This document shows positions 1 through 64,000 of a stretch of 64,000 nt of DNA, piece by piece. The notes beneath the pieces were generated by a model, which saw nothing but the letters and a program-made list of their open reading frames with translations, searched no databases and was not told the DNA's origin. The position numbers were made by a program, and so were the translations under genes. The DNA lies in the NCBI GenBank assembly GCA_963716725.1, contig CAVQUB010000010.1:128001-192000 (forward strand), written 5' to 3'. The DNA is from an uncultured delta proteobacterium. GTDB lineage: Bacteria; Myxococcota_A; Polyangia; Polyangiales; Polyangiaceae. Every line of letters begins with the position of its first letter. Position 1 is the stretch's first letter.

Positions 1-393
1 GCGCGGAAGATGTCGAGGATCTCGTCTTTGACCCGCGTGATCGGGTGCAGGTGCCCCCGCGGCGCCGGCACGCGGCCGGGCAAGGTCAGGTCGAAGGGGC
101 GCGCGGCAAGATCGGCGTCGCGCAGCGCTCGCAAGATCTGAGCGAGACGCGCGTCGAAGGCCGACTCGACGTCGGCCTTCACGGCGTTGACTTGCTCTCC
201 GATGCTCTTCTTCTGCTCGGCGGGCACTTTGCCCATGAGCTTGAGCAGCTTGGTGAGATCGTCCGTTCTTGCCCAAGACCTCGGCCTTGGCGTTGCGCAG
301 ATCTTGCTCACCCGTGGCGCCCGCGAAGGCTTCCCGAAAACGCTCTCCGAGTGCTCGGAGCCCCGCTTCGATCTCCGCCGCTGCGTCGGACAC
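1..393 (-). CDS. pheS: Phenylalanine--tRNA ligase alpha subunit, 5' part (runs off window; 1-nt frameshift near 262, probable sequencing error)
   Basis: Manual translation gives ...LGKNG/DLTKLLKLMG...FDLTLPGRVPAPRGHLHPITRVKDEILDIF; lies directly downstream of rplT; GTG start at 393. Confidence 0.9.
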   Translation of the reverse strand, partial: MSDAAAEIEAGLRALGERFREAFAGATGEQDLRNAKAEVLGKNGRSHQAAQAHGQSARRAEEEHRRASQRREGRRRVGLRRASRSDLASAARRRSCRAPLRPDLARPRAGAAGAPAPDHAGQRRDPRHLPR

Positions 394-400
394 GAACCGA

Positions 401-757
401 CTACTTGGCGGCGGCGACCGCGAGCTCGGTGAGCTGCTTGAACGAGTTCGGATCGTTCACGGCCATGTCGGCGAGCACCTTGCGATCGAGCTCGATCTCG
501 CTGGTCTTCAGCGCACCCATCAGCTTCGAGTACGTCGTGCCGTTGATGCGGCAGGCGGCGTTGATGCGCGTGATCCACAGGCTGCGGAAGTCGCGCTTCT
601 TGAGCTTGCGGCCTTCGTAGGCGTAGAGCCAGCTGTGCCAGAGCACGTGGAGCGCTTGGCGGAAGCGGTTCTTGCGACCGCCGTGGAAGCCCTCGACCTG
701 CTCGAATACGCGCTTGTGGCGGCGATGAGCGGTGACACCTCGTTTGACGCGGGACAT
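401..757 (-). CDS. rplT: 50S ribosomal protein L20
   Basis: MSRVKRGV...RKLKKRDFRSLWITRINAA...DRKVLADMAV signature. Confidence 0.98.
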   Translation of the reverse strand: MSRVKRGVTAHRRHKRVFEQVEGFHGGRKNRFRQALHVLWHSWLYAYEGRKLKKRDFRSLWITRINAACRINGTTYSKLMGALKTSEIELDRKVLADMAVNDPNSFKQLTELAVAAAK

Positions 758-773
758 CTGACGATTCTCCTCT

Positions 774-971
774 TCAGCCGTAGGGCAACAGGATCTTCAC
801 GCGGCGTTCCATCGCCGGCGACACCATGTCGTTGTCGCGCAGGCGACGACGGCGCTTGCGGGACTTCCCGATCATGTTGTGCTGGGCGCCGCACTTGGAC
901 CGGCGGACGCGGCCCTTGCCGGTGATCTTGAAGCGCTTGGCGGCCGCGCGATTGGTCTTCATCTTCGGCAT
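774..971 (-). CDS. rpmI: 50S ribosomal protein L35
   Basis: MPKMKTNRAAAKRFKITGKG...LLPYG, 65 aa, upstream of rplT. Confidence 0.97.
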   Translation of the reverse strand: MPKMKTNRAAAKRFKITGKGRVRRSKCGAQHNMIGKSRKRRRRLRDNDMVSPAMERRVKILLPYG

Positions 972-1253
972 GACAGTCGACTCCTGCGGGGCCATCCGGG
1001 CCGCCGAGAGCGCGGACTTATGACGGATGGGGGCCCGCCCGTCAAGCGCTCGCAAACCGCTGGGCGCCTGACCAGGGCGTGCCCCGCCCTGCGCAATCGC
1101 CGCGCCGGGCCGGCTGCGCTCCCCCCTGAGGCCGCGGAGCGGCCGATTTGGGGGAAGCTCGCGCGAAGGCGCAGCCGAGCGCGGCGTGGGGGGGCAACCT
1201 CCGCTCGGATTGTGCGGGGTGAGCATCGCCGGCCGAGCATCGGCATCGGCGCC

Positions 1254-2066
1254 TCAGAAGCGCCAGCGCGCGGAGGCCGCGGCGGCGCCGGGGGCGACGC
1301 CGAGACCCAGGTCGAAGCGCCGAGGCTTGCGGGCCTGCACCTCGCTCGCGGGTTTCCCCGTGAAGTAGAGCACCGCTCCCACGCCGACACTGACCACCGC
1401 GACGCCGGTCAGGATGGTGCTGGTGAGCGCCAGGGTCTTGCCGGACGAGAGATTGGAATCGGCGCAGCGCGGCGAGCACTCGTCCTTCGCGTTGTTGTAC
1501 TCGCCGTTGGCGAGCACGCCGGTGATGACCGCGCCCGCGGCGGTGACGCCGCCGATGCCGAGCAGCACGAAGGCCGGCAGATTGCTCTTGGTCTCGACGG
1601 GGCCGGCCTTGTCCCGCGAGCCCGGGGTCGTGCCCGGGGTGGGTCCCGGGGCGGTGCCGCCGGGAACTCCGGTTGGGCCCGGGGTGGTTCCCTTGGCCTG
1701 TTCCGAGAGTCGTTTCTCGAGGTTCGCGACCCGTGCCTCGACCGTCGCGCGCTGTTCGCCGTCGGGCGCGACCTCGAGATACTTCTTGAGTGAAGTGACC
1801 GCCGCGCTCAGATCGCCCTTGCGCTCGTGCACGGTGGCGACGTTGAGCAAGAGATCGGGTCGCTTGCTGAGCTCGTAGGCTTTCTCGAATGCCTTGAGTG
1901 CGTTCTCGTAGTCCGCCTCTTGGAGGTAGGCCACGCCCGACTCGAAGTGTCGACGGGCGAGTTCGTCAGGGCTGTCTTGGCCGATCGCCGTGCCGCTCTG
2001 GCTCGCGATCGCGATCGCGACGAGCGTCGCCATGACCCGCGCGTGGTGGCGCTTCCCTCCGTGCAT
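1254..2066 (-). CDS. Secreted TPR protein with Gly-rich hydrophobic C-terminal segments (TPR-PEGA-like family)
   Basis: Signal peptide, TPR helices (ARRHFESGVAY...AFEKAYEL), PGT-rich linker, two hydrophobic segments, ends WRF. Confidence 0.75.
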   Translation of the reverse strand: MHGGKRHHARVMATLVAIAIASQSGTAIGQDSPDELARRHFESGVAYLQEADYENALKAFEKAYELSKRPDLLLNVATVHERKGDLSAAVTSLKKYLEVAPDGEQRATVEARVANLEKRLSEQAKGTTPGPTGVPGGTAPGPTPGTTPGSRDKAGPVETKSNLPAFVLLGIGGVTAAGAVITGVLANGEYNNAKDECSPRCADSNLSSGKTLALTSTILTGVAVVSVGVGAVLYFTGKPASEVQARKPRRFDLGLGVAPGAAAASARWRF

Positions 2067-2174
2067 TTCGGCAGCTTAGCGCGGCTCGCGTCCCGGACAA
2101 ACTCCTGCGATCGCGCCGCCGGGACCAAGCGGCTTCTCGCCGGACCGCGCCTGGGATAGACGCCGTGCCCACCG

Positions 2175-5100
2175 ATGCCCAAGCGCGACGACATCGAAAA
2201 GATCCTGCTCATCGGCTCCGGACCCATCGTCATCGGGCAGGCGTGCGAGTTCGACTACTCCGGCACCCAGGGCGCGAAGGCGCTGACCGGGCTCGGATAC
2301 GACGTGGTCTTGGTCAACTCGAATCCCGCGACCATCATGACCGACCCCGAGCTGGTGCGGCGGACCTACATCGAGCCCATCGAGCTCGATACGCTGACCG
2401 CCATCATCGAGCGCGAGCGGCCCGACGCGCTCCTGCCCACCCTCGGCGGGCAGACGGCGCTGAACGCGGCCATCGAGCTGCACGAGCGCGGCGTCTTGTC
2501 GCGCAACGGCGTCCAGCTCATCGGCGCGCAGATCGATGCCATCCGCAAGGCGGAAGATCGCCAGCTCTTCAAAGAAGCGATGGAGCGCATCGGTCTGGAG
2601 TGTCCGCGTTCGGCCCACGTGGGCAGCGTGGACGAGGCCCGGGAGTTCGCCAAACTGGCGGGCTACCCCGTGATCCTCCGGCCCAGCTTCACCATGGGCG
2701 GGTCCGGCGGCGCCATCGTGCGCGACGCGAGCGAGATCGACGCGAAGGTCGGCTGGGCGCTCTTGCAGTCGCCCACTCACCAGGTGCTCGTCGAAGAGAG
2801 CGTGCTCGGTTGGAAAGAGTACGAACTCGAGGTGATTCGCGACAAGAACGACAACTTCATCGTGGTGTGCACCATCGAGAACCTCGATCCGATGGGGATC
2901 CACACCGGCGACTCGATCACCGTCGCGCCCGCCATGACCCTGACCGACCGCGAGTATCAGCGCCTGCGCGACGCGGCGCGGGCCGTCATGCACGAGATCG
3001 GAGTGGAGACCGGCGGCTCCAACGTGCAGTTCGCTGTGGATCCCAAGACCGGCCGGGTGTTGGTCATCGAGATGAATCCCCGCGTCTCGCGTTCGAGCGC
3101 GCTGGCGTCCAAGGCGACTGGCTACCCGATCGCCAAGATCGCCGCGAAGCTCGCGGTGGGCCTGACCTTGGATGAGCTCGAGAACGACATCACGGGCACC
3201 AGCGCCGCCTTCGAGCCGACCATCGACTACGTGGTGGTCAAGTGGCCGCGCTTCGCCTTCGAGAAGTTCCCGGGTTCGGACAACCGACTCGGTACCCAGA
3301 TGAAGAGCGTCGGCGAGGCGATGAGCATCGGCCGAACCTTCTGCGAGGCGCTCCAGAAGGCCGCACGCTCGCTAGAGACCGGCAAGGCCGGGCTGACCGG
3401 GCTGGTGGGGCTCGTCGACTACCGTGCGCTGCTCGAAGATCCCACTGCCGCCCGGGATCTCGTCCACGAGGCGCCGCCCATGGCCAAACCCCGGGCCAGC
3501 ACACCGCCGCCGATGGACGAGATCGTTGCGCTGCTCGAACGGGTGGTGGTGGAGCCGACCGCGGACCGACTCTTTCATGTCGTGGACGCCATCCGACACG
3601 GCATCACTCTCGCGCGGCTCCACGAGCTGACCGCCATCGACCCCTGGTTCTTGGAACAGCTCGGCCGAATCGTCGCCCACGAGCGTGTGCTGGTAGAGGC
3701 GCCCGGGCTCTCTGGAGAACTCTTGCGCGACAGCAAGCGCTTGGGGTTCTCCGACCTGCAGATCGCTCGCCTGCGTGGCCTACGAGAAGAGGAGGTGCGC
3801 GAGGCCCGTACGGCCGCCGGTGTGCACGCCGTCTACGGTCGAGTGGACACCTGCGCAGCCGAGTTCGTGGCGCGCACGCCCTATCTGTACTCGACCTGGG
3901 AGAGCGAGAGCGAATCCGAGGTCACCGACAAGAAGAAGGTGATCATCCTGGGCGGCGGTCCCAACCGCATCGGGCAGGGCATCGAGTTCGACTACTGCTG
4001 CTGCCACGCGGTCTTCGCGCTGCGCGAACTTGGCATCGAGACCGTGATGGTCAACTGCAACCCCGAGACGGTCTCCACCGACTACGACACCAGCGATCGA
4101 CTCTACTTCGAGCCGCTGACCCTGGAAGACGTCCTGGGGATCTGCCGCGAGGAATCCCAGAACGGCGAACTGCTCGGAGTCATCGTGCAGTTCGGCGGAC
4201 AGACTCCGCTGAAGCTCGCGGTGCCCTTGGAGACCGCCGGCGTTCGCTTGCTCGGGACCAGCGCCGACGCCATCGACCGCGCCGAAGACCGCGAGCGCTT
4301 TGATGCGCTCTTGTCGAAGCTGGGCCTCGAGCGGCCGCGGGCCGGCATCGCCAAAGGCGCCGGCGAGGCCCAGCGCATCGCTGCGGACGTTGGCTATCCG
4401 GTCCTGGTGCGACCCTCGTACGTGCTCGGCGGCCGCGCCATGATGATCTGCTGGGACGAGGCCGAACTCGAAGCCTACGTGGAGATCGCCATCGAGGCTG
4501 CGCGCGACGAGGGAGCGTCGCCGACACTGCTCATCGACCAGTTCTTGAAGAACGCCATCGAGGTGGACGTGGATTGCGTCTGCGACGGTCGTCGAGCGGT
4601 GATCGGCGGCGTGATGCAGCACATCGAAGCGGCCGGAGTACACTCCGGTGACTCCACCAGCGTATTGCCGCCCTTCAGTCTGGCGCCGGCGGTGGTGGCC
4701 GAGATCGAACAGAGCACGCGCGCGCTGGCCCTCGAGCTGGGCGTGGTCGGGCTGATGAACGTGCAGTTCGCGGTGAAGGACGGCTCGGTCTACGTGCTCG
4801 AGGTCAACCCCCGGGCGTCGCGCACGGTCCCCTTCGTGTCCAAGTCCACCGGGCGCCCGCTGGCGAAGATCGCCGCCAAGGTCATGGTCGGCAAGACGCT
4901 CGACGAGCTCGGCGTGAAAGACGAGCCCGTCCCCACTCACGTGGCGGTCAAAGAGAGCGTATTCCCCTTCGCCAAATTCCCGGGCGTGGACACCATCTTC
5001 GGTCCCGAGATGCGCTCCACCGGGGAGGTGATGGGCATCTCGGTGAGCTTGCCGCTGGCTTTCGGCAAGTCCATGGCGGCAAGCGGATACAGCTTGCCCG

Positions 5101-5531
5101 ATCACGGTCGGGCATTCATCAGCGTGCAGGACGACGACAAGGCCGCCGCCTGCGACGTTGCCCGTCGACTCCGCAACATCGGGTTCTCCGTCGTTGCCAC
5201 GGGAGGCACTGCGCAGGCGCTGGAGAGCGCGCGGATCCCCGTCGACCGCATCAACAAGGTGCTCGATGGATCGCCGCACGTCGTGGACGCCATCGAGGCC
5301 GGGACCATTCAGCTCGTGGTCAACACCACCCAGGGCGCCAAAGCGATCCGCGACAGCTACTCGATCAGGCGCACCACGCTCTTGGCGAACATCCCCTACT
5401 TCACGACGCTGAGCGCGGCGCGGGCGGCGGTGGACGCCCTCGAGGTGCGATTCGTGGCCGGGCGGAACATCAGCGCCGTGCGCAGCCTGCAAGAGTGGCA
5501 TCAGCGATCACGGCGGGCGACCTCCGCCTGA
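2175..5531 (+). CDS. carB: Carbamoyl-phosphate synthase large subunit
   Basis: [30 protein letters not shown], two ATP-grasp halves, C-terminal MGS-like domain. Confidence 0.98.
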
Positions 5532-5600
5532 ATTCGTGGCCATCCTGAACGTCCGTCCGGGAAAGTCGCCCGAGTCGGTCCGATGAGCTAGGGTCGATCC

Positions 5601-6095
5601 GTGAGGCGGCGCTACCCGCTCGAGGCACTGAAAGCGGTCCGGCAGAGCGCCGTCGACGCCCAGGTGCGCGAGGTGGCCGAGCGCGCTGCAGGTACCGCCG
5701 AGGCCCGTGCCGAGGAGGAGCGCGCCCGGCGCCGTCGGCAGGCCGAGGAAGAGCGGGCTCGCGGGAGCCGCAACGCCGAGAGCACGCGGGTCGATCTGGG
5801 GGAGGCCCGCGTTGCCGATCTCCAAGCTCAAGCGACCTGGGAGCTGGCCGAGCAAGACCGCATCGAGGCACTGCAGCGACGCGAGCGCGCCATCGCAGAG
5901 ACCGCCCACGTCGCCGCTGGACTCGAGCAGTCGGCCCGCGCCGATTTGGCCCGCGCCCAGGCCGAGGTGAAGGCGGTCGAACGCCATCGGGAGCGGTGGA
6001 GCAGCGAGGGGGAACGCGCCGCAGAGCTCGAAACCGAGGACGCCGCCCAGGACGTATGGGCCGCGCGCCGCGCCGGATCGGGGAGGCGTGCGTGA
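5601..6095 (+). CDS. Coiled-coil protein, FliJ/SctO-like
   Basis: 164 aa, all-helical and charged, N-terminal RYPLEALKAVR; stop overlaps next start (GTGA). Confidence 0.5.
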   Translation: MRRRYPLEALKAVRQSAVDAQVREVAERAAGTAEARAEEERARRRRQAEEERARGSRNAESTRVDLGEARVADLQAQATWELAEQDRIEALQRRERAIAETAHVAAGLEQSARADLARAQAEVKAVERHRERWSSEGERAAELETEDAAQDVWAARRAGSGRRA

Positions 6096-8485
6096 GGCTG
6101 CAATCGGCGCTCGGCGCGGCGGCGCTCTGGGCCTGCTCCGCTCAACAGACGCCCACGGGCTCCCACGGCGTGCAGACCCCAATCGGAGCCGACGGCGGCG
6201 TCGCGCTCTCGAAGGCGGCGCCGGTGGTGATCAAGGACGAGATCTCGATCGCGGAGTTCCAGCCATTGCTCGCTGAGCCAATTCTGGCCAGAGCGCAGAA
6301 GCACATCGACGATGGCAACCACGCGGCCGCGGCTCGCGAGGTCGAAACGCAGATGGGCAAGGTCGAGTCCACGCCTCGAAACGTCGCGCGCTTCCAGATG
6401 TTGCTCGGGCGGCTTCGCGAGATCTCCGGTGACCTGCGGGGCGCGCACGCTTCCTACGAGTTGGCCGCCGCCGAGCGATGGCCCCTCGCGGGATACGCGA
6501 CCTTGGCGGCGGGACGCGTCCTGCTTCGCTCCGGCAAGACCGAGCAAGCCATTGGCGTCCTCGAGCGAGCGCCCAAGGATCAGCCCATCGCCCGGGACGC
6601 CCGCCTGCTCTTGGCCGAAGCGGCGCTCAAGGCCGGCAAGACCGAGATCGTCATCGACGCCTGGCGCGCGCACATCGGGGAGAGGCCCGCCGAGGCCAAC
6701 GACTACGCGCTGCGGCTCGCGGCGCTGCTGCTCGATCGCGCAGGCGCGAAGACCGACGACGCGTCGCTCTCGGACCAGCGCGAAGCGCTGGGTCTAGCCC
6801 GGCGCGTGGCTGCTGAAAACGTCGCCCGGACCACGATCTTGGACCGCGCTCGCAAAGTCGAGAAGCGCGCCCTCGAGGCCCTGCCCCGCGTCGAACAGAA
6901 GCGCTTGGCGCGCCCCACCGCCGAAGAAGAGCTGCTGCGGGTGAAGGCGCTGGTCGAAGCCAAGCTCGAGGCCGACGCCGAGAAGAGCGCCGACGCGCTC
7001 ATCGCTTCGCTCGGCAAGGCAGAGCGCTGGAACGCCACGGGGTGCGAAGCGTCGTTCTGGCGCGCAAAGGCGATTTCGCTCAAGCGCGAGTCGGCGCGCG
7101 CCGCCGAGGCCTTTGACGCCGTGGTCGAGCATTGCAAGGCCGATGATGATCTGCTTGCGCGCTCGCTGTACTTGGCCGGGAAGCACGCTGCGGCCGACGG
7201 CAAGAAGATGCAGGCCGCGCAGCGCTACGGCGAGCTCGAGAAGCTCCTTCCGAAACACCGCCTCGCCGACGACGCGCGCATGGGCGCGGCGCTGGCCTAT
7301 TTCGATCTTGGCATCGAAGCGCGCTTCACCGAACTCTTGTCCACCATCATGGAGGACTACCCCGAGGGCGACATCGTGCTCGACGCGGTGTTCCGCCTCG
7401 CGCTGCGCCGCATCGAGAAGGGCGACTGGCCTGGAGCGGCCAACGTGCTCGGCAAGGTGGCCGCCACCATCGCCAAGAACGACAGCGCCCGCGGCACGGA
7501 GCACAGCGGACGCGAGCGCTACTTCTTGGCGCGCGCTTGGATCGAGAGCGGGGACGCCGAGCGTGGCTACGCGGAGCTCGAGGCCATCGTCCGGGAGCTG
7601 CCGCTCTCCTATTACATGCTGCATGCGTGGTCGCGTCTGGTCGAAAAGGACCCGTTTCGAGCCAAAAACGTGCTGGAGGAGGCCGAGAAGAAGGCCGCCA
7701 CGCAGCCCTTCGCTTTCGAGCACCAGCCGGAGTTCGACAGCCCCGGATTCGCGCGGGCCATGGAACTCTTGCGGCAGGGCGAGCTGGAATTCGCGCGGCG
7801 CGAGATCGAGAGCTTGGGCATCGCCAAGCCCGGAGCGACACCCCGTCTCCTGTGGGGGATCTCGCTGCTCTACGCCCGGGCGGGGTCCGCACGCGACGCC
7901 CACGTCATCGCCCGCGGCATGCTCACGGATTGGCTCGGTCGCTGGCCCGCTGGGGACTGGGCCAAGGCTTGGCAACTCGCTTACCCCAGACCTTATCGCA
8001 ACATCGTGCAGCGCGAGACCAAGAAGAACCTGGTCCCCGAGTCGCTGGTCTATGCCGTGATGCGCGAGGAGAGCGCCTTTGAACCCAGCGCCGAGAGTCA
8101 CGCCGCTGCCTACGGCCTGATGCAGCTGATCGTGCCGACGGCGAAGATCCTGGCCAAGCCGTTGGGGTTGCCGTCGGACGCGTCGAGCCTGAAGCAGCCG
8201 ACCGTGAACATTGCGCTCGGCACCCGGGGTCTCGCCGAGCTCGAGAAGACCTTCTCCCAGAACCCGCTCCTCGCCATTCCGGGCTACAACGCGGGCCCCA
8301 ATCGGCCCCGGCGCTGGCTCCGCGAGCGGCCCCGCGTGGACTTCGATGTCTGGGTCGAGATGATCCCGATCACCGAGACGCGCCGGTACACGAAGCGGGT
8401 TCTGGCAAGTCGCGCGGCTTACGCCTATCTGTACGAGAGGGAGCGCTCTGCCGAGTCCATGGCGCTGCCGGTGCGAATGGAATGA
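6092..8485 (+). CDS. Soluble lytic transglycosylase (Slt-like) lipoprotein with TPR-like superhelix
   Basis: Lipobox LWAC; SLT motifs REESAF, GLMQL, YNAGP, ETRRY. Confidence 0.9.
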   Translation: MRLQSALGAAALWACSAQQTPTGSHGVQTPIGADGGVALSKAAPVVIKDEISIAEFQPLLAEPILARAQKHIDDGNHAAAAREVETQMGKVESTPRNVARFQMLLGRLREISGDLRGAHASYELAAAERWPLAGYATLAAGRVLLRSGKTEQAIGVLERAPKDQPIARDARLLLAEAALKAGKTEIVIDAWRAHIGERPAEANDYALRLAALLLDRAGAKTDDASLSDQREALGLARRVAAENVARTTILDRARKVEKRALEALPRVEQKRLARPTAEEELLRVKALVEAKLEADAEKSADALIASLGKAERWNATGCEASFWRAKAISLKRESARAAEAFDAVVEHCKADDDLLARSLYLAGKHAAADGKKMQAAQRYGELEKLLPKHRLADDARMGAALAYFDLGIEARFTELLSTIMEDYPEGDIVLDAVFRLALRRIEKGDWPGAANVLGKVAATIAKNDSARGTEHSGRERYFLARAWIESGDAERGYAELEAIVRELPLSYYMLHAWSRLVEKDPFRAKNVLEEAEKKAATQPFAFEHQPEFDSPGFARAMELLRQGELEFARREIESLGIAKPGATPRLLWGISLLYARAGSARDAHVIARGMLTDWLGRWPAGDWAKAWQLAYPRPYRNIVQRETKKNLVPESLVYAVMREESAFEPSAESHAAAYGLMQLIVPTAKILAKPLGLPSDASSLKQPTVNIALGTRGLAELEKTFSQNPLLAIPGYNAGPNRPRRWLRERPRVDFDVWVEMIPITETRRYTKRVLASRAAYAYLYERERSAESMALPVRME

Positions 8486-8555
8486 GCGACGCCGCCATTC
8501 GTGGCCAGCGCCGGCCGGGCGCGGTAGGCTTCGAAGCGCTCGAGAGGGTTTGAGG

Positions 8556-10124
<1,569 letters not shown>

Positions 10125-10125
10125 A

Positions 10126-12822
10126 ATGGAGCGATTCGCGAGGTGGCTGGGCCTGCTGGGCGCCGCAGTGGTGTGTTGGGGTTGCACCGACTTGGACGAC
10201 ATCCGGGCCGATGTTTGCGGCAACGGCGTGGTCGACAGCAAGGAGGACTGCGACGGCAGTCCGGGCTGTAACCCGGCTGGAAAGGCCGGGGCCTGCCGGT
10301 TTTCGTGCGAAACTGCCGCCGAATGCCCAGCAGGGTGGCAATGTGGGTCGGACGCCATCTGCCGCGAGCCCACCGGCGAGTTCGAGTCGTTCGTCTCGCT
10401 GCCCACCGCCGACCAGCTGGAGGTCGCGGTGGGTGAGCTCAACGGGTCGCGCCCGGCGGATCTCGTCAGCGTCGGTCCGACTGGAGAGATCACGGTTCGA
10501 TACGGAGGAGGCAGCCTGAGTGACACCGCGACCTTCAGGTCTCGACCGATCTTGCCTGCCATCGGCAAGCTCAGCGAAGACCAGACCGACGACATTGCGC
10601 ACGTGGCGGGGCGCGCGCTCGGTGTGCTCTTGGGCACTTCGCCGAAGGGATTGCGGCCCCTGGCGTACGCTCCCTTCGCCATCGACGACACCGAGGCGCG
10701 CTTCCTAATCACCGAGGGCCGCCGCTCGGATGGCCCCAAGGACTTCATCCACCAGCTCGACGAGATCATCGAGCTGTCGAAGTCCGACATCATCGACGCG
10801 CTCGATCCGGCTCGGCCGATCATCGCCAAGATGCCTTTCGATGTTTCCCTGTTGACTCCGACCGGTATCGACCAGCAGGTGCCCGCGGGAAATATCGACT
10901 CGAGGCCCGAATCCCCCTGCAGCGAGCTCGTGCTCGCCGCGGCTGGAGCGTCAGAGGTCATCGTCTACTCTCTCTGTAAGGGTGCCGGCTACAAGTGGAA
11001 CGACGAGATGGCCTTGGCGCCAAGGGTCAAGCTCCCAGGGGGTGCAAAGGTGTCGCTCGGTGCGGTGCTGGCCGACATCGACGGTGACCAGCGCCTCGAT
11101 CTGTTGATCCTCGGGCCGCTGGCTCCGAAGTCGGAGGCCCCGCCGGGCTACTCGACATTCGTCGCCTTCGGAGCGGGTGACGGCACGTTCAACAGCACCG
11201 TGAACCCGGTGCCCGGCGCGGTCGACCACACTGCGACGCTGTTGGACGTCGAAGCGGCAGCGCTCCCCCTCGCGGCCGGAGATCTGAACCACGACGGCCG
11301 TGCAGACTTCGTCTTTCCCAACACCATCATCTGGAGCAAGAAGCCGTGTTTTAGCCTCTCCAAGAGCTGTTATGACCTCTGGGAGCACTACTTCGACCTG
11401 AAGCAGGCGCGGATAGCCGATCTCAACGGCAACCAAATCAACGACCTGGTGGCCATCGTCGAGGAGTCGCGAACCCTCTATTTCTTCAACGGAAACGGCA
11501 CGAACCTGCCGACCTTGTACGAGATCCCCGTCGAGGGCGAACCCACCGGTCTCGGTATCGGTGACTTCGACGGTGACTTGGTGAACGACGTGGCCGTCGC
11601 GCAGCGCGTGGGCAGCGTGCTTGGGGTCGAAACCGGAACCAATGGAGACTCCATCGTAGCGGGCGGGGGAGGGAACGTGTTCACGGTTGGGTTCGGCAAC
11701 CTGCAGGGAGCGCCGAGCGCCCCCCAGCGCATGGGTGAGCTTGGGCGAATCGATGCCATGGCGACGGGTCACCTCGCGATTCGAGGGCTCGATCTGATGA
11801 GTGACGTCGGAGTGCTCGGACTCGACCAAGCCGGCGTCCCCTCGGTCGCCATTTTCACTGGAGCCAGCAACCGGCAGCTCCAGTCCCCCTTCGAGCTGGC
11901 GGTCGAAGGCGAGGTCCCCGACACTCCGACCGCGATCCAGCTCGGGCGCTTCGACGCCGACGGCTCGCAGCGCGACATCGCCGTGATCGGCGTCAACCAA
12001 AAGCAGAGGCGACTCTGGCTCGTGCCCACGACCGGCGACGCCGCGCTCTCGGTGAACACGACGACCTCCACGGCGCTGCCCGCCGAGTTCGATCCCTGCG
12101 GCTCCTTCCTCGTGCCCATCGACGTCGGCGGAGGCCAGGACGACCTCTACCTCGTGGGGCGCGCGAAGCCACCGCAGTCCGGGACCCAGATCCTCGTCGC
12201 GAAGGCGGGCTCGGGGAAGTGGGAGATTGGCGCGCCGGTAATCCTGGACGACCTCATGATTGTCCCGCACTTCATTCGCTACATCTTCTGCCGCGACACC
12301 GTTCTCGATTTCGACCTGCCGGACATTAGCGAGATCTTGGAGTCGAAAGTGACACACTTCGGTGACGTCGAGGTGGCAGACCTCGATGGCGAGGGGCCCC
12401 GGGAGCTCGTCTTGCTTTCGTTCGAGGCGACTGAGTCCGAGGCAGCCCCCTTTGCAGCCAAGCTGGTGGTGCTCCGCGGTGGCAACCTCGACGCTGCGTC
12501 GCGCATCGACATCGCCTTGCCCGCCGATCGGCATCCGTTCTCGTTCGCGATCCTCAACGCCGACGGCGATCCGGAGCCGGAGATCGCCTATGTTTCACCG
12601 CAAGGCATCTACGTCGCGGACCTCGATCTCGAGGCCCGCACGCTCACCGACTTGACCACCGTGATGGACGTAGCAAGTGCGCAGGGCGGGGCTTCGTCCT
12701 TCGGCGACAGCGCGCCGCTCAACATGGTGTCGGGCGACTTCAACGGTGACGGCATCGCGGACATCGCCATGGCCTATCAGCTGTCCACGGACGTCTACTT
12801 CGGGAAGGCGGTGAACCCATGA
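10126..12822 (+). CDS. FG-GAP/VCBS-repeat lipoprotein
   Basis: Lipobox-like CWGC, Cys-rich N-terminus, repeated GDLNxDGxxD / GDFDGDxxxD motifs. Confidence 0.82.
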   Translation: MERFARWLGLLGAAVVCWGCTDLDDIRADVCGNGVVDSKEDCDGSPGCNPAGKAGACRFSCETAAECPAGWQCGSDAICREPTGEFESFVSLPTADQLEVAVGELNGSRPADLVSVGPTGEITVRYGGGSLSDTATFRSRPILPAIGKLSEDQTDDIAHVAGRALGVLLGTSPKGLRPLAYAPFAIDDTEARFLITEGRRSDGPKDFIHQLDEIIELSKSDIIDALDPARPIIAKMPFDVSLLTPTGIDQQVPAGNIDSRPESPCSELVLAAAGASEVIVYSLCKGAGYKWNDEMALAPRVKLPGGAKVSLGAVLADIDGDQRLDLLILGPLAPKSEAPPGYSTFVAFGAGDGTFNSTVNPVPGAVDHTATLLDVEAAALPLAAGDLNHDGRADFVFPNTIIWSKKPCFSLSKSCYDLWEHYFDLKQARIADLNGNQINDLVAIVEESRTLYFFNGNGTNLPTLYEIPVEGEPTGLGIGDFDGDLVNDVAVAQRVGSVLGVETGTNGDSIVAGGGGNVFTVGFGNLQGAPSAPQRMGELGRIDAMATGHLAIRGLDLMSDVGVLGLDQAGVPSVAIFTGASNRQLQSPFELAVEGEVPDTPTAIQLGRFDADGSQRDIAVIGVNQKQRRLWLVPTTGDAALSVNTTTSTALPAEFDPCGSFLVPIDVGGGQDDLYLVGRAKPPQSGTQILVAKAGSGKWEIGAPVILDDLMIVPHFIRYIFCRDTVLDFDLPDISEILESKVTHFGDVEVADLDGEGPRELVLLSFEATESEAAPFAAKLVVLRGGNLDAASRIDIALPADRHPFSFAILNADGDPEPEIAYVSPQGIYVADLDLEARTLTDLTTVMDVASAQGGASSFGDSAPLNMVSGDFNGDGIADIAMAYQLSTDVYFGKAVNP

Positions 12823-14045
12823 AGCGCACCGGGGCTCTGCTCGCGCTCGCGGCCGCGCTCTGGTCGGCGCCGGCTGCTGCGGACGAGGCGCGCACCTACT
12901 TCGACATCGGCGCCAAGGCCTATCAAGCGGGGCGCTACCTCGACGCCGCGCAGGCATTCGACGAGGCGTATCGTCGATCGACTCGGCCGGGCCTGCTGTT
13001 CTCCCTGGGACAGGCGCATCGCATGGAGTACTTCGCGCGCAACGACCCGGCGCGGCTCCGGGACGCGATCCGCTACTACGAGGAGTATCTGGCCAAGGAG
13101 CCCCAGGGCAAGCGCGTGGTCGAGACTACCGAGGCCCTCTCGAAGCTGAAGCCCCTCGCGGCGGCGGCTGGCGAGAAGCCGGATTCGCCGGTCGCGCCTG
13201 CGCCGCCGAGTAAGCCCCGCGTGATGATCTCATCGCCCACGCCGGACGTGAAGGTGACCTTCGATGGGCGCGCGGTGAGCCACCCCTTCATCCAGGAGGT
13301 CGAGCCCGGCAAACACAAGGTCGTGCTCAGCGCGCCGGGCTTCGAGGACTACGTGCGCGAGTTCGTGGTGGACGCCAAGACCGGCGCTCCGCCCCTCGAC
13401 ATCCCGCTGGAAGAACGGCCCGCGATGCTCGTGATTCAAGCGCCCGACGGCGCCGAGGTCGCGATTGACGGCCGTCTGCAGGGAGTCACGCCCTTGCCCC
13501 CGCTGCCCGTGGCCTCGGGCCGACACTTCGTGTCCGTCACCATGAACGGCAAGAAGGCGTTCTCCGAGAGCGTCGTGCTGAAGCGCGGGCAGAGAAAGAA
13601 CCTCCCGGCGGGCCTCGAGAGCACAGGTCAGCGCACGGCGTCGTGGGTCCTGATGGGGATCGGCACCGGGGGACTGGTGGCGGGCGGTGTGCTCGCTGCC
13701 CTGGCCTTGAACGAGCAGAACAAAGCAGAGGATCTGCTGGCCGCGACGAAGGGCCCCGGAAGCCAGGCGCCGGACACCATCGCTCGATACGATGAGCGCC
13801 GTGGGAACCGCGACGACTACCGAATGGCGGCCGTCATCACCGCGGCCGCGGGTGCCGGCGTGGGAACCCTCGGGCTGATGCTCTACGCTTTCGATCCGGC
13901 CAAGGCGCCGCTGCCTCCAGCCGAAGAGGCAGTCCCTGGTCAACCCAAGACGCCCGGCGGTCCCACGGCTCCGAGCATGGAGATCTCACTCGCGCCGCTG
14001 TGGGCGCCGGGCTTTGGCGGCGGCAGTGTGATTGGTCGGTTCTGA
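12819..14045 (+). CDS. TPR + tandem PEGA domain protein
   Basis: Signal peptide, TPR, two PEGA-like repeats (PDGAEVAIDG...G.TP...GRHFV), hydrophobic hairpin, ends GRF; ATGA overlap with upstream gene. Confidence 0.85.
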   Translation: MKRTGALLALAAALWSAPAAADEARTYFDIGAKAYQAGRYLDAAQAFDEAYRRSTRPGLLFSLGQAHRMEYFARNDPARLRDAIRYYEEYLAKEPQGKRVVETTEALSKLKPLAAAAGEKPDSPVAPAPPSKPRVMISSPTPDVKVTFDGRAVSHPFIQEVEPGKHKVVLSAPGFEDYVREFVVDAKTGAPPLDIPLEERPAMLVIQAPDGAEVAIDGRLQGVTPLPPLPVASGRHFVSVTMNGKKAFSESVVLKRGQRKNLPAGLESTGQRTASWVLMGIGTGGLVAGGVLAALALNEQNKAEDLLAATKGPGSQAPDTIARYDERRGNRDDYRMAAVITAAAGAGVGTLGLMLYAFDPAKAPLPPAEEAVPGQPKTPGGPTAPSMEISLAPLWAPGFGGGSVIGRF

Positions 14046-14069
14046 ACGCGAGCTTGCCGGCTGCTTCTG

Positions 14070-14819
14070 CTAGCCGCCGGGGCAGGTCACCTGCAGGTTG
14101 CCCGCGGAGTCCGCCTTGCACATGTCGCCGCAGGACTCGCTCTTCAAACACGCGCAGCTCGGGCTCGAGCCGCAAGCTGTGGGGAGGGCTTTGCACGCAA
14201 ACTCGTTGGGGTAGCCGCCGACATCGGAGATCGCCATCTGACAGTACTGTTGGCCGATGGTGCAGAAGATGGGACCACAGCCGAACATGCCCTGAGGAGC
14301 CGGGCAGCCGCCTTCGGCGGAGACGTCCTGTCCTCCCGATTGGCCCGCACAAGCGTTCCCTGCTTGCTGGCCGTCGCAGGTGCAGACCGGCGCGTAAAGC
14401 AGGTCGCAGCCTTGGGGGCGCTGCTTGCACGCACCCGGCGAGCCGGCGCCGCAGAGGTTGTCCGGGTAGTCGCACCACTCGCTGGCAGCGCAGGGTTGGC
14501 TGGGCGAGCAGGTGGTGCTGGCCGAGCAGATCCCGGTCGGCGGCCAAGAAGCGCCGGTCGGGCACTCGGGGTTGTTCGGCGTGGGGCAGATCGGAGCGAC
14601 CGGGTTGCCCTTGGCGTCGCAGCACGGGACGAGGCTCTCGCAGGTGCCGCCCCCGCCGCCCGTCCCGCCGCCCGTCCCGCCGCCGATTCCACCGGTGCTG
14701 CCGCCGGTGCCGCCGCCGGCTTGACCGCCGGTATTCGCGCCGTCGCTGTCGGTCGAACCGCCGCAGCCGACGGCGAGCACAGCGAGCAGAGTGAAGGTCG
14801 AGAGCAGAGCTCGGGTCAT
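14070..14819 (-). CDS. Cys-rich lipoprotein with Kazal-like motif
   Basis: Lipobox AVGC, Gly/Thr linker, CDLLYAPVCTCDG..GNAC. Confidence 0.7.
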   Translation of the reverse strand: MTRALLSTFTLLAVLAVGCGGSTDSDGANTGGQAGGGTGGSTGGIGGGTGGGTGGGGGTCESLVPCCDAKGNPVAPICPTPNNPECPTGASWPPTGICSASTTCSPSQPCAASEWCDYPDNLCGAGSPGACKQRPQGCDLLYAPVCTCDGQQAGNACAGQSGGQDVSAEGGCPAPQGMFGCGPIFCTIGQQYCQMAISDVGGYPNEFACKALPTACGSSPSCACLKSESCGDMCKADSAGNLQVTCPGG

Positions 14820-14914
14820 GCCCGGCATCGTTTGCAACTCATGTTCCAGGCGGTGGTGGCGAACAAACGCCGAAAAACCTCAGGGGCCTGTGCCGCGCTG
14901 TGCCAGGTCCCGGA

Positions 14915-16822
14915 TCACTTCTTCGCGCAGTTCGGGCACATCGGCTCGCTGTCGGCCTCGTCCACGCAGATGAGGTCCCACTTGCCGGTGCTGCTGTTGC
15001 AGCAGAACTTGTCCTTGGCGCACACGACCTTCGTGCACTCGCTGCAGGTCTCGGCGAGGGCCACGCCGGTCACGCACTCGCTGTGGGTACCGCAGGCGTC
15101 CTTGGCGCAGGCCCCACCGCATTCGGGCTTGATGGTCGGGTCCTTGAGCACGTAGTCGACGCATTTCTGGGACCACTGGCCGTTCTGGGCGTCGCAACAC
15201 GATGGATCGTGGTTGCAGACGGCCAAGGTGCAGGTGGTGCACGACTTTTTCATGGCCGCGCCCGTCTCGCACGGCGTGTGGGAGGTGCAGGCCGGATCCT
15301 GGCAGGGGCTCGCGCAGATGGCCGCGACCTCGGCCACACAGAGATCGTCCCAGCCCTTGGTGCAGCAGAAGCTGTCGACGGCGCAGATCGCCGCTTCACA
15401 GACGCCGCACTTGGGATCGAGGGCGTCGCCCGTGGTGCACTTGTCGTGCCCGCAGTTGCCGCTGGTGGTGGTGGTGCCCCCGCTGCCGGCACCGCAGCCG
15501 TCGAGGGGGTTGGCGCAGGGCAGGCAGACGCCGTAACCACCCGCCACCTCCTGGCACTGCATGTGGAGCTGGTGCTTCTTGTCCTTGCCGAACAGGTAAT
15601 CCATCAAGAACGCGCCGGCGATCTGCATCAGGGGGTCGCCCTTGAACAAGCTGCTGACGAGCGGGTCGAGCTCGATGGGCTTGCAGTCTGCGTCGTCGTT
15701 GCAGGGCACGCAGACGCCGCACTTCTTGTCGCCGATGATCTCGATGCTGGCGCAGGCATTCATCGGGAATTTCTGAATCGCGTCTTGGATCTTGACCTTC
15801 TTGATGCCCAGGTTGATTTCGGGGCCACCGACCAGATCCCGGATGATCTTGCCGATGTTCACGTCCATGCTCACGCCGGCGCAGTTGGCGTCGCCCGAGC
15901 AGGTGTTGGTCACTCCGTCGAAAGGAGCCGGCAAGACGGCACCCGACGAGAGCAAGTCCGTGCAGCCCGTGGCCGGGTGCGTGCACGTGCCGTGCGTCCC
16001 GCCGTTGACCGGGAACTTGCACTTCCAGGTCTCGTTCGAGCTGGTATTGCCGCAGCCGTAACACTCGGCGTCGGTCTTGCAGTCAGCGCCCTCGCCGCCG
16101 GCGGAGCCGCAGGGCTTGATGCACTTCCCTCCCGAGCACTCCATGCCGGTCACGCAGGCCTTGGTGGGCGAGCACTCCGAGCAGACGTGGTTGTTGCACG
16201 CGAAAGCCTGCACGCCGCCGACCTCGCACTTGCCGCAGTCGCTGTCCTGCGAGCAGTTGGTCGGGCATTTGTCTTCGCAGGTGCCCGTCGCGCCGCAGCC
16301 CTGGTTGCCGGTACACGAGGAGGCATTGCCGCCGACGCAGGCCACGCACTTGTTGGTGCCCGTGTCGCAGATCTGGTGCATCGGATCGCAGGCGGCGCAG
16401 TCGGCGTCCTTCTGGCACGAGATCGTCGGGGTGCCGGTGGAGTCCGCGGGGCAGGTCAGCTCTTCCGGCGCGCAGGTGCCGAAGCCCGTGCACTGCTCAC
16501 CGGCCTTGCAGTCACTCTTGCTCTTGCACGCGATGCAGCGTGTGTTCGGGATGTCGCAGATCGTGCGACCGTAGGAACAACCCTCGCACTCGGCGTTCGA
16601 GTGGCAATTGTTCAAGAGGCACATGCCCGAGCCGAAGGCGCCGCCGCCGGCGGCGCCGCCCAGCCCGCTGTCGTCTCCCCCGCTGCCCCCGCTCCCGCCG
16701 CCGCCGCCGTTGGAGGGGGGGCCGCTGCCGTCGCTGTCGCCGCCGCAGCCGGGCAGCGCCGCAGCGAGGGCCAGGCCCGCAGCGAGAGTGGTGGCCAACA
16801 CGCCCTTCAAAGACAAAGCCAT
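14915..16822 (-). CDS. Cys-rich lipoprotein (paralog 1)
   Basis: Lipobox LPGC, Gly linker, three C-terminal C-x-H...CC..W..C repeats. Confidence 0.8.
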   Translation of the reverse strand: MALSLKGVLATTLAAGLALAAALPGCGGDSDGSGPPSNGGGGGSGGSGGDDSGLGGAAGGGAFGSGMCLLNNCHSNAECEGCSYGRTICDIPNTRCIACKSKSDCKAGEQCTGFGTCAPEELTCPADSTGTPTISCQKDADCAACDPMHQICDTGTNKCVACVGGNASSCTGNQGCGATGTCEDKCPTNCSQDSDCGKCEVGGVQAFACNNHVCSECSPTKACVTGMECSGGKCIKPCGSAGGEGADCKTDAECYGCGNTSSNETWKCKFPVNGGTHGTCTHPATGCTDLLSSGAVLPAPFDGVTNTCSGDANCAGVSMDVNIGKIIRDLVGGPEINLGIKKVKIQDAIQKFPMNACASIEIIGDKKCGVCVPCNDDADCKPIELDPLVSSLFKGDPLMQIAGAFLMDYLFGKDKKHQLHMQCQEVAGGYGVCLPCANPLDGCGAGSGGTTTTSGNCGHDKCTTGDALDPKCGVCEAAICAVDSFCCTKGWDDLCVAEVAAICASPCQDPACTSHTPCETGAAMKKSCTTCTLAVCNHDPSCCDAQNGQWSQKCVDYVLKDPTIKPECGGACAKDACGTHSECVTGVALAETCSECTKVVCAKDKFCCNSSTGKWDLICVDEADSEPMCPNCAKK

Positions 16823-16888
16823 GCTGGGAGGATAGCAGAGACGGCTCGGCGCGCGCGCCTCCCGCTTGGCCCCGAGAGCCGCGGTCCG

Positions 16889-16915
16889 GCCCCCCTCGCG
16901 GTCGGCGAGAGGGGC
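16889..16915. terminator. GC-rich hairpin between the paralogous lipoprotein genes
   Basis: gcccccctcgc-ggtcg-gcgagaggggc; no U-tract on the transcribed (-) strand. Confidence 0.3.
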
Positions 16916-16956
16916 TTCTTCGTTGCCGCGACGGGCTCAGGCCCGCCGCGCGCCCG

Positions 16957-18825
16957 TCACGGACAGGTGCAGCCGGTCGTGGTCTTGGCCTTGGTGACGC
17001 ACATGCTGTCCCAGGAGGTGCTGCAGCAGAACGCGTCGGCCGCGCAGACGTTCGTCGCGCAGGTGGAGCAGGTCTTGACCAGCGGGCCGCCCGTGGAGCA
17101 CTCGCTGTGTGCGCAACCCGTGCCGCAGGCCGAGGCGCAGGCCGTCTCGGCTTTGGACTCGGTCACGCACTGGCTATCCCACTTGTTGTCACAGCAGAAG
17201 GCGTCCTTGTCGCAGACCGCCTTGGTGCACGCGCTGCAAGTCGGGCTCAGCGCCTTGCCTTCGGTGCAGGGCGTGTGGTCGCAGGTCGTGGTGCCCCCAC
17301 CGGAGCAGCCGTTCGGGCAATATTTGTCGACGGCCTTGATACAGATGTCGTCCCACGCGGTCGTGCAGCAGTACGAGTCGTGCTTGCAGACCTCGGAGGC
17401 GCAAGAGTCGCAGCTCTCTTTGAGCGGGCCACCCTTCTCGCAGACCTTGTGGTCGCACGAGCCGGTGCCGCCCCCGGTGGTCTGGCCGCAGGCCTTCAGT
17501 GGGTTCGAGCAGGGCATGCAGACGCCGTAGCCCGCCGCCACGTTCAGACACTGGAAGTGCAGGCTGTGGTCCTTCTCGGAGCCGTACAGCACCTCGAGCA
17601 GGAGCTTGCCGGCGATCTGCACCAGCGGATCGCCCTTGAACAGGTCGAACGAGACCTTGTCCATGTCGATCTTCTGGCAATCCGAGTCGGCCTTGCAGGG
17701 CACGCAGACGCCGCACTTGACGTCGTTGATCAGGTTGATGCTCGCGCACTTCGGCATGCCGTACTTGACGAGGGAGTCCTGGATCTTGATCTTCTTGCCG
17801 AAGACGTCGATTTCTGGCCCCCCCACCAGATCACGCACCAGCTGGCCGACGTTGTACTCGATGCCGACCCCGGCGCAGTTCGTGTCCGTGGAGCAGAGGT
17901 TGGTCACCTTGTCGTAGGGGGGCGGCAAGACGGCGCCCTGACCCAGATCCGAGCACCCCGTGGCCGGCGCAGCGCAGACTCCGTGCAGCCCGCCGTTGAG
18001 CGGCAGCTTGCAGTCCCACTTCGGCGCCGTCGTATTGGTCGGATCGCCGCAGCCTTCGCAGTCGGCCTTACCGTTGCAGGTGCCGGCGGCTTGGCCCGGG
18101 ATGCCACAGGGCTTGATGCAGGTGCCCTTCTGGCAGACGAAGCCAGCGGCGCATGCGTAGGTGTCGGAGCACTCCGCGCACTTGTGGTTGTAACAAGCCT
18201 TGGCCTTCTTGCCGGCGGTGTACTCGCAACGCATGCAGTCGTTGTTGGTCGTGCAGCTGTCGGGACACTTGTGGGAGCACTTGTTGTCCACGCAGATGTC
18301 CGACTCGGAACACTGGCTCGTGTTGGTGTCGGTACAGGCGACGCACTTGCTCTTGGCGGCGTCGCAGATCTGGTGCATCGGGTCGCAGGCGGCGCAGTCC
18401 GCGTTCGACTTGCAGGTGACGGTTGGCTCACCGTTGGCGTCCGCCGGGCAGGTCTGGCCCGTCGGCGCGCAGGTCCCGAACGACGTGCACTCTTGCCCCG
18501 CAGGGCAGCCTTGGCCGGTCGACGGGTCGCAGGCGACGCAGCGGTTCTCGGAGACCTTGCACTTGTTGCGGCCGGAGGTGCAGCCGGAGCAGTCGGCATC
18601 CGAGCTGCAATTGTTCAAGAGGCAGACATTCGACGAGCCGCCGGATCCCCCGGCGCCGCCCAGGCTGCCGCCGGAGCCCCCGGTGTTTCCCGTGTTTCCG
18701 GAGCCGCCAGCGCCCCCGGGGCTGCTGGCGTCGTCGTCGCCGCCGCAGGCCGGAGCGAGAGTGATCGGAATGGCCACGGCACAGGCCGCAATGAACAAGC
18801 CCTTGAGGCGATGGATGAAAGACAC
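16957..18825 (-). CDS. Cys-rich lipoprotein (paralog 2)
   Basis: GTG start after GAGGAG; lipobox APAC; collinear with 14915-16822 (shared CAACDPMHQICD, RDLVGGPEI, LFKGDPL). Confidence 0.8.
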   Translation of the reverse strand: MSFIHRLKGLFIAACAVAIPITLAPACGGDDDASSPGGAGGSGNTGNTGGSGGSLGGAGGSGGSSNVCLLNNCSSDADCSGCTSGRNKCKVSENRCVACDPSTGQGCPAGQECTSFGTCAPTGQTCPADANGEPTVTCKSNADCAACDPMHQICDAAKSKCVACTDTNTSQCSESDICVDNKCSHKCPDSCTTNNDCMRCEYTAGKKAKACYNHKCAECSDTYACAAGFVCQKGTCIKPCGIPGQAAGTCNGKADCEGCGDPTNTTAPKWDCKLPLNGGLHGVCAAPATGCSDLGQGAVLPPPYDKVTNLCSTDTNCAGVGIEYNVGQLVRDLVGGPEIDVFGKKIKIQDSLVKYGMPKCASINLINDVKCGVCVPCKADSDCQKIDMDKVSFDLFKGDPLVQIAGKLLLEVLYGSEKDHSLHFQCLNVAAGYGVCMPCSNPLKACGQTTGGGTGSCDHKVCEKGGPLKESCDSCASEVCKHDSYCCTTAWDDICIKAVDKYCPNGCSGGGTTTCDHTPCTEGKALSPTCSACTKAVCDKDAFCCDNKWDSQCVTESKAETACASACGTGCAHSECSTGGPLVKTCSTCATNVCAADAFCCSTSWDSMCVTKAKTTTGCTCP

Positions 18826-18993
18826 GGGAGCCTCCTCTGAGATGCTAAGCCGAGCCGTCAGGATAGCTAACCCCGACGACAAAGGAAAACCGCGCGCGGT
18901 GTACACCCAGGGCCCCAGCCCTGCAACCGCCGCGGGGGGCGCATGTGGGTCCCTCGGTGCCTGTTCGAGCCGAGGGCGGTTTGCTGCTGAAAA

Positions 18994-20421
18994 TCACTTC
19001 AGGCGGTAGACGACCTCGGAGCCCACCAACAGGTCGTGGGCCGCGCGTTTGTCGGACTGAAAGGCCGCCAAGGCGAGGCCCGCCGCGTACAGCAGGCTCA
19101 GGAGCACGTTCCCCAGAGCAACCGCCAGGACCAAGCCCTTGAAGGCGTCGACGTCCGTGAGCTGGATTTGCCGGATGGCGAGCTGCAACCCGCCGCGCCC
19201 CTCAGTCAGTAAAATCACGAGTCCGGCGAAGAACGGCAGCCACATGCTGGCCACGGTCCGCAACAGCGAACGCCCGACGCCCAGAGGACCTCCGTCAAGG
19301 CCCCGCACCCGTAGATTCATCAGCGCCTTGCCTAGGGTCTGTCCGCGAGTGGCGTGCGCGGCGGTGACGTAGGCCAAGTGCAAGAACAAACCTGGCAGAC
19401 CCAAGAGGCCGATGACCAGACTCGCGAGAGCGACGTCGATGCCCACCGCGGCGCCGCGGACCCAGAAACCGCCGAAGCGCACCTTTTCGGGCGCGGCGGC
19501 GTCGAGCGCGGCGAGCAGGTCGTCGTAGCTCGGGAAGCGGTCATCGGGCGCCTTGGCCATCAAGCGCTCGATGATCGATGCCAGGGGCTTCGGCGTGTCC
19601 GGGGAGGCGCTGGCGAGCTTGGGCGGCGGCTCGGTCAGATGCTTGCTGATGACCGCCACCGGCGTCTTGGCGTCGAAGGGCGGCTTGCCGGAGAGCAGGT
19701 GATAAAAGGTGCATCCGACCGAGTACATGTCCGCCCGGTGATCGATTTCGTCGCCTTTCGCTTGCTCCGGCGCCATGTAGAGCGGGCTGCCGACGACGGC
19801 GCCGTCGCGAGTGATCTTCGAGTCGGTGCCTCCAACGGGTTTCGCCACTCCGAAATCGGCGATCTTGACCGAGCCGTGCTTGTCGATCAGGAGGTTGCTC
19901 GGTTTGATGTCGCGGTGGATGATGCCCGCCGTCTGCGCGTCGCGCAGGCCGCGCGCCACCTGAATCATCAGCGCGCGGGCCCGTTCCGGCGCGATGCGCT
20001 CGTGGCGTTCGACGAAGCTCTCGAGATCCCCGCCGTCGACCAGTTCCATGGCGAAGAAGAGCGAGGTCTTCCCGCTCTCGTCCGCGGCGGGCGTTCGACC
20101 GATGTAGTAGATGTGTGCGACGTGCGGGGAGTTGAGTCGCGCCTGCGCCCGCGCTTCTCGCAAGAACCGCTCTTGGAGCTCGCCGCTCTCCGCGAGATCG
20201 TGGGGCAACACCTTGATGGCGACCCGGCGGTCCAGGGAGCGATCGTGCCCCGAATACACCGCGCCCATGCCGCCGCTGCCCAGGGGTTTGTCGACGTCGA
20301 AGTGGTCGAAGCGCTTTCCTACCCAGCGTCGGATGTCCGCGCTGGGTGGCTTGGATGTTGCGCGCGGACCACTCTCGTCGAGCAGTGTGGTCTCGAATGC
20401 GTCAGCCCCTTGGACGCTCAT
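18994..20421 (-). CDS. Ser/Thr kinase fused to C-terminal RDD membrane domain
   Basis: GSGGMG, HRDIKPSN, DFG, YMAPE; GGFWVRGAAVGID...GQTLGKALMNLRV...KRAAHDLLVGSEVV. Confidence 0.9.
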   Translation of the reverse strand: MSVQGADAFETTLLDESGPRATSKPPSADIRRWVGKRFDHFDVDKPLGSGGMGAVYSGHDRSLDRRVAIKVLPHDLAESGELQERFLREARAQARLNSPHVAHIYYIGRTPAADESGKTSLFFAMELVDGGDLESFVERHERIAPERARALMIQVARGLRDAQTAGIIHRDIKPSNLLIDKHGSVKIADFGVAKPVGGTDSKITRDGAVVGSPLYMAPEQAKGDEIDHRADMYSVGCTFYHLLSGKPPFDAKTPVAVISKHLTEPPPKLASASPDTPKPLASIIERLMAKAPDDRFPSYDDLLAALDAAAPEKVRFGGFWVRGAAVGIDVALASLVIGLLGLPGLFLHLAYVTAAHATRGQTLGKALMNLRVRGLDGGPLGVGRSLLRTVASMWLPFFAGLVILLTEGRGGLQLAIRQIQLTDVDAFKGLVLAVALGNVLLSLLYAAGLALAAFQSDKRAAHDLLVGSEVVYRLK

Positions 20422-20517
20422 CACGGATCCCTTGGACAATGTTCCCACCACGGGGGGCCAGGAGCAATGCTCGTGCCAGAGCCAGCTGCGAACGCGGGGA
20501 CGCAGCCGGCGAGGCGG

Positions 20518-20937
20518 CTAGTACGGACTCGCTCCGAAGGCATCTCGCAGCCGATCCTCGACGCTCGGGTTCGGGCTGGGCAGACCGATGCGCAACGTGA
20601 TGGTCGTGTCGTCGCCCCACGGCCACCAGAGCCCATACACGATGGCGCCGCCGCTGGAGTTCGTAGAGAAAATCCACTGGTCGGCGCGGACTCCGCCGGT
20701 CTTCTCGGCGATCTGCTGCACCAAGGGCGGGGCCGTTCCCAGCGTGCGGTGGTTCCAGCGGCCAGGGAAGGTGATCGCCAGAGCCCCGTTGGCCTCCTCG
20801 ACGAGCTCCACCGAAAACGCGGAAGCGACGCAGGAGAAACGCGAATCCCAGCTCCAGCCCCGCTTGGGCCACTTGGCGCGGAACTCGGCAAGCTGCGACA
20901 AGAGGGGGTCGAAGGCGGTGTTCGATCGCTGGTTCAT
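20518..20937 (-). CDS. Hypothetical protein
   Basis: 139-aa ORF, Trp-rich (GWSWD, YGLWWPWG), host-like codon usage. Confidence 0.6.
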   Translation of the reverse strand: MNQRSNTAFDPLLSQLAEFRAKWPKRGWSWDSRFSCVASAFSVELVEEANGALAITFPGRWNHRTLGTAPPLVQQIAEKTGGVRADQWIFSTNSSGGAIVYGLWWPWGDDTTITLRIGLPSPNPSVEDRLRDAFGASPY

Positions 20938-21018
20938 TCGCGTCCCGCAGCGTAGCCCGGACCGGGGTGGGTGTGGAACTCTCTTGCCGAGAGCGGCCCG
21001 CCGGGCTTCCATCCCTGC

Positions 21019-22035
21019 GTGCGGTTCCACCAGCTTTGGAAGGCCGCGAGCCTCGCGCTCGTCGCGGTGGCCTTGCTGATCTGTCCGGTGGCGCGGGCCG
21101 ATGGCGACGCCGAGCTGATCCGCGCGCGAAAGCTCTACGCCCAGGGTTTGACTCAGGAAGCTGCCGGCGACTGGGCCGGCGCCCTAGCGACCTTCGAGGA
21201 CGTGGCGCGCATCAGGGCCACGCCCCAGGTGAGATTCCACTTGGCCCGCTGCAAGGAGCATTTGGGGCGCTTCAACGAAGCGCTGGGCGGGTATCGAATC
21301 GCCGAATACGAGGCAGAACAGGCGGCGAGCAAGGAGCCGACGCTGCTCGACGAGGTGAGGAAGGCGCGCGTCGCCCTCGAGGGGCGCATCCCGAAGCTCA
21401 CGATCGCGAGGGGCAAGGGGGCGGAAGCCATCAAGATTGAGCTCGACGGGGTCGCGCTCGGTGACACTCAGATCGGGCAGCCCATCACCTTGGATCCGGG
21501 ACCGCACGTCGTGACCGGGATCGTCGAGCGGGGCAAGACCTTCAAGAAGATGCTGAACGTGGCCGAGGGCGACGCAGTCCGAGTCGAGCTCGACGTGCCG
21601 GACGAGCTGGTGGAGCAGCCTGTCGCGCCGCCGCTCGCAACGAACCCGGTCGAGCCCCCACGCGGGCCCGCCGAGCCCCCGGGACCTCCCGCTCGGCAGG
21701 CGCGCTCGGCTGCGCCCTGGATCATCGGTGGGATCGGTGTCGCGAGCCTGGCGGCGTCGGCCGTGTTCTATTCGCTGCGCGCGAAGGCCGAAGACGAGCT
21801 GGACCAGGGGTGTCTCGGCCGCACCTGTCCCGACACTCTGAAGGGTACCCAGCAGAACGGCGAGACCTACGCAGCTCTCACTGGAGTCACGCTCGGGATC
21901 GGCGTCGTCGGGGTCGGCGCGGGCGTGTTGATGTTGCTCGGACAGAAGAGCCCCGCTCCGAGCTCGACCCAGCCCACGGCCGCGCTACAACTGGGTCGGG
22001 GCGCCGCAGCGGTCAGCTTCCGCGGGCGCTTCTGA
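21019..22035 (+). CDS. TPR + PEGA-like domain protein
   Basis: Signal peptide (VARA-D), TPR, LDPGPHVV, hydrophobic hairpin, ends GRF. Confidence 0.8.
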   Translation: MRFHQLWKAASLALVAVALLICPVARADGDAELIRARKLYAQGLTQEAAGDWAGALATFEDVARIRATPQVRFHLARCKEHLGRFNEALGGYRIAEYEAEQAASKEPTLLDEVRKARVALEGRIPKLTIARGKGAEAIKIELDGVALGDTQIGQPITLDPGPHVVTGIVERGKTFKKMLNVAEGDAVRVELDVPDELVEQPVAPPLATNPVEPPRGPAEPPGPPARQARSAAPWIIGGIGVASLAASAVFYSLRAKAEDELDQGCLGRTCPDTLKGTQQNGETYAALTGVTLGIGVVGVGAGVLMLLGQKSPAPSSTQPTAALQLGRGAAAVSFRGRF

Positions 22036-22046
22036 TCTGCTCAAAG

Positions 22047-23093
22047 GTGCGGTTGATACACGGATTTCGCGTCCTCGGAGCGTGGGCAACGCTGCCCGTC
22101 GTGCTCGCCTGCAGCATCGAGCTGACCGGGAGCGCTGATCCCGATTCAGGCGCCGCCGGGAGCGGAGGCTCGACCGTGGGCGGCTTCGGCGGCGGGGGCG
22201 CCAGCGACGACGCTGGCGCTGGCGGCGTTGCCGGTTCTCCGAGCAGCTGCGCCTCCGGATTTCAGTGCGTTCCCACGGCGAGCCTGCAGTGGGCGTATGC
22301 GTTTCTCGCGCTCGATGGCTTCGCGAATGGCGCCGGGCCACCCTGTCCCGACGGCGCCGATCCCCAAACTTATGCCAGCCTGCCGTCGGGAGCCGGAGGT
22401 TGCGCGCCCTGCCAGTGCGCGCCGCTCCAAGGCGGAGTCTGCACCGTCCCGCTCCTCTGTGCAGAGAATGCTACCTGCGCGAACGCGCAGAGCTACACGC
22501 GAACTGACGGCGACTGCGCGGGCAAGACCGGGAGCCCGACGCTCAGCTGCATGCTCGGGCCGCCGACGGTGGTGACGCCGGGCACCTGCGCCGCGAGCGG
22601 AGGCAGCGTTACGCAGATGGATCCCTTCGAGAAGCGAGCGTCGCTGTGCCTGGTCAAGGAGGGACCGGCGTGTGGGGCGACCTCGACCTGTGTTCCCGTG
22701 GGAACCGGCGTCTACGCGCCGTCGGTTTGCGTCTACTTGCCCGGCGAGCAGACCTGTCCCGGCGACTGGCCGACGTCGACCGTGATCTATCAGAAACACC
22801 TCGACCAGCGCGTGTGCTCACCCTGCACTTGCTCGCCCGGCTCAGTGACCTGCCTGGCCGAGTACCAGTTCTACGACGACATGTTGTGCGCCGGCAGCGG
22901 CAAGAAGGTGGCGAGCACCGCCTGCACCAACGTCAGCGGCGCGATCAACGATTTCTGGGCGGGCTGGGGCTACAAACGCAGCGGAGCGCCGGTTCAAGGT
23001 GGCGGCTGCGTTCCCGGTGGCGGCATCCCGAGCGGCGGGATCGTGGGCGATCCCAACGCCGTTATCACCGTCTGCTGTCGGCAAGCGCAGTGA
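22047..23093 (+). CDS. Cys-rich lipoprotein
   Basis: Lipobox VLAC, Gly linker, many Cys, ends ITVCC. Confidence 0.7.
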   Translation: MRLIHGFRVLGAWATLPVVLACSIELTGSADPDSGAAGSGGSTVGGFGGGGASDDAGAGGVAGSPSSCASGFQCVPTASLQWAYAFLALDGFANGAGPPCPDGADPQTYASLPSGAGGCAPCQCAPLQGGVCTVPLLCAENATCANAQSYTRTDGDCAGKTGSPTLSCMLGPPTVVTPGTCAASGGSVTQMDPFEKRASLCLVKEGPACGATSTCVPVGTGVYAPSVCVYLPGEQTCPGDWPTSTVIYQKHLDQRVCSPCTCSPGSVTCLAEYQFYDDMLCAGSGKKVASTACTNVSGAINDFWAGWGYKRSGAPVQGGGCVPGGGIPSGGIVGDPNAVITVCCRQAQ

Positions 23094-23136
23094 GGTAGAG
23101 TCTCCCGGGTCGGGTCTCGAGACTCGCGCGCCGGAC

Positions 23137-24342
23137 ATGCTCGAATTCGAAGACCCCCAAGAGCTCGTGGGTGCCACCTTGGATCGACGGTGGCGCCTGA
23201 AGCGCGTCTTGGGGCAAGGCGGCCTCTCGGCGGTCTTCGAGGCCGAGCCTGTGGAGGGTGGTGGGACCTCAGCGGTCAAGGTGTTGCGGGCCGAGTTCGG
23301 AGAAAACCAGGAGGTCGTGACCCGGTTCCTGAACGAGGTGCAGGCGAGCGCTCGGGTCGACCATCCCGGAATCGCACGGGTCTACGAGGCGGCGCGAGCG
23401 CCGGACGGGACGCCGTACTTGGTCATGGAGCTCCTGCCGGGCGAGGCCCTGGCCGATCGAATGAATCGCGGTCGCGTTCCGGTCGAACAAGCGGTGGGCA
23501 TCGTGCAGAACATCCTGCGGGCGCTCTCGGCCGCGCACGCCGCCGGCGTCGTGCACCGCGACCTGAAGCCCGGAAACGTGTTCTTGACCGGCGCCGCCGA
23601 CGGCGGAACTGAAGCAAAGCTGCTCGACTTCGGCATCTCGCTGGTGCTCGACGCGGCCGGCGGCATGCACCGGAAGACACGCACCGGGATGATGCTGGGT
23701 ACGCCCGGCTACATGAGCCCGGAGCAGATCAAAGACATCAAGCACGCCGACGCTCGGGCCGATCTCTGGTCCTGCAGCATTCTGTTCTACGAGCTTCTCA
23801 CTGGAGTTCCGGCGTTCGAGGCAGAGAACGAGTTCGTGCGGGTCACCAAGGTCCTCACCAGCTCACCGACTCCCATCGAGCAGGTGGCTCCTCAATTTGC
23901 GCACTGGGGCCCCTTCTTCCAGCGGGCGCTCGCCCGAGAGTTGGCGGGGCGATTTCAGACCGCCTACGAGATGGCGCAGGCGATCGAGAGCGTGGCGCGC
24001 TCGGGACAGATGCCCAGTCCCTTGCTGCCGTCACCGGTCACCGCTGGCGCGGCTGAGTTCCCGACTGGGGCTGCGCAGCCCTCTGCGCCTGCGGGTCAGT
24101 ACCCGGCCAATCCTCCGCCTCCCGCCCCAGAGGCGGCCGCGCCGAGACGCTTCGGCGGTGACACGGCGGTGTCGGCGGGGCTGCCCGGTGGCGCGTCGTC
24201 CCCCCAGTCGATGCCGCCTTCGGTGCAGGTGGTCACGGTCCCTCGCCGGGGGCTCTCGCTGCCCCTGCCGCTGGCGCTGATCCTCTTCGGCATTGCCTTG
24301 ATGCTCGGCTTTGCCGCCGGGCTCTTCGTCGGCAGGTGGTGA
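23137..24342 (+). CDS. Ser/Thr protein kinase with C-terminal TM anchor
   Basis: GQGGLS, HRDLKPGN, DFG, GTPGYMSPE. Confidence 0.92.
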   Translation: MLEFEDPQELVGATLDRRWRLKRVLGQGGLSAVFEAEPVEGGGTSAVKVLRAEFGENQEVVTRFLNEVQASARVDHPGIARVYEAARAPDGTPYLVMELLPGEALADRMNRGRVPVEQAVGIVQNILRALSAAHAAGVVHRDLKPGNVFLTGAADGGTEAKLLDFGISLVLDAAGGMHRKTRTGMMLGTPGYMSPEQIKDIKHADARADLWSCSILFYELLTGVPAFEAENEFVRVTKVLTSSPTPIEQVAPQFAHWGPFFQRALARELAGRFQTAYEMAQAIESVARSGQMPSPLLPSPVTAGAAEFPTGAAQPSAPAGQYPANPPPPAPEAAAPRRFGGDTAVSAGLPGGASSPQSMPPSVQVVTVPRRGLSLPLPLALILFGIALMLGFAAGLFVGRW

Positions 24343-24376
24343 CGCCTGGGGCGGGCTCGGGTAGAAGTCGCCCACC

Positions 24377-24907
24377 ATGACCGAGCTCGACAGCCGCTGT
24401 CTCGAAGCGTTCCCGAACTGGTTGCGCACCCTCGGCGACGATGCGCGTGCGCTCGCGGCCCTGGTCGAGTCGAGCGCGACGCCCGCGTCGGTTCGGCGCG
24501 GGTCGGCCGCCGCCTTGAACTACCTCCTGCGTTCTCTCGATCTGATCCCGGATGGAATCGAGGATCTAGGCTTCATCGACGACGCCTTCGTGTTCAGGGT
24601 CGCGGCGGTCAGCGCCGACGCCGAGGGAGCAGAGCCTGTGCTTTCGCGCCTGGCCGCGGAGGCCGCGACCATCCGCGAGTTTCTCGAAGGCGACTACGAG
24701 CGTCTCGAGAACTATGTCGCGGCGCTCGGCAGCGCGCCGTCGCGGGGCCGCACGGTCGACGACATCCTCGCCGATGCATCCGTAACCGCCGAGTTCGTGC
24801 GCGATATCCGCGGCTGGGCCGACGCTTACACGGCCCCGACCTTTCATCGCGACGCGAAGAACCTGGTCAAGTTGCGGAGCTTCCTGGCGGCAAAGCTCCC
24901 GAAGTGA
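24377..24907 (+). CDS. YkvA/DUF1232 family protein
   Basis: YLLRSLDLIPDGIEDLGFIDD motif. Confidence 0.75.
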   Translation: MTELDSRCLEAFPNWLRTLGDDARALAALVESSATPASVRRGSAAALNYLLRSLDLIPDGIEDLGFIDDAFVFRVAAVSADAEGAEPVLSRLAAEAATIREFLEGDYERLENYVAALGSAPSRGRTVDDILADASVTAEFVRDIRGWADAYTAPTFHRDAKNLVKLRSFLAAKLPK

Positions 24908-24910
24908 AGC

Positions 24911-26647
24911 TCAGGCAATCGAGCGGGTACTGGCGTTCGCCCAGGGTTGCTCGGTGACTTCGTGCGTGGCTTCGCTGCTCTTCAGCTGAGCCATCAGGTC
25001 GCGACACTCCGGCCGCTCTTTGAGGCATTCCATCAGTGCGCTGCTGCCGTCGGTGAACGCCTTCTCCATACGGATGCCCTCGCGGGTGCGTGTTGCCACC
25101 TTCTCGCGTCCGCTCGCCAAATCTTCTTCCAGCGCTTCGGCGTAGCGCGCGAGCTGAGCACGAAGATCTTCGATCTGTCGGCGCAAATCTCGGGCGATGG
25201 ACTCTCGCCCCGTGCGGCGAGTCTCTCGCGTGGAGAGCCACTGACGTTTGGCTTCGACCATGGCGCGCGCGGCGCCGGCGCTCTCGAAGATGGCCCGTGA
25301 TCCCTGGCCGGAGCGTTCGGCACTGTCGGCTTGCCCCACCTTGTCCTTGGCCAGTTGCATAGCGGCGGTGAGCTCGCGCCGCGCGGCTTCTTCTTCTTCA
25401 CCGTAGGCAGCTGCGTCGCGCAGCGCGCGGCTCTCTTCTTGAGCCAGCTCCTCGACCTTGCGGCCGATCTCGGCGCGCAGTGCGCGTCCGCGCCGCTCGA
25501 GCGCCTCGAGCTTGCGAGTGTGGCTCGCGATTTCACCTTCGAGACCGTTGGCCTTCGCGGTGACCTCCCAGATGCTGGCCATGGCTTGGGCCAGCTCGGG
25601 CGTGGCGTTGCCCGCGGGGAACGCTCGCGCCAGCATGCGGGCGAAGAGGCCCGCGCGGTTCGCCCACTCGGTGACCGGGGTGGTCTTCGGCGGCGGCGGA
25701 GGCGGAGGCGCGACCTGGGGCTGCGGATCCCCGGCGCTCTCCTTGTCCCACGAGGTGCTGGGCAGGGACCGTTGCAGCGCCTTCAGCTCTTCGAGCAGAT
25801 GATGGCCGTCGCGGTAGCGCTTGCGCGCCTCCTTCTCGAGCAGCTTGAGGATGATCTTCTCCGCGACCGGGTTCACGTCCTTCTTGATGCCCGCGGGTCG
25901 GGGTGCGGGCGCCGTTCGCTGCATTTCGAGCAGTGTGTCGCGATCGGTGGCGCGGAACGGGAGCTGTCCCACCAACATCTCGAAGAAGAGCACGCCGAGC
26001 GCGTAGAGATCCGATTGCGGGCCGGCCTGCTCTCCACGCGCCTGCTCCGGAGACATGTACTCGGGCGTCCCGAACACGGCGCCCTTGGGCGCGAGTCGCG
26101 GATCGTGGGCGAGAGCAGCGAGCCCGAAGTCGAGGATCTTCACGAAGTCTTTGCGACCGCCGCGCTGCGTGAGCAGGATGTTGTCGCTCTTCAGATCGCG
26201 ATGCACGACGCCGAGGTCGTGGGCGCGCGCGAGCGCTGCTCCCATCTGCTCGAGGATGTCCACGCCGCGGGTGAGCGGCATCGGACCGCGCGCGAGCTCG
26301 GTCGAGAGGGGAGTGCCGATCAGGTACTCCATGACCAGATACAGCTCGCCCTCGTCGGTCTCGCCGATGTCGTGGATGTCGATGATGTGGGCGTGATCGA
26401 CCCGGTTGGCGGCGCGGGCCTCGCGCAGCATCCACGCCCGAAGGTGGGTCTCGCCGCGGAGGTCGGGCCGAATCAGCTTCACCGCAACGACGCGGTCGAT
26501 GAGCACGTGACGGGCGCGGTACACGATGCCCATGCCGCCCTCGCCGATCCGCGCCTCGAGGCGATAGCGCCCCGCAATGACCTTGCCGATCGCGGGATCC
26601 TCACCGCGTCCACGTGAGCTCGAGCGTTGCGGCGCTGCTTGTGCCAT
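24911..26647 (-). CDS. Cytoplasmic Ser/Thr kinase with C-terminal coiled coil
   Basis: GEGGMG, HRDLKSDN, DFG, GTPEYMSPE; poly-Pro linker; heptad-rich tail; no TM. Confidence 0.92.
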   Translation of the reverse strand: MAQAAPQRSSSRGRGEDPAIGKVIAGRYRLEARIGEGGMGIVYRARHVLIDRVVAVKLIRPDLRGETHLRAWMLREARAANRVDHAHIIDIHDIGETDEGELYLVMEYLIGTPLSTELARGPMPLTRGVDILEQMGAALARAHDLGVVHRDLKSDNILLTQRGGRKDFVKILDFGLAALAHDPRLAPKGAVFGTPEYMSPEQARGEQAGPQSDLYALGVLFFEMLVGQLPFRATDRDTLLEMQRTAPAPRPAGIKKDVNPVAEKIILKLLEKEARKRYRDGHHLLEELKALQRSLPSTSWDKESAGDPQPQVAPPPPPPPKTTPVTEWANRAGLFARMLARAFPAGNATPELAQAMASIWEVTAKANGLEGEIASHTRKLEALERRGRALRAEIGRKVEELAQEESRALRDAAAYGEEEEAARRELTAAMQLAKDKVGQADSAERSGQGSRAIFESAGAARAMVEAKRQWLSTRETRRTGRESIARDLRRQIEDLRAQLARYAEALEEDLASGREKVATRTREGIRMEKAFTDGSSALMECLKERPECRDLMAQLKSSEATHEVTEQPWANASTRSIA

Positions 26648-26722
26648 CGATGTTGTTTTCCGTCCTTCGAGGAGACCTCGGATGCTAGCGGAAAGCCCGC
26701 GCGCGCTCCAGAGGTGGGGTCG

Positions 26723-27388
26723 TCAGAAGACGAAGCGCATCACCGGCACACGGACCTCGGTCGACTGTTTGACGCCGAATTCCATGATCTCAGTGCGGGT
26801 GAAGGCGTTTCGGACCTCGACCGCGGGCACACTCAGCGTCACCGCGGTGGGACTCAGGCCCACGAGAGCCGGCGGCGCGGTGTACAGCTCCGCCTGCTGC
26901 ACCGGGCGACGGGCGATCCGGCGGGTACGCGCCTTCTTGACTGCGCCTTGCGGGGCGGGGGCTGCGCTCGGCTGGGCCGGCTCGGCTGCCGGCTCGTCCG
27001 CCGGGGCCCGGTCTTCCGTGGCGTCGACGGAGGGGGCTTGGTAGGCGGTGGCGTTCAACACAGCCACGGTGGTCGGGATCGCGAGGGCCATCCCGCCAGC
27101 GAGCAGATAGATGCTGATCTTGGGCTCGGCGCCGTCCTCGATGAAATAGCCGCCTACGCCGCCGGCGATGCCGCCGGCGATGCCGCCCACGGCGTAAGCC
27201 CACGGCTTCTTCACCTTGATGGCCGCTTCCACCAGCATGATCACTTCGGCACCCAGCAGCGCTCCGCCAGTGATGCCTTTGCCCGTTGCAGACGCCTCGG
27301 TCGCGTCCTCGGCGGCGCGCGCCGGGTTTCCGCTGAAAACCAGAGTCGCCGCGACAGCGGCTCCCGTGAGCAGGTGAAGAATACGCAT
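26723..27388 (-). CDS. Secreted/membrane protein with glycine-zipper segments
   Basis: Signal peptide (ARA-A), GGIAGGIAGGVGG, ends RFVF. Confidence 0.65.
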   Translation of the reverse strand: MRILHLLTGAAVAATLVFSGNPARAAEDATEASATGKGITGGALLGAEVIMLVEAAIKVKKPWAYAVGGIAGGIAGGVGGYFIEDGAEPKISIYLLAGGMALAIPTTVAVLNATAYQAPSVDATEDRAPADEPAAEPAQPSAAPAPQGAVKKARTRRIARRPVQQAELYTAPPALVGLSPTAVTLSVPAVEVRNAFTRTEIMEFGVKQSTEVRVPVMRFVF

Positions 27389-27540
27389 CGTTCCTCCGCA
27401 GGTGGGTCCCCGATCTCCGGTGTCCCAGCGTGCTGAAATGTTCGCGAAGGGTACCCTGGCCCCGGCCGGCCACCAAGGCCTAGCGCGGGGCCCCGGATTT
27501 CTGGGCGGCCGGCAGGGCAAAGACGGGCTAAATCAAGGGC

Positions 27541-28536
27541 ATGGGAGCCCTGGGCTGGCGCGCGGTGGTGGGAGCCAGCCTCGCGGTGCTCGGGGTACTC
27601 GCGCTGGGCCTGGCTGCGGGCGGCATCCGGCTCCTGCCGTGGCTCTGGGCGCCCGAGGTGCCGATAGAGGTCGCGCTGCCCTTTGCCCGGGCGCTCGGCG
27701 CCGCCGCCACCGAGACGGCGCTCGTGGTCGGGGCGCCGGTGGGTGCCGCCCTCGCGGTTGCGGGCTTCGTCGACCGCGGCGAGGCCCGCGCGCTGTTCGC
27801 AGTGGGGGCATCGCCCCTGCGCCTGGTGCTGGGCGCATCGCCCCGCATCGCGGCATTCGTGTTGGCTGCCGCTCTGGTCGGCGCAGCTTGGGGCTCCAGC
27901 GCGGACGTCCCCGGTCGCTTCGCCGCGGAGCTGGTCGAGCAAGGACGCGCGAGCTGCGCCCGCGCCACATCACCAAAGAGTGCGCAGGTCCCCTTGGTGG
28001 GAGTGACGTGGTTGTGTTTTCCGGGCGAGCCCCCGCGCGTGACCGGGGGGTTGCCTGGGCTTGGCGAGTTCGGTTCGTTCACTGCGCGAGCGCTCAGGCC
28101 GAGCGACGATCTGCGCCAAGTGCGCTTCGATGAGCTCCGCGTGTTCACGAGGAAGGTCGATGACCAGCCATCCCTCGAGCTGTCGGTGCAGACGGCGACG
28201 GTTCGCGGCCTGCCGGGTTGGGGACGGAGCGCAAAGCTCGGATTGGTCGTGCGGAGCGCCCTCTCGGCCGGCACGGCCATGGTGCTCGTGCTCGGGGTGG
28301 TCTTCAGTGTGCTTCACCTCGGAGTCACGCGACGGCTTGGCGCGCTCGCCCTCGGCGGCCTCCCGTCGCTGGCCGCGTTCACGTCACTCTCGCGCTTCGA
28401 CGCCAGCTCGCTGCCCGCGGCGGCGTGCCTTCTCGTCCCCTTCGTCGGAGCCGCGGCGCTGGTTGGGGTCGCGCTCGGGGCGCGAGCCTTTCCGGCGGAT
28501 CTGCGCTGGCTCCGGCGGCTTTCCCGGCGACGCTGA
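27541..28536 (+). CDS. LptF/LptG-like permease (divergent)
   Basis: 3+3 TM layout with GEARALFAVGASPLRL motif. Confidence 0.55.
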   Translation: MGALGWRAVVGASLAVLGVLALGLAAGGIRLLPWLWAPEVPIEVALPFARALGAAATETALVVGAPVGAALAVAGFVDRGEARALFAVGASPLRLVLGASPRIAAFVLAAALVGAAWGSSADVPGRFAAELVEQGRASCARATSPKSAQVPLVGVTWLCFPGEPPRVTGGLPGLGEFGSFTARALRPSDDLRQVRFDELRVFTRKVDDQPSLELSVQTATVRGLPGWGRSAKLGLVVRSALSAGTAMVLVLGVVFSVLHLGVTRRLGALALGGLPSLAAFTSLSRFDASSLPAAACLLVPFVGAAALVGVALGARAFPADLRWLRRLSRRR

Positions 28537-28591
28537 CCGCGGTCCCAGCGCGTTGCCCGATCGTGCCGGCAATGTTAAACGTCGCGCTCCC

Positions 28592-28879
28592 ATGGGTGCC
28601 GGCCCTTGGCAGCTCGCTGTCATCGCCCTATTGCTTCTCGTCTTCTTCGGCAGAAGCCGGCTGGGGGAGATCGGGCGTGGGCTCGGTCGAGGCCTGCGGG
28701 CGCTCCGCGAGAGCGTGAAGGCAAGAGACGGTGAGGCCGGAGACGACGATGACACCGACGATGACGACGACGAACCCGCGCTCCCCCGGCGACGCGCCGG
28801 CAAGGGCGAAACTGGAGTGAGGAGCCGCCGGCACGTGATGGCAAAGCCACGCGAGCCGGACTCCGAGGCCGACGACTGA
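28592..28879 (+). CDS. tatA: Twin-arginine translocase TatA/E subunit
   Basis: MGAGPWQLAVIALLLLVFFGRSRLGEIGRGLG: TM, FG hinge, amphipathic helix. Confidence 0.8.
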   Translation: MGAGPWQLAVIALLLLVFFGRSRLGEIGRGLGRGLRALRESVKARDGEAGDDDDTDDDDDEPALPRRRAGKGETGVRSRRHVMAKPREPDSEADD

Positions 28880-28887
28880 AGGAGCTG

Positions 28888-30090
28888 ATGGTGCCAACGA
28901 ACCTCGCAAAACGACTGGAAGCGGTGGCGCCGAGCGCGACCCTCGCGATGACCGCAAAGGCCGCGGAGCTCAGGGCGAAAGGCCGTAAGGTCTACGCTTT
29001 TGGCGTGGGCGAGCCCGACTTCGAGACGCCCGAGCACATCCGCCTCGCGGCGCAGGCAGCGATGGGCAAGAGTTCGCACTACACCGCGGTGCAGGGCACG
29101 GCCAGCCTGCGCGAAGCGATATGCGTCGCGACCGAACGGGACCGTGGGTGGCGGCCGACGCCGGACGCCGTCACCGTATCGGTTGGAGCGAAACACGCAC
29201 TCTTCAACCTGGCGATGGTGCTCTGTGACCCCGGTGACGAGTTCGTGATCCCCGCCCCGTATTGGGTGAGCTACCCGGAGCAGGTGCGCTTGTTCGGAGG
29301 CGTCCCAACGATCGTCGAGACCAGCGCCGAGCGCGGCTTCCGCATGACTCCCGAGGCACTCGATGCGGCCATCGGACCGCGGACCAAGGCCGTCATCTTG
29401 TGCACTCCGTCGAACCCGAGCGGAGCGGCCTACGACGCCGGCGAGCTCTTGGCTCTGGCCGAGGTGCTGAAGGCGCGCGACGTATGGATCGTGCTCGACG
29501 AAATCTACGGCGACCTGACCTACGAGGGTTTCGAGCACGTTTCGCTGGCCAAGCTGGCGCCGGAGCTGCGGGACAAGATGATCGTGGTCGATGGCGTGAG
29601 CAAGACCTACGCGATGACCGGCTGGCGCATCGGCTGGTCCATCACGCCGCCGGCGCTGGCCAAGGCCCTGCTGAAGGTGCAGGGGCAGTCCACCACCAAC
29701 GCCACCGCGATCGCGCAGGCCGCGGCGGAGGCAGCGCTGCTCGGTCCCCGGGAACCCATCGCCGAGATGGCCCGGATCTTCGCCGAGCGCCGGCGCCGAA
29801 TGGTCGAGGGGTTGAACGGAATCCCGGGCATGCGCTGTGACTGGCCGCGCGGCGCGTTCTACGCGTTTCCCGACGTCACGGGCCTCTACGGTATCCAGTG
29901 GGGCGACCGGCGGCTCGCGAGCGCGGACGACGTTTCGCTCTGGCAGCTCGAGGTCTGCGGGATCGCCGCGGTGGCGGGTGAGCCCTTCGGTGCGCCGGGC
30001 CACGTGCGCTACAGCTACGCTGCGGCCGAGTCCGTGATCGACGAAGCGCTCTCCGTCCTCGGCGCAGCGGTCGCTTCTGCAAAGCGTTGA
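28888..30090 (+). CDS. PLP-dependent class I/II (aspartate) aminotransferase
   Basis: GEPDF, PSNPSG, DEIY, SKTYAMTGWRIG. Confidence 0.93.
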   Translation: MVPTNLAKRLEAVAPSATLAMTAKAAELRAKGRKVYAFGVGEPDFETPEHIRLAAQAAMGKSSHYTAVQGTASLREAICVATERDRGWRPTPDAVTVSVGAKHALFNLAMVLCDPGDEFVIPAPYWVSYPEQVRLFGGVPTIVETSAERGFRMTPEALDAAIGPRTKAVILCTPSNPSGAAYDAGELLALAEVLKARDVWIVLDEIYGDLTYEGFEHVSLAKLAPELRDKMIVVDGVSKTYAMTGWRIGWSITPPALAKALLKVQGQSTTNATAIAQAAAEAALLGPREPIAEMARIFAERRRRMVEGLNGIPGMRCDWPRGAFYAFPDVTGLYGIQWGDRRLASADDVSLWQLEVCGIAAVAGEPFGAPGHVRYSYAAAESVIDEALSVLGAAVASAKR

Positions 30091-30097
30091 CCATCGA

Positions 30098-31000
30098 ATG
30101 TCGAACATGGCCGAGGCAGTGGATGCAGTGACCCGAACCCGAGATGCGACGCGCGTTGCCGGTGCGCTGTTTCAGCTCGCGAAGCCTGGCGTCACTCGCA
30201 TGGTGCTGGTCACCACGGGCATCGGCGCAATCCTGGTGCCGGGCCGGATCGTGCTCCCGAGGTTGGCCCTGACCGTGACCGCGACCGCCGCGGTGGTCGC
30301 GGCGGCCAACGCTCTCAACATGTACCTCGAGCGTGACGTGGACGCCCGCATGGCGCGCACCCGGACCCGGCCGCTTCCGTCGGGACGTCTCTCACCGGAG
30401 GTGGCCCTCTGGTTCGGGGTCGTCCTGGCATTCACTGGGATTTCGGCCCTCACTTTCCTGATCAACCCCCTCTCCGGCCTGCTGTCCGCGCTGGCCATTT
30501 CTCTCTACGTCCTGGTCTACACGCCGCTCAAGCGCGTGACGCCCTACGCGCTCCACGTGGGCGCTATCCCCGGCGCCATCCCGCCCTTGATTGGTTGGGC
30601 CAGCGTGACCGGCGAGCTCTCGCTGCCGGCGCTGAGCGTGTTCGCCATCCTGCTCGTCTGGCAGATCCCACACTTCCTTGCGATCGCGATCTTTCGCGCG
30701 TCCGAGTACGAGGCAGCGGGTCTGGCCGTGTATCCGTCGGTGCGGGGCGTGCCGGCCGCGAAGCGAGCAGTGATCGCGTACTCATTTTTGTTGCTGGTGG
30801 TGAGCGGACTGCCCGTCGTCGCCGGAATCGGCGCGACTTGGTACCTTGGCGTCGCGGCTGTGCTCGGCGTGACGCAGATCGTGATCGCGCTCCGGGGCCT
30901 GGTTGCCCCGGACCTGAGTCAGTGGGCTCGCTCGTTGTTCTACGCGACGCTTCCCTACCTGCTCGTGGTCTACGGCGCCTTGGCGCTGACCGCGTCATGA
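30098..31000 (+). CDS. cyoE: Protoheme IX farnesyltransferase (heme O synthase)
   Basis: NMYLERDVDARMARTRTRPLPSG, YTPLKR, GAIPPLIGW, WQIPHF. Confidence 0.95.
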   Translation: MSNMAEAVDAVTRTRDATRVAGALFQLAKPGVTRMVLVTTGIGAILVPGRIVLPRLALTVTATAAVVAAANALNMYLERDVDARMARTRTRPLPSGRLSPEVALWFGVVLAFTGISALTFLINPLSGLLSALAISLYVLVYTPLKRVTPYALHVGAIPGAIPPLIGWASVTGELSLPALSVFAILLVWQIPHFLAIAIFRASEYEAAGLAVYPSVRGVPAAKRAVIAYSFLLLVVSGLPVVAGIGATWYLGVAAVLGVTQIVIALRGLVAPDLSQWARSLFYATLPYLLVVYGALALTAS

Positions 31001-31092
31001 GCCACGGTCCTCCGATGCGCTGGTGGGCTTGGGCGCTCTTCGCCGCCGCCTGCCTGGCTATCCCGCTGGTTGGCTATTGGCTCGGGCGCTGA
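30997..31092 (+). CDS. Putative 31-aa single-TM small protein
   Basis: ATGA overlap with cyoE stop; MSHGPPMRWWAWALFAAACLAIPLVGYWLGR. Confidence 0.4.
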   Translation: MSHGPPMRWWAWALFAAACLAIPLVGYWLGR

Positions 31093-32180
31093 GCGGGCAG
31101 CTCTCGCGCAGCCGCCAGGGCAGCGAGCAGCGAGCCGAGCAGCAGCGCCAGTGCCAACACCGGGATGTCCGTGCCGGTTCGGGCGAGCAACGCCATCGCG
31201 ATGGCACTGCGCGCGTAGGGTCGATCGGCGCGGGAGAGCAGCGAGGCCGGAACCGCCAGCAGCAACGTGACTCCCAGGGCGACGTGCAGCAGTTGCGGCA
31301 CGAAGGGGAAGGGATGCCTCGAGAAGCCCTGGATGGCCTTGGTTAGGAGCCCGAGCACGCTGTCAGTCGGAGGCGAAAGGTAGAGGCTCACAGCTGCGAG
31401 CCCGATGCCGAGCGCCACGACGGGCGGCCACACGGCGAGGGCCAGCTTCTTGTGAGCCGCCGCGAGCCACAGAACGGCGATGACGAGAGTGGTCAGATCG
31501 AGAACCCAGGCCACGGTGGCCAAGGTCTGTGCGACGCGAAACAGCCGGGTCAACGCTTCGTGGCTTGCCCATACGGCGAGGGCCCGCGCCGAGACGCTGA
31601 CGAGGGCGGTGAGTCCTGCCAGCCCGACGACGATGCCGGCGGCCCGCGTGTGGTCTCGGAGCGCCGTCGGGACACTGGCGAACAGCGCCATGAATGACGA
31701 GAGCACCGCCAACCCGAGCACCAGGAGCATGGGCAACTCGCGGGTGGCCGACGCCATGACGAGAGTGACGACCCCGGCGGTGGTCGGTGCGACGACGAGT
31801 CGGAAGGCCACGCTCAGGTTGCTCTCGACCAAGATCGCGATCAGCAGCTGAATCGCCAAGAGACAACCCCCGACCACTGCGAGTTGCGCGAGCAGCGCGG
31901 CGGCGTTGTCCGAGCGGGTGATCCACTGCTCGAGACCGGAGCGCCAGCCGAGCAGCGCGGGCACCACGATGCGACCGGACACGAGCGCGAAGAAGAACAA
32001 GAGCACCAGGGCCGCCAGCACCCAGCGCCGAGCGCTGGTGAACAATCGCGCCGGGGCGTGGGTCGCGCGACCCTCGCTCGGCGGCTGCTCTTCAGAGGCG
32101 GCGCGGTCGGACTCGGGCGGCCGAGTGCCGTCGGTCCCCTCTGGGGTCGCGCTCGCGCCTTCGGTCTCGTCGCTGCTCAC
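31074..32180 (-). CDS. Polytopic membrane protein, unknown function
   Basis: About 9-10 hydrophobic segments. Confidence 0.65.
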   Translation of the reverse strand: MSSDETEGASATPEGTDGTRPPESDRAASEEQPPSEGRATHAPARLFTSARRWVLAALVLLFFFALVSGRIVVPALLGWRSGLEQWITRSDNAAALLAQLAVVGGCLLAIQLLIAILVESNLSVAFRLVVAPTTAGVVTLVMASATRELPMLLVLGLAVLSSFMALFASVPTALRDHTRAAGIVVGLAGLTALVSVSARALAVWASHEALTRLFRVAQTLATVAWVLDLTTLVIAVLWLAAAHKKLALAVWPPVVALGIGLAAVSLYLSPPTDSVLGLLTKAIQGFSRHPFPFVPQLLHVALGVTLLLAVPASLLSRADRPYARSAIAMALLARTGTDIPVLALALLLGSLLAALAAARELPAQRPSQ

Positions 32181-32203
32181 TCACGGCCTCGCCGGAAACC
32201 GAC

Positions 32204-33979
32204 TTACCTGAGTGATGCGCGCTTTTCCAGCGCCCGAGTCCAATTGAACCATCCGTGGCGCTGATCTGCCGGGGAGGTCTCCTGGGGATCCCCCGGTCGC
32301 CACGGCGCCGGCTCGATGCTGGGCGGCGTAGATTTGGGCGCGCCTTTGAGGATGAAGGGGTGCGCGAAGTAGGTGGAGCAGGCGTAAAACGGGTTCCGAT
32401 AGAACTCCCAGTGGAAGTACACCTTGCCGTCGCCGGAGACGATTTCGCGGGGCGGAGCGCCGAAGGGGCTGGCCCGCATCACGCTCTCCAGCGCGGCGAT
32501 GTCGAAAGCCGTCACTCCGCTGGTGTGCGTGACGCCCATCCGCACGACCTTGCCTTCGTCCTTGTCTAGGACGATCTCGAGGTGCGTCTTCATGTCCGCA
32601 CGGTTCATCGGGTGCGTCCCCGGCAAGGTGTCTAGGGACGCCAAGAAAGAGTCGGCAAAGATCGGGTGCAACCGGTTGTGGACCGCGTTCAGGAAGCTGG
32701 CGAAGGGAACACGCGCGGTGTTCAGCGCGGTTTGGTTCCCCGGCTTGACGCTCGCCACGTAGTTCTCGATGGACGCCCGCCAGCGCTCGATGCCCAGGGA
32801 CTTCCACGAGCCCCGGTGCGCGCTCTTGCGGCGTTCCGAGTCGCGGTGTTTCTCCTTGATCAATCGATCGCGACCAACTGCGGCCAGCGCTTGTCGCGGC
32901 GACAGGTTCAGATTCACTCCGCTCGAGGTCGTGCCGAGCGCGCCGAGTCCGAGCATGGAGCTAGCGCCTCCTGCGCCCTTCATCGGCGGCAGGCGCTTCT
33001 TCTTGGCGCGTCGGGCCTTCTGAGCGGCCTGCGCGGCGCGCGCCTCAGCCACCGACCAACTGCCTTGAGCCGAATCGGTCGTCCCGGGAGCGGGATCGAC
33101 TTCTTCCTTGGCTGCCCGCGCTTTCTGCCCCGCTTGCGCCGGGTCCTTACCGGCCCGCTTCGAGGCCTCGCTGCCCTTGTCGCTGCTCGGGGCCTTCGCT
33201 TCGGTGCCGGGTGAAGGCGGCGGAGCTTGGGCCGCGGCGGTCTGCTCGGGCTTGCCCTCTTCGTCCGGGCTGGTCGGAGCGCGATTGTCGCCTGCCTGGT
33301 CTTCGGACTGCGCGACGCGGGACTCTTCCGAGTTGCCCGGGTTCTTGTGCGCGGAAGCGTGGGCGCCGCCGGGAGTGGGCTTGGGATCGTTCTGGTCGGT
33401 CGATGTGATCCGAGCCTGGGTTTCCTTCTTCACGCGGTTGGCCTGGTCGGCGATGTGCGCGGCGTTCGGGTTGTCCTTCTGGTCCTTGTCCTCGACGTGT
33501 TGCACCACGGCGACGCGCTTCTGCACCTGGGCCTTCGGGAGGTCTTTGGGCTCCTCCGGCTTCGCCTCTTCCTTCTTGGCTTCCTTCTTCTCGACCTCGA
33601 CCTTTGGCGCCTCGGGCTTCGGATCGGTCACCTCCGGCGGAGTCGGATCTTCCTTCTTGGCTTCCTCTCGCTTCGCCGTGGACTCGTCCTTCTCGGAGGG
33701 GTCCTCGGTCGGATCCGCCGGGTCCTCTGCTTCCTTCGAGGACGACTGCGACTTGGACTCTTCGGGCGGGGTGCTCTCGTTCGCCGACTCATCGACCAGC
33801 GCGATCTCGACCTCCCCCGCGCCGCGGATCTGCCGCTGTACGCTGGCCGCGAAGCGCTTGATGTCGAGGGTCTCCTCGAAGGCCCGTGAGAGCTTGGACG
33901 CACCCCCGCCCCAGACCAAGTGCGCGAGCAGCGCCGTGGCGATCCAGAGAAAAAGCGGAATGTTCGAGTCGCGAGTCAT
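32204..33979 (-). CDS. TonB/TolA-family energy transducer-like protein
   Basis: N-terminal TM with His (ALLAHL), long E/K/P-rich linker, C-terminal SGVTAFDIAALESVMRASPFGAPP. Confidence 0.75.
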   Translation of the reverse strand: MTRDSNIPLFLWIATALLAHLVWGGGASKLSRAFEETLDIKRFAASVQRQIRGAGEVEIALVDESANESTPPEESKSQSSSKEAEDPADPTEDPSEKDESTAKREEAKKEDPTPPEVTDPKPEAPKVEVEKKEAKKEEAKPEEPKDLPKAQVQKRVAVVQHVEDKDQKDNPNAAHIADQANRVKKETQARITSTDQNDPKPTPGGAHASAHKNPGNSEESRVAQSEDQAGDNRAPTSPDEEGKPEQTAAAQAPPPSPGTEAKAPSSDKGSEASKRAGKDPAQAGQKARAAKEEVDPAPGTTDSAQGSWSVAEARAAQAAQKARRAKKKRLPPMKGAGGASSMLGLGALGTTSSGVNLNLSPRQALAAVGRDRLIKEKHRDSERRKSAHRGSWKSLGIERWRASIENYVASVKPGNQTALNTARVPFASFLNAVHNRLHPIFADSFLASLDTLPGTHPMNRADMKTHLEIVLDKDEGKVVRMGVTHTSGVTAFDIAALESVMRASPFGAPPREIVSGDGKVYFHWEFYRNPFYACSTYFAHPFILKGAPKSTPPSIEPAPWRPGDPQETSPADQRHGWFNWTRALEKRASLR

Positions 33980-34049
33980 CGCGGCACGGTGCGTGAGGCC
34001 CGTCTAACGTAACACCCGACCCCCGGACCAGCAATCGAGCGGGGGCCCG

Positions 34050-34892
34050 CTAAACCTTCGAGATCACTTCCCAGTGGTCGGCGATTTCCTGCGCCGTCCA
34101 GACTCCCTGGTCGGAGTCCTTGAACTTTCCGGCGCTCTCCACGACCTTGTAGATGCTGAGCTTTCCGCCTGCGACGGAAACCACGGCACCGCTCAGGTCC
34201 CGCGAAAGGTCGCTCCCGAGGAACAAGTGCGCCGGGGCCACATGCTCCGGGGTCATGCTCTGGATCTTCTCGAACATCGGCAGATCTTCGGTCATGCGAG
34301 TCTTGGCGATGGGGGCCACGGCGTTCACGCGGATGCCGTGGCGCTGGAGCTCGATGGATGCGGTGCGCGTCAACCCGTAGATGCCGGCCTTGGCCGCCGA
34401 GTAGTTGGCTTGACCGAAATTGCCCAGCATGCCCGAGACGCTGGTGGTGTTGATGATGCTGCCCGGGGAGCCTTGGGCGCGCATCTGCGTCGCCGCCGCC
34501 TGCGTGCAGAGGAAGCTCCCGGTCAGGTGAACGGCGATCACGGCGTCCCACATCGCGTCGTCCATCTTGAGCAGGGTCTTGTCGCGCAAGATGCCGGCAT
34601 TGTTGACCAGCACGTCCAGCCGTCCAAAGGCATCGACGGCGGCCGCCACGATGGCGCCGGCGCCGGTGCGGGTCGCGACGGAGTCCGGGTTTGCGACGGC
34701 CTCCCCGCCAGCGGCGCGGATCTCGCTGACCACGGCGTCGGCGGGAGAAGCGCTCTCTCCGGTGCCGTCCCGCGCTCCGCCCACGTCATTCACCACGACC
34801 TTCGCGCCTTCGCGGGCGAAGAGCAGCGCCGTGGCCCGGCCGATGCCGCCACCGGCGCCCGTGACGATCGCGACCTTACCTTCGAGAAGCAT
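34050..34892 (-). CDS. SDR family oxidoreductase
   Basis: TGAGGGIG, NNAGILRD, YSAAK. Confidence 0.93.
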   Translation of the reverse strand: MLLEGKVAIVTGAGGGIGRATALLFAREGAKVVVNDVGGARDGTGESASPADAVVSEIRAAGGEAVANPDSVATRTGAGAIVAAAVDAFGRLDVLVNNAGILRDKTLLKMDDAMWDAVIAVHLTGSFLCTQAAATQMRAQGSPGSIINTTSVSGMLGNFGQANYSAAKAGIYGLTRTASIELQRHGIRVNAVAPIAKTRMTEDLPMFEKIQSMTPEHVAPAHLFLGSDLSRDLSGAVVSVAGGKLSIYKVVESAGKFKDSDQGVWTAQEIADHWEVISKV

Positions 34893-34901
34893 GCGCCGTG
34901 A

Positions 34902-35279
34902 CTAGCGCGCTTGGGTCACTGCGTCACGCGGAGCGTCGCTTCGCCGTGGCGCGACCAACAAATCAACCACCAACGCCAGGGCAGTTCCAAAGGCTGCGCC
35001 CGCCACGTCCCAGGTGAAGTCCTTCGCGCTGGCGTGGCCGTGACCACTCGCGTCGTAGATCTCCTTCGCCCCGCCCAGGGTGAGCGAAAACCCGGCGCCC
35101 GCGGCGGCCCGCTGCCAGCGTTCGTCGAGCAGCGCGGTCGAAGCAGCGTATCCGCCGGCCGCGAGGCCGGCAGATGCCCCGAAATGCAGCGCCTTGTCCC
35201 GACCCCACCAGGGATCACTTTCCTCGGCACGAGCGGGTGCGGACAGGGACGTCAACGCAAGAAAGAGAAGGAGTCGCAC
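34902..35279 (-). CDS. YfiM/DUF2279-like protein
   Basis: [12 protein letters not shown]...GGAKEIYD...[11 protein letters not shown]. Confidence 0.75.
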
Positions 35280-35408
35280 GGCCCCGACGCTCCCACGGCC
35301 ACGCCGCGCCGTCGACTGGGCGCCGATCTCGGCACGCGAAAGTGCGCTGACGAAGCGGACGCGCGCCGTGTTCCCGCAGGGGCACCTGCGCGCTAGGCTG
35401 GCGCGCCC

Positions 35409-37469
<2,061 letters not shown>

Positions 37470-37479
37470 GGCCGCGGCT

Positions 37480-38793
37480 TCACTTTGCGATGCGTTCGAT
37501 CACGAGCGGCGCCACGGTCGGCGCCTTCTTGCCGATCGTAAATGCGGCGGCAGTGCGGGCCACCAGGGCGGCCGCGTTCTTCTTGTTCGAGAGGTGCAGC
37601 AGCGCCAGCGGCTCTCCCTTCGAGACGCGGGCGCCGGGCTTGGCACACAGCTCGATGCCGACCGCCGGATCGACCTTCTGATCGGCGCGGGTGCGGCCGG
37701 CGCCGAGCGCGACCGCCGTGAGCCCGAGCTCGAGCGCGTCGGTGCGCGTGACGAAGCCAGCCGCGGGAGCGGGCACCTCCACCCGGTGGCGGGCGCGGGG
37801 CAGGCGCGACGGATCGTCGACGACCCGCGGGTCGCCGCCCTGGGCCTTGACCATACGGGCGAGCACCGCCAGGCCGCTGCCGTCGGCGAGGGCTCTTTCC
37901 AGCTGTTTTCGCGCCTCGGCAGGCTTCTTCGCCGCGCCGCCGAGTAGCAGCATCTCGGCGCCGAGGGCCAGGGTGAGCTCGCGAGTGTCTGCGGGGCCTC
38001 GGTCCATCAAGATCTCGATGGCCTCGCGGGTCTCGAGCGCGTTGCCGATGGTCGTGCCGATGGGCACGCTCATGTCCGTGAGGAGCGCCACGACCTTCTT
38101 GCCGGCGCGAGTCCCGACGCGCACCAAGGCCTTGGCCAATGCCCGGGCCGCCGCCAGGTCCTTCATGAACGCGCCGCGGCCGACCTTCACGTCGAGCACC
38201 AGGCCGTCGATGCCTTCGGCGAGCTTCTTGGACAGGATGCTGGCGACGATCAGCGGGATGCACTCGACGGTGCCGGTCACGTCGCGGAGCGCGTAGATGC
38301 GCTTGTCGGCCGGGGCGAGGCGCGAGGTCTGGCCGATCATCGACACGCCGACCTCGCGCACGATGCGCTCGAAGTTCTTCGCGTCGATGTCCACGCGATA
38401 GCCGGGGATGGCCTCGAGCTTGTCGAGCGTGCCGCCGGTGTGCCCGAGGCCGCGCCCGGAGATCATCGGCACCGCCACGCCGCAGGCCGCGACCAGGGGC
38501 GCGAGGCAGATGCTGATCTTGTCGCCGACGCCGCCGGTCGAGTGTTTGTCGACCTTGCCGCGCTTCACGCTCGGCAGGTCGAGCACGTCGCCGGAGTGCA
38601 GCATGGCTTCGGTCAGCGCTACGGTCTCCGCGTCGTCGAGGCCGCGCAGGAAGGTGGCCATCAGCCAGGCGCTCATCTGGTAGTCGGCGACCTCGCCCCG
38701 CACGAAGGCGTCGATGAAGGCGCGGACCTCGGCGGGGGAGTGGGTGCCACCGTCGCGCTTGGCGATGATCAGCTCGACCGGGCTCTTGTTCAT
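37480..38793 (-). CDS. Thymidine/pyrimidine-nucleoside phosphorylase
   Basis: DKHSTGGVGDK, SGRGLGHTGGTLDKLE, SILSKK; ATG at 38793. Confidence 0.95.
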   Translation of the reverse strand: MNKSPVELIIAKRDGGTHSPAEVRAFIDAFVRGEVADYQMSAWLMATFLRGLDDAETVALTEAMLHSGDVLDLPSVKRGKVDKHSTGGVGDKISICLAPLVAACGVAVPMISGRGLGHTGGTLDKLEAIPGYRVDIDAKNFERIVREVGVSMIGQTSRLAPADKRIYALRDVTGTVECIPLIVASILSKKLAEGIDGLVLDVKVGRGAFMKDLAAARALAKALVRVGTRAGKKVVALLTDMSVPIGTTIGNALETREAIEILMDRGPADTRELTLALGAEMLLLGGAAKKPAEARKQLERALADGSGLAVLARMVKAQGGDPRVVDDPSRLPRARHRVEVPAPAAGFVTRTDALELGLTAVALGAGRTRADQKVDPAVGIELCAKPGARVSKGEPLALLHLSNKKNAAALVARTAAAFTIGKKAPTVAPLVIERIAK

Positions 38794-38801
38794 GGCCGTA
38801 C

Positions 38802-38838
38802 AAAACCACCGCGCCCCGGCGGTTGTCACCGGGGCGCG
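38802..38838 (-). terminator. Probable intrinsic terminator of the vWA/MopE operon
   Basis: Minus strand CGCGCCCCGGTG-ACAAC-CGCCGGGGCGCG followed by GTGGTTTTG. Confidence 0.55.
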
Positions 38839-38861
38839 AGGATGTTTGGGTTTTCCCGGGG

Positions 38862-49910
<11,049 letters not shown>

Positions 49911-50150
49911 GCGCACACCCTCGAAATATTGGCCCCATGAGGCGGCCGTGTCGAGCCGAGCCTGCCCGCTCGACTCAAGGAAGCTGAGCCACTCTGAAAG
50001 CTACACGGTCGGGGTCCGGTCCTCAAGGCTCGAGCGGACTTTCTGGCGCACTTGGACCTACAGCAATTGTCGAGGTTGTCTGGGCCGGAGCCGCAAGTCT
50101 TGCGGCCGCCCGGTGACGCGGCCCTCGAGGAACGCTAATGCTCGGTCCCA

Positions 50151-50212
50151 GCCTCGTCCGCCTCGTCCGCCTCGTCCGCCTCGTCCGCCTCGTCCGCCTC
50201 GTCCGCCTCGTC
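50151..50212 (+). repeat. 9-bp tandem repeat (GCCTCGTCC) x6.9
   Basis: Six perfect units plus 8/9 of a seventh, ending at the GGAG preceding ATG 50226. Confidence 0.95.
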
Positions 50213-50225
50213 GGAGATCTTGCCC

Positions 50226-51265
50226 ATGGCCAAGCCGCTCGGCCGCCCGAAAGGGCGCTTCACTCAGCATCGCCGCCTCGACGTGGTGCGCGATCTTCTG
50301 GCTCGGCAGCCCCGCGGGCTCACGCTCTACGAGCTCGCCGACGCCATCGACGTGAGCGCGCGCACGATGCGCCGCTACCTGAAAGAGATGGAGCGCGAAG
50401 ACGACCTCGAGAGCCACCAGGTGAAGGGCGGGGGGCGCTGCTCTGGCGCATCCGGCAGAGCGAGATCTCCCGCAAGGTCGAGCTCCGGCGCACGCAGGCC
50501 TACGCGCTGCTCGCGGCGCGTCGTCTGTTCGAGCCGATGCGAGGCTCGGCCCTGTTCGACGAGATCGATCTCGCCATCAACAAGCTGCTCGCGTTCGCCC
50601 AGCGTCCGGGGCGGGGGCCGAACGCGGGGCTCGCCGATGCGCGCCTCGAAGACCGCTTCTTGTACCTGCCCTTCGCGCCGAAAATGTACGCGGAGAAGAC
50701 CGAAGAGCTCGACGACCTGTTCCAGGCGGTCTCCGATCTGCGGCCGCTCAGTCTCGCCTACCGCAGCGCTGCCAAGAAGACCGAAGAGCGCATCACCATC
50801 CATCCCTACGCGTTGGTGCTTCACCGCGACGCCATCTACTGCGTGGGCTTGCACGTCGACAAAGACGAAATCCGCACCTTCGTGCTCGACCGCATGCGCG
50901 ACACGGACTGCGGGGTGTCCGAGCGCTTCACCTTGCCCGATGACTTCAAGATCGACGACTACTTTCAGGGGGAGTTGGGCATCTGGCGCAGCGAGACGCG
51001 GCACAAGGTGGTGATCGATTTCGACGCTCAAGGAGCCGACTACCTGCGCACGCGCAAGGTGCACGGCTCCCAGAAGCTGCAGGCCATCGCGGGTGGCGGC
51101 GTGCGGCTCAGCATGACCCTGGGGAATCTGAACCCCGTGGTGAGCTGGGCGCTCGAGTGGGGACCGCGCGCCAAGGTGGTGGAGCCCCCGGAGCTCGTCG
51201 AGAGGGTGCGCGCAGAGCTGGACCAGGCGCTGGCGCAGTACAAGAAGAAGCGCTCCAAGAAGTAG
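50226..51265 (+). CDS. HTH-WYL-WCX transcriptional regulator (1-nt frameshift at a G-run near 50430)
   Basis: wHTH (LTLYELADAIDVSARTMRRYL); IHPYALV..IYCVG..RTFVLDRM; WALEWGPRAKVVEPPEL. Confidence 0.88.
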
Positions 51266-51297
51266 CGACCGCGGCCGAACGCCTGCCGCTACTTCCC

Positions 51298-51912
51298 TTA
51301 CTTCCCCTGCGCGCGGTAGTGCCGGTAGTACGCCAGCACCTTGCCGACGTAGGCCTGGGTCTCTTCGTAGGGGGGGATGCCGCCGTTGCGGATCACGGCG
51401 TTCTCGCCCGCGTTGTAGGCAGCGACGGTCAGCTCCAGATCGCCGTTGAACATGTTGGCCAGCACTCGCAGGTACCGCGTGCCGCCGAAGATGTTCTGCC
51501 GAGGATCGAAATGATCGGTGACCAGCATGCGCTCCGCGGTCTCGGGGATCATCTGCATCAGCCCGCGGGCGTTGGCTCGGGACACCGCTCGCGGGTCGAA
51601 GTCGCTCTCCACCTTGATCACGGCGCGGACCAGCTCTTCGGGGATCTGATAGAGCGTGGCGGCCTGCCGGATGTACAGGTCGTAGCGCGAGAAGCGCTCC
51701 GGGGAGGTGTCCCGAGGCATGAAGACCGGGATCTTCGGCTTGTCCTTGGCGTAGAGCGCGCTCGACTGGCCCGTGGGGCGGCTCGTGAAGCTCACCACGC
51801 CGTCGGAGTCGACGGTCTTGTAGATGTCCGCCCGCCCGGTGCCGCTGAAGGTGAGCAGGGCCGCGCCGGCGACTGTCGCGGCGAAACGGAGGTGGGTCGA
51901 GGGCAAATTCAC
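51298..51912 (-). CDS. Lytic transglycosylase with N-terminal DUF4124-like domain
   Basis: IYKTVDSDGVVSFT; VESDF, GLMQ, AYNAGE, ETQAYV. Confidence 0.9.
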   Translation of the reverse strand: MNLPSTHLRFAATVAGAALLTFSGTGRADIYKTVDSDGVVSFTSRPTGQSSALYAKDKPKIPVFMPRDTSPERFSRYDLYIRQAATLYQIPEELVRAVIKVESDFDPRAVSRANARGLMQMIPETAERMLVTDHFDPRQNIFGGTRYLRVLANMFNGDLELTVAAYNAGENAVIRNGGIPPYEETQAYVGKVLAYYRHYRAQGK

Positions 51913-52028
51913 GAGCTTGCGCGGATCGTACGGGAAACGCCGGGGCCCGGTCCAAGAATTCCGCCTTCGATAAGTCGGCTCGCGCCGGGTACACTCCGAC
52001 CCCCGGCGCCAAAGGCCCGGGAAGCGCC

Positions 52029-53678
52029 ATGCCCGAACGAGAGCCCCAGACCGATCGCCGCCGGCGCCGCCGCCGCGGCCCACCACAGAAGCCTCAGCAG
52101 TCCGCGGTCGCGGCCATCGCCGCGGCCAAGCCGCCGGTCGACGTGGCGAAGCCCGCCGACGCGCCCCTGTCCGAAGCAGAGGCCGCCGAGATGCGCGTGC
52201 ACCTGCGTTTTCTCAAAGAGCATCGGAAGATCCTCGCGCTCAAGCTGAATGCGGCCGAGGACTTGCTGCTCAACGGCGCGCGGGAGCCCACCCACCGCGG
52301 CGTGTGTCAGCACCTGCTCGACAAAGTCGAGAAGAGCCGGGTCGAGCTGGCCGCGCCGCGACTCGATCTCGGAAGTCGCATGCGCCTGCTCGAGGGCATC
52401 ATCCGCTTCTCGCCGGACATCGCCTACCTGTTGCTCTACCTCGAGAGCCTCAAGGACGCCTCCCGTCCCGATGCAGTGCCGGCGCTCACGGCTGCGCTGC
52501 GGCGCATCGACTTCGAGACGGTGAGCGCGGCACAGATGCGCCGGGTGCTCGACCTGATCGTGGAGCTCACCCGCGAGCGCGATCGACCCCAGCTCCTGTT
52601 CAGCCTGCTCTCGAGCTCGACCTTCCAGAAGGCCTTCGATGCTTCGGCCGAGCGCCTGCCGGACGCGCTTGCCGGCATCGTCGTGCCGCTGCGAGCTGCC
52701 CACGCGGTCATCGTGCGGGGCGCGCCGAACCCCACCGACGCCGACTCGCTGGCGCGCGGTGCGGAGATGCTGCTCTCGCTCCCCGAGAGTGTGCTGAGGA
52801 GCCAGTCGCCAGCGGTCTGTCGCCGGCTCTTCGAGGTCGGCATCGAGCTCGCCACCGAACCTCGGGACAAGTGCACCGCGGGCTTGCGCGTGCTCTTCGA
52901 GGCCATGCCGCGCGGCGATCGCGCCTACGCCGATGCCGCCCTCGCGCTGTCGCGCTGGCTGCTCGCGCGAGGCCTCGAGCGTGACGCCCGGGCGCTCTTC
53001 GCGGTCCTCGCCAAAGACAAGGTCGAGGTCCCACGCCACTGGGTCGTCGCCCTCGACGGCAAGCGCATCGGTGGCATCGGGCTCACGGAGCGACCACCGC
53101 GTGAAGACCCGAACCGGGCGCCCCGGGAGTCGTTCGTGAGCGGTGTGCAGCTGTCCAAGCAGCGGTCCGTGTGGCTGCGCGTCGGCGCGCCCTCCGACGT
53201 CGAGCGCTACGCGCGGGCAGCGGAGCTGTCCAAGAGCATCGCCCTGGTCGGCGTGGCGCCTGTCGTCGAGCACGGGCTCACCGAGCAAGGCCAGCCCTAC
53301 CTCGCGGTGGAGCATCACGGGCGCGCGGCCAACGAGGTCCTGCTCGGCAAATCGGGGACGACCAAGTCCTCGGCCCTCGCCCTCTGCGGCGAAGCGTCGG
53401 CGATCCTCGGGGCGCTGGGCCTGTGCGGGGTGCGGCTCCCCGACGTGCGCTTCCGTCGCTTCGCCGTCGATGACCACGGACGGCTCTGGCTGCGCGACCT
53501 GATGGACGCAGAGCGCGCCGCCGACGCGGCGGAGCACAACACCCGGCTCGCCCTCGAGTTCTGTTTCGATGTGCTGACGCGAGTGCCGCGCTTGGCGCTT
53601 TCGAGCGCCAGCGAAGAGAGCCTGCGCGGGGCGACCGACACCGTCGCGCTCGCGCGGGCCCTGGAAGCGCTCGCCTGA
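52029..53678 (+). CDS. Hypothetical protein: helical N-terminus and degenerate kinase-like C-terminus
   Basis: 549-aa ORF; QGQPYLAVE, GVRLPDVRFRRFAV, LWLRD. Confidence 0.65.
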   Translation: MPEREPQTDRRRRRRRGPPQKPQQSAVAAIAAAKPPVDVAKPADAPLSEAEAAEMRVHLRFLKEHRKILALKLNAAEDLLLNGAREPTHRGVCQHLLDKVEKSRVELAAPRLDLGSRMRLLEGIIRFSPDIAYLLLYLESLKDASRPDAVPALTAALRRIDFETVSAAQMRRVLDLIVELTRERDRPQLLFSLLSSSTFQKAFDASAERLPDALAGIVVPLRAAHAVIVRGAPNPTDADSLARGAEMLLSLPESVLRSQSPAVCRRLFEVGIELATEPRDKCTAGLRVLFEAMPRGDRAYADAALALSRWLLARGLERDARALFAVLAKDKVEVPRHWVVALDGKRIGGIGLTERPPREDPNRAPRESFVSGVQLSKQRSVWLRVGAPSDVERYARAAELSKSIALVGVAPVVEHGLTEQGQPYLAVEHHGRAANEVLLGKSGTTKSSALALCGEASAILGALGLCGVRLPDVRFRRFAVDDHGRLWLRDLMDAERAADAAEHNTRLALEFCFDVLTRVPRLALSSASEESLRGATDTVALARALEALA

Positions 53679-53775
53679 TCGGCGCGCCTACTCCGAGTCG
53701 GTCAGGTAGGTGTAGCTTCGCAGCGCCTGCTCGTAGTGCTGCATGAGCGTGCGCATCTGCTCGTTGGTCAGGCGT
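53439..53775. repeat. 337-bp direct repeat, left copy (3' end of 52029-53678 plus duplicated 3' end of speA)
   Basis: Matches 60602-60938 with 8 mismatches by manual alignment. Confidence 0.95.
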
Positions 53776-53798
53776 TCGGCACGAGATCGCCTCGATGC

Positions 53799-55298
53799 TC
53801 ACGAACCCCCGACCCCACCCTTGCTGGGGTGGTGCTCGTCGTAGAGCGATGGGTACGCGCACTTCGAGGCGGCGTTCACGATGCGGTAGCCGATGAGCGG
53901 GTCGGACTGGTCGTCGTGGTCGAACGAGTCGCTGTAGTCGAGGAACCCGAACCACAGCTCGTCCTGGTAGCGGAGGAGCTGGAGGTTTCGGGCGTCGAGA
54001 CCCGGCGAGAGCGACGTGTCGCAAGTGTCGGTGCGCCAACACGACTCAAACGAGTGGGTGACCACCGGCCGCTGCTCCGCGAGTGCGTCGCCTTCGATTT
54101 CGAACGCGTCGATGTGCGCGTGGATCTTGCCCATCATCATCCACCCCTTCGAGGTTCGCGAAAGCACCCGCTGGCGCATGCCTCCCGCAGGCTCGGGGAT
54201 GACAATTGCGGGGGTCTCGGGCACGAAGCCGTTGAGACGTTGCACGTAGCTGTCGTTGTCGATGTTCTGTCCCATCCAGCCCAGCACCACCTGCTCCCCG
54301 TCCAGAGCAACCGCGGGCCACCCGGAGAACTTCGACGACTCTGGCGGAACTCCCTGCGCTGCGACCGCCCTGGCGAAATACGGGTCGTCGGGAAAGAGCG
54401 GCGTCCCGTCCCGCAGGTGGCCGCTGAGGCTCACGCCGCTGCCTCCGGGGTAGGCGAACACCGTCGTGCCCGTCACGGGATCGGTCGCGACGGAGAATGC
54501 GTCTTGCACCACGGCGGAGGACGCGACGACGTCGGGCCCGGAGAGCAACGTGCCGTCCGGGGAGAGCCGAACCAAGCGAATGCCCCAGTCTTGCAGGCCG
54601 GGGTTGCTGAGCCCGAAGTGCAACGCGAAGGCCTCGCCGTCCCAGGCGATCTCCCAGAGGAAGAGCTCCGAGGTCGGCCAGGGTGGAGTCCACACCGTTT
54701 GCTTCTCGGGTTGGTCGAGACGGGTGAGAAGGATCTTTTGGATTGGATCCGCGGCGAGTGATGGTCGGTACCCAATTCCAATGGCAGTTGTCCCGTCGGG
54801 CGAAACCGCCACGTCTGCAACTGCACCGCTCAAAACCCATGGCGAGATCCCTTCGGGGAATACGTCGTAGATGGCGTGGCCAAAGGTCGCGCCGCTGGAT
54901 CCGGGGAACGTAGTCAGGACCATGTGCGCCGTGAGTCGCTCGGAGTCGCTCGGGTCGACACTGTAGGCACTCCACACCATGTGGAGACCGGTCGCGTCCC
55001 TCCAGAACGGGTGCACGGGGAGATGGGTGCTCCTGATCGACACCGAGGCCCAGGTGCGTGTGGGCGGGAGCATGGAGACACTCACCCTGTACTCCACGCA
55101 ATCGCTGCTCGCCTCACCACCGGTTCCGCCCCCGCCTGCGTCGCACACGCAGGGCTCACCCGGCTCGGCGCCAGCTTCTTCGCCGTCGCTGCACCCGATC
55201 AGGCTCAGCGCAAGCAGCGCGACGTAGGCCCAGCGCGCGAGCCCGGCCGGGTCGTCGCAGGCGCGCGTTGCGCCACTCCCTGCCGCGGGTGGCTTCAA
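53799..55298 (-). CDS. Putative lipoprotein, beta-rich, unknown function
   Basis: Lipobox LIGC; TTG start overlaps upstream stop (TTGA). Confidence 0.65.
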   Translation of the reverse strand: MKPPAAGSGATRACDDPAGLARWAYVALLALSLIGCSDGEEAGAEPGEPCVCDAGGGGTGGEASSDCVEYRVSVSMLPPTRTWASVSIRSTHLPVHPFWRDATGLHMVWSAYSVDPSDSERLTAHMVLTTFPGSSGATFGHAIYDVFPEGISPWVLSGAVADVAVSPDGTTAIGIGYRPSLAADPIQKILLTRLDQPEKQTVWTPPWPTSELFLWEIAWDGEAFALHFGLSNPGLQDWGIRLVRLSPDGTLLSGPDVVASSAVVQDAFSVATDPVTGTTVFAYPGGSGVSLSGHLRDGTPLFPDDPYFARAVAAQGVPPESSKFSGWPAVALDGEQVVLGWMGQNIDNDSYVQRLNGFVPETPAIVIPEPAGGMRQRVLSRTSKGWMMMGKIHAHIDAFEIEGDALAEQRPVVTHSFESCWRTDTCDTSLSPGLDARNLQLLRYQDELWFGFLDYSDSFDHDDQSDPLIGYRIVNAASKCAYPSLYDEHHPSKGGVGGS

Positions 55299-58200
55299 AG
55301 CTCGAGCCCCTCGGCCTCGGCCCACGCCGCGAGAGTTCGCTCCAGCTCCAACGCTTCTTCAAGGGCCTCTCGCGCCTTGTGTTTGTTCGGAGTGTGCAGC
55401 AGCGCCCAGGCCTTGGTCTTCTCGGCGGCGATTTTGTTCAGTGAGATCAACGCTCCCAGCGCGCGCTTGTCGTGCTTCTGAGCCAAGAGCACCAGCATCT
55501 TCGACCTCGACTTGGCGACATGGATCAGCGAGCCCGCGATCAGCGCTCGCGCTGCGTGGTGCTCGCCGCCGTCGAGTCGGTCGAGAGCGCGCTCCTCGAG
55601 CGCGATCGCCTCGTCGACTTCGGCCTGGGCCGCGACCCGCAGAGGCAGCATGACGGGAGGGGACTCGTTACCCGCGCCGTCTTTCACCTTGACCCAGATC
55701 GCCGCTGCGGGTTGATCCGCCAGCGTCAGTGTGGGGCCAGAAGAAAACGGCTGCCAGGTCGCGCCCTCGAAGTCGGAGCGCAACGCGATCATCATCGACG
55801 GCGTTCCGGTGCTCGCGATCCCGTCGCATGCCGGTCCGTGACCGCGATGTCGACTTGGCTCGTCGGTGGCAGCGAGCCGCAGCTCCACTCGGCGCGTCCG
55901 CGTCCAGGTGCGCCCATCGGCGAGCTGGACGGTCACCTCCGGAGCGATTGGATCCCGCCGTGGGATCACGCAGGTGGGGGCGGACCAAGGGCCGACGTGT
56001 CCAGACACCGACACGCGGGTCCGGAAGCAGCTCGATTGGTCGTTCGGCGAGGCCAGCTCGATGGTCGTGGCGCCGGCCAGCGGCCGCTCCGCCATCACGG
56101 CGAACGGAGCGGTGCGCGTGGGCGCGTTCGCGACCATCAGCGTCGCCCCGGAGACGCCTGGCGGAGCCAGCGCGGTCACGATCACGGAGTCGTTGCACGC
56201 GGTGACCACTGGTTGGACGTCGAGCCGCACGTCGTCGCGGCCGTCGTGCGGATCCAGCCCGAGCGCGGCTTCCGAGCCATCGCTCTCGCCGCCGCCGTCG
56301 CTGTCCGGTTGCAGCGGATCGGTGTGAGCAACGAATTCTTCGTGACTGGGCAGTCCGTCGCCGTCCGGATCTGCCTCTCCGTCCGCGACGCCCGGGTTGG
56401 TGCCCTTCTGGAGCTCCCACCAATCCGGCATCCCGTCGCCATCGGTGTCCGCGCCGTCGTGCAGCGCGGTGACGTGCCAGCGCTCGCGCTTGAAGGGGTG
56501 GCCGGCCGTCGAAAGACCGGTGGCCACCACCCGGATCCGATACACGCCGGCCTCGCTGCCGCCGAAATAGCGCGCTGCGTAGACCCCATCTCCCTCCCTC
56601 CCGTCCCCGTGGTCGCCATCGTCGAACAGCGTGAGCGACGCCAGTGCTCCGCTCGGGCTCTCGACCTCCGCCTTCACGAACACACCGGCCAGCGGCAGTG
56701 TCTCCAGCACCGCCGCGCGGAGCATCAAGTCGAGCCCGACCCAACTGCTGTTCTCCGTCGCGTCGGCGGTCGCTTCGATGGCTCGCTCGTGCGTCGGGTG
56801 CACGCGCGAGATGAGACTGATGGCCGCACCGCGCAGCGCTGCTTCGACGAAGGTGGAGGGTTGCCCGCCAGGCAGCGGCACGTACACCGGGGGAGCGGTG
56901 AATCCGGAATGCTCCCACTCCCAGGTCCACTGCCCGGCGGGCGGCAGAGCGACCTTGAAGACCGAGCCGGGCGTCTGCTGAACCGGCGGGATGGCGACCC
57001 CGTTCGGAGCGACGAGACGAAGTCGGGACGCGAGATCGACCGGATCGCCCAGGGTCGAGTACACGGAGACGAGCAGCTCCTTCGCTCCGGGCTCGACCTG
57101 GATCGGCGGCAGCTCGGTCGGATCGGGGGTCAGGGGTCGCGTCGCGAGCACGCGTTCGTGACCGCTCGCCCGGTTCATCGCGCTGCGGAACGCGTCTGCG
57201 AACTCCAGCCGGTGGAACGTCTCGAGGCTCGGGACGGCCACCGGCGGATCGTCATGGCTATAGGCGAACACCCCGCCACCGATCTCGGCGAGGTTCCCCA
57301 GCTCGACCGTGTCCGCGTCTGCTCCAATTGCGATCGCCGATACGATCGGGACTCGTTGTTTTGCGGCCTTGCGCTTCCAGTAGGCCAAGTTCCCACTGAA
57401 CCACGGCAGGTTGTCGCTCGGGTCGGGATCCGTGTCACCGGATGGCAGCATCGAACCGTCCGTGTTCGCTTCGGGCTCGAAGTCCTGGAGATAGTACCGG
57501 CGTGGCTCCCAGCCCGCGTTGTTCTTCCCATCCGAGAGCACGCTCATGTGCAGCAACACGTCGGTGGGGGGCGCGCTGCCGTACGCGAGCGCTAGGTTGG
57601 ACTGCGCCTCGAGGACGCCGTCGCCGATGGACGTCCAGCCGGGAGGAGCCGTGATCAGATCGACCGCGGCGTTGAAGACGCCACGCCCGAGGGGCGTCAT
57701 CTTCAGGTAGGGCACGCTCATTCCCCCGATCAGGGTCTGGGCGTCGTTGTTGAAGGTGACGAGCCCCACTTCGTCGCTCACGGTCATCGCTTCACCCAGC
57801 AGCTTGGCGGCGTCTTTCATCGCCTGCAGCTTGCCCAGCGAGTTCATGCTGCCGCTTTTGTCGAGCACGAACTGGGTCACGAGTCGCGTGCTCGCGTTCA
57901 TGGCCAGCGCACCGCTCTCGGTGTCCGAGACGATCCCGATCCCGAACTCTTCCGCGGACACGACCAGATCCAAGGCGCCCGGCAGCGTAGACGGATAGAA
58001 CGCCGGCGGCACTTCGCCGAGCGCCCAGTAGAGTCCCGAGCCCAGGTTGGTGATGGTGAAGTCCGTGCCGTTCACCAGCGCGCAGGCCGGCGCCTTCGGG
58101 CCCGCGCACCCCGGCGTTCGGAGCTTGAAATTGCTGGGAGCCAAGCCGCTCAGCGGCTCGTTGTTCTCGTCACGAACCACGAACTGCGCCACGAACGACC

Positions 58201-60340
58201 GCGGGGCCTGGGGATCTCCGATCTGGGCCGGTCGCACCGAGAGCGGATCGAGGATCTCGAGTCGCGGATCGACCTCGCCGATCAGCCACTTGAACGACGC
58301 GGCCTTGCGCCCGGCGCTCGCCAGCACGAGCACCTCGTCGTAGGTCCCCACCGGGACCGGGATGTCGAACGTGCCCGTCGCGTCGAGGGGACACATGCCC
58401 GTCTTAGCCGGCTTCTTGCCGTCGGGGTCGATGTTGCAGCCCTCGACGATCATCGGGACGCCGTCCGTCTTGACCAGAAACAGGCGGAAGCGCGGCTGGG
58501 TGGACTTGGTCGCGATCAATCGTACGCGCGCCAGACCCAGACCCTTGCCGGGATGGAACGACAGCAGCGTCGTTCCAAACGGCTGCAGGGTGATCTCGCT
58601 GTCGCTGGCGAAGCCTTGCCCGGGCAAGAGCGATACGCGCGAGGGAGTGCACTTGTTCCCGGTGCATACGGCGTAGTTGTCCAGCTCGCGTTTGGCGCGG
58701 CGCAGGTAGTCCTTGCCGATCCCCACCAGATCGCCGGGGACCTCGAGCTTGCCGCCGGCCGCGGCTTTCCACGTGGACAGCGGCGGTTCGGGCTTCGGCG
58801 TCTTGGGCACGAGGGCGCTCCCCGCCCCCGCGTTCGCGTCGCCCACCCACTGGAAGAACCAGCGCAGATCGTCGGTCGAGTAGTCCTTCAGCAGCGCGGC
58901 GGTGTGCAGGTCGAGGATCACGGCTTCCAGACCGCGGCCAAGCTCCTTGGTGAGCACGGCGTCCACCACGTCGAGGGCCGGCTTCGCGGGCGCAGCCTTG
59001 AGGCCCTGAAATACGTGCCCGAGGAAGTCGGCGCCCTCGTCGGAGCGGCGGAAGCCGAGGGCCTTGAACGGGTCGGCCAGGATTGCCGACTCGCTCGACG
59101 CCGGGTGCGCGGCGGTGCCTGTGGGCATCGAATATTGCTCGATCGCGTAGCGCCAGAACACGCTGCCGACGTAGCTCCAGTTCACCGGATCGCTGTTCGG
59201 CGTCAGCAGCCAGTGATTGGTGTTCCCGACGCTGCCGATGGTGTTCTCACCGAGCTTGCGCGACGACACGCACTGCTCCGGCTTCACGCCGGGGTAGTTG
59301 AACAGACACATGAAGGCGTCCACGCCGACCGGCGCCGTTTCGGCGAAGGAGACGTCGAACTGCTGGGTCGTCCCGTACGCCCGCTGCCATGCACCCTGCA
59401 AGTTGTGGAAGAACTCGTGCCCCATGAAGGCGAGCTGCACGCCTGCAGCGACAGACAGGTTTTGGACTCCGGAGAGATCGGTCCTGAGGAAGAACTGTCC
59501 GAGCCCTCCGTGGGCGGCACCGTCGTCGGCGAACGCCCAGACCAACGTCGGGCAGTATGACCCGCTGCACGCCTTGCTCGAGCCGTTGGCCCAGACCGGG
59601 GGCGTGATCTTGGGGGATGGCAAGGACGGAAAGAGCCCTGACTCTTGCCAATCTGCGATGCCGGGCATCCGCTCCACCACGAACTTAGTGCCCGCCGCGT
59701 CCACACACGCCTGCGTCGCGTTGGCGCCGCTCTTGTTGCCCTGCGTGCAGACGTCCCCAAGGAGCCCGCCGAACGGATCCTTCACCGTGCTCGGCACGGC
59801 CAGCACCTTGAACTTCGGCACGCCGTCCAAGGGCTGTGCGACCGGACACCAGCCGCCGACGTTGAGCGCGCTGAGCGTGCTCTCTTCGTTGACCTTGAGG
59901 AACAGGAACGTGCCGGCATTGTTCGCGTCGTCCCAGTCGAAAGGGAGCCCCGGGGTCTGCTCTGTCGCTCCGGGCACGCTGAACGACTTGACCCACGTCG
60001 CGTTTGCCGGCTTGCCGCCGGGCTTGGCCGTGTCGTCGAAGACCAACCAGTCGAGATCCGGTACCGACTCCGACGCGGGACACTTGACCTTGCCGCTCGG
60101 GGACACGCGACAGATCTCGAGCCGGGTGGTCGCCTGCAGGGCGGCTGCCTTGTCCGGATCATCGGCGGCGCTGCGGGTCACCCAGCCGTACTGGATGCGC
60201 ACGCTCCGCTGCGCCGCCGTCGCCCCGAGCACTCCGGTTCCGCTTTGTGGCGACGCGACGCCGATGCAGCGCGACACCTGCGCCCGCAGCGGCTCGGCCG
60301 CGCTCACCGGCGCCGCCCAGAGCGCAAAACCAAGAGCCAC
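55295..60340 (-). CDS. Large secreted HExxH metallopeptidase-vWA protein, CLCA-like (true start probably ~60503)
   Basis: HEFFH; VLDKSGSM...TSIG...SDG; LFDDGDHGDGREGDGVY; DTDGDGMPDWWE Ca-binding repeats. Confidence 0.78.
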   Translation of the reverse strand: MALGFALWAAPVSAAEPLRAQVSRCIGVASPQSGTGVLGATAAQRSVRIQYGWVTRSAADDPDKAAALQATTRLEICRVSPSGKVKCPASESVPDLDWLVFDDTAKPGGKPANATWVKSFSVPGATEQTPGLPFDWDDANNAGTFLFLKVNEESTLSALNVGGWCPVAQPLDGVPKFKVLAVPSTVKDPFGGLLGDVCTQGNKSGANATQACVDAAGTKFVVERMPGIADWQESGLFPSLPSPKITPPVWANGSSKACSGSYCPTLVWAFADDGAAHGGLGQFFLRTDLSGVQNLSVAAGVQLAFMGHEFFHNLQGAWQRAYGTTQQFDVSFAETAPVGVDAFMCLFNYPGVKPEQCVSSRKLGENTIGSVGNTNHWLLTPNSDPVNWSYVGSVFWRYAIEQYSMPTGTAAHPASSESAILADPFKALGFRRSDEGADFLGHVFQGLKAAPAKPALDVVDAVLTKELGRGLEAVILDLHTAALLKDYSTDDLRWFFQWVGDANAGAGSALVPKTPKPEPPLSTWKAAAGGKLEVPGDLVGIGKDYLRRAKRELDNYAVCTGNKCTPSRVSLLPGQGFASDSEITLQPFGTTLLSFHPGKGLGLARVRLIATKSTQPRFRLFLVKTDGVPMIVEGCNIDPDGKKPAKTGMCPLDATGTFDIPVPVGTYDEVLVLASAGRKAASFKWLIGEVDPRLEILDPLSVRPAQIGDPQAPRSFVAQFVVRDENNEPLSGLAPSNFKLRTPGCAGPKAPACALVNGTDFTITNLGSGLYWALGEVPPAFYPSTLPGALDLVVSAEEFGIGIVSDTESGALAMNASTRLVTQFVLDKSGSMNSLGKLQAMKDAAKLLGEAMTVSDEVGLVTFNNDAQTLIGGMSVPYLKMTPLGRGVFNAAVDLITAPPGWTSIGDGVLEAQSNLALAYGSAPPTDVLLHMSVLSDGKNNAGWEPRRYYLQDFEPEANTDGSMLPSGDTDPDPSDNLPWFSGNLAYWKRKAAKQRVPIVSAIAIGADADTVELGNLAEIGGGVFAYSHDDPPVAVPSLETFHRLEFADAFRSAMNRASGHERVLATRPLTPDPTELPPIQVEPGAKELLVSVYSTLGDPVDLASRLRLVAPNGVAIPPVQQTPGSVFKVALPPAGQWTWEWEHSGFTAPPVYVPLPGGQPSTFVEAALRGAAISLISRVHPTHERAIEATADATENSSWVGLDLMLRAAVLETLPLAGVFVKAEVESPSGALASLTLFDDGDHGDGREGDGVYAARYFGGSEAGVYRIRVVATGLSTAGHPFKRERWHVTALHDGADTDGDGMPDWWELQKGTNPGVADGEADPDGDGLPSHEEFVAHTDPLQPDSDGGGESDGSEAALGLDPHDGRDDVRLDVQPVVTACNDSVIVTALAPPGVSGATLMVANAPTRTAPFAVMAERPLAGATTIELASPNDQSSCFRTRVSVSGHVGPWSAPTCVIPRRDPIAPEVTVQLADGRTWTRTRRVELRLAATDEPSRHRGHGPACDGIASTGTPSMMIALRSDFEGATWQPFSSGPTLTLADQPAAAIWVKVKDGAGNESPPVMLPLRVAAQAEVDEAIALEERALDRLDGGEHHAARALIAGSLIHVAKSRSKMLVLLAQKHDKRALGALISLNKIAAEKTKAWALLHTPNKHKAREALEEALELERTLAAWAEAEGLEL

Positions 60341-60459
60341 CGCGATCGCGGCTGTCGAGCTGCCGGCGTTGAGGCCCGACGAGCGCGAGCCGCCGCGGCT
60401 GCGAGTCCGCCACGAACGGTCAAGCCACCGCGCACCGGCAACACGGCACGAAACGTGCT

Positions 60460-60478
60460 CTGCCTGCCTGCCTGCCTG
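60460..60478. repeat. Tetranucleotide repeat (CTGC)4+
   Basis: ctgcctgcctgcctgcctg. Confidence 0.8.
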
Positions 60479-60601
60479 AGTTCACCCCTTGCTCCCCCTC
60501 CATCACGCCACCTCCACCTGTGATGCGACCAGAGTCGAATCATTCGGTCAAGGCGTCGTGGGCAGACGCGCGCGAGCGGCAGAAAACGGCTCGCGACCTG
60601 G

Positions 60602-60938
60602 CCCGACGTGCGCTTCCGCCGTTTCGCCGTCGATGACCACGGACGGCTCTGGCTGCGCGACCTGATGGACGCAGAGCGCGCCGCCGACGCGGCGGAGCAC
60701 AACACTCGGCTCGCCCTCGAGTTCTGTTTCGATGTGCTGACGCGAGTGCCGCGCCTGGCGCTCTCGAGCGCCAGCGAAGCGAGCCTGCGCGGGGCGACCG
60801 ACACCGTCGCGCTCGCGCGGGCCCTGGAAGCGCTCGCCTGATCGGCGCGCCTACTCCGAGTCGGTCAGGTAGGTGTAGCTGCGGAGCGCCTGCTCGTAGT
60901 GCTGCATGAGCGTGCGCATCTGCTCGTTGGTCAGGCGT
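60602..60938. repeat. 337-bp direct repeat, right copy (duplicated 3' fragment of 52029-53678 plus true 3' end of speA)
   Basis: Offset 7163 from left copy. Confidence 0.95.
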
Positions 60939-62771
60939 CCGCTCTGGACCGCGCGCTCGGCTTGCTTGCGCACCGCCTCGACCATGCCCTCCGGCTGATA
61001 CTCCACGTAGCGCAGCACGTCGGCGATGCTGTCGCCCTTGACCACGTGCCGAACCTCGTAGCCCTCTTCGGTGAGGCGCACGTGCACGGCGTTGGTGTCA
61101 CCGAAGAGATTGTGCAAGTCCCCGAGGATCTCTTGGTATGCGCCGTTCAGGAACATGGCCATGAAGTAGGGCTCGTCCGGCCGGTAGTCGTGGACCTCGA
61201 GCACCTGCTTGTCCTCCTCGACGTCGATGAAGCGATCGATCATGCCGTCGCTGTCGCAGGTGAGATCGGCCAAGCGAGCGGTCACCGTCCGGCTGCTCGT
61301 CGAGCCGGTGGATGGGCATGATCGGAAAGAGCTGATCGATGGCCCAGATGTCCGGCGCCGACTGGAACAGGCTGAAGTTGCAGTAGTAGATGCTGCTCAT
61401 CGTGCGGTCGAGATCCCAGAGCTCTTCGGGCACGAACTTGAGCTTCTTGACCTTGCTCTGGATCTTCTCGCAGCAGTTCCAGAATAGGCGTTCGGCGCCG
61501 GCGCGCTCGCGCAGGCTGAGGTAGCCGTACTTGAACAGGTTCTGCGCTTCTTCTTTGGCCTGCGTCGCGTCGTGCCAGGACTCTTGGACGTTCTTTGCGC
61601 TGATGCCCTTGTAGGTCTCGTAGAGATCCTTGAGCAGCCGGTGGGCTTCGGGCTTGGGCTCCACCGGGGCGCCAAAGCGCACCTCGTTCACGCCCACCAC
61701 CTCGAAGACCAGCATCGAATGGTGCGCGGCGACGGCCCGCCCGCTCTCGCTCACCAGCGTCGGGCACTCGACGTCGGACTTGTTGCAGGCGGCCTGGACG
61801 TGGGCGACCACGTCGGCGGCGTACTCCTCGAGGGTGTAGTTCCTCGAAGCGTGGAAGTCCGTCTTCGATCCGTCGTAGTCGATGGCGAGGCCGCCGCCCA
61901 CGTCGAGGTAGCCCATCTTGCAGCCCATCTTCGCCAGCTCGGTGTAGATGTTCGCGGCCTCTTGGATCGCGTTCTTGATCGGGATGATGCTGGAGATCTG
62001 GCTGCCGATGTGGAAGTGCAGGAGCTGCAGGCAGTCGAGCATGTCCTTGGCGGCCAGGCGGTCCACCAGCTCGACGATCTCGGTCATGGTCAGGCCGAAC
62101 TTCGCGCGGTCTCCCGCCGAGTTCGCCCAGCGCCCGACGCCCTTGGCGCTGAGCTTGCTGCGCACGCCGAGCAGGGGCCGGATCCCCAGCTTCTCCGTGG
62201 CACGGAACACGTGGTCGAGCTCTTCGATGCGCTCGAGCACGACGATCACCTGCTTGTCGAACTTCTGCGCGACCAGCGCGGTCTCGATGTAGTGCAGGTC
62301 CTTGTAGCCGTTGCAGATGATCAGGCCGCCGACGTCCTGCATTGCCGCCAGGGCGATCAAGAGTTCGGGCTTGCTGCCGGCTTCGAGCCCGAATTGCCAC
62401 GGGCGTCCGAACTCGACGACGTCTTCGATCAAGTGCCGTTGCTGGTTCACCTTGACCGGGAACACGCCGCGATAGATGCCTGGGTACTCGTACTCGACGA
62501 TGGCGCGCTCGAAGGCCTCGTTGATGTGCTTGATGCGGTGTTCGACGATGTCGCTGAAGCGGATGAGCAGCGGCAGGTCGAGCCCACGAGCCTCGAGGTG
62601 CTGCACCAACTCGAACAGGTTGATGTTGCGGGGCCGGGTCGGATCCGGCGCGACCTGCACATGACCCTCGTCGCTCACGCTGAAGTAGGGCAGACCCCAA
62701 CCTTGGATTTGGTAGAGTTGCGCGCTCTTCTGCGGGCTCCAGGGCTCTCCGTTTTCGACCATCTCGTTCAA
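60851..62771 (-). CDS. speA: Biosynthetic arginine decarboxylase (1-nt frameshift near 61290)
   Basis: FPVKVNQQ, EAGSKPEL, HFHIGSQ, DVGGGL, ESGRA, DLTCDSDG, GAYQEILGDLHNLFG. Confidence 0.95.
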
Positions 62772-62881
62772 CTTGCCTCCCGGGCGGCGTCGACACGCTC
62801 GTGACCACTTTCGTTCGCCGGACGAGCAGGCGAAGCAAACGTCGGAATCGGGCGCATCGCAAGCGATAATCCGGCGGCGGG

Positions 62882-63870
62882 TCAGCCCGGCGCCCAGAGC
62901 GTCGTTGGTAGGCCGCCGCGTTTCCACAGGGCCAGCAGGTCCATCAGACAGCGCGACGGTGATGTGCACCAGGAAGCCCGAGTAGATGCTCCGCGTGCGC
63001 ATGGCCAGGCTCCCGAGCACGACGCCCGCCACGATGGCGCCGTGGGCCTCGAGGTAGGGCTTGCCGTAGTGGATCATGCAGTAGGGAACCGCCATCACGA
63101 AGATGGCGCTGGCCCCCATGCTCTTTCGGAGCGCGCCCACTATCCAGCCACGGAAGAAGGCCTCGAGCGCCAGGAACTGCACGAAGTAGATGGCCTCCCA
63201 GGTCAGGAAGTCGAACCAGCTCCGGGAGCTCTGCTTGTAGAACGGGTAGTAACCGCCGAAGTCGGGCTGCGACGCCACCAGCAGCATGGCCGGCAGCACG
63301 AAGGCCAGACACAGCCCGTAGATCCAGAGGTGGCTGAAGAAGCCTCTCACCCGAAAGCCCATGTCGAGCAGCTTGTCGTCTGGGGAACAGCAGCTTCCAC
63401 AGGGGCAGGGGGATGATCACGTAGCCGAGGACGCGGCTCGAGACCCACCAAGCGTAGCCGTACAGCTCGTCGTACTTCGCGAGCTTCACGAAGCTCCAGC
63501 CGCCGCGTTCCAGATCGGCGAGCATGGGGCGGACCAGCTGGTCGTAGATCTGGCGACCGCCGTAGTACTCTTGAAGCGTCAGCACGACCGCGGCGATGAG
63601 CAGACAGGCCGCGGGCCGCAGATCGTGCTTGCCGGCCTGGACGAGCAGGGCGCGATGCTCGGCGGCGTCGCGATCGAGCTCCCGCCAGGTGTCGCGAAAG
63701 AAGCGCCAGATCAGCGGGGCGATCAGGCACAGGATGGGCAGGGGCAAGAGCGCCTTGATCGGCGGGTAGCCGAGCAGCGCGTCCCACCAGGACCGGAGCG
63801 CCAGCGGAGCGAGCGGCAGCGTCAGCCCATCGGACAGCTCTGGTCCCAGCGTGGCGAGCCCGTCGAGCAT
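62882..63870 (-). CDS. CPBP (Abi/CAAX protease II) family intramembrane metalloprotease (frameshifts near 63380 and 62946)
   Basis: LEAFFRG, HYGKP..E, TRSIYSGFLVH. Confidence 0.85.
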
Positions 63871-63880
63871 GATGGGGTGC

Positions 63881-64000
63881 TCAGCCGTTGCCTCGCGCGA
63901 TTTCGGCGGCGGCTTCGAGCCGTGCCACCGATCGCTCGCGACCGAGCACGCTCATCACCTCGAACAGCCCGGGGCTCGCGCTCCGGCCGGTGAGGGCGAC
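63881..64000 (-). CDS. gltX: Glutamate--tRNA ligase, 3' end
   Basis: Manual translation VALTGRSASPGLFEVMSVLGRERSVARLE...stop. Confidence 0.85.
   Translation of the reverse strand, partial: VALTGRSASPGLFEVMSVLGRERSVARLEAAAEIARGNG

Follow-up and report, generated by a model that had tools for sequence, protein, structure and literature searches.

A two-gene cassette between duplicated convergent gene ends in a Polyangiaceae genome: a possible insertion-duplication by general recombination

The window analyzed here, a 64,000-nucleotide stretch of DNA, holds two convergent genes, geneA and speA, that are separated by a two-gene cassette lying between direct repeats of their ends. From left to right, its features are as follows.

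52029..53678, plus strand: geneA, 549 aa, complete and conserved; its last 79 codons lie inside the left repeat
53439..53775, no strand: left repeat copy (geneA tail, 9-nt spacer, speA tail)
53688..53775, minus strand: detached, non-functional 3' fragment of speA (stop and last 28 codons, by translation)
53776..53798, no strand: 23-nt gap from the left repeat to the stop of the 508-aa gene, without homology to a relative's locus
53799..55325, minus strand: cargo gene 2, encoding a rare 508-aa protein
55295..60340, minus strand: cargo gene 1, encoding a 1,681-aa protein with VWA, choice-of-anchor X, and bacterial TSP3 repeats
60341..60601, minus strand: upstream region of cargo gene 1, holding a conserved 65-nt element (60494-60558)
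60602..60938, no strand: right repeat copy, linked to cargo and to speA by zero-mismatch contigs
60602..60841, plus strand: detached, non-functional 3' fragment of geneA (79 codons and stop)
60851..62762, minus strand: speA, biosynthetic arginine decarboxylase; the start near 62762 is a tentative reading

Full-length orthologues of geneA, with 70-77% amino acid identity, occur in G001, G002, G003, and G005; the gene has no Pfam or NCBIfam match, and residues 389-503 give a weak, kinase-like PADLOC match to PD-T4-6 (E 1e-6). In the window, the Pfam domains of speA (Orn_Arg_deC_N, Arg_decarb_HB, and Arg_decarbox_C) are spread over two frames, whereas the orthologue in G004 is intact in a single frame. 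Base 61287 is absent from the contigs of all four sequencing runs, zero-mismatch contigs included, and we therefore attribute the frame break to an assembly indel of one extra base. The original prediction that both host genes remain complete is thus upheld, and speA offers an example of how indels in long-read MAGs can mimic pseudogenes.

The two repeats are 337 nt each, with 6,826 bp between them and a start-to-start distance of 7,163. They align without gaps at 97.6% identity, and the longest identical block is 100 bp. One further mismatch (53776 T, 60939 C) is followed by two matching bases, so the right edge of the repeat is placed at 53775 +/- 3. Across the 7,886,190-base assembly, exactly two copies were found, which excludes a chance origin for the pair. 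Each copy spans the last 79 codons and stop of geneA, a 9-nt spacer, and the last 28 codons and stop of speA. In the geneA tail, the left and right copies differ synonymously at codons 476 (CGT/CGC), 477 (CGC/CGT), 505 (ACC/ACT), 522 (TTG/CTG), and 524 (CTT/CTC) and, in the sole non-synonymous change, at codon 530 (GAG/GCG, E/A). The detached speA fragment differs from the working gene at two sites (CGA/CGC and CTG/CTC, left/right), both synonymous. This gives eight mismatches, seven of them synonymous, and under a model in which one copy of each part decays neutrally, such an excess has P 0.004-0.025. Simple decay in place is thus an unlikely source of the pattern, as had been argued from the sequence beforehand; our direct-repeat search and alignment also reproduced the predicted coordinates, length, and content exactly and matched the list of mismatches letter for letter.

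The 6,826-bp insert is filled by two minus-strand genes. The product of the longer gene, with 1,681 residues, carries the Pfam domains VWA and TSP3_bac and scores above the NCBIfam cut-off for choice_anch_X, while its matches to CglD and MtsD fall far under theirs; from these domains it is predicted to be surface- or adhesin-like. The 508-aa protein had no Pfam, NCBIfam, or PADLOC match, and a set of 5.8 billion proteins contained only 10 homologues other than the protein itself. Its AF2 model is all-beta and poor (pLDDT 57), with generic propeller matches only (TM 0.3-0.44), and suggests that the protein is probably a beta-propeller. A metagenome scan for its gene returned a single 1,850-nt contig, and of 60 other genomes covered by a family-level search, 3 gave matches, all of them weak (E no better than 2.5e-5). 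A promoter scan yielded 0 promoter-like sites, and terminator-like sites numbered 7 against 3.6 +/- 1.9 expected, none of them at a junction. Homologues of the cargo lie at other loci, without flanking repeats of such a kind. In G005, for example, where the geneA/speA site is empty, a 73% homologue lies on another contig. In L028, a homologue sits between genes that are adjacent in the genome under study (G000) at C2:21860/21900; there, blastn homology ends at 53798, and the 65-nt upstream element is 89% identical to L028 9078-9142. Because the cargo forms a neat promoter-to-stop unit, retro-insertion of an operon transcript was considered; it was dropped, with no reverse transcriptase and no other sign of such an event.

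Searches for signatures of mobility were negative. No integrase or transposase was detected by Pfam in the 10 open reading frames inside and around the insert or in 24 further ones of the window, and NCBIfam and PADLOC gave no recombinase among the cargo genes, which extends the earlier statement that none lies inside to the immediate neighborhood. Neither a tRNA nor a tmRNA was found in 45000-64000, and no Rfam family in 51000-63000. No inverted repeat joined the cargo ends among the 25 pairs listed of 55. Because the cassette contains no mobility gene, its insertion and removal would most likely proceed by the cell's own recombination.

We take the insertion to be genuine. Bridging was judged from assembled short-read contigs of public runs, which drop rare forms. 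In run X1, a contig without mismatches (58887-60754) joins the cargo to the right copy. In X5, the right copy is joined to speA (60781-61154) and the left copy's own letters are covered (53190-53637), in each case with 0 mismatches. The left junction (53775/53776) was not bridged by any contig among the pieces listed; the bin that contains it has depth in X1, X5, and X10. An argument can be made that the contig is strain-chimeric or mis-threaded, for example if a separate molecule of cargo plus repeat had been threaded into an empty chromosomal site. This argument could draw on the unbridged left junction, on the empty-site strain in other samples, and on the assembly itself, which is MAG-like (84% complete, 3.9% contamination) with the confirmed indel error at 61287 and probably another near 62950. 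Nevertheless, we give it very little credence. The zero-mismatch contigs tie the cargo to the right copy and the right copy to speA, and they cover the left copy's own letters; X1 and X5 show no empty-site joint. In addition, the X1 and X5 pieces break beside right-copy variant sites (60754/60755 and 60780/60781), as expected of a two-copy repeat, whereas a single contig reads through the one copy in X6 and likewise in X10. Finally, only one other site is known to harbor a homologue of the cargo, site 2 of the relative behind L028, and in G000 that site has no interruption.

Comparison with relatives points to an insertion into a tail-to-tail junction that was once contiguous. In four of six congeners (G001, G002, G003, and G005), geneA and speA lie tail to tail with a single repeat copy; in G002, homology to the window stops at 53774 and resumes at 60602, with an overlap of 326 bp in that genome. 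The same site contains a toxin-antitoxin pair in G006, and G004 is without geneA. Furthermore, contigs from two independent wastewater studies (X6 and X10) join 53689 to 60853, skipping 7,163 bp, and belong to a strain that is about 96-99% identical to the window. Both an empty site in relatives and different cargo at the same site had been proposed as checks on the prediction, and both were found. A false empty joint through collapse of the repeat was rejected, as one contig spans the whole repeat in each run. Depth over 53755-55158 is almost nil in X6 and low (1-6) in X10. A cargo-like contig in X6, 98% identical, tracks the cargo to 60604, then diverges and does not enter the repeat. The empty-site strain agrees with the left copy at 53456 and 53459, neither of which appears among its listed differences, and farther along it agrees with the right copy. 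We rejected as unnecessary the idea that this strain is an excision product, because the letters at these two sites are ancestral or ambiguous in outgroups and its geneA differs just left of the repeat.

By their letters, the two repeat copies are different alleles. The right copy has the empty-site strain's letters at four of the six variable sites of the geneA tail (53543, 53592, 53600, and 53617), where both read T, C, C, and C and the left copy reads C, T, T, and A. Moreover, a 3' tract of geneA that reaches left of the repeat and ends inside the left copy diverges by 3.75% from the empty-site strain, compared with 1.08% elsewhere (Fisher P 4e-6). A crossover within 53618-53717 would reproduce all eight letters from a donor and a host allele. 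The pattern would be explained equally by duplication in place, followed by allelic replacement of the 3' part of geneA. The view that the copies are functional alleles from two related genomes therefore holds insofar as the right copy carries another strain's allele at four sites; it is not compelled, since duplication and later overwriting give the same pattern.

The cassette is not unique; the same pattern recurs in this genome and its relatives. The genome scan proposed at the outset uncovered one more clean case in G000 (C5), a 279-bp duplication at a site that is empty in all five of five congeners; its copies differ at 1 position in 279, and one junction shows a stutter of 8 bp. The best homologues of its cargo are only 36-39% identical and occur in other genera, and the case is more suggestive of foreign DNA captured directly. 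Relatives provide two more, with duplications of 76 bp in L028 and about 460 bp in G006. Other repeat pairs of G000 were not counted as clean: synteny is missing on the left flank of the PMT tail pair (486 bp), and the pairs on C6, C12, and C21 are complex or without synteny.

Our favored explanation, held tentatively and at somewhat less than even confidence, is that the cassette is an insertion-duplication scar left by general recombination of the host and not by a site-specific enzyme. Under this explanation, a DNA molecule from a related strain would have carried a copy of the geneA-tail/speA-tail junction attached to the two-gene operon (promoter region, VWA/TSP3 gene, and 508-aa gene). 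This copy would recombine with the resident junction through a single crossover of the circularized fragment; the equivalent for a linear donor would be one homologous and one end-joined end. The product would be junction copy, cargo, and junction copy, with full reading frames in both resident genes, and RecA-type recombination between the 337-bp copies could still delete the cargo. What we infer is that the incoming molecule bore a homology arm and was circular, that the crossover probably took place in the 100-bp identical block at 53618-53717, and that the insertion is reversible. As in a Campbell-type insertion, the sequence repeated on either side of the cargo occurs once, uninterrupted, where the site is empty (G001, G002, G003, G005, X6, and X10). 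Along with this empty site, the synonymous bias, the allele match, the lack of mobility genes, the cargo at other loci, and a precedent in E. coli speak for a single crossover. According to the accessible part of that work, 56 of 60 conjugation recombinants had duplications, which measured 109-950 bp in the 14 that were sequenced and arose via single crossover of circular molecules (PMC3240628). Against it, the assembled contigs contain no circle, excision product, or donor in which cargo abuts geneA codon 471. A circle with a contiguous junction also presupposes that an illegitimate joint had formed at least once before and that geneA was disrupted in the donor, and 76 bp, the length duplicated in L028, is little for homologous integration to be efficient. 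The near-identical copies and the stutter of the C5 case, the divergent geneA tract, and the left junction left unbridged by the contig pieces listed also count against it. The single-crossover circle that was originally predicted has thus fared unevenly. Insertion into a junction that is empty in relatives, without a recombinase, stands; the circle needs at least one earlier illegitimate joint, and the alleles can be accounted for by duplication in place plus overwriting.

That last route is part of the main competitor, non-homologous duplicative capture in one step followed by allelic replacement, which fits the data almost as well as a single crossover and which we consider somewhat unlikely. 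A 337-nt staggered break or a replication template switch, with end joining and fill-in, would have produced copies identical at birth; homologous recombination with a cargo-less strain would later have overwritten the 3' part of geneA together with the left copy, as far as the border of the cargo. This scenario predicts that the divergent geneA tract ends inside the left copy, as observed. The insert lies exactly at the duplication joint, which implies that duplication and insertion were one event, and the same footprint occurs with unrelated cargo, unrelated ends, and varied lengths (C5, L028, and G006), including the young C5 case with its near-identical copies, stutter, and genus-foreign cargo. 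G000 encodes Ku (C30:15568-16065; 159.5 bits, above cut-off) and, 5 kb away, a LigD polymerase domain (C30:20899-21624; 213.1 bits against a cut-off of 214.7). There is a possible 3-nt microhomology, CCC, at the right joint, where the X6 contig tracks the cargo to 60604, and capture of heterologous DNA by end joining has been demonstrated in S. meliloti, as far as the accessible part of the report goes (PMC6379672). However, the accessible parts of the literature gave no precedent for bacterial end joining that duplicates hundreds of target bases (the word "duplication" does not occur in PMC6379672), and the synonymous bias demands an extra event, the allelic replacement. Furthermore, the two changes that only the non-functional right fragment carries (53456 and 53459) are synonymous. 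An integrase-borne island with replacement gene ends, its integrase since deleted or acting in trans, would have the same topology as elements that duplicate a gene's 3' end with mainly synonymous differences. Yet such a remnant is very improbable: two cargo genes fill the 6,826 bp, leaving neither room nor remnant for a recombinase, and no integrase was detected among the window's open reading frames scanned. A comparison of the inserts at four repeat-bounded sites revealed no common end motif or core, the insert of G006 at the same gene end has repeat edges that differ from those of G000, and cargo homologues elsewhere lack such repeats.

Whatever its mechanism, the cassette represents a natural and well-documented gain of genes at a compact junction without a mobility gene, with a conspecific empty site, arms resolved as alleles, and cargo at other loci. 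What was gained is a strain-variable giant VWA/TSP3 protein of surface type. If such events are common, they would constitute an overlooked route by which accessory genes move in and out beside important genes without damage, and island finders that seek integrases would miss them. More generally, Polyangiaceae, and perhaps prokaryotes at large, might possess a recombinase-free mobile cassette system. Genes would be captured by a general, enzyme-unspecific process with target duplications of 76-490 bp that leaves neighbors intact, even essential ones, and cassettes could pop out as circles and re-enter related genomes via the captured arm. We regard this extension as speculative and rather doubtful.

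The titles and abstract openings of the literature on long target duplication with end joining and on Campbell-type integrase-less islands do not describe this natural architecture, and the systems that come nearest each share a part of it. As in capture by nonhomologous end joining, DNA would be gained without integrase or homology, and G000 has the Ku and LigD components. In the accessible part of their report, Dupuy et al. describe capture of heterologous DNA at an engineered I-SceI cut and no long target duplication (PMC6379672), unlike the 337-bp duplication here. Homology-facilitated illegitimate recombination, with one homologous anchor and one illegitimate joint, gives the same product from a linear donor; in the accessible accounts it usually comes with a loss of recipient DNA, unlike the duplication here, and in the E. 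coli study its true form was far rarer than single-crossover duplications (PMC3240628). A transposon's target duplication likewise flanks its insert; here it measures 337 bp, and neither a transposase nor, among the inverted pairs listed, terminal inverted repeats were found. Such duplications typically comprise a few bases, and the prediction that the repeat is far longer than that was borne out. Campbell-type single crossover of a non-replicating circle is a routine insertion method in Myxococcus. The cassette resembles its products in having direct copies of a single-copy stretch, an arm in the same length range, no site-specific enzyme, and reversibility in principle. Unlike those constructs, it is a natural event without vector or replicon, its arm spans two convergent gene ends so that both genes survive, its copies are 2.4% apart as two alleles, and no circle was seen among the assembled contigs. 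The element e14 and phage 21 integrate in the 3' end of E. coli icd and bring a replacement gene end, and direct repeats that duplicate a 3' end with mostly synonymous differences are a hallmark of such integrated prophages and islands. The duplicated gene end, the mostly synonymous differences, and the intact host gene are all shared by the cassette; however, those elements depend on an integrase acting at a short att core, whereas here there is no recombinase and no shared core, and the ends of both neighboring genes are duplicated. Finally, the minimal mobile elements of Neisseria are alternative cassettes between conserved genes that are swapped by flanking homologous recombination. Like them, the cassette is integrase-less, with strain-variable content at one inter-gene site, and it is the flanking duplication of gene ends that sets it apart from them.

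The cassette at the geneA/speA junction is a real, well-bounded insertion-duplication without a recombinase, and its empty allele is demonstrated. Two direct repeats of 337 nt (53439-53775 and 60602-60938), with starts 7,163 nt apart, enclose 6,826 bp and differ at eight ungapped positions, while a ninth difference (T at 53776, C at 60939) sets the right edge of the repeat. A search of the 35-contig, 7,886,190-base assembly (G000; completeness 84.47, contamination 3.9) found exactly these two copies. Between the left and right copy, the last 79 codons of geneA have six changes, five synonymous and one E/A, and the last 28 codons of speA have two, both synonymous. The repeat coordinates and the codon-by-codon mismatch list of the original prediction were reproduced exactly. 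The locus is arranged as follows.

Features of the locus, in plus-strand order
52029-53678, plus strand: geneA, 549 aa, with a weak kinase-like PADLOC match
9 nt: spacer between geneA and the detached speA tail, repeated again before the working speA
28 codons following the 9-nt spacer: detached speA tail
23 nt: stretch between the detached speA tail and the 508-aa gene
53799-55325, minus strand: 508-aa cargo gene
55295-60340, minus strand: 1,681-aa cargo gene
261 nt: region upstream of the 1,681-aa gene
79 codons, between the cargo upstream region and the second spacer: detached geneA tail
60851 to about 62762, minus strand: speA, working copy

Neither Pfam nor NCBIfam has a family for geneA. 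No integrase or transposase was found in the scanned open reading frames (10 around and inside the cassette and 24 others in the window), and no Rfam family matched at the locus. A tRNA search of the locus found none, base composition has no step at the cassette edges, and of 55 inverted pairs, the 25 listed include none that links one end of the cargo to the other. The earlier claim that both host genes are complete holds for speA in the contigs of the sequencing runs, but as assembled speA is split over two frames. At 61287 the window carries a base that is missing from the contigs of all four runs, even from those that otherwise match it perfectly; the frameshift thus comes from an assembly indel, and speA is an intact gene, not a pseudogene. 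Farther along, 61098-63416 is one open frame in which the CAAX-protease-like (Rce1-like) gene upstream of speA runs into the speA frame, having lost its C-terminal frame and stop at about 62880-62960. In the congener G004 a stop separates the two genes, and another assembly indel is probable near 62950.

The empty site that the original prediction proposed to look for in relatives was found as a single-copy junction in four of the six congeners and in a conspecific strain. In G001, G002, G003, and G005, a WYL regulator, an SLT transglycosylase, geneA, and speA follow one another in a single run, the last two genes lying tail to tail. DNA homology of G002 to the window ends at 53774 and resumes at 60602. 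On G002 these two matches share 326 bp, so that genome has the repeat only once. Two genomes lack geneA: G006, in which two truncated speA tails occur, and G004, from which the gene is entirely absent; geneA is thus dispensable. The SLT-speA interval is a variable spot in the genus. The SLT gene of G004 lies 135 bp from the speA stop (L020 705-840).

The sequencing-run evidence consists of Logan contigs from four studies, each represented by a single run. In both wastewater runs (X6 and X10), one contig links 53689 to 60853, skipping 7,163 bp, and the joint contigs differ from the window at 29 of 773 bases of geneA; this is the empty site in a conspecific strain. A 1,868-nt contig of run X1 starts in the cargo at 58887 and reaches 60754 in the right copy without a mismatch, and run X5 has contigs with zero mismatches over 53190-53637 and 60781-61154. 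The empty joint was not seen in the contigs of X1 or X5. None of the contig pieces listed bridges the left junction, which is therefore known from the assembly only. It is very improbable that an assembly artefact explains the structure.

The two repeat arms are alleles, by the pattern of their differences. A random base change in the repeat codons would be synonymous with probability 0.22-0.31. Under neutral decay of one copy of each part and selection on its counterpart, 36-47% of changes are expected to be synonymous, and at least 7 of 8 would arise with P of 0.004-0.025. At 53543, 53592, 53600, and 53617 the right copy has the letters of the empty-site strain; for 53456 and 53459 no difference between that strain and the left copy is listed, in a list that leaves out sites close to piece ends. 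Judged against four outgroup species, 53459 and 53543 are derived in the right copy and 53592, 53617, and 53721 in the left. Divergence between G000 and the empty-site strain is 3.75% over 52917-53689 (29/773) and about 1.1% over three flanking pieces (28/2,584; Fisher P = 4e-6), and 11 of the differences cluster in 53378-53435. The left copy thus closes a divergent tract whose start lies well beyond the edge of the repeat, and the 3' third of geneA (52917-53689) looks like a recombination tract.

The cargo has homologues elsewhere. Its 1,681-aa protein combines a VWA and a choice-of-anchor X domain with bacterial thrombospondin-3 repeats, a make-up of the sort known in myxobacterial surface proteins. 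The 508-aa protein was assigned to no family. Among 5.8 billion proteins only 10 others are related to it, and these come, where named, from Myxococcales or Polyangiaceae metagenome bins without exception; its fold is predicted with low confidence to be a generic beta-propeller. G000 holds no second cargo copy. Within the genus, a close homologue of the large gene occurs in G005 only (73% identity, on another contig), where the geneA/speA site is empty, and the other members have paralogues at 31-34% of about 1,700 aa, or none. At locus L028, in a MAG record reached via the 508-aa protein, the order of parts matches that in the window: the conserved 65-nt upstream element, then a large gene with an internal deletion, then the 508-aa gene. 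The L028 flanks are syntenic with G000 contig C2, where 40 bp separates them (C2:21860/21900), so this second site is empty in G000; it is also uninterrupted in G001-G004 and G006, G005 being outside the comparison. A contig of X6 is 98% identical to the cargo over 57985-60604 and then continues into unlike sequence at both ends, the right break falling within 3 nt of the repeat edge. From the G005, L028, and X6 loci, the operon is a rare accessory unit whose location varies among close relatives, and it carries no mobility gene.

The cassette is one member of a recurring pattern. The genome scan for like cassettes that had been proposed, a self-comparison of G000 with Pfam and synteny checks on six repeat pairs, yielded one further clean case, on contig C5 with a 279-bp repeat. 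One other pair was partial, and the remaining three were ambiguous after the checks.

Repeat-bounded inserts compared with the cassette
C5:565912-566190 and 570054-570332 (L043 2513-2791 and 6655-6933): second clean cassette, 279-bp repeat, 1 mismatch
C5:198856-199341 and 201557-202042 (L042 2557-3042 and 5258-5743): partial case at the 3' end of a protein-O-mannosyltransferase-like (PMT) gene, 486-bp repeat, 10 mismatches
L028 12264-12339 and 13069-13144: insert in the MAG record, 76-bp copies, 1 mismatch; the stretch is single-copy at G000 C2:22593-22666
L016 9178-9636 and 10820-11279: G006 insert, also at this end of speA, between direct repeats of roughly 460 bp (94-96%) that include a truncated speA tail

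The second clean cassette is an integrase-less insert of 3,863 bp that holds two orphan ORFs; its right joint shows an 8-bp stutter. It occupies a head-to-head (divergent) Mur-ligase/MTHFR junction, and its repeat is single-copy, the site being empty, in 5/5 congeners; the best relatives of its 571-aa ORF are 36-39% identical and belong to other genera. The PMT-tail pair brackets a 458-aa orphan ORF, with a right flank that is syntenic in congeners and a left flank that is not. The 76-bp pair of L028 encloses 729 bp encoding a DUF6036/AbiEii-like nucleotidyltransferase, and the G006 repeats enclose a gene for a PemK/MazF-like toxin with a weak RHH ORF ahead of it. No end motif common to the compared inserts was found. 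In G000, about 100 nt at L042 4660-4770 (C5 about 200960-201070) match dozens of places in each of five congeners at 70-85% identity; this stretch is a dispersed repeat or else a coding motif that recurs. In the window, a 2.9-kb direct repeat of 95% identity (42007-44916 and 46056-48954; C10:170007-172916 and 174056-176954), with copies 4,049 bp apart, sits within giant genes that have many cysteine-rich metal-binding motifs of the MopE type.

Two readings of how the cassette arose agree with the data. The original prediction proposed that a cargo circle with a homology arm had integrated by a single crossover. Slightly generalised, this becomes a homology-armed molecule recombining at the resident junction, a reading that we hold tentatively, at somewhat less than an even chance. 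The incoming molecule would have carried the cargo and a junction copy from a related strain, and that copy would have recombined with the resident geneA/speA junction; a crossover within the 100-bp identical block 53618-53717 would yield all eight variant letters. The insertion, the empty site, the failure to find a recombinase, and the allelic arms all stand, and the proposed mechanism is plausible. Against it, a circle could form only after an earlier illegitimate joint, and geneA would have to be broken in the donor; nothing of this kind was seen.

Alternatively, the cargo could have been captured in one non-homologous step that duplicated the target in the same event, with later recombination with a cargo-less strain overwriting the 3' part of geneA; the overwritten tract would then have to end within the left copy, since the cargo offers no further homology. 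G000 does encode Ku and a LigD polymerase domain, and capture of foreign DNA by nonhomologous end joining is documented, though without long duplications in the relevant passages of PMC6379672. This course requires one extra event, and we found no literature precedent for duplications of hundreds of bases; we consider it unlikely. Far less credible is an island whose integrase was lost.

Recombination by a homology-armed molecule, our leading reading, has a counterpart in Escherichia coli conjugation, where 56/60 recombinants had duplications, measuring 109-950 bp in the 14 that were sequenced, which the authors attribute to a single crossover of circular molecules (PMC3240628). The cassette is no new system; it is a naturally occurring variant of a kind of recombination product already known.
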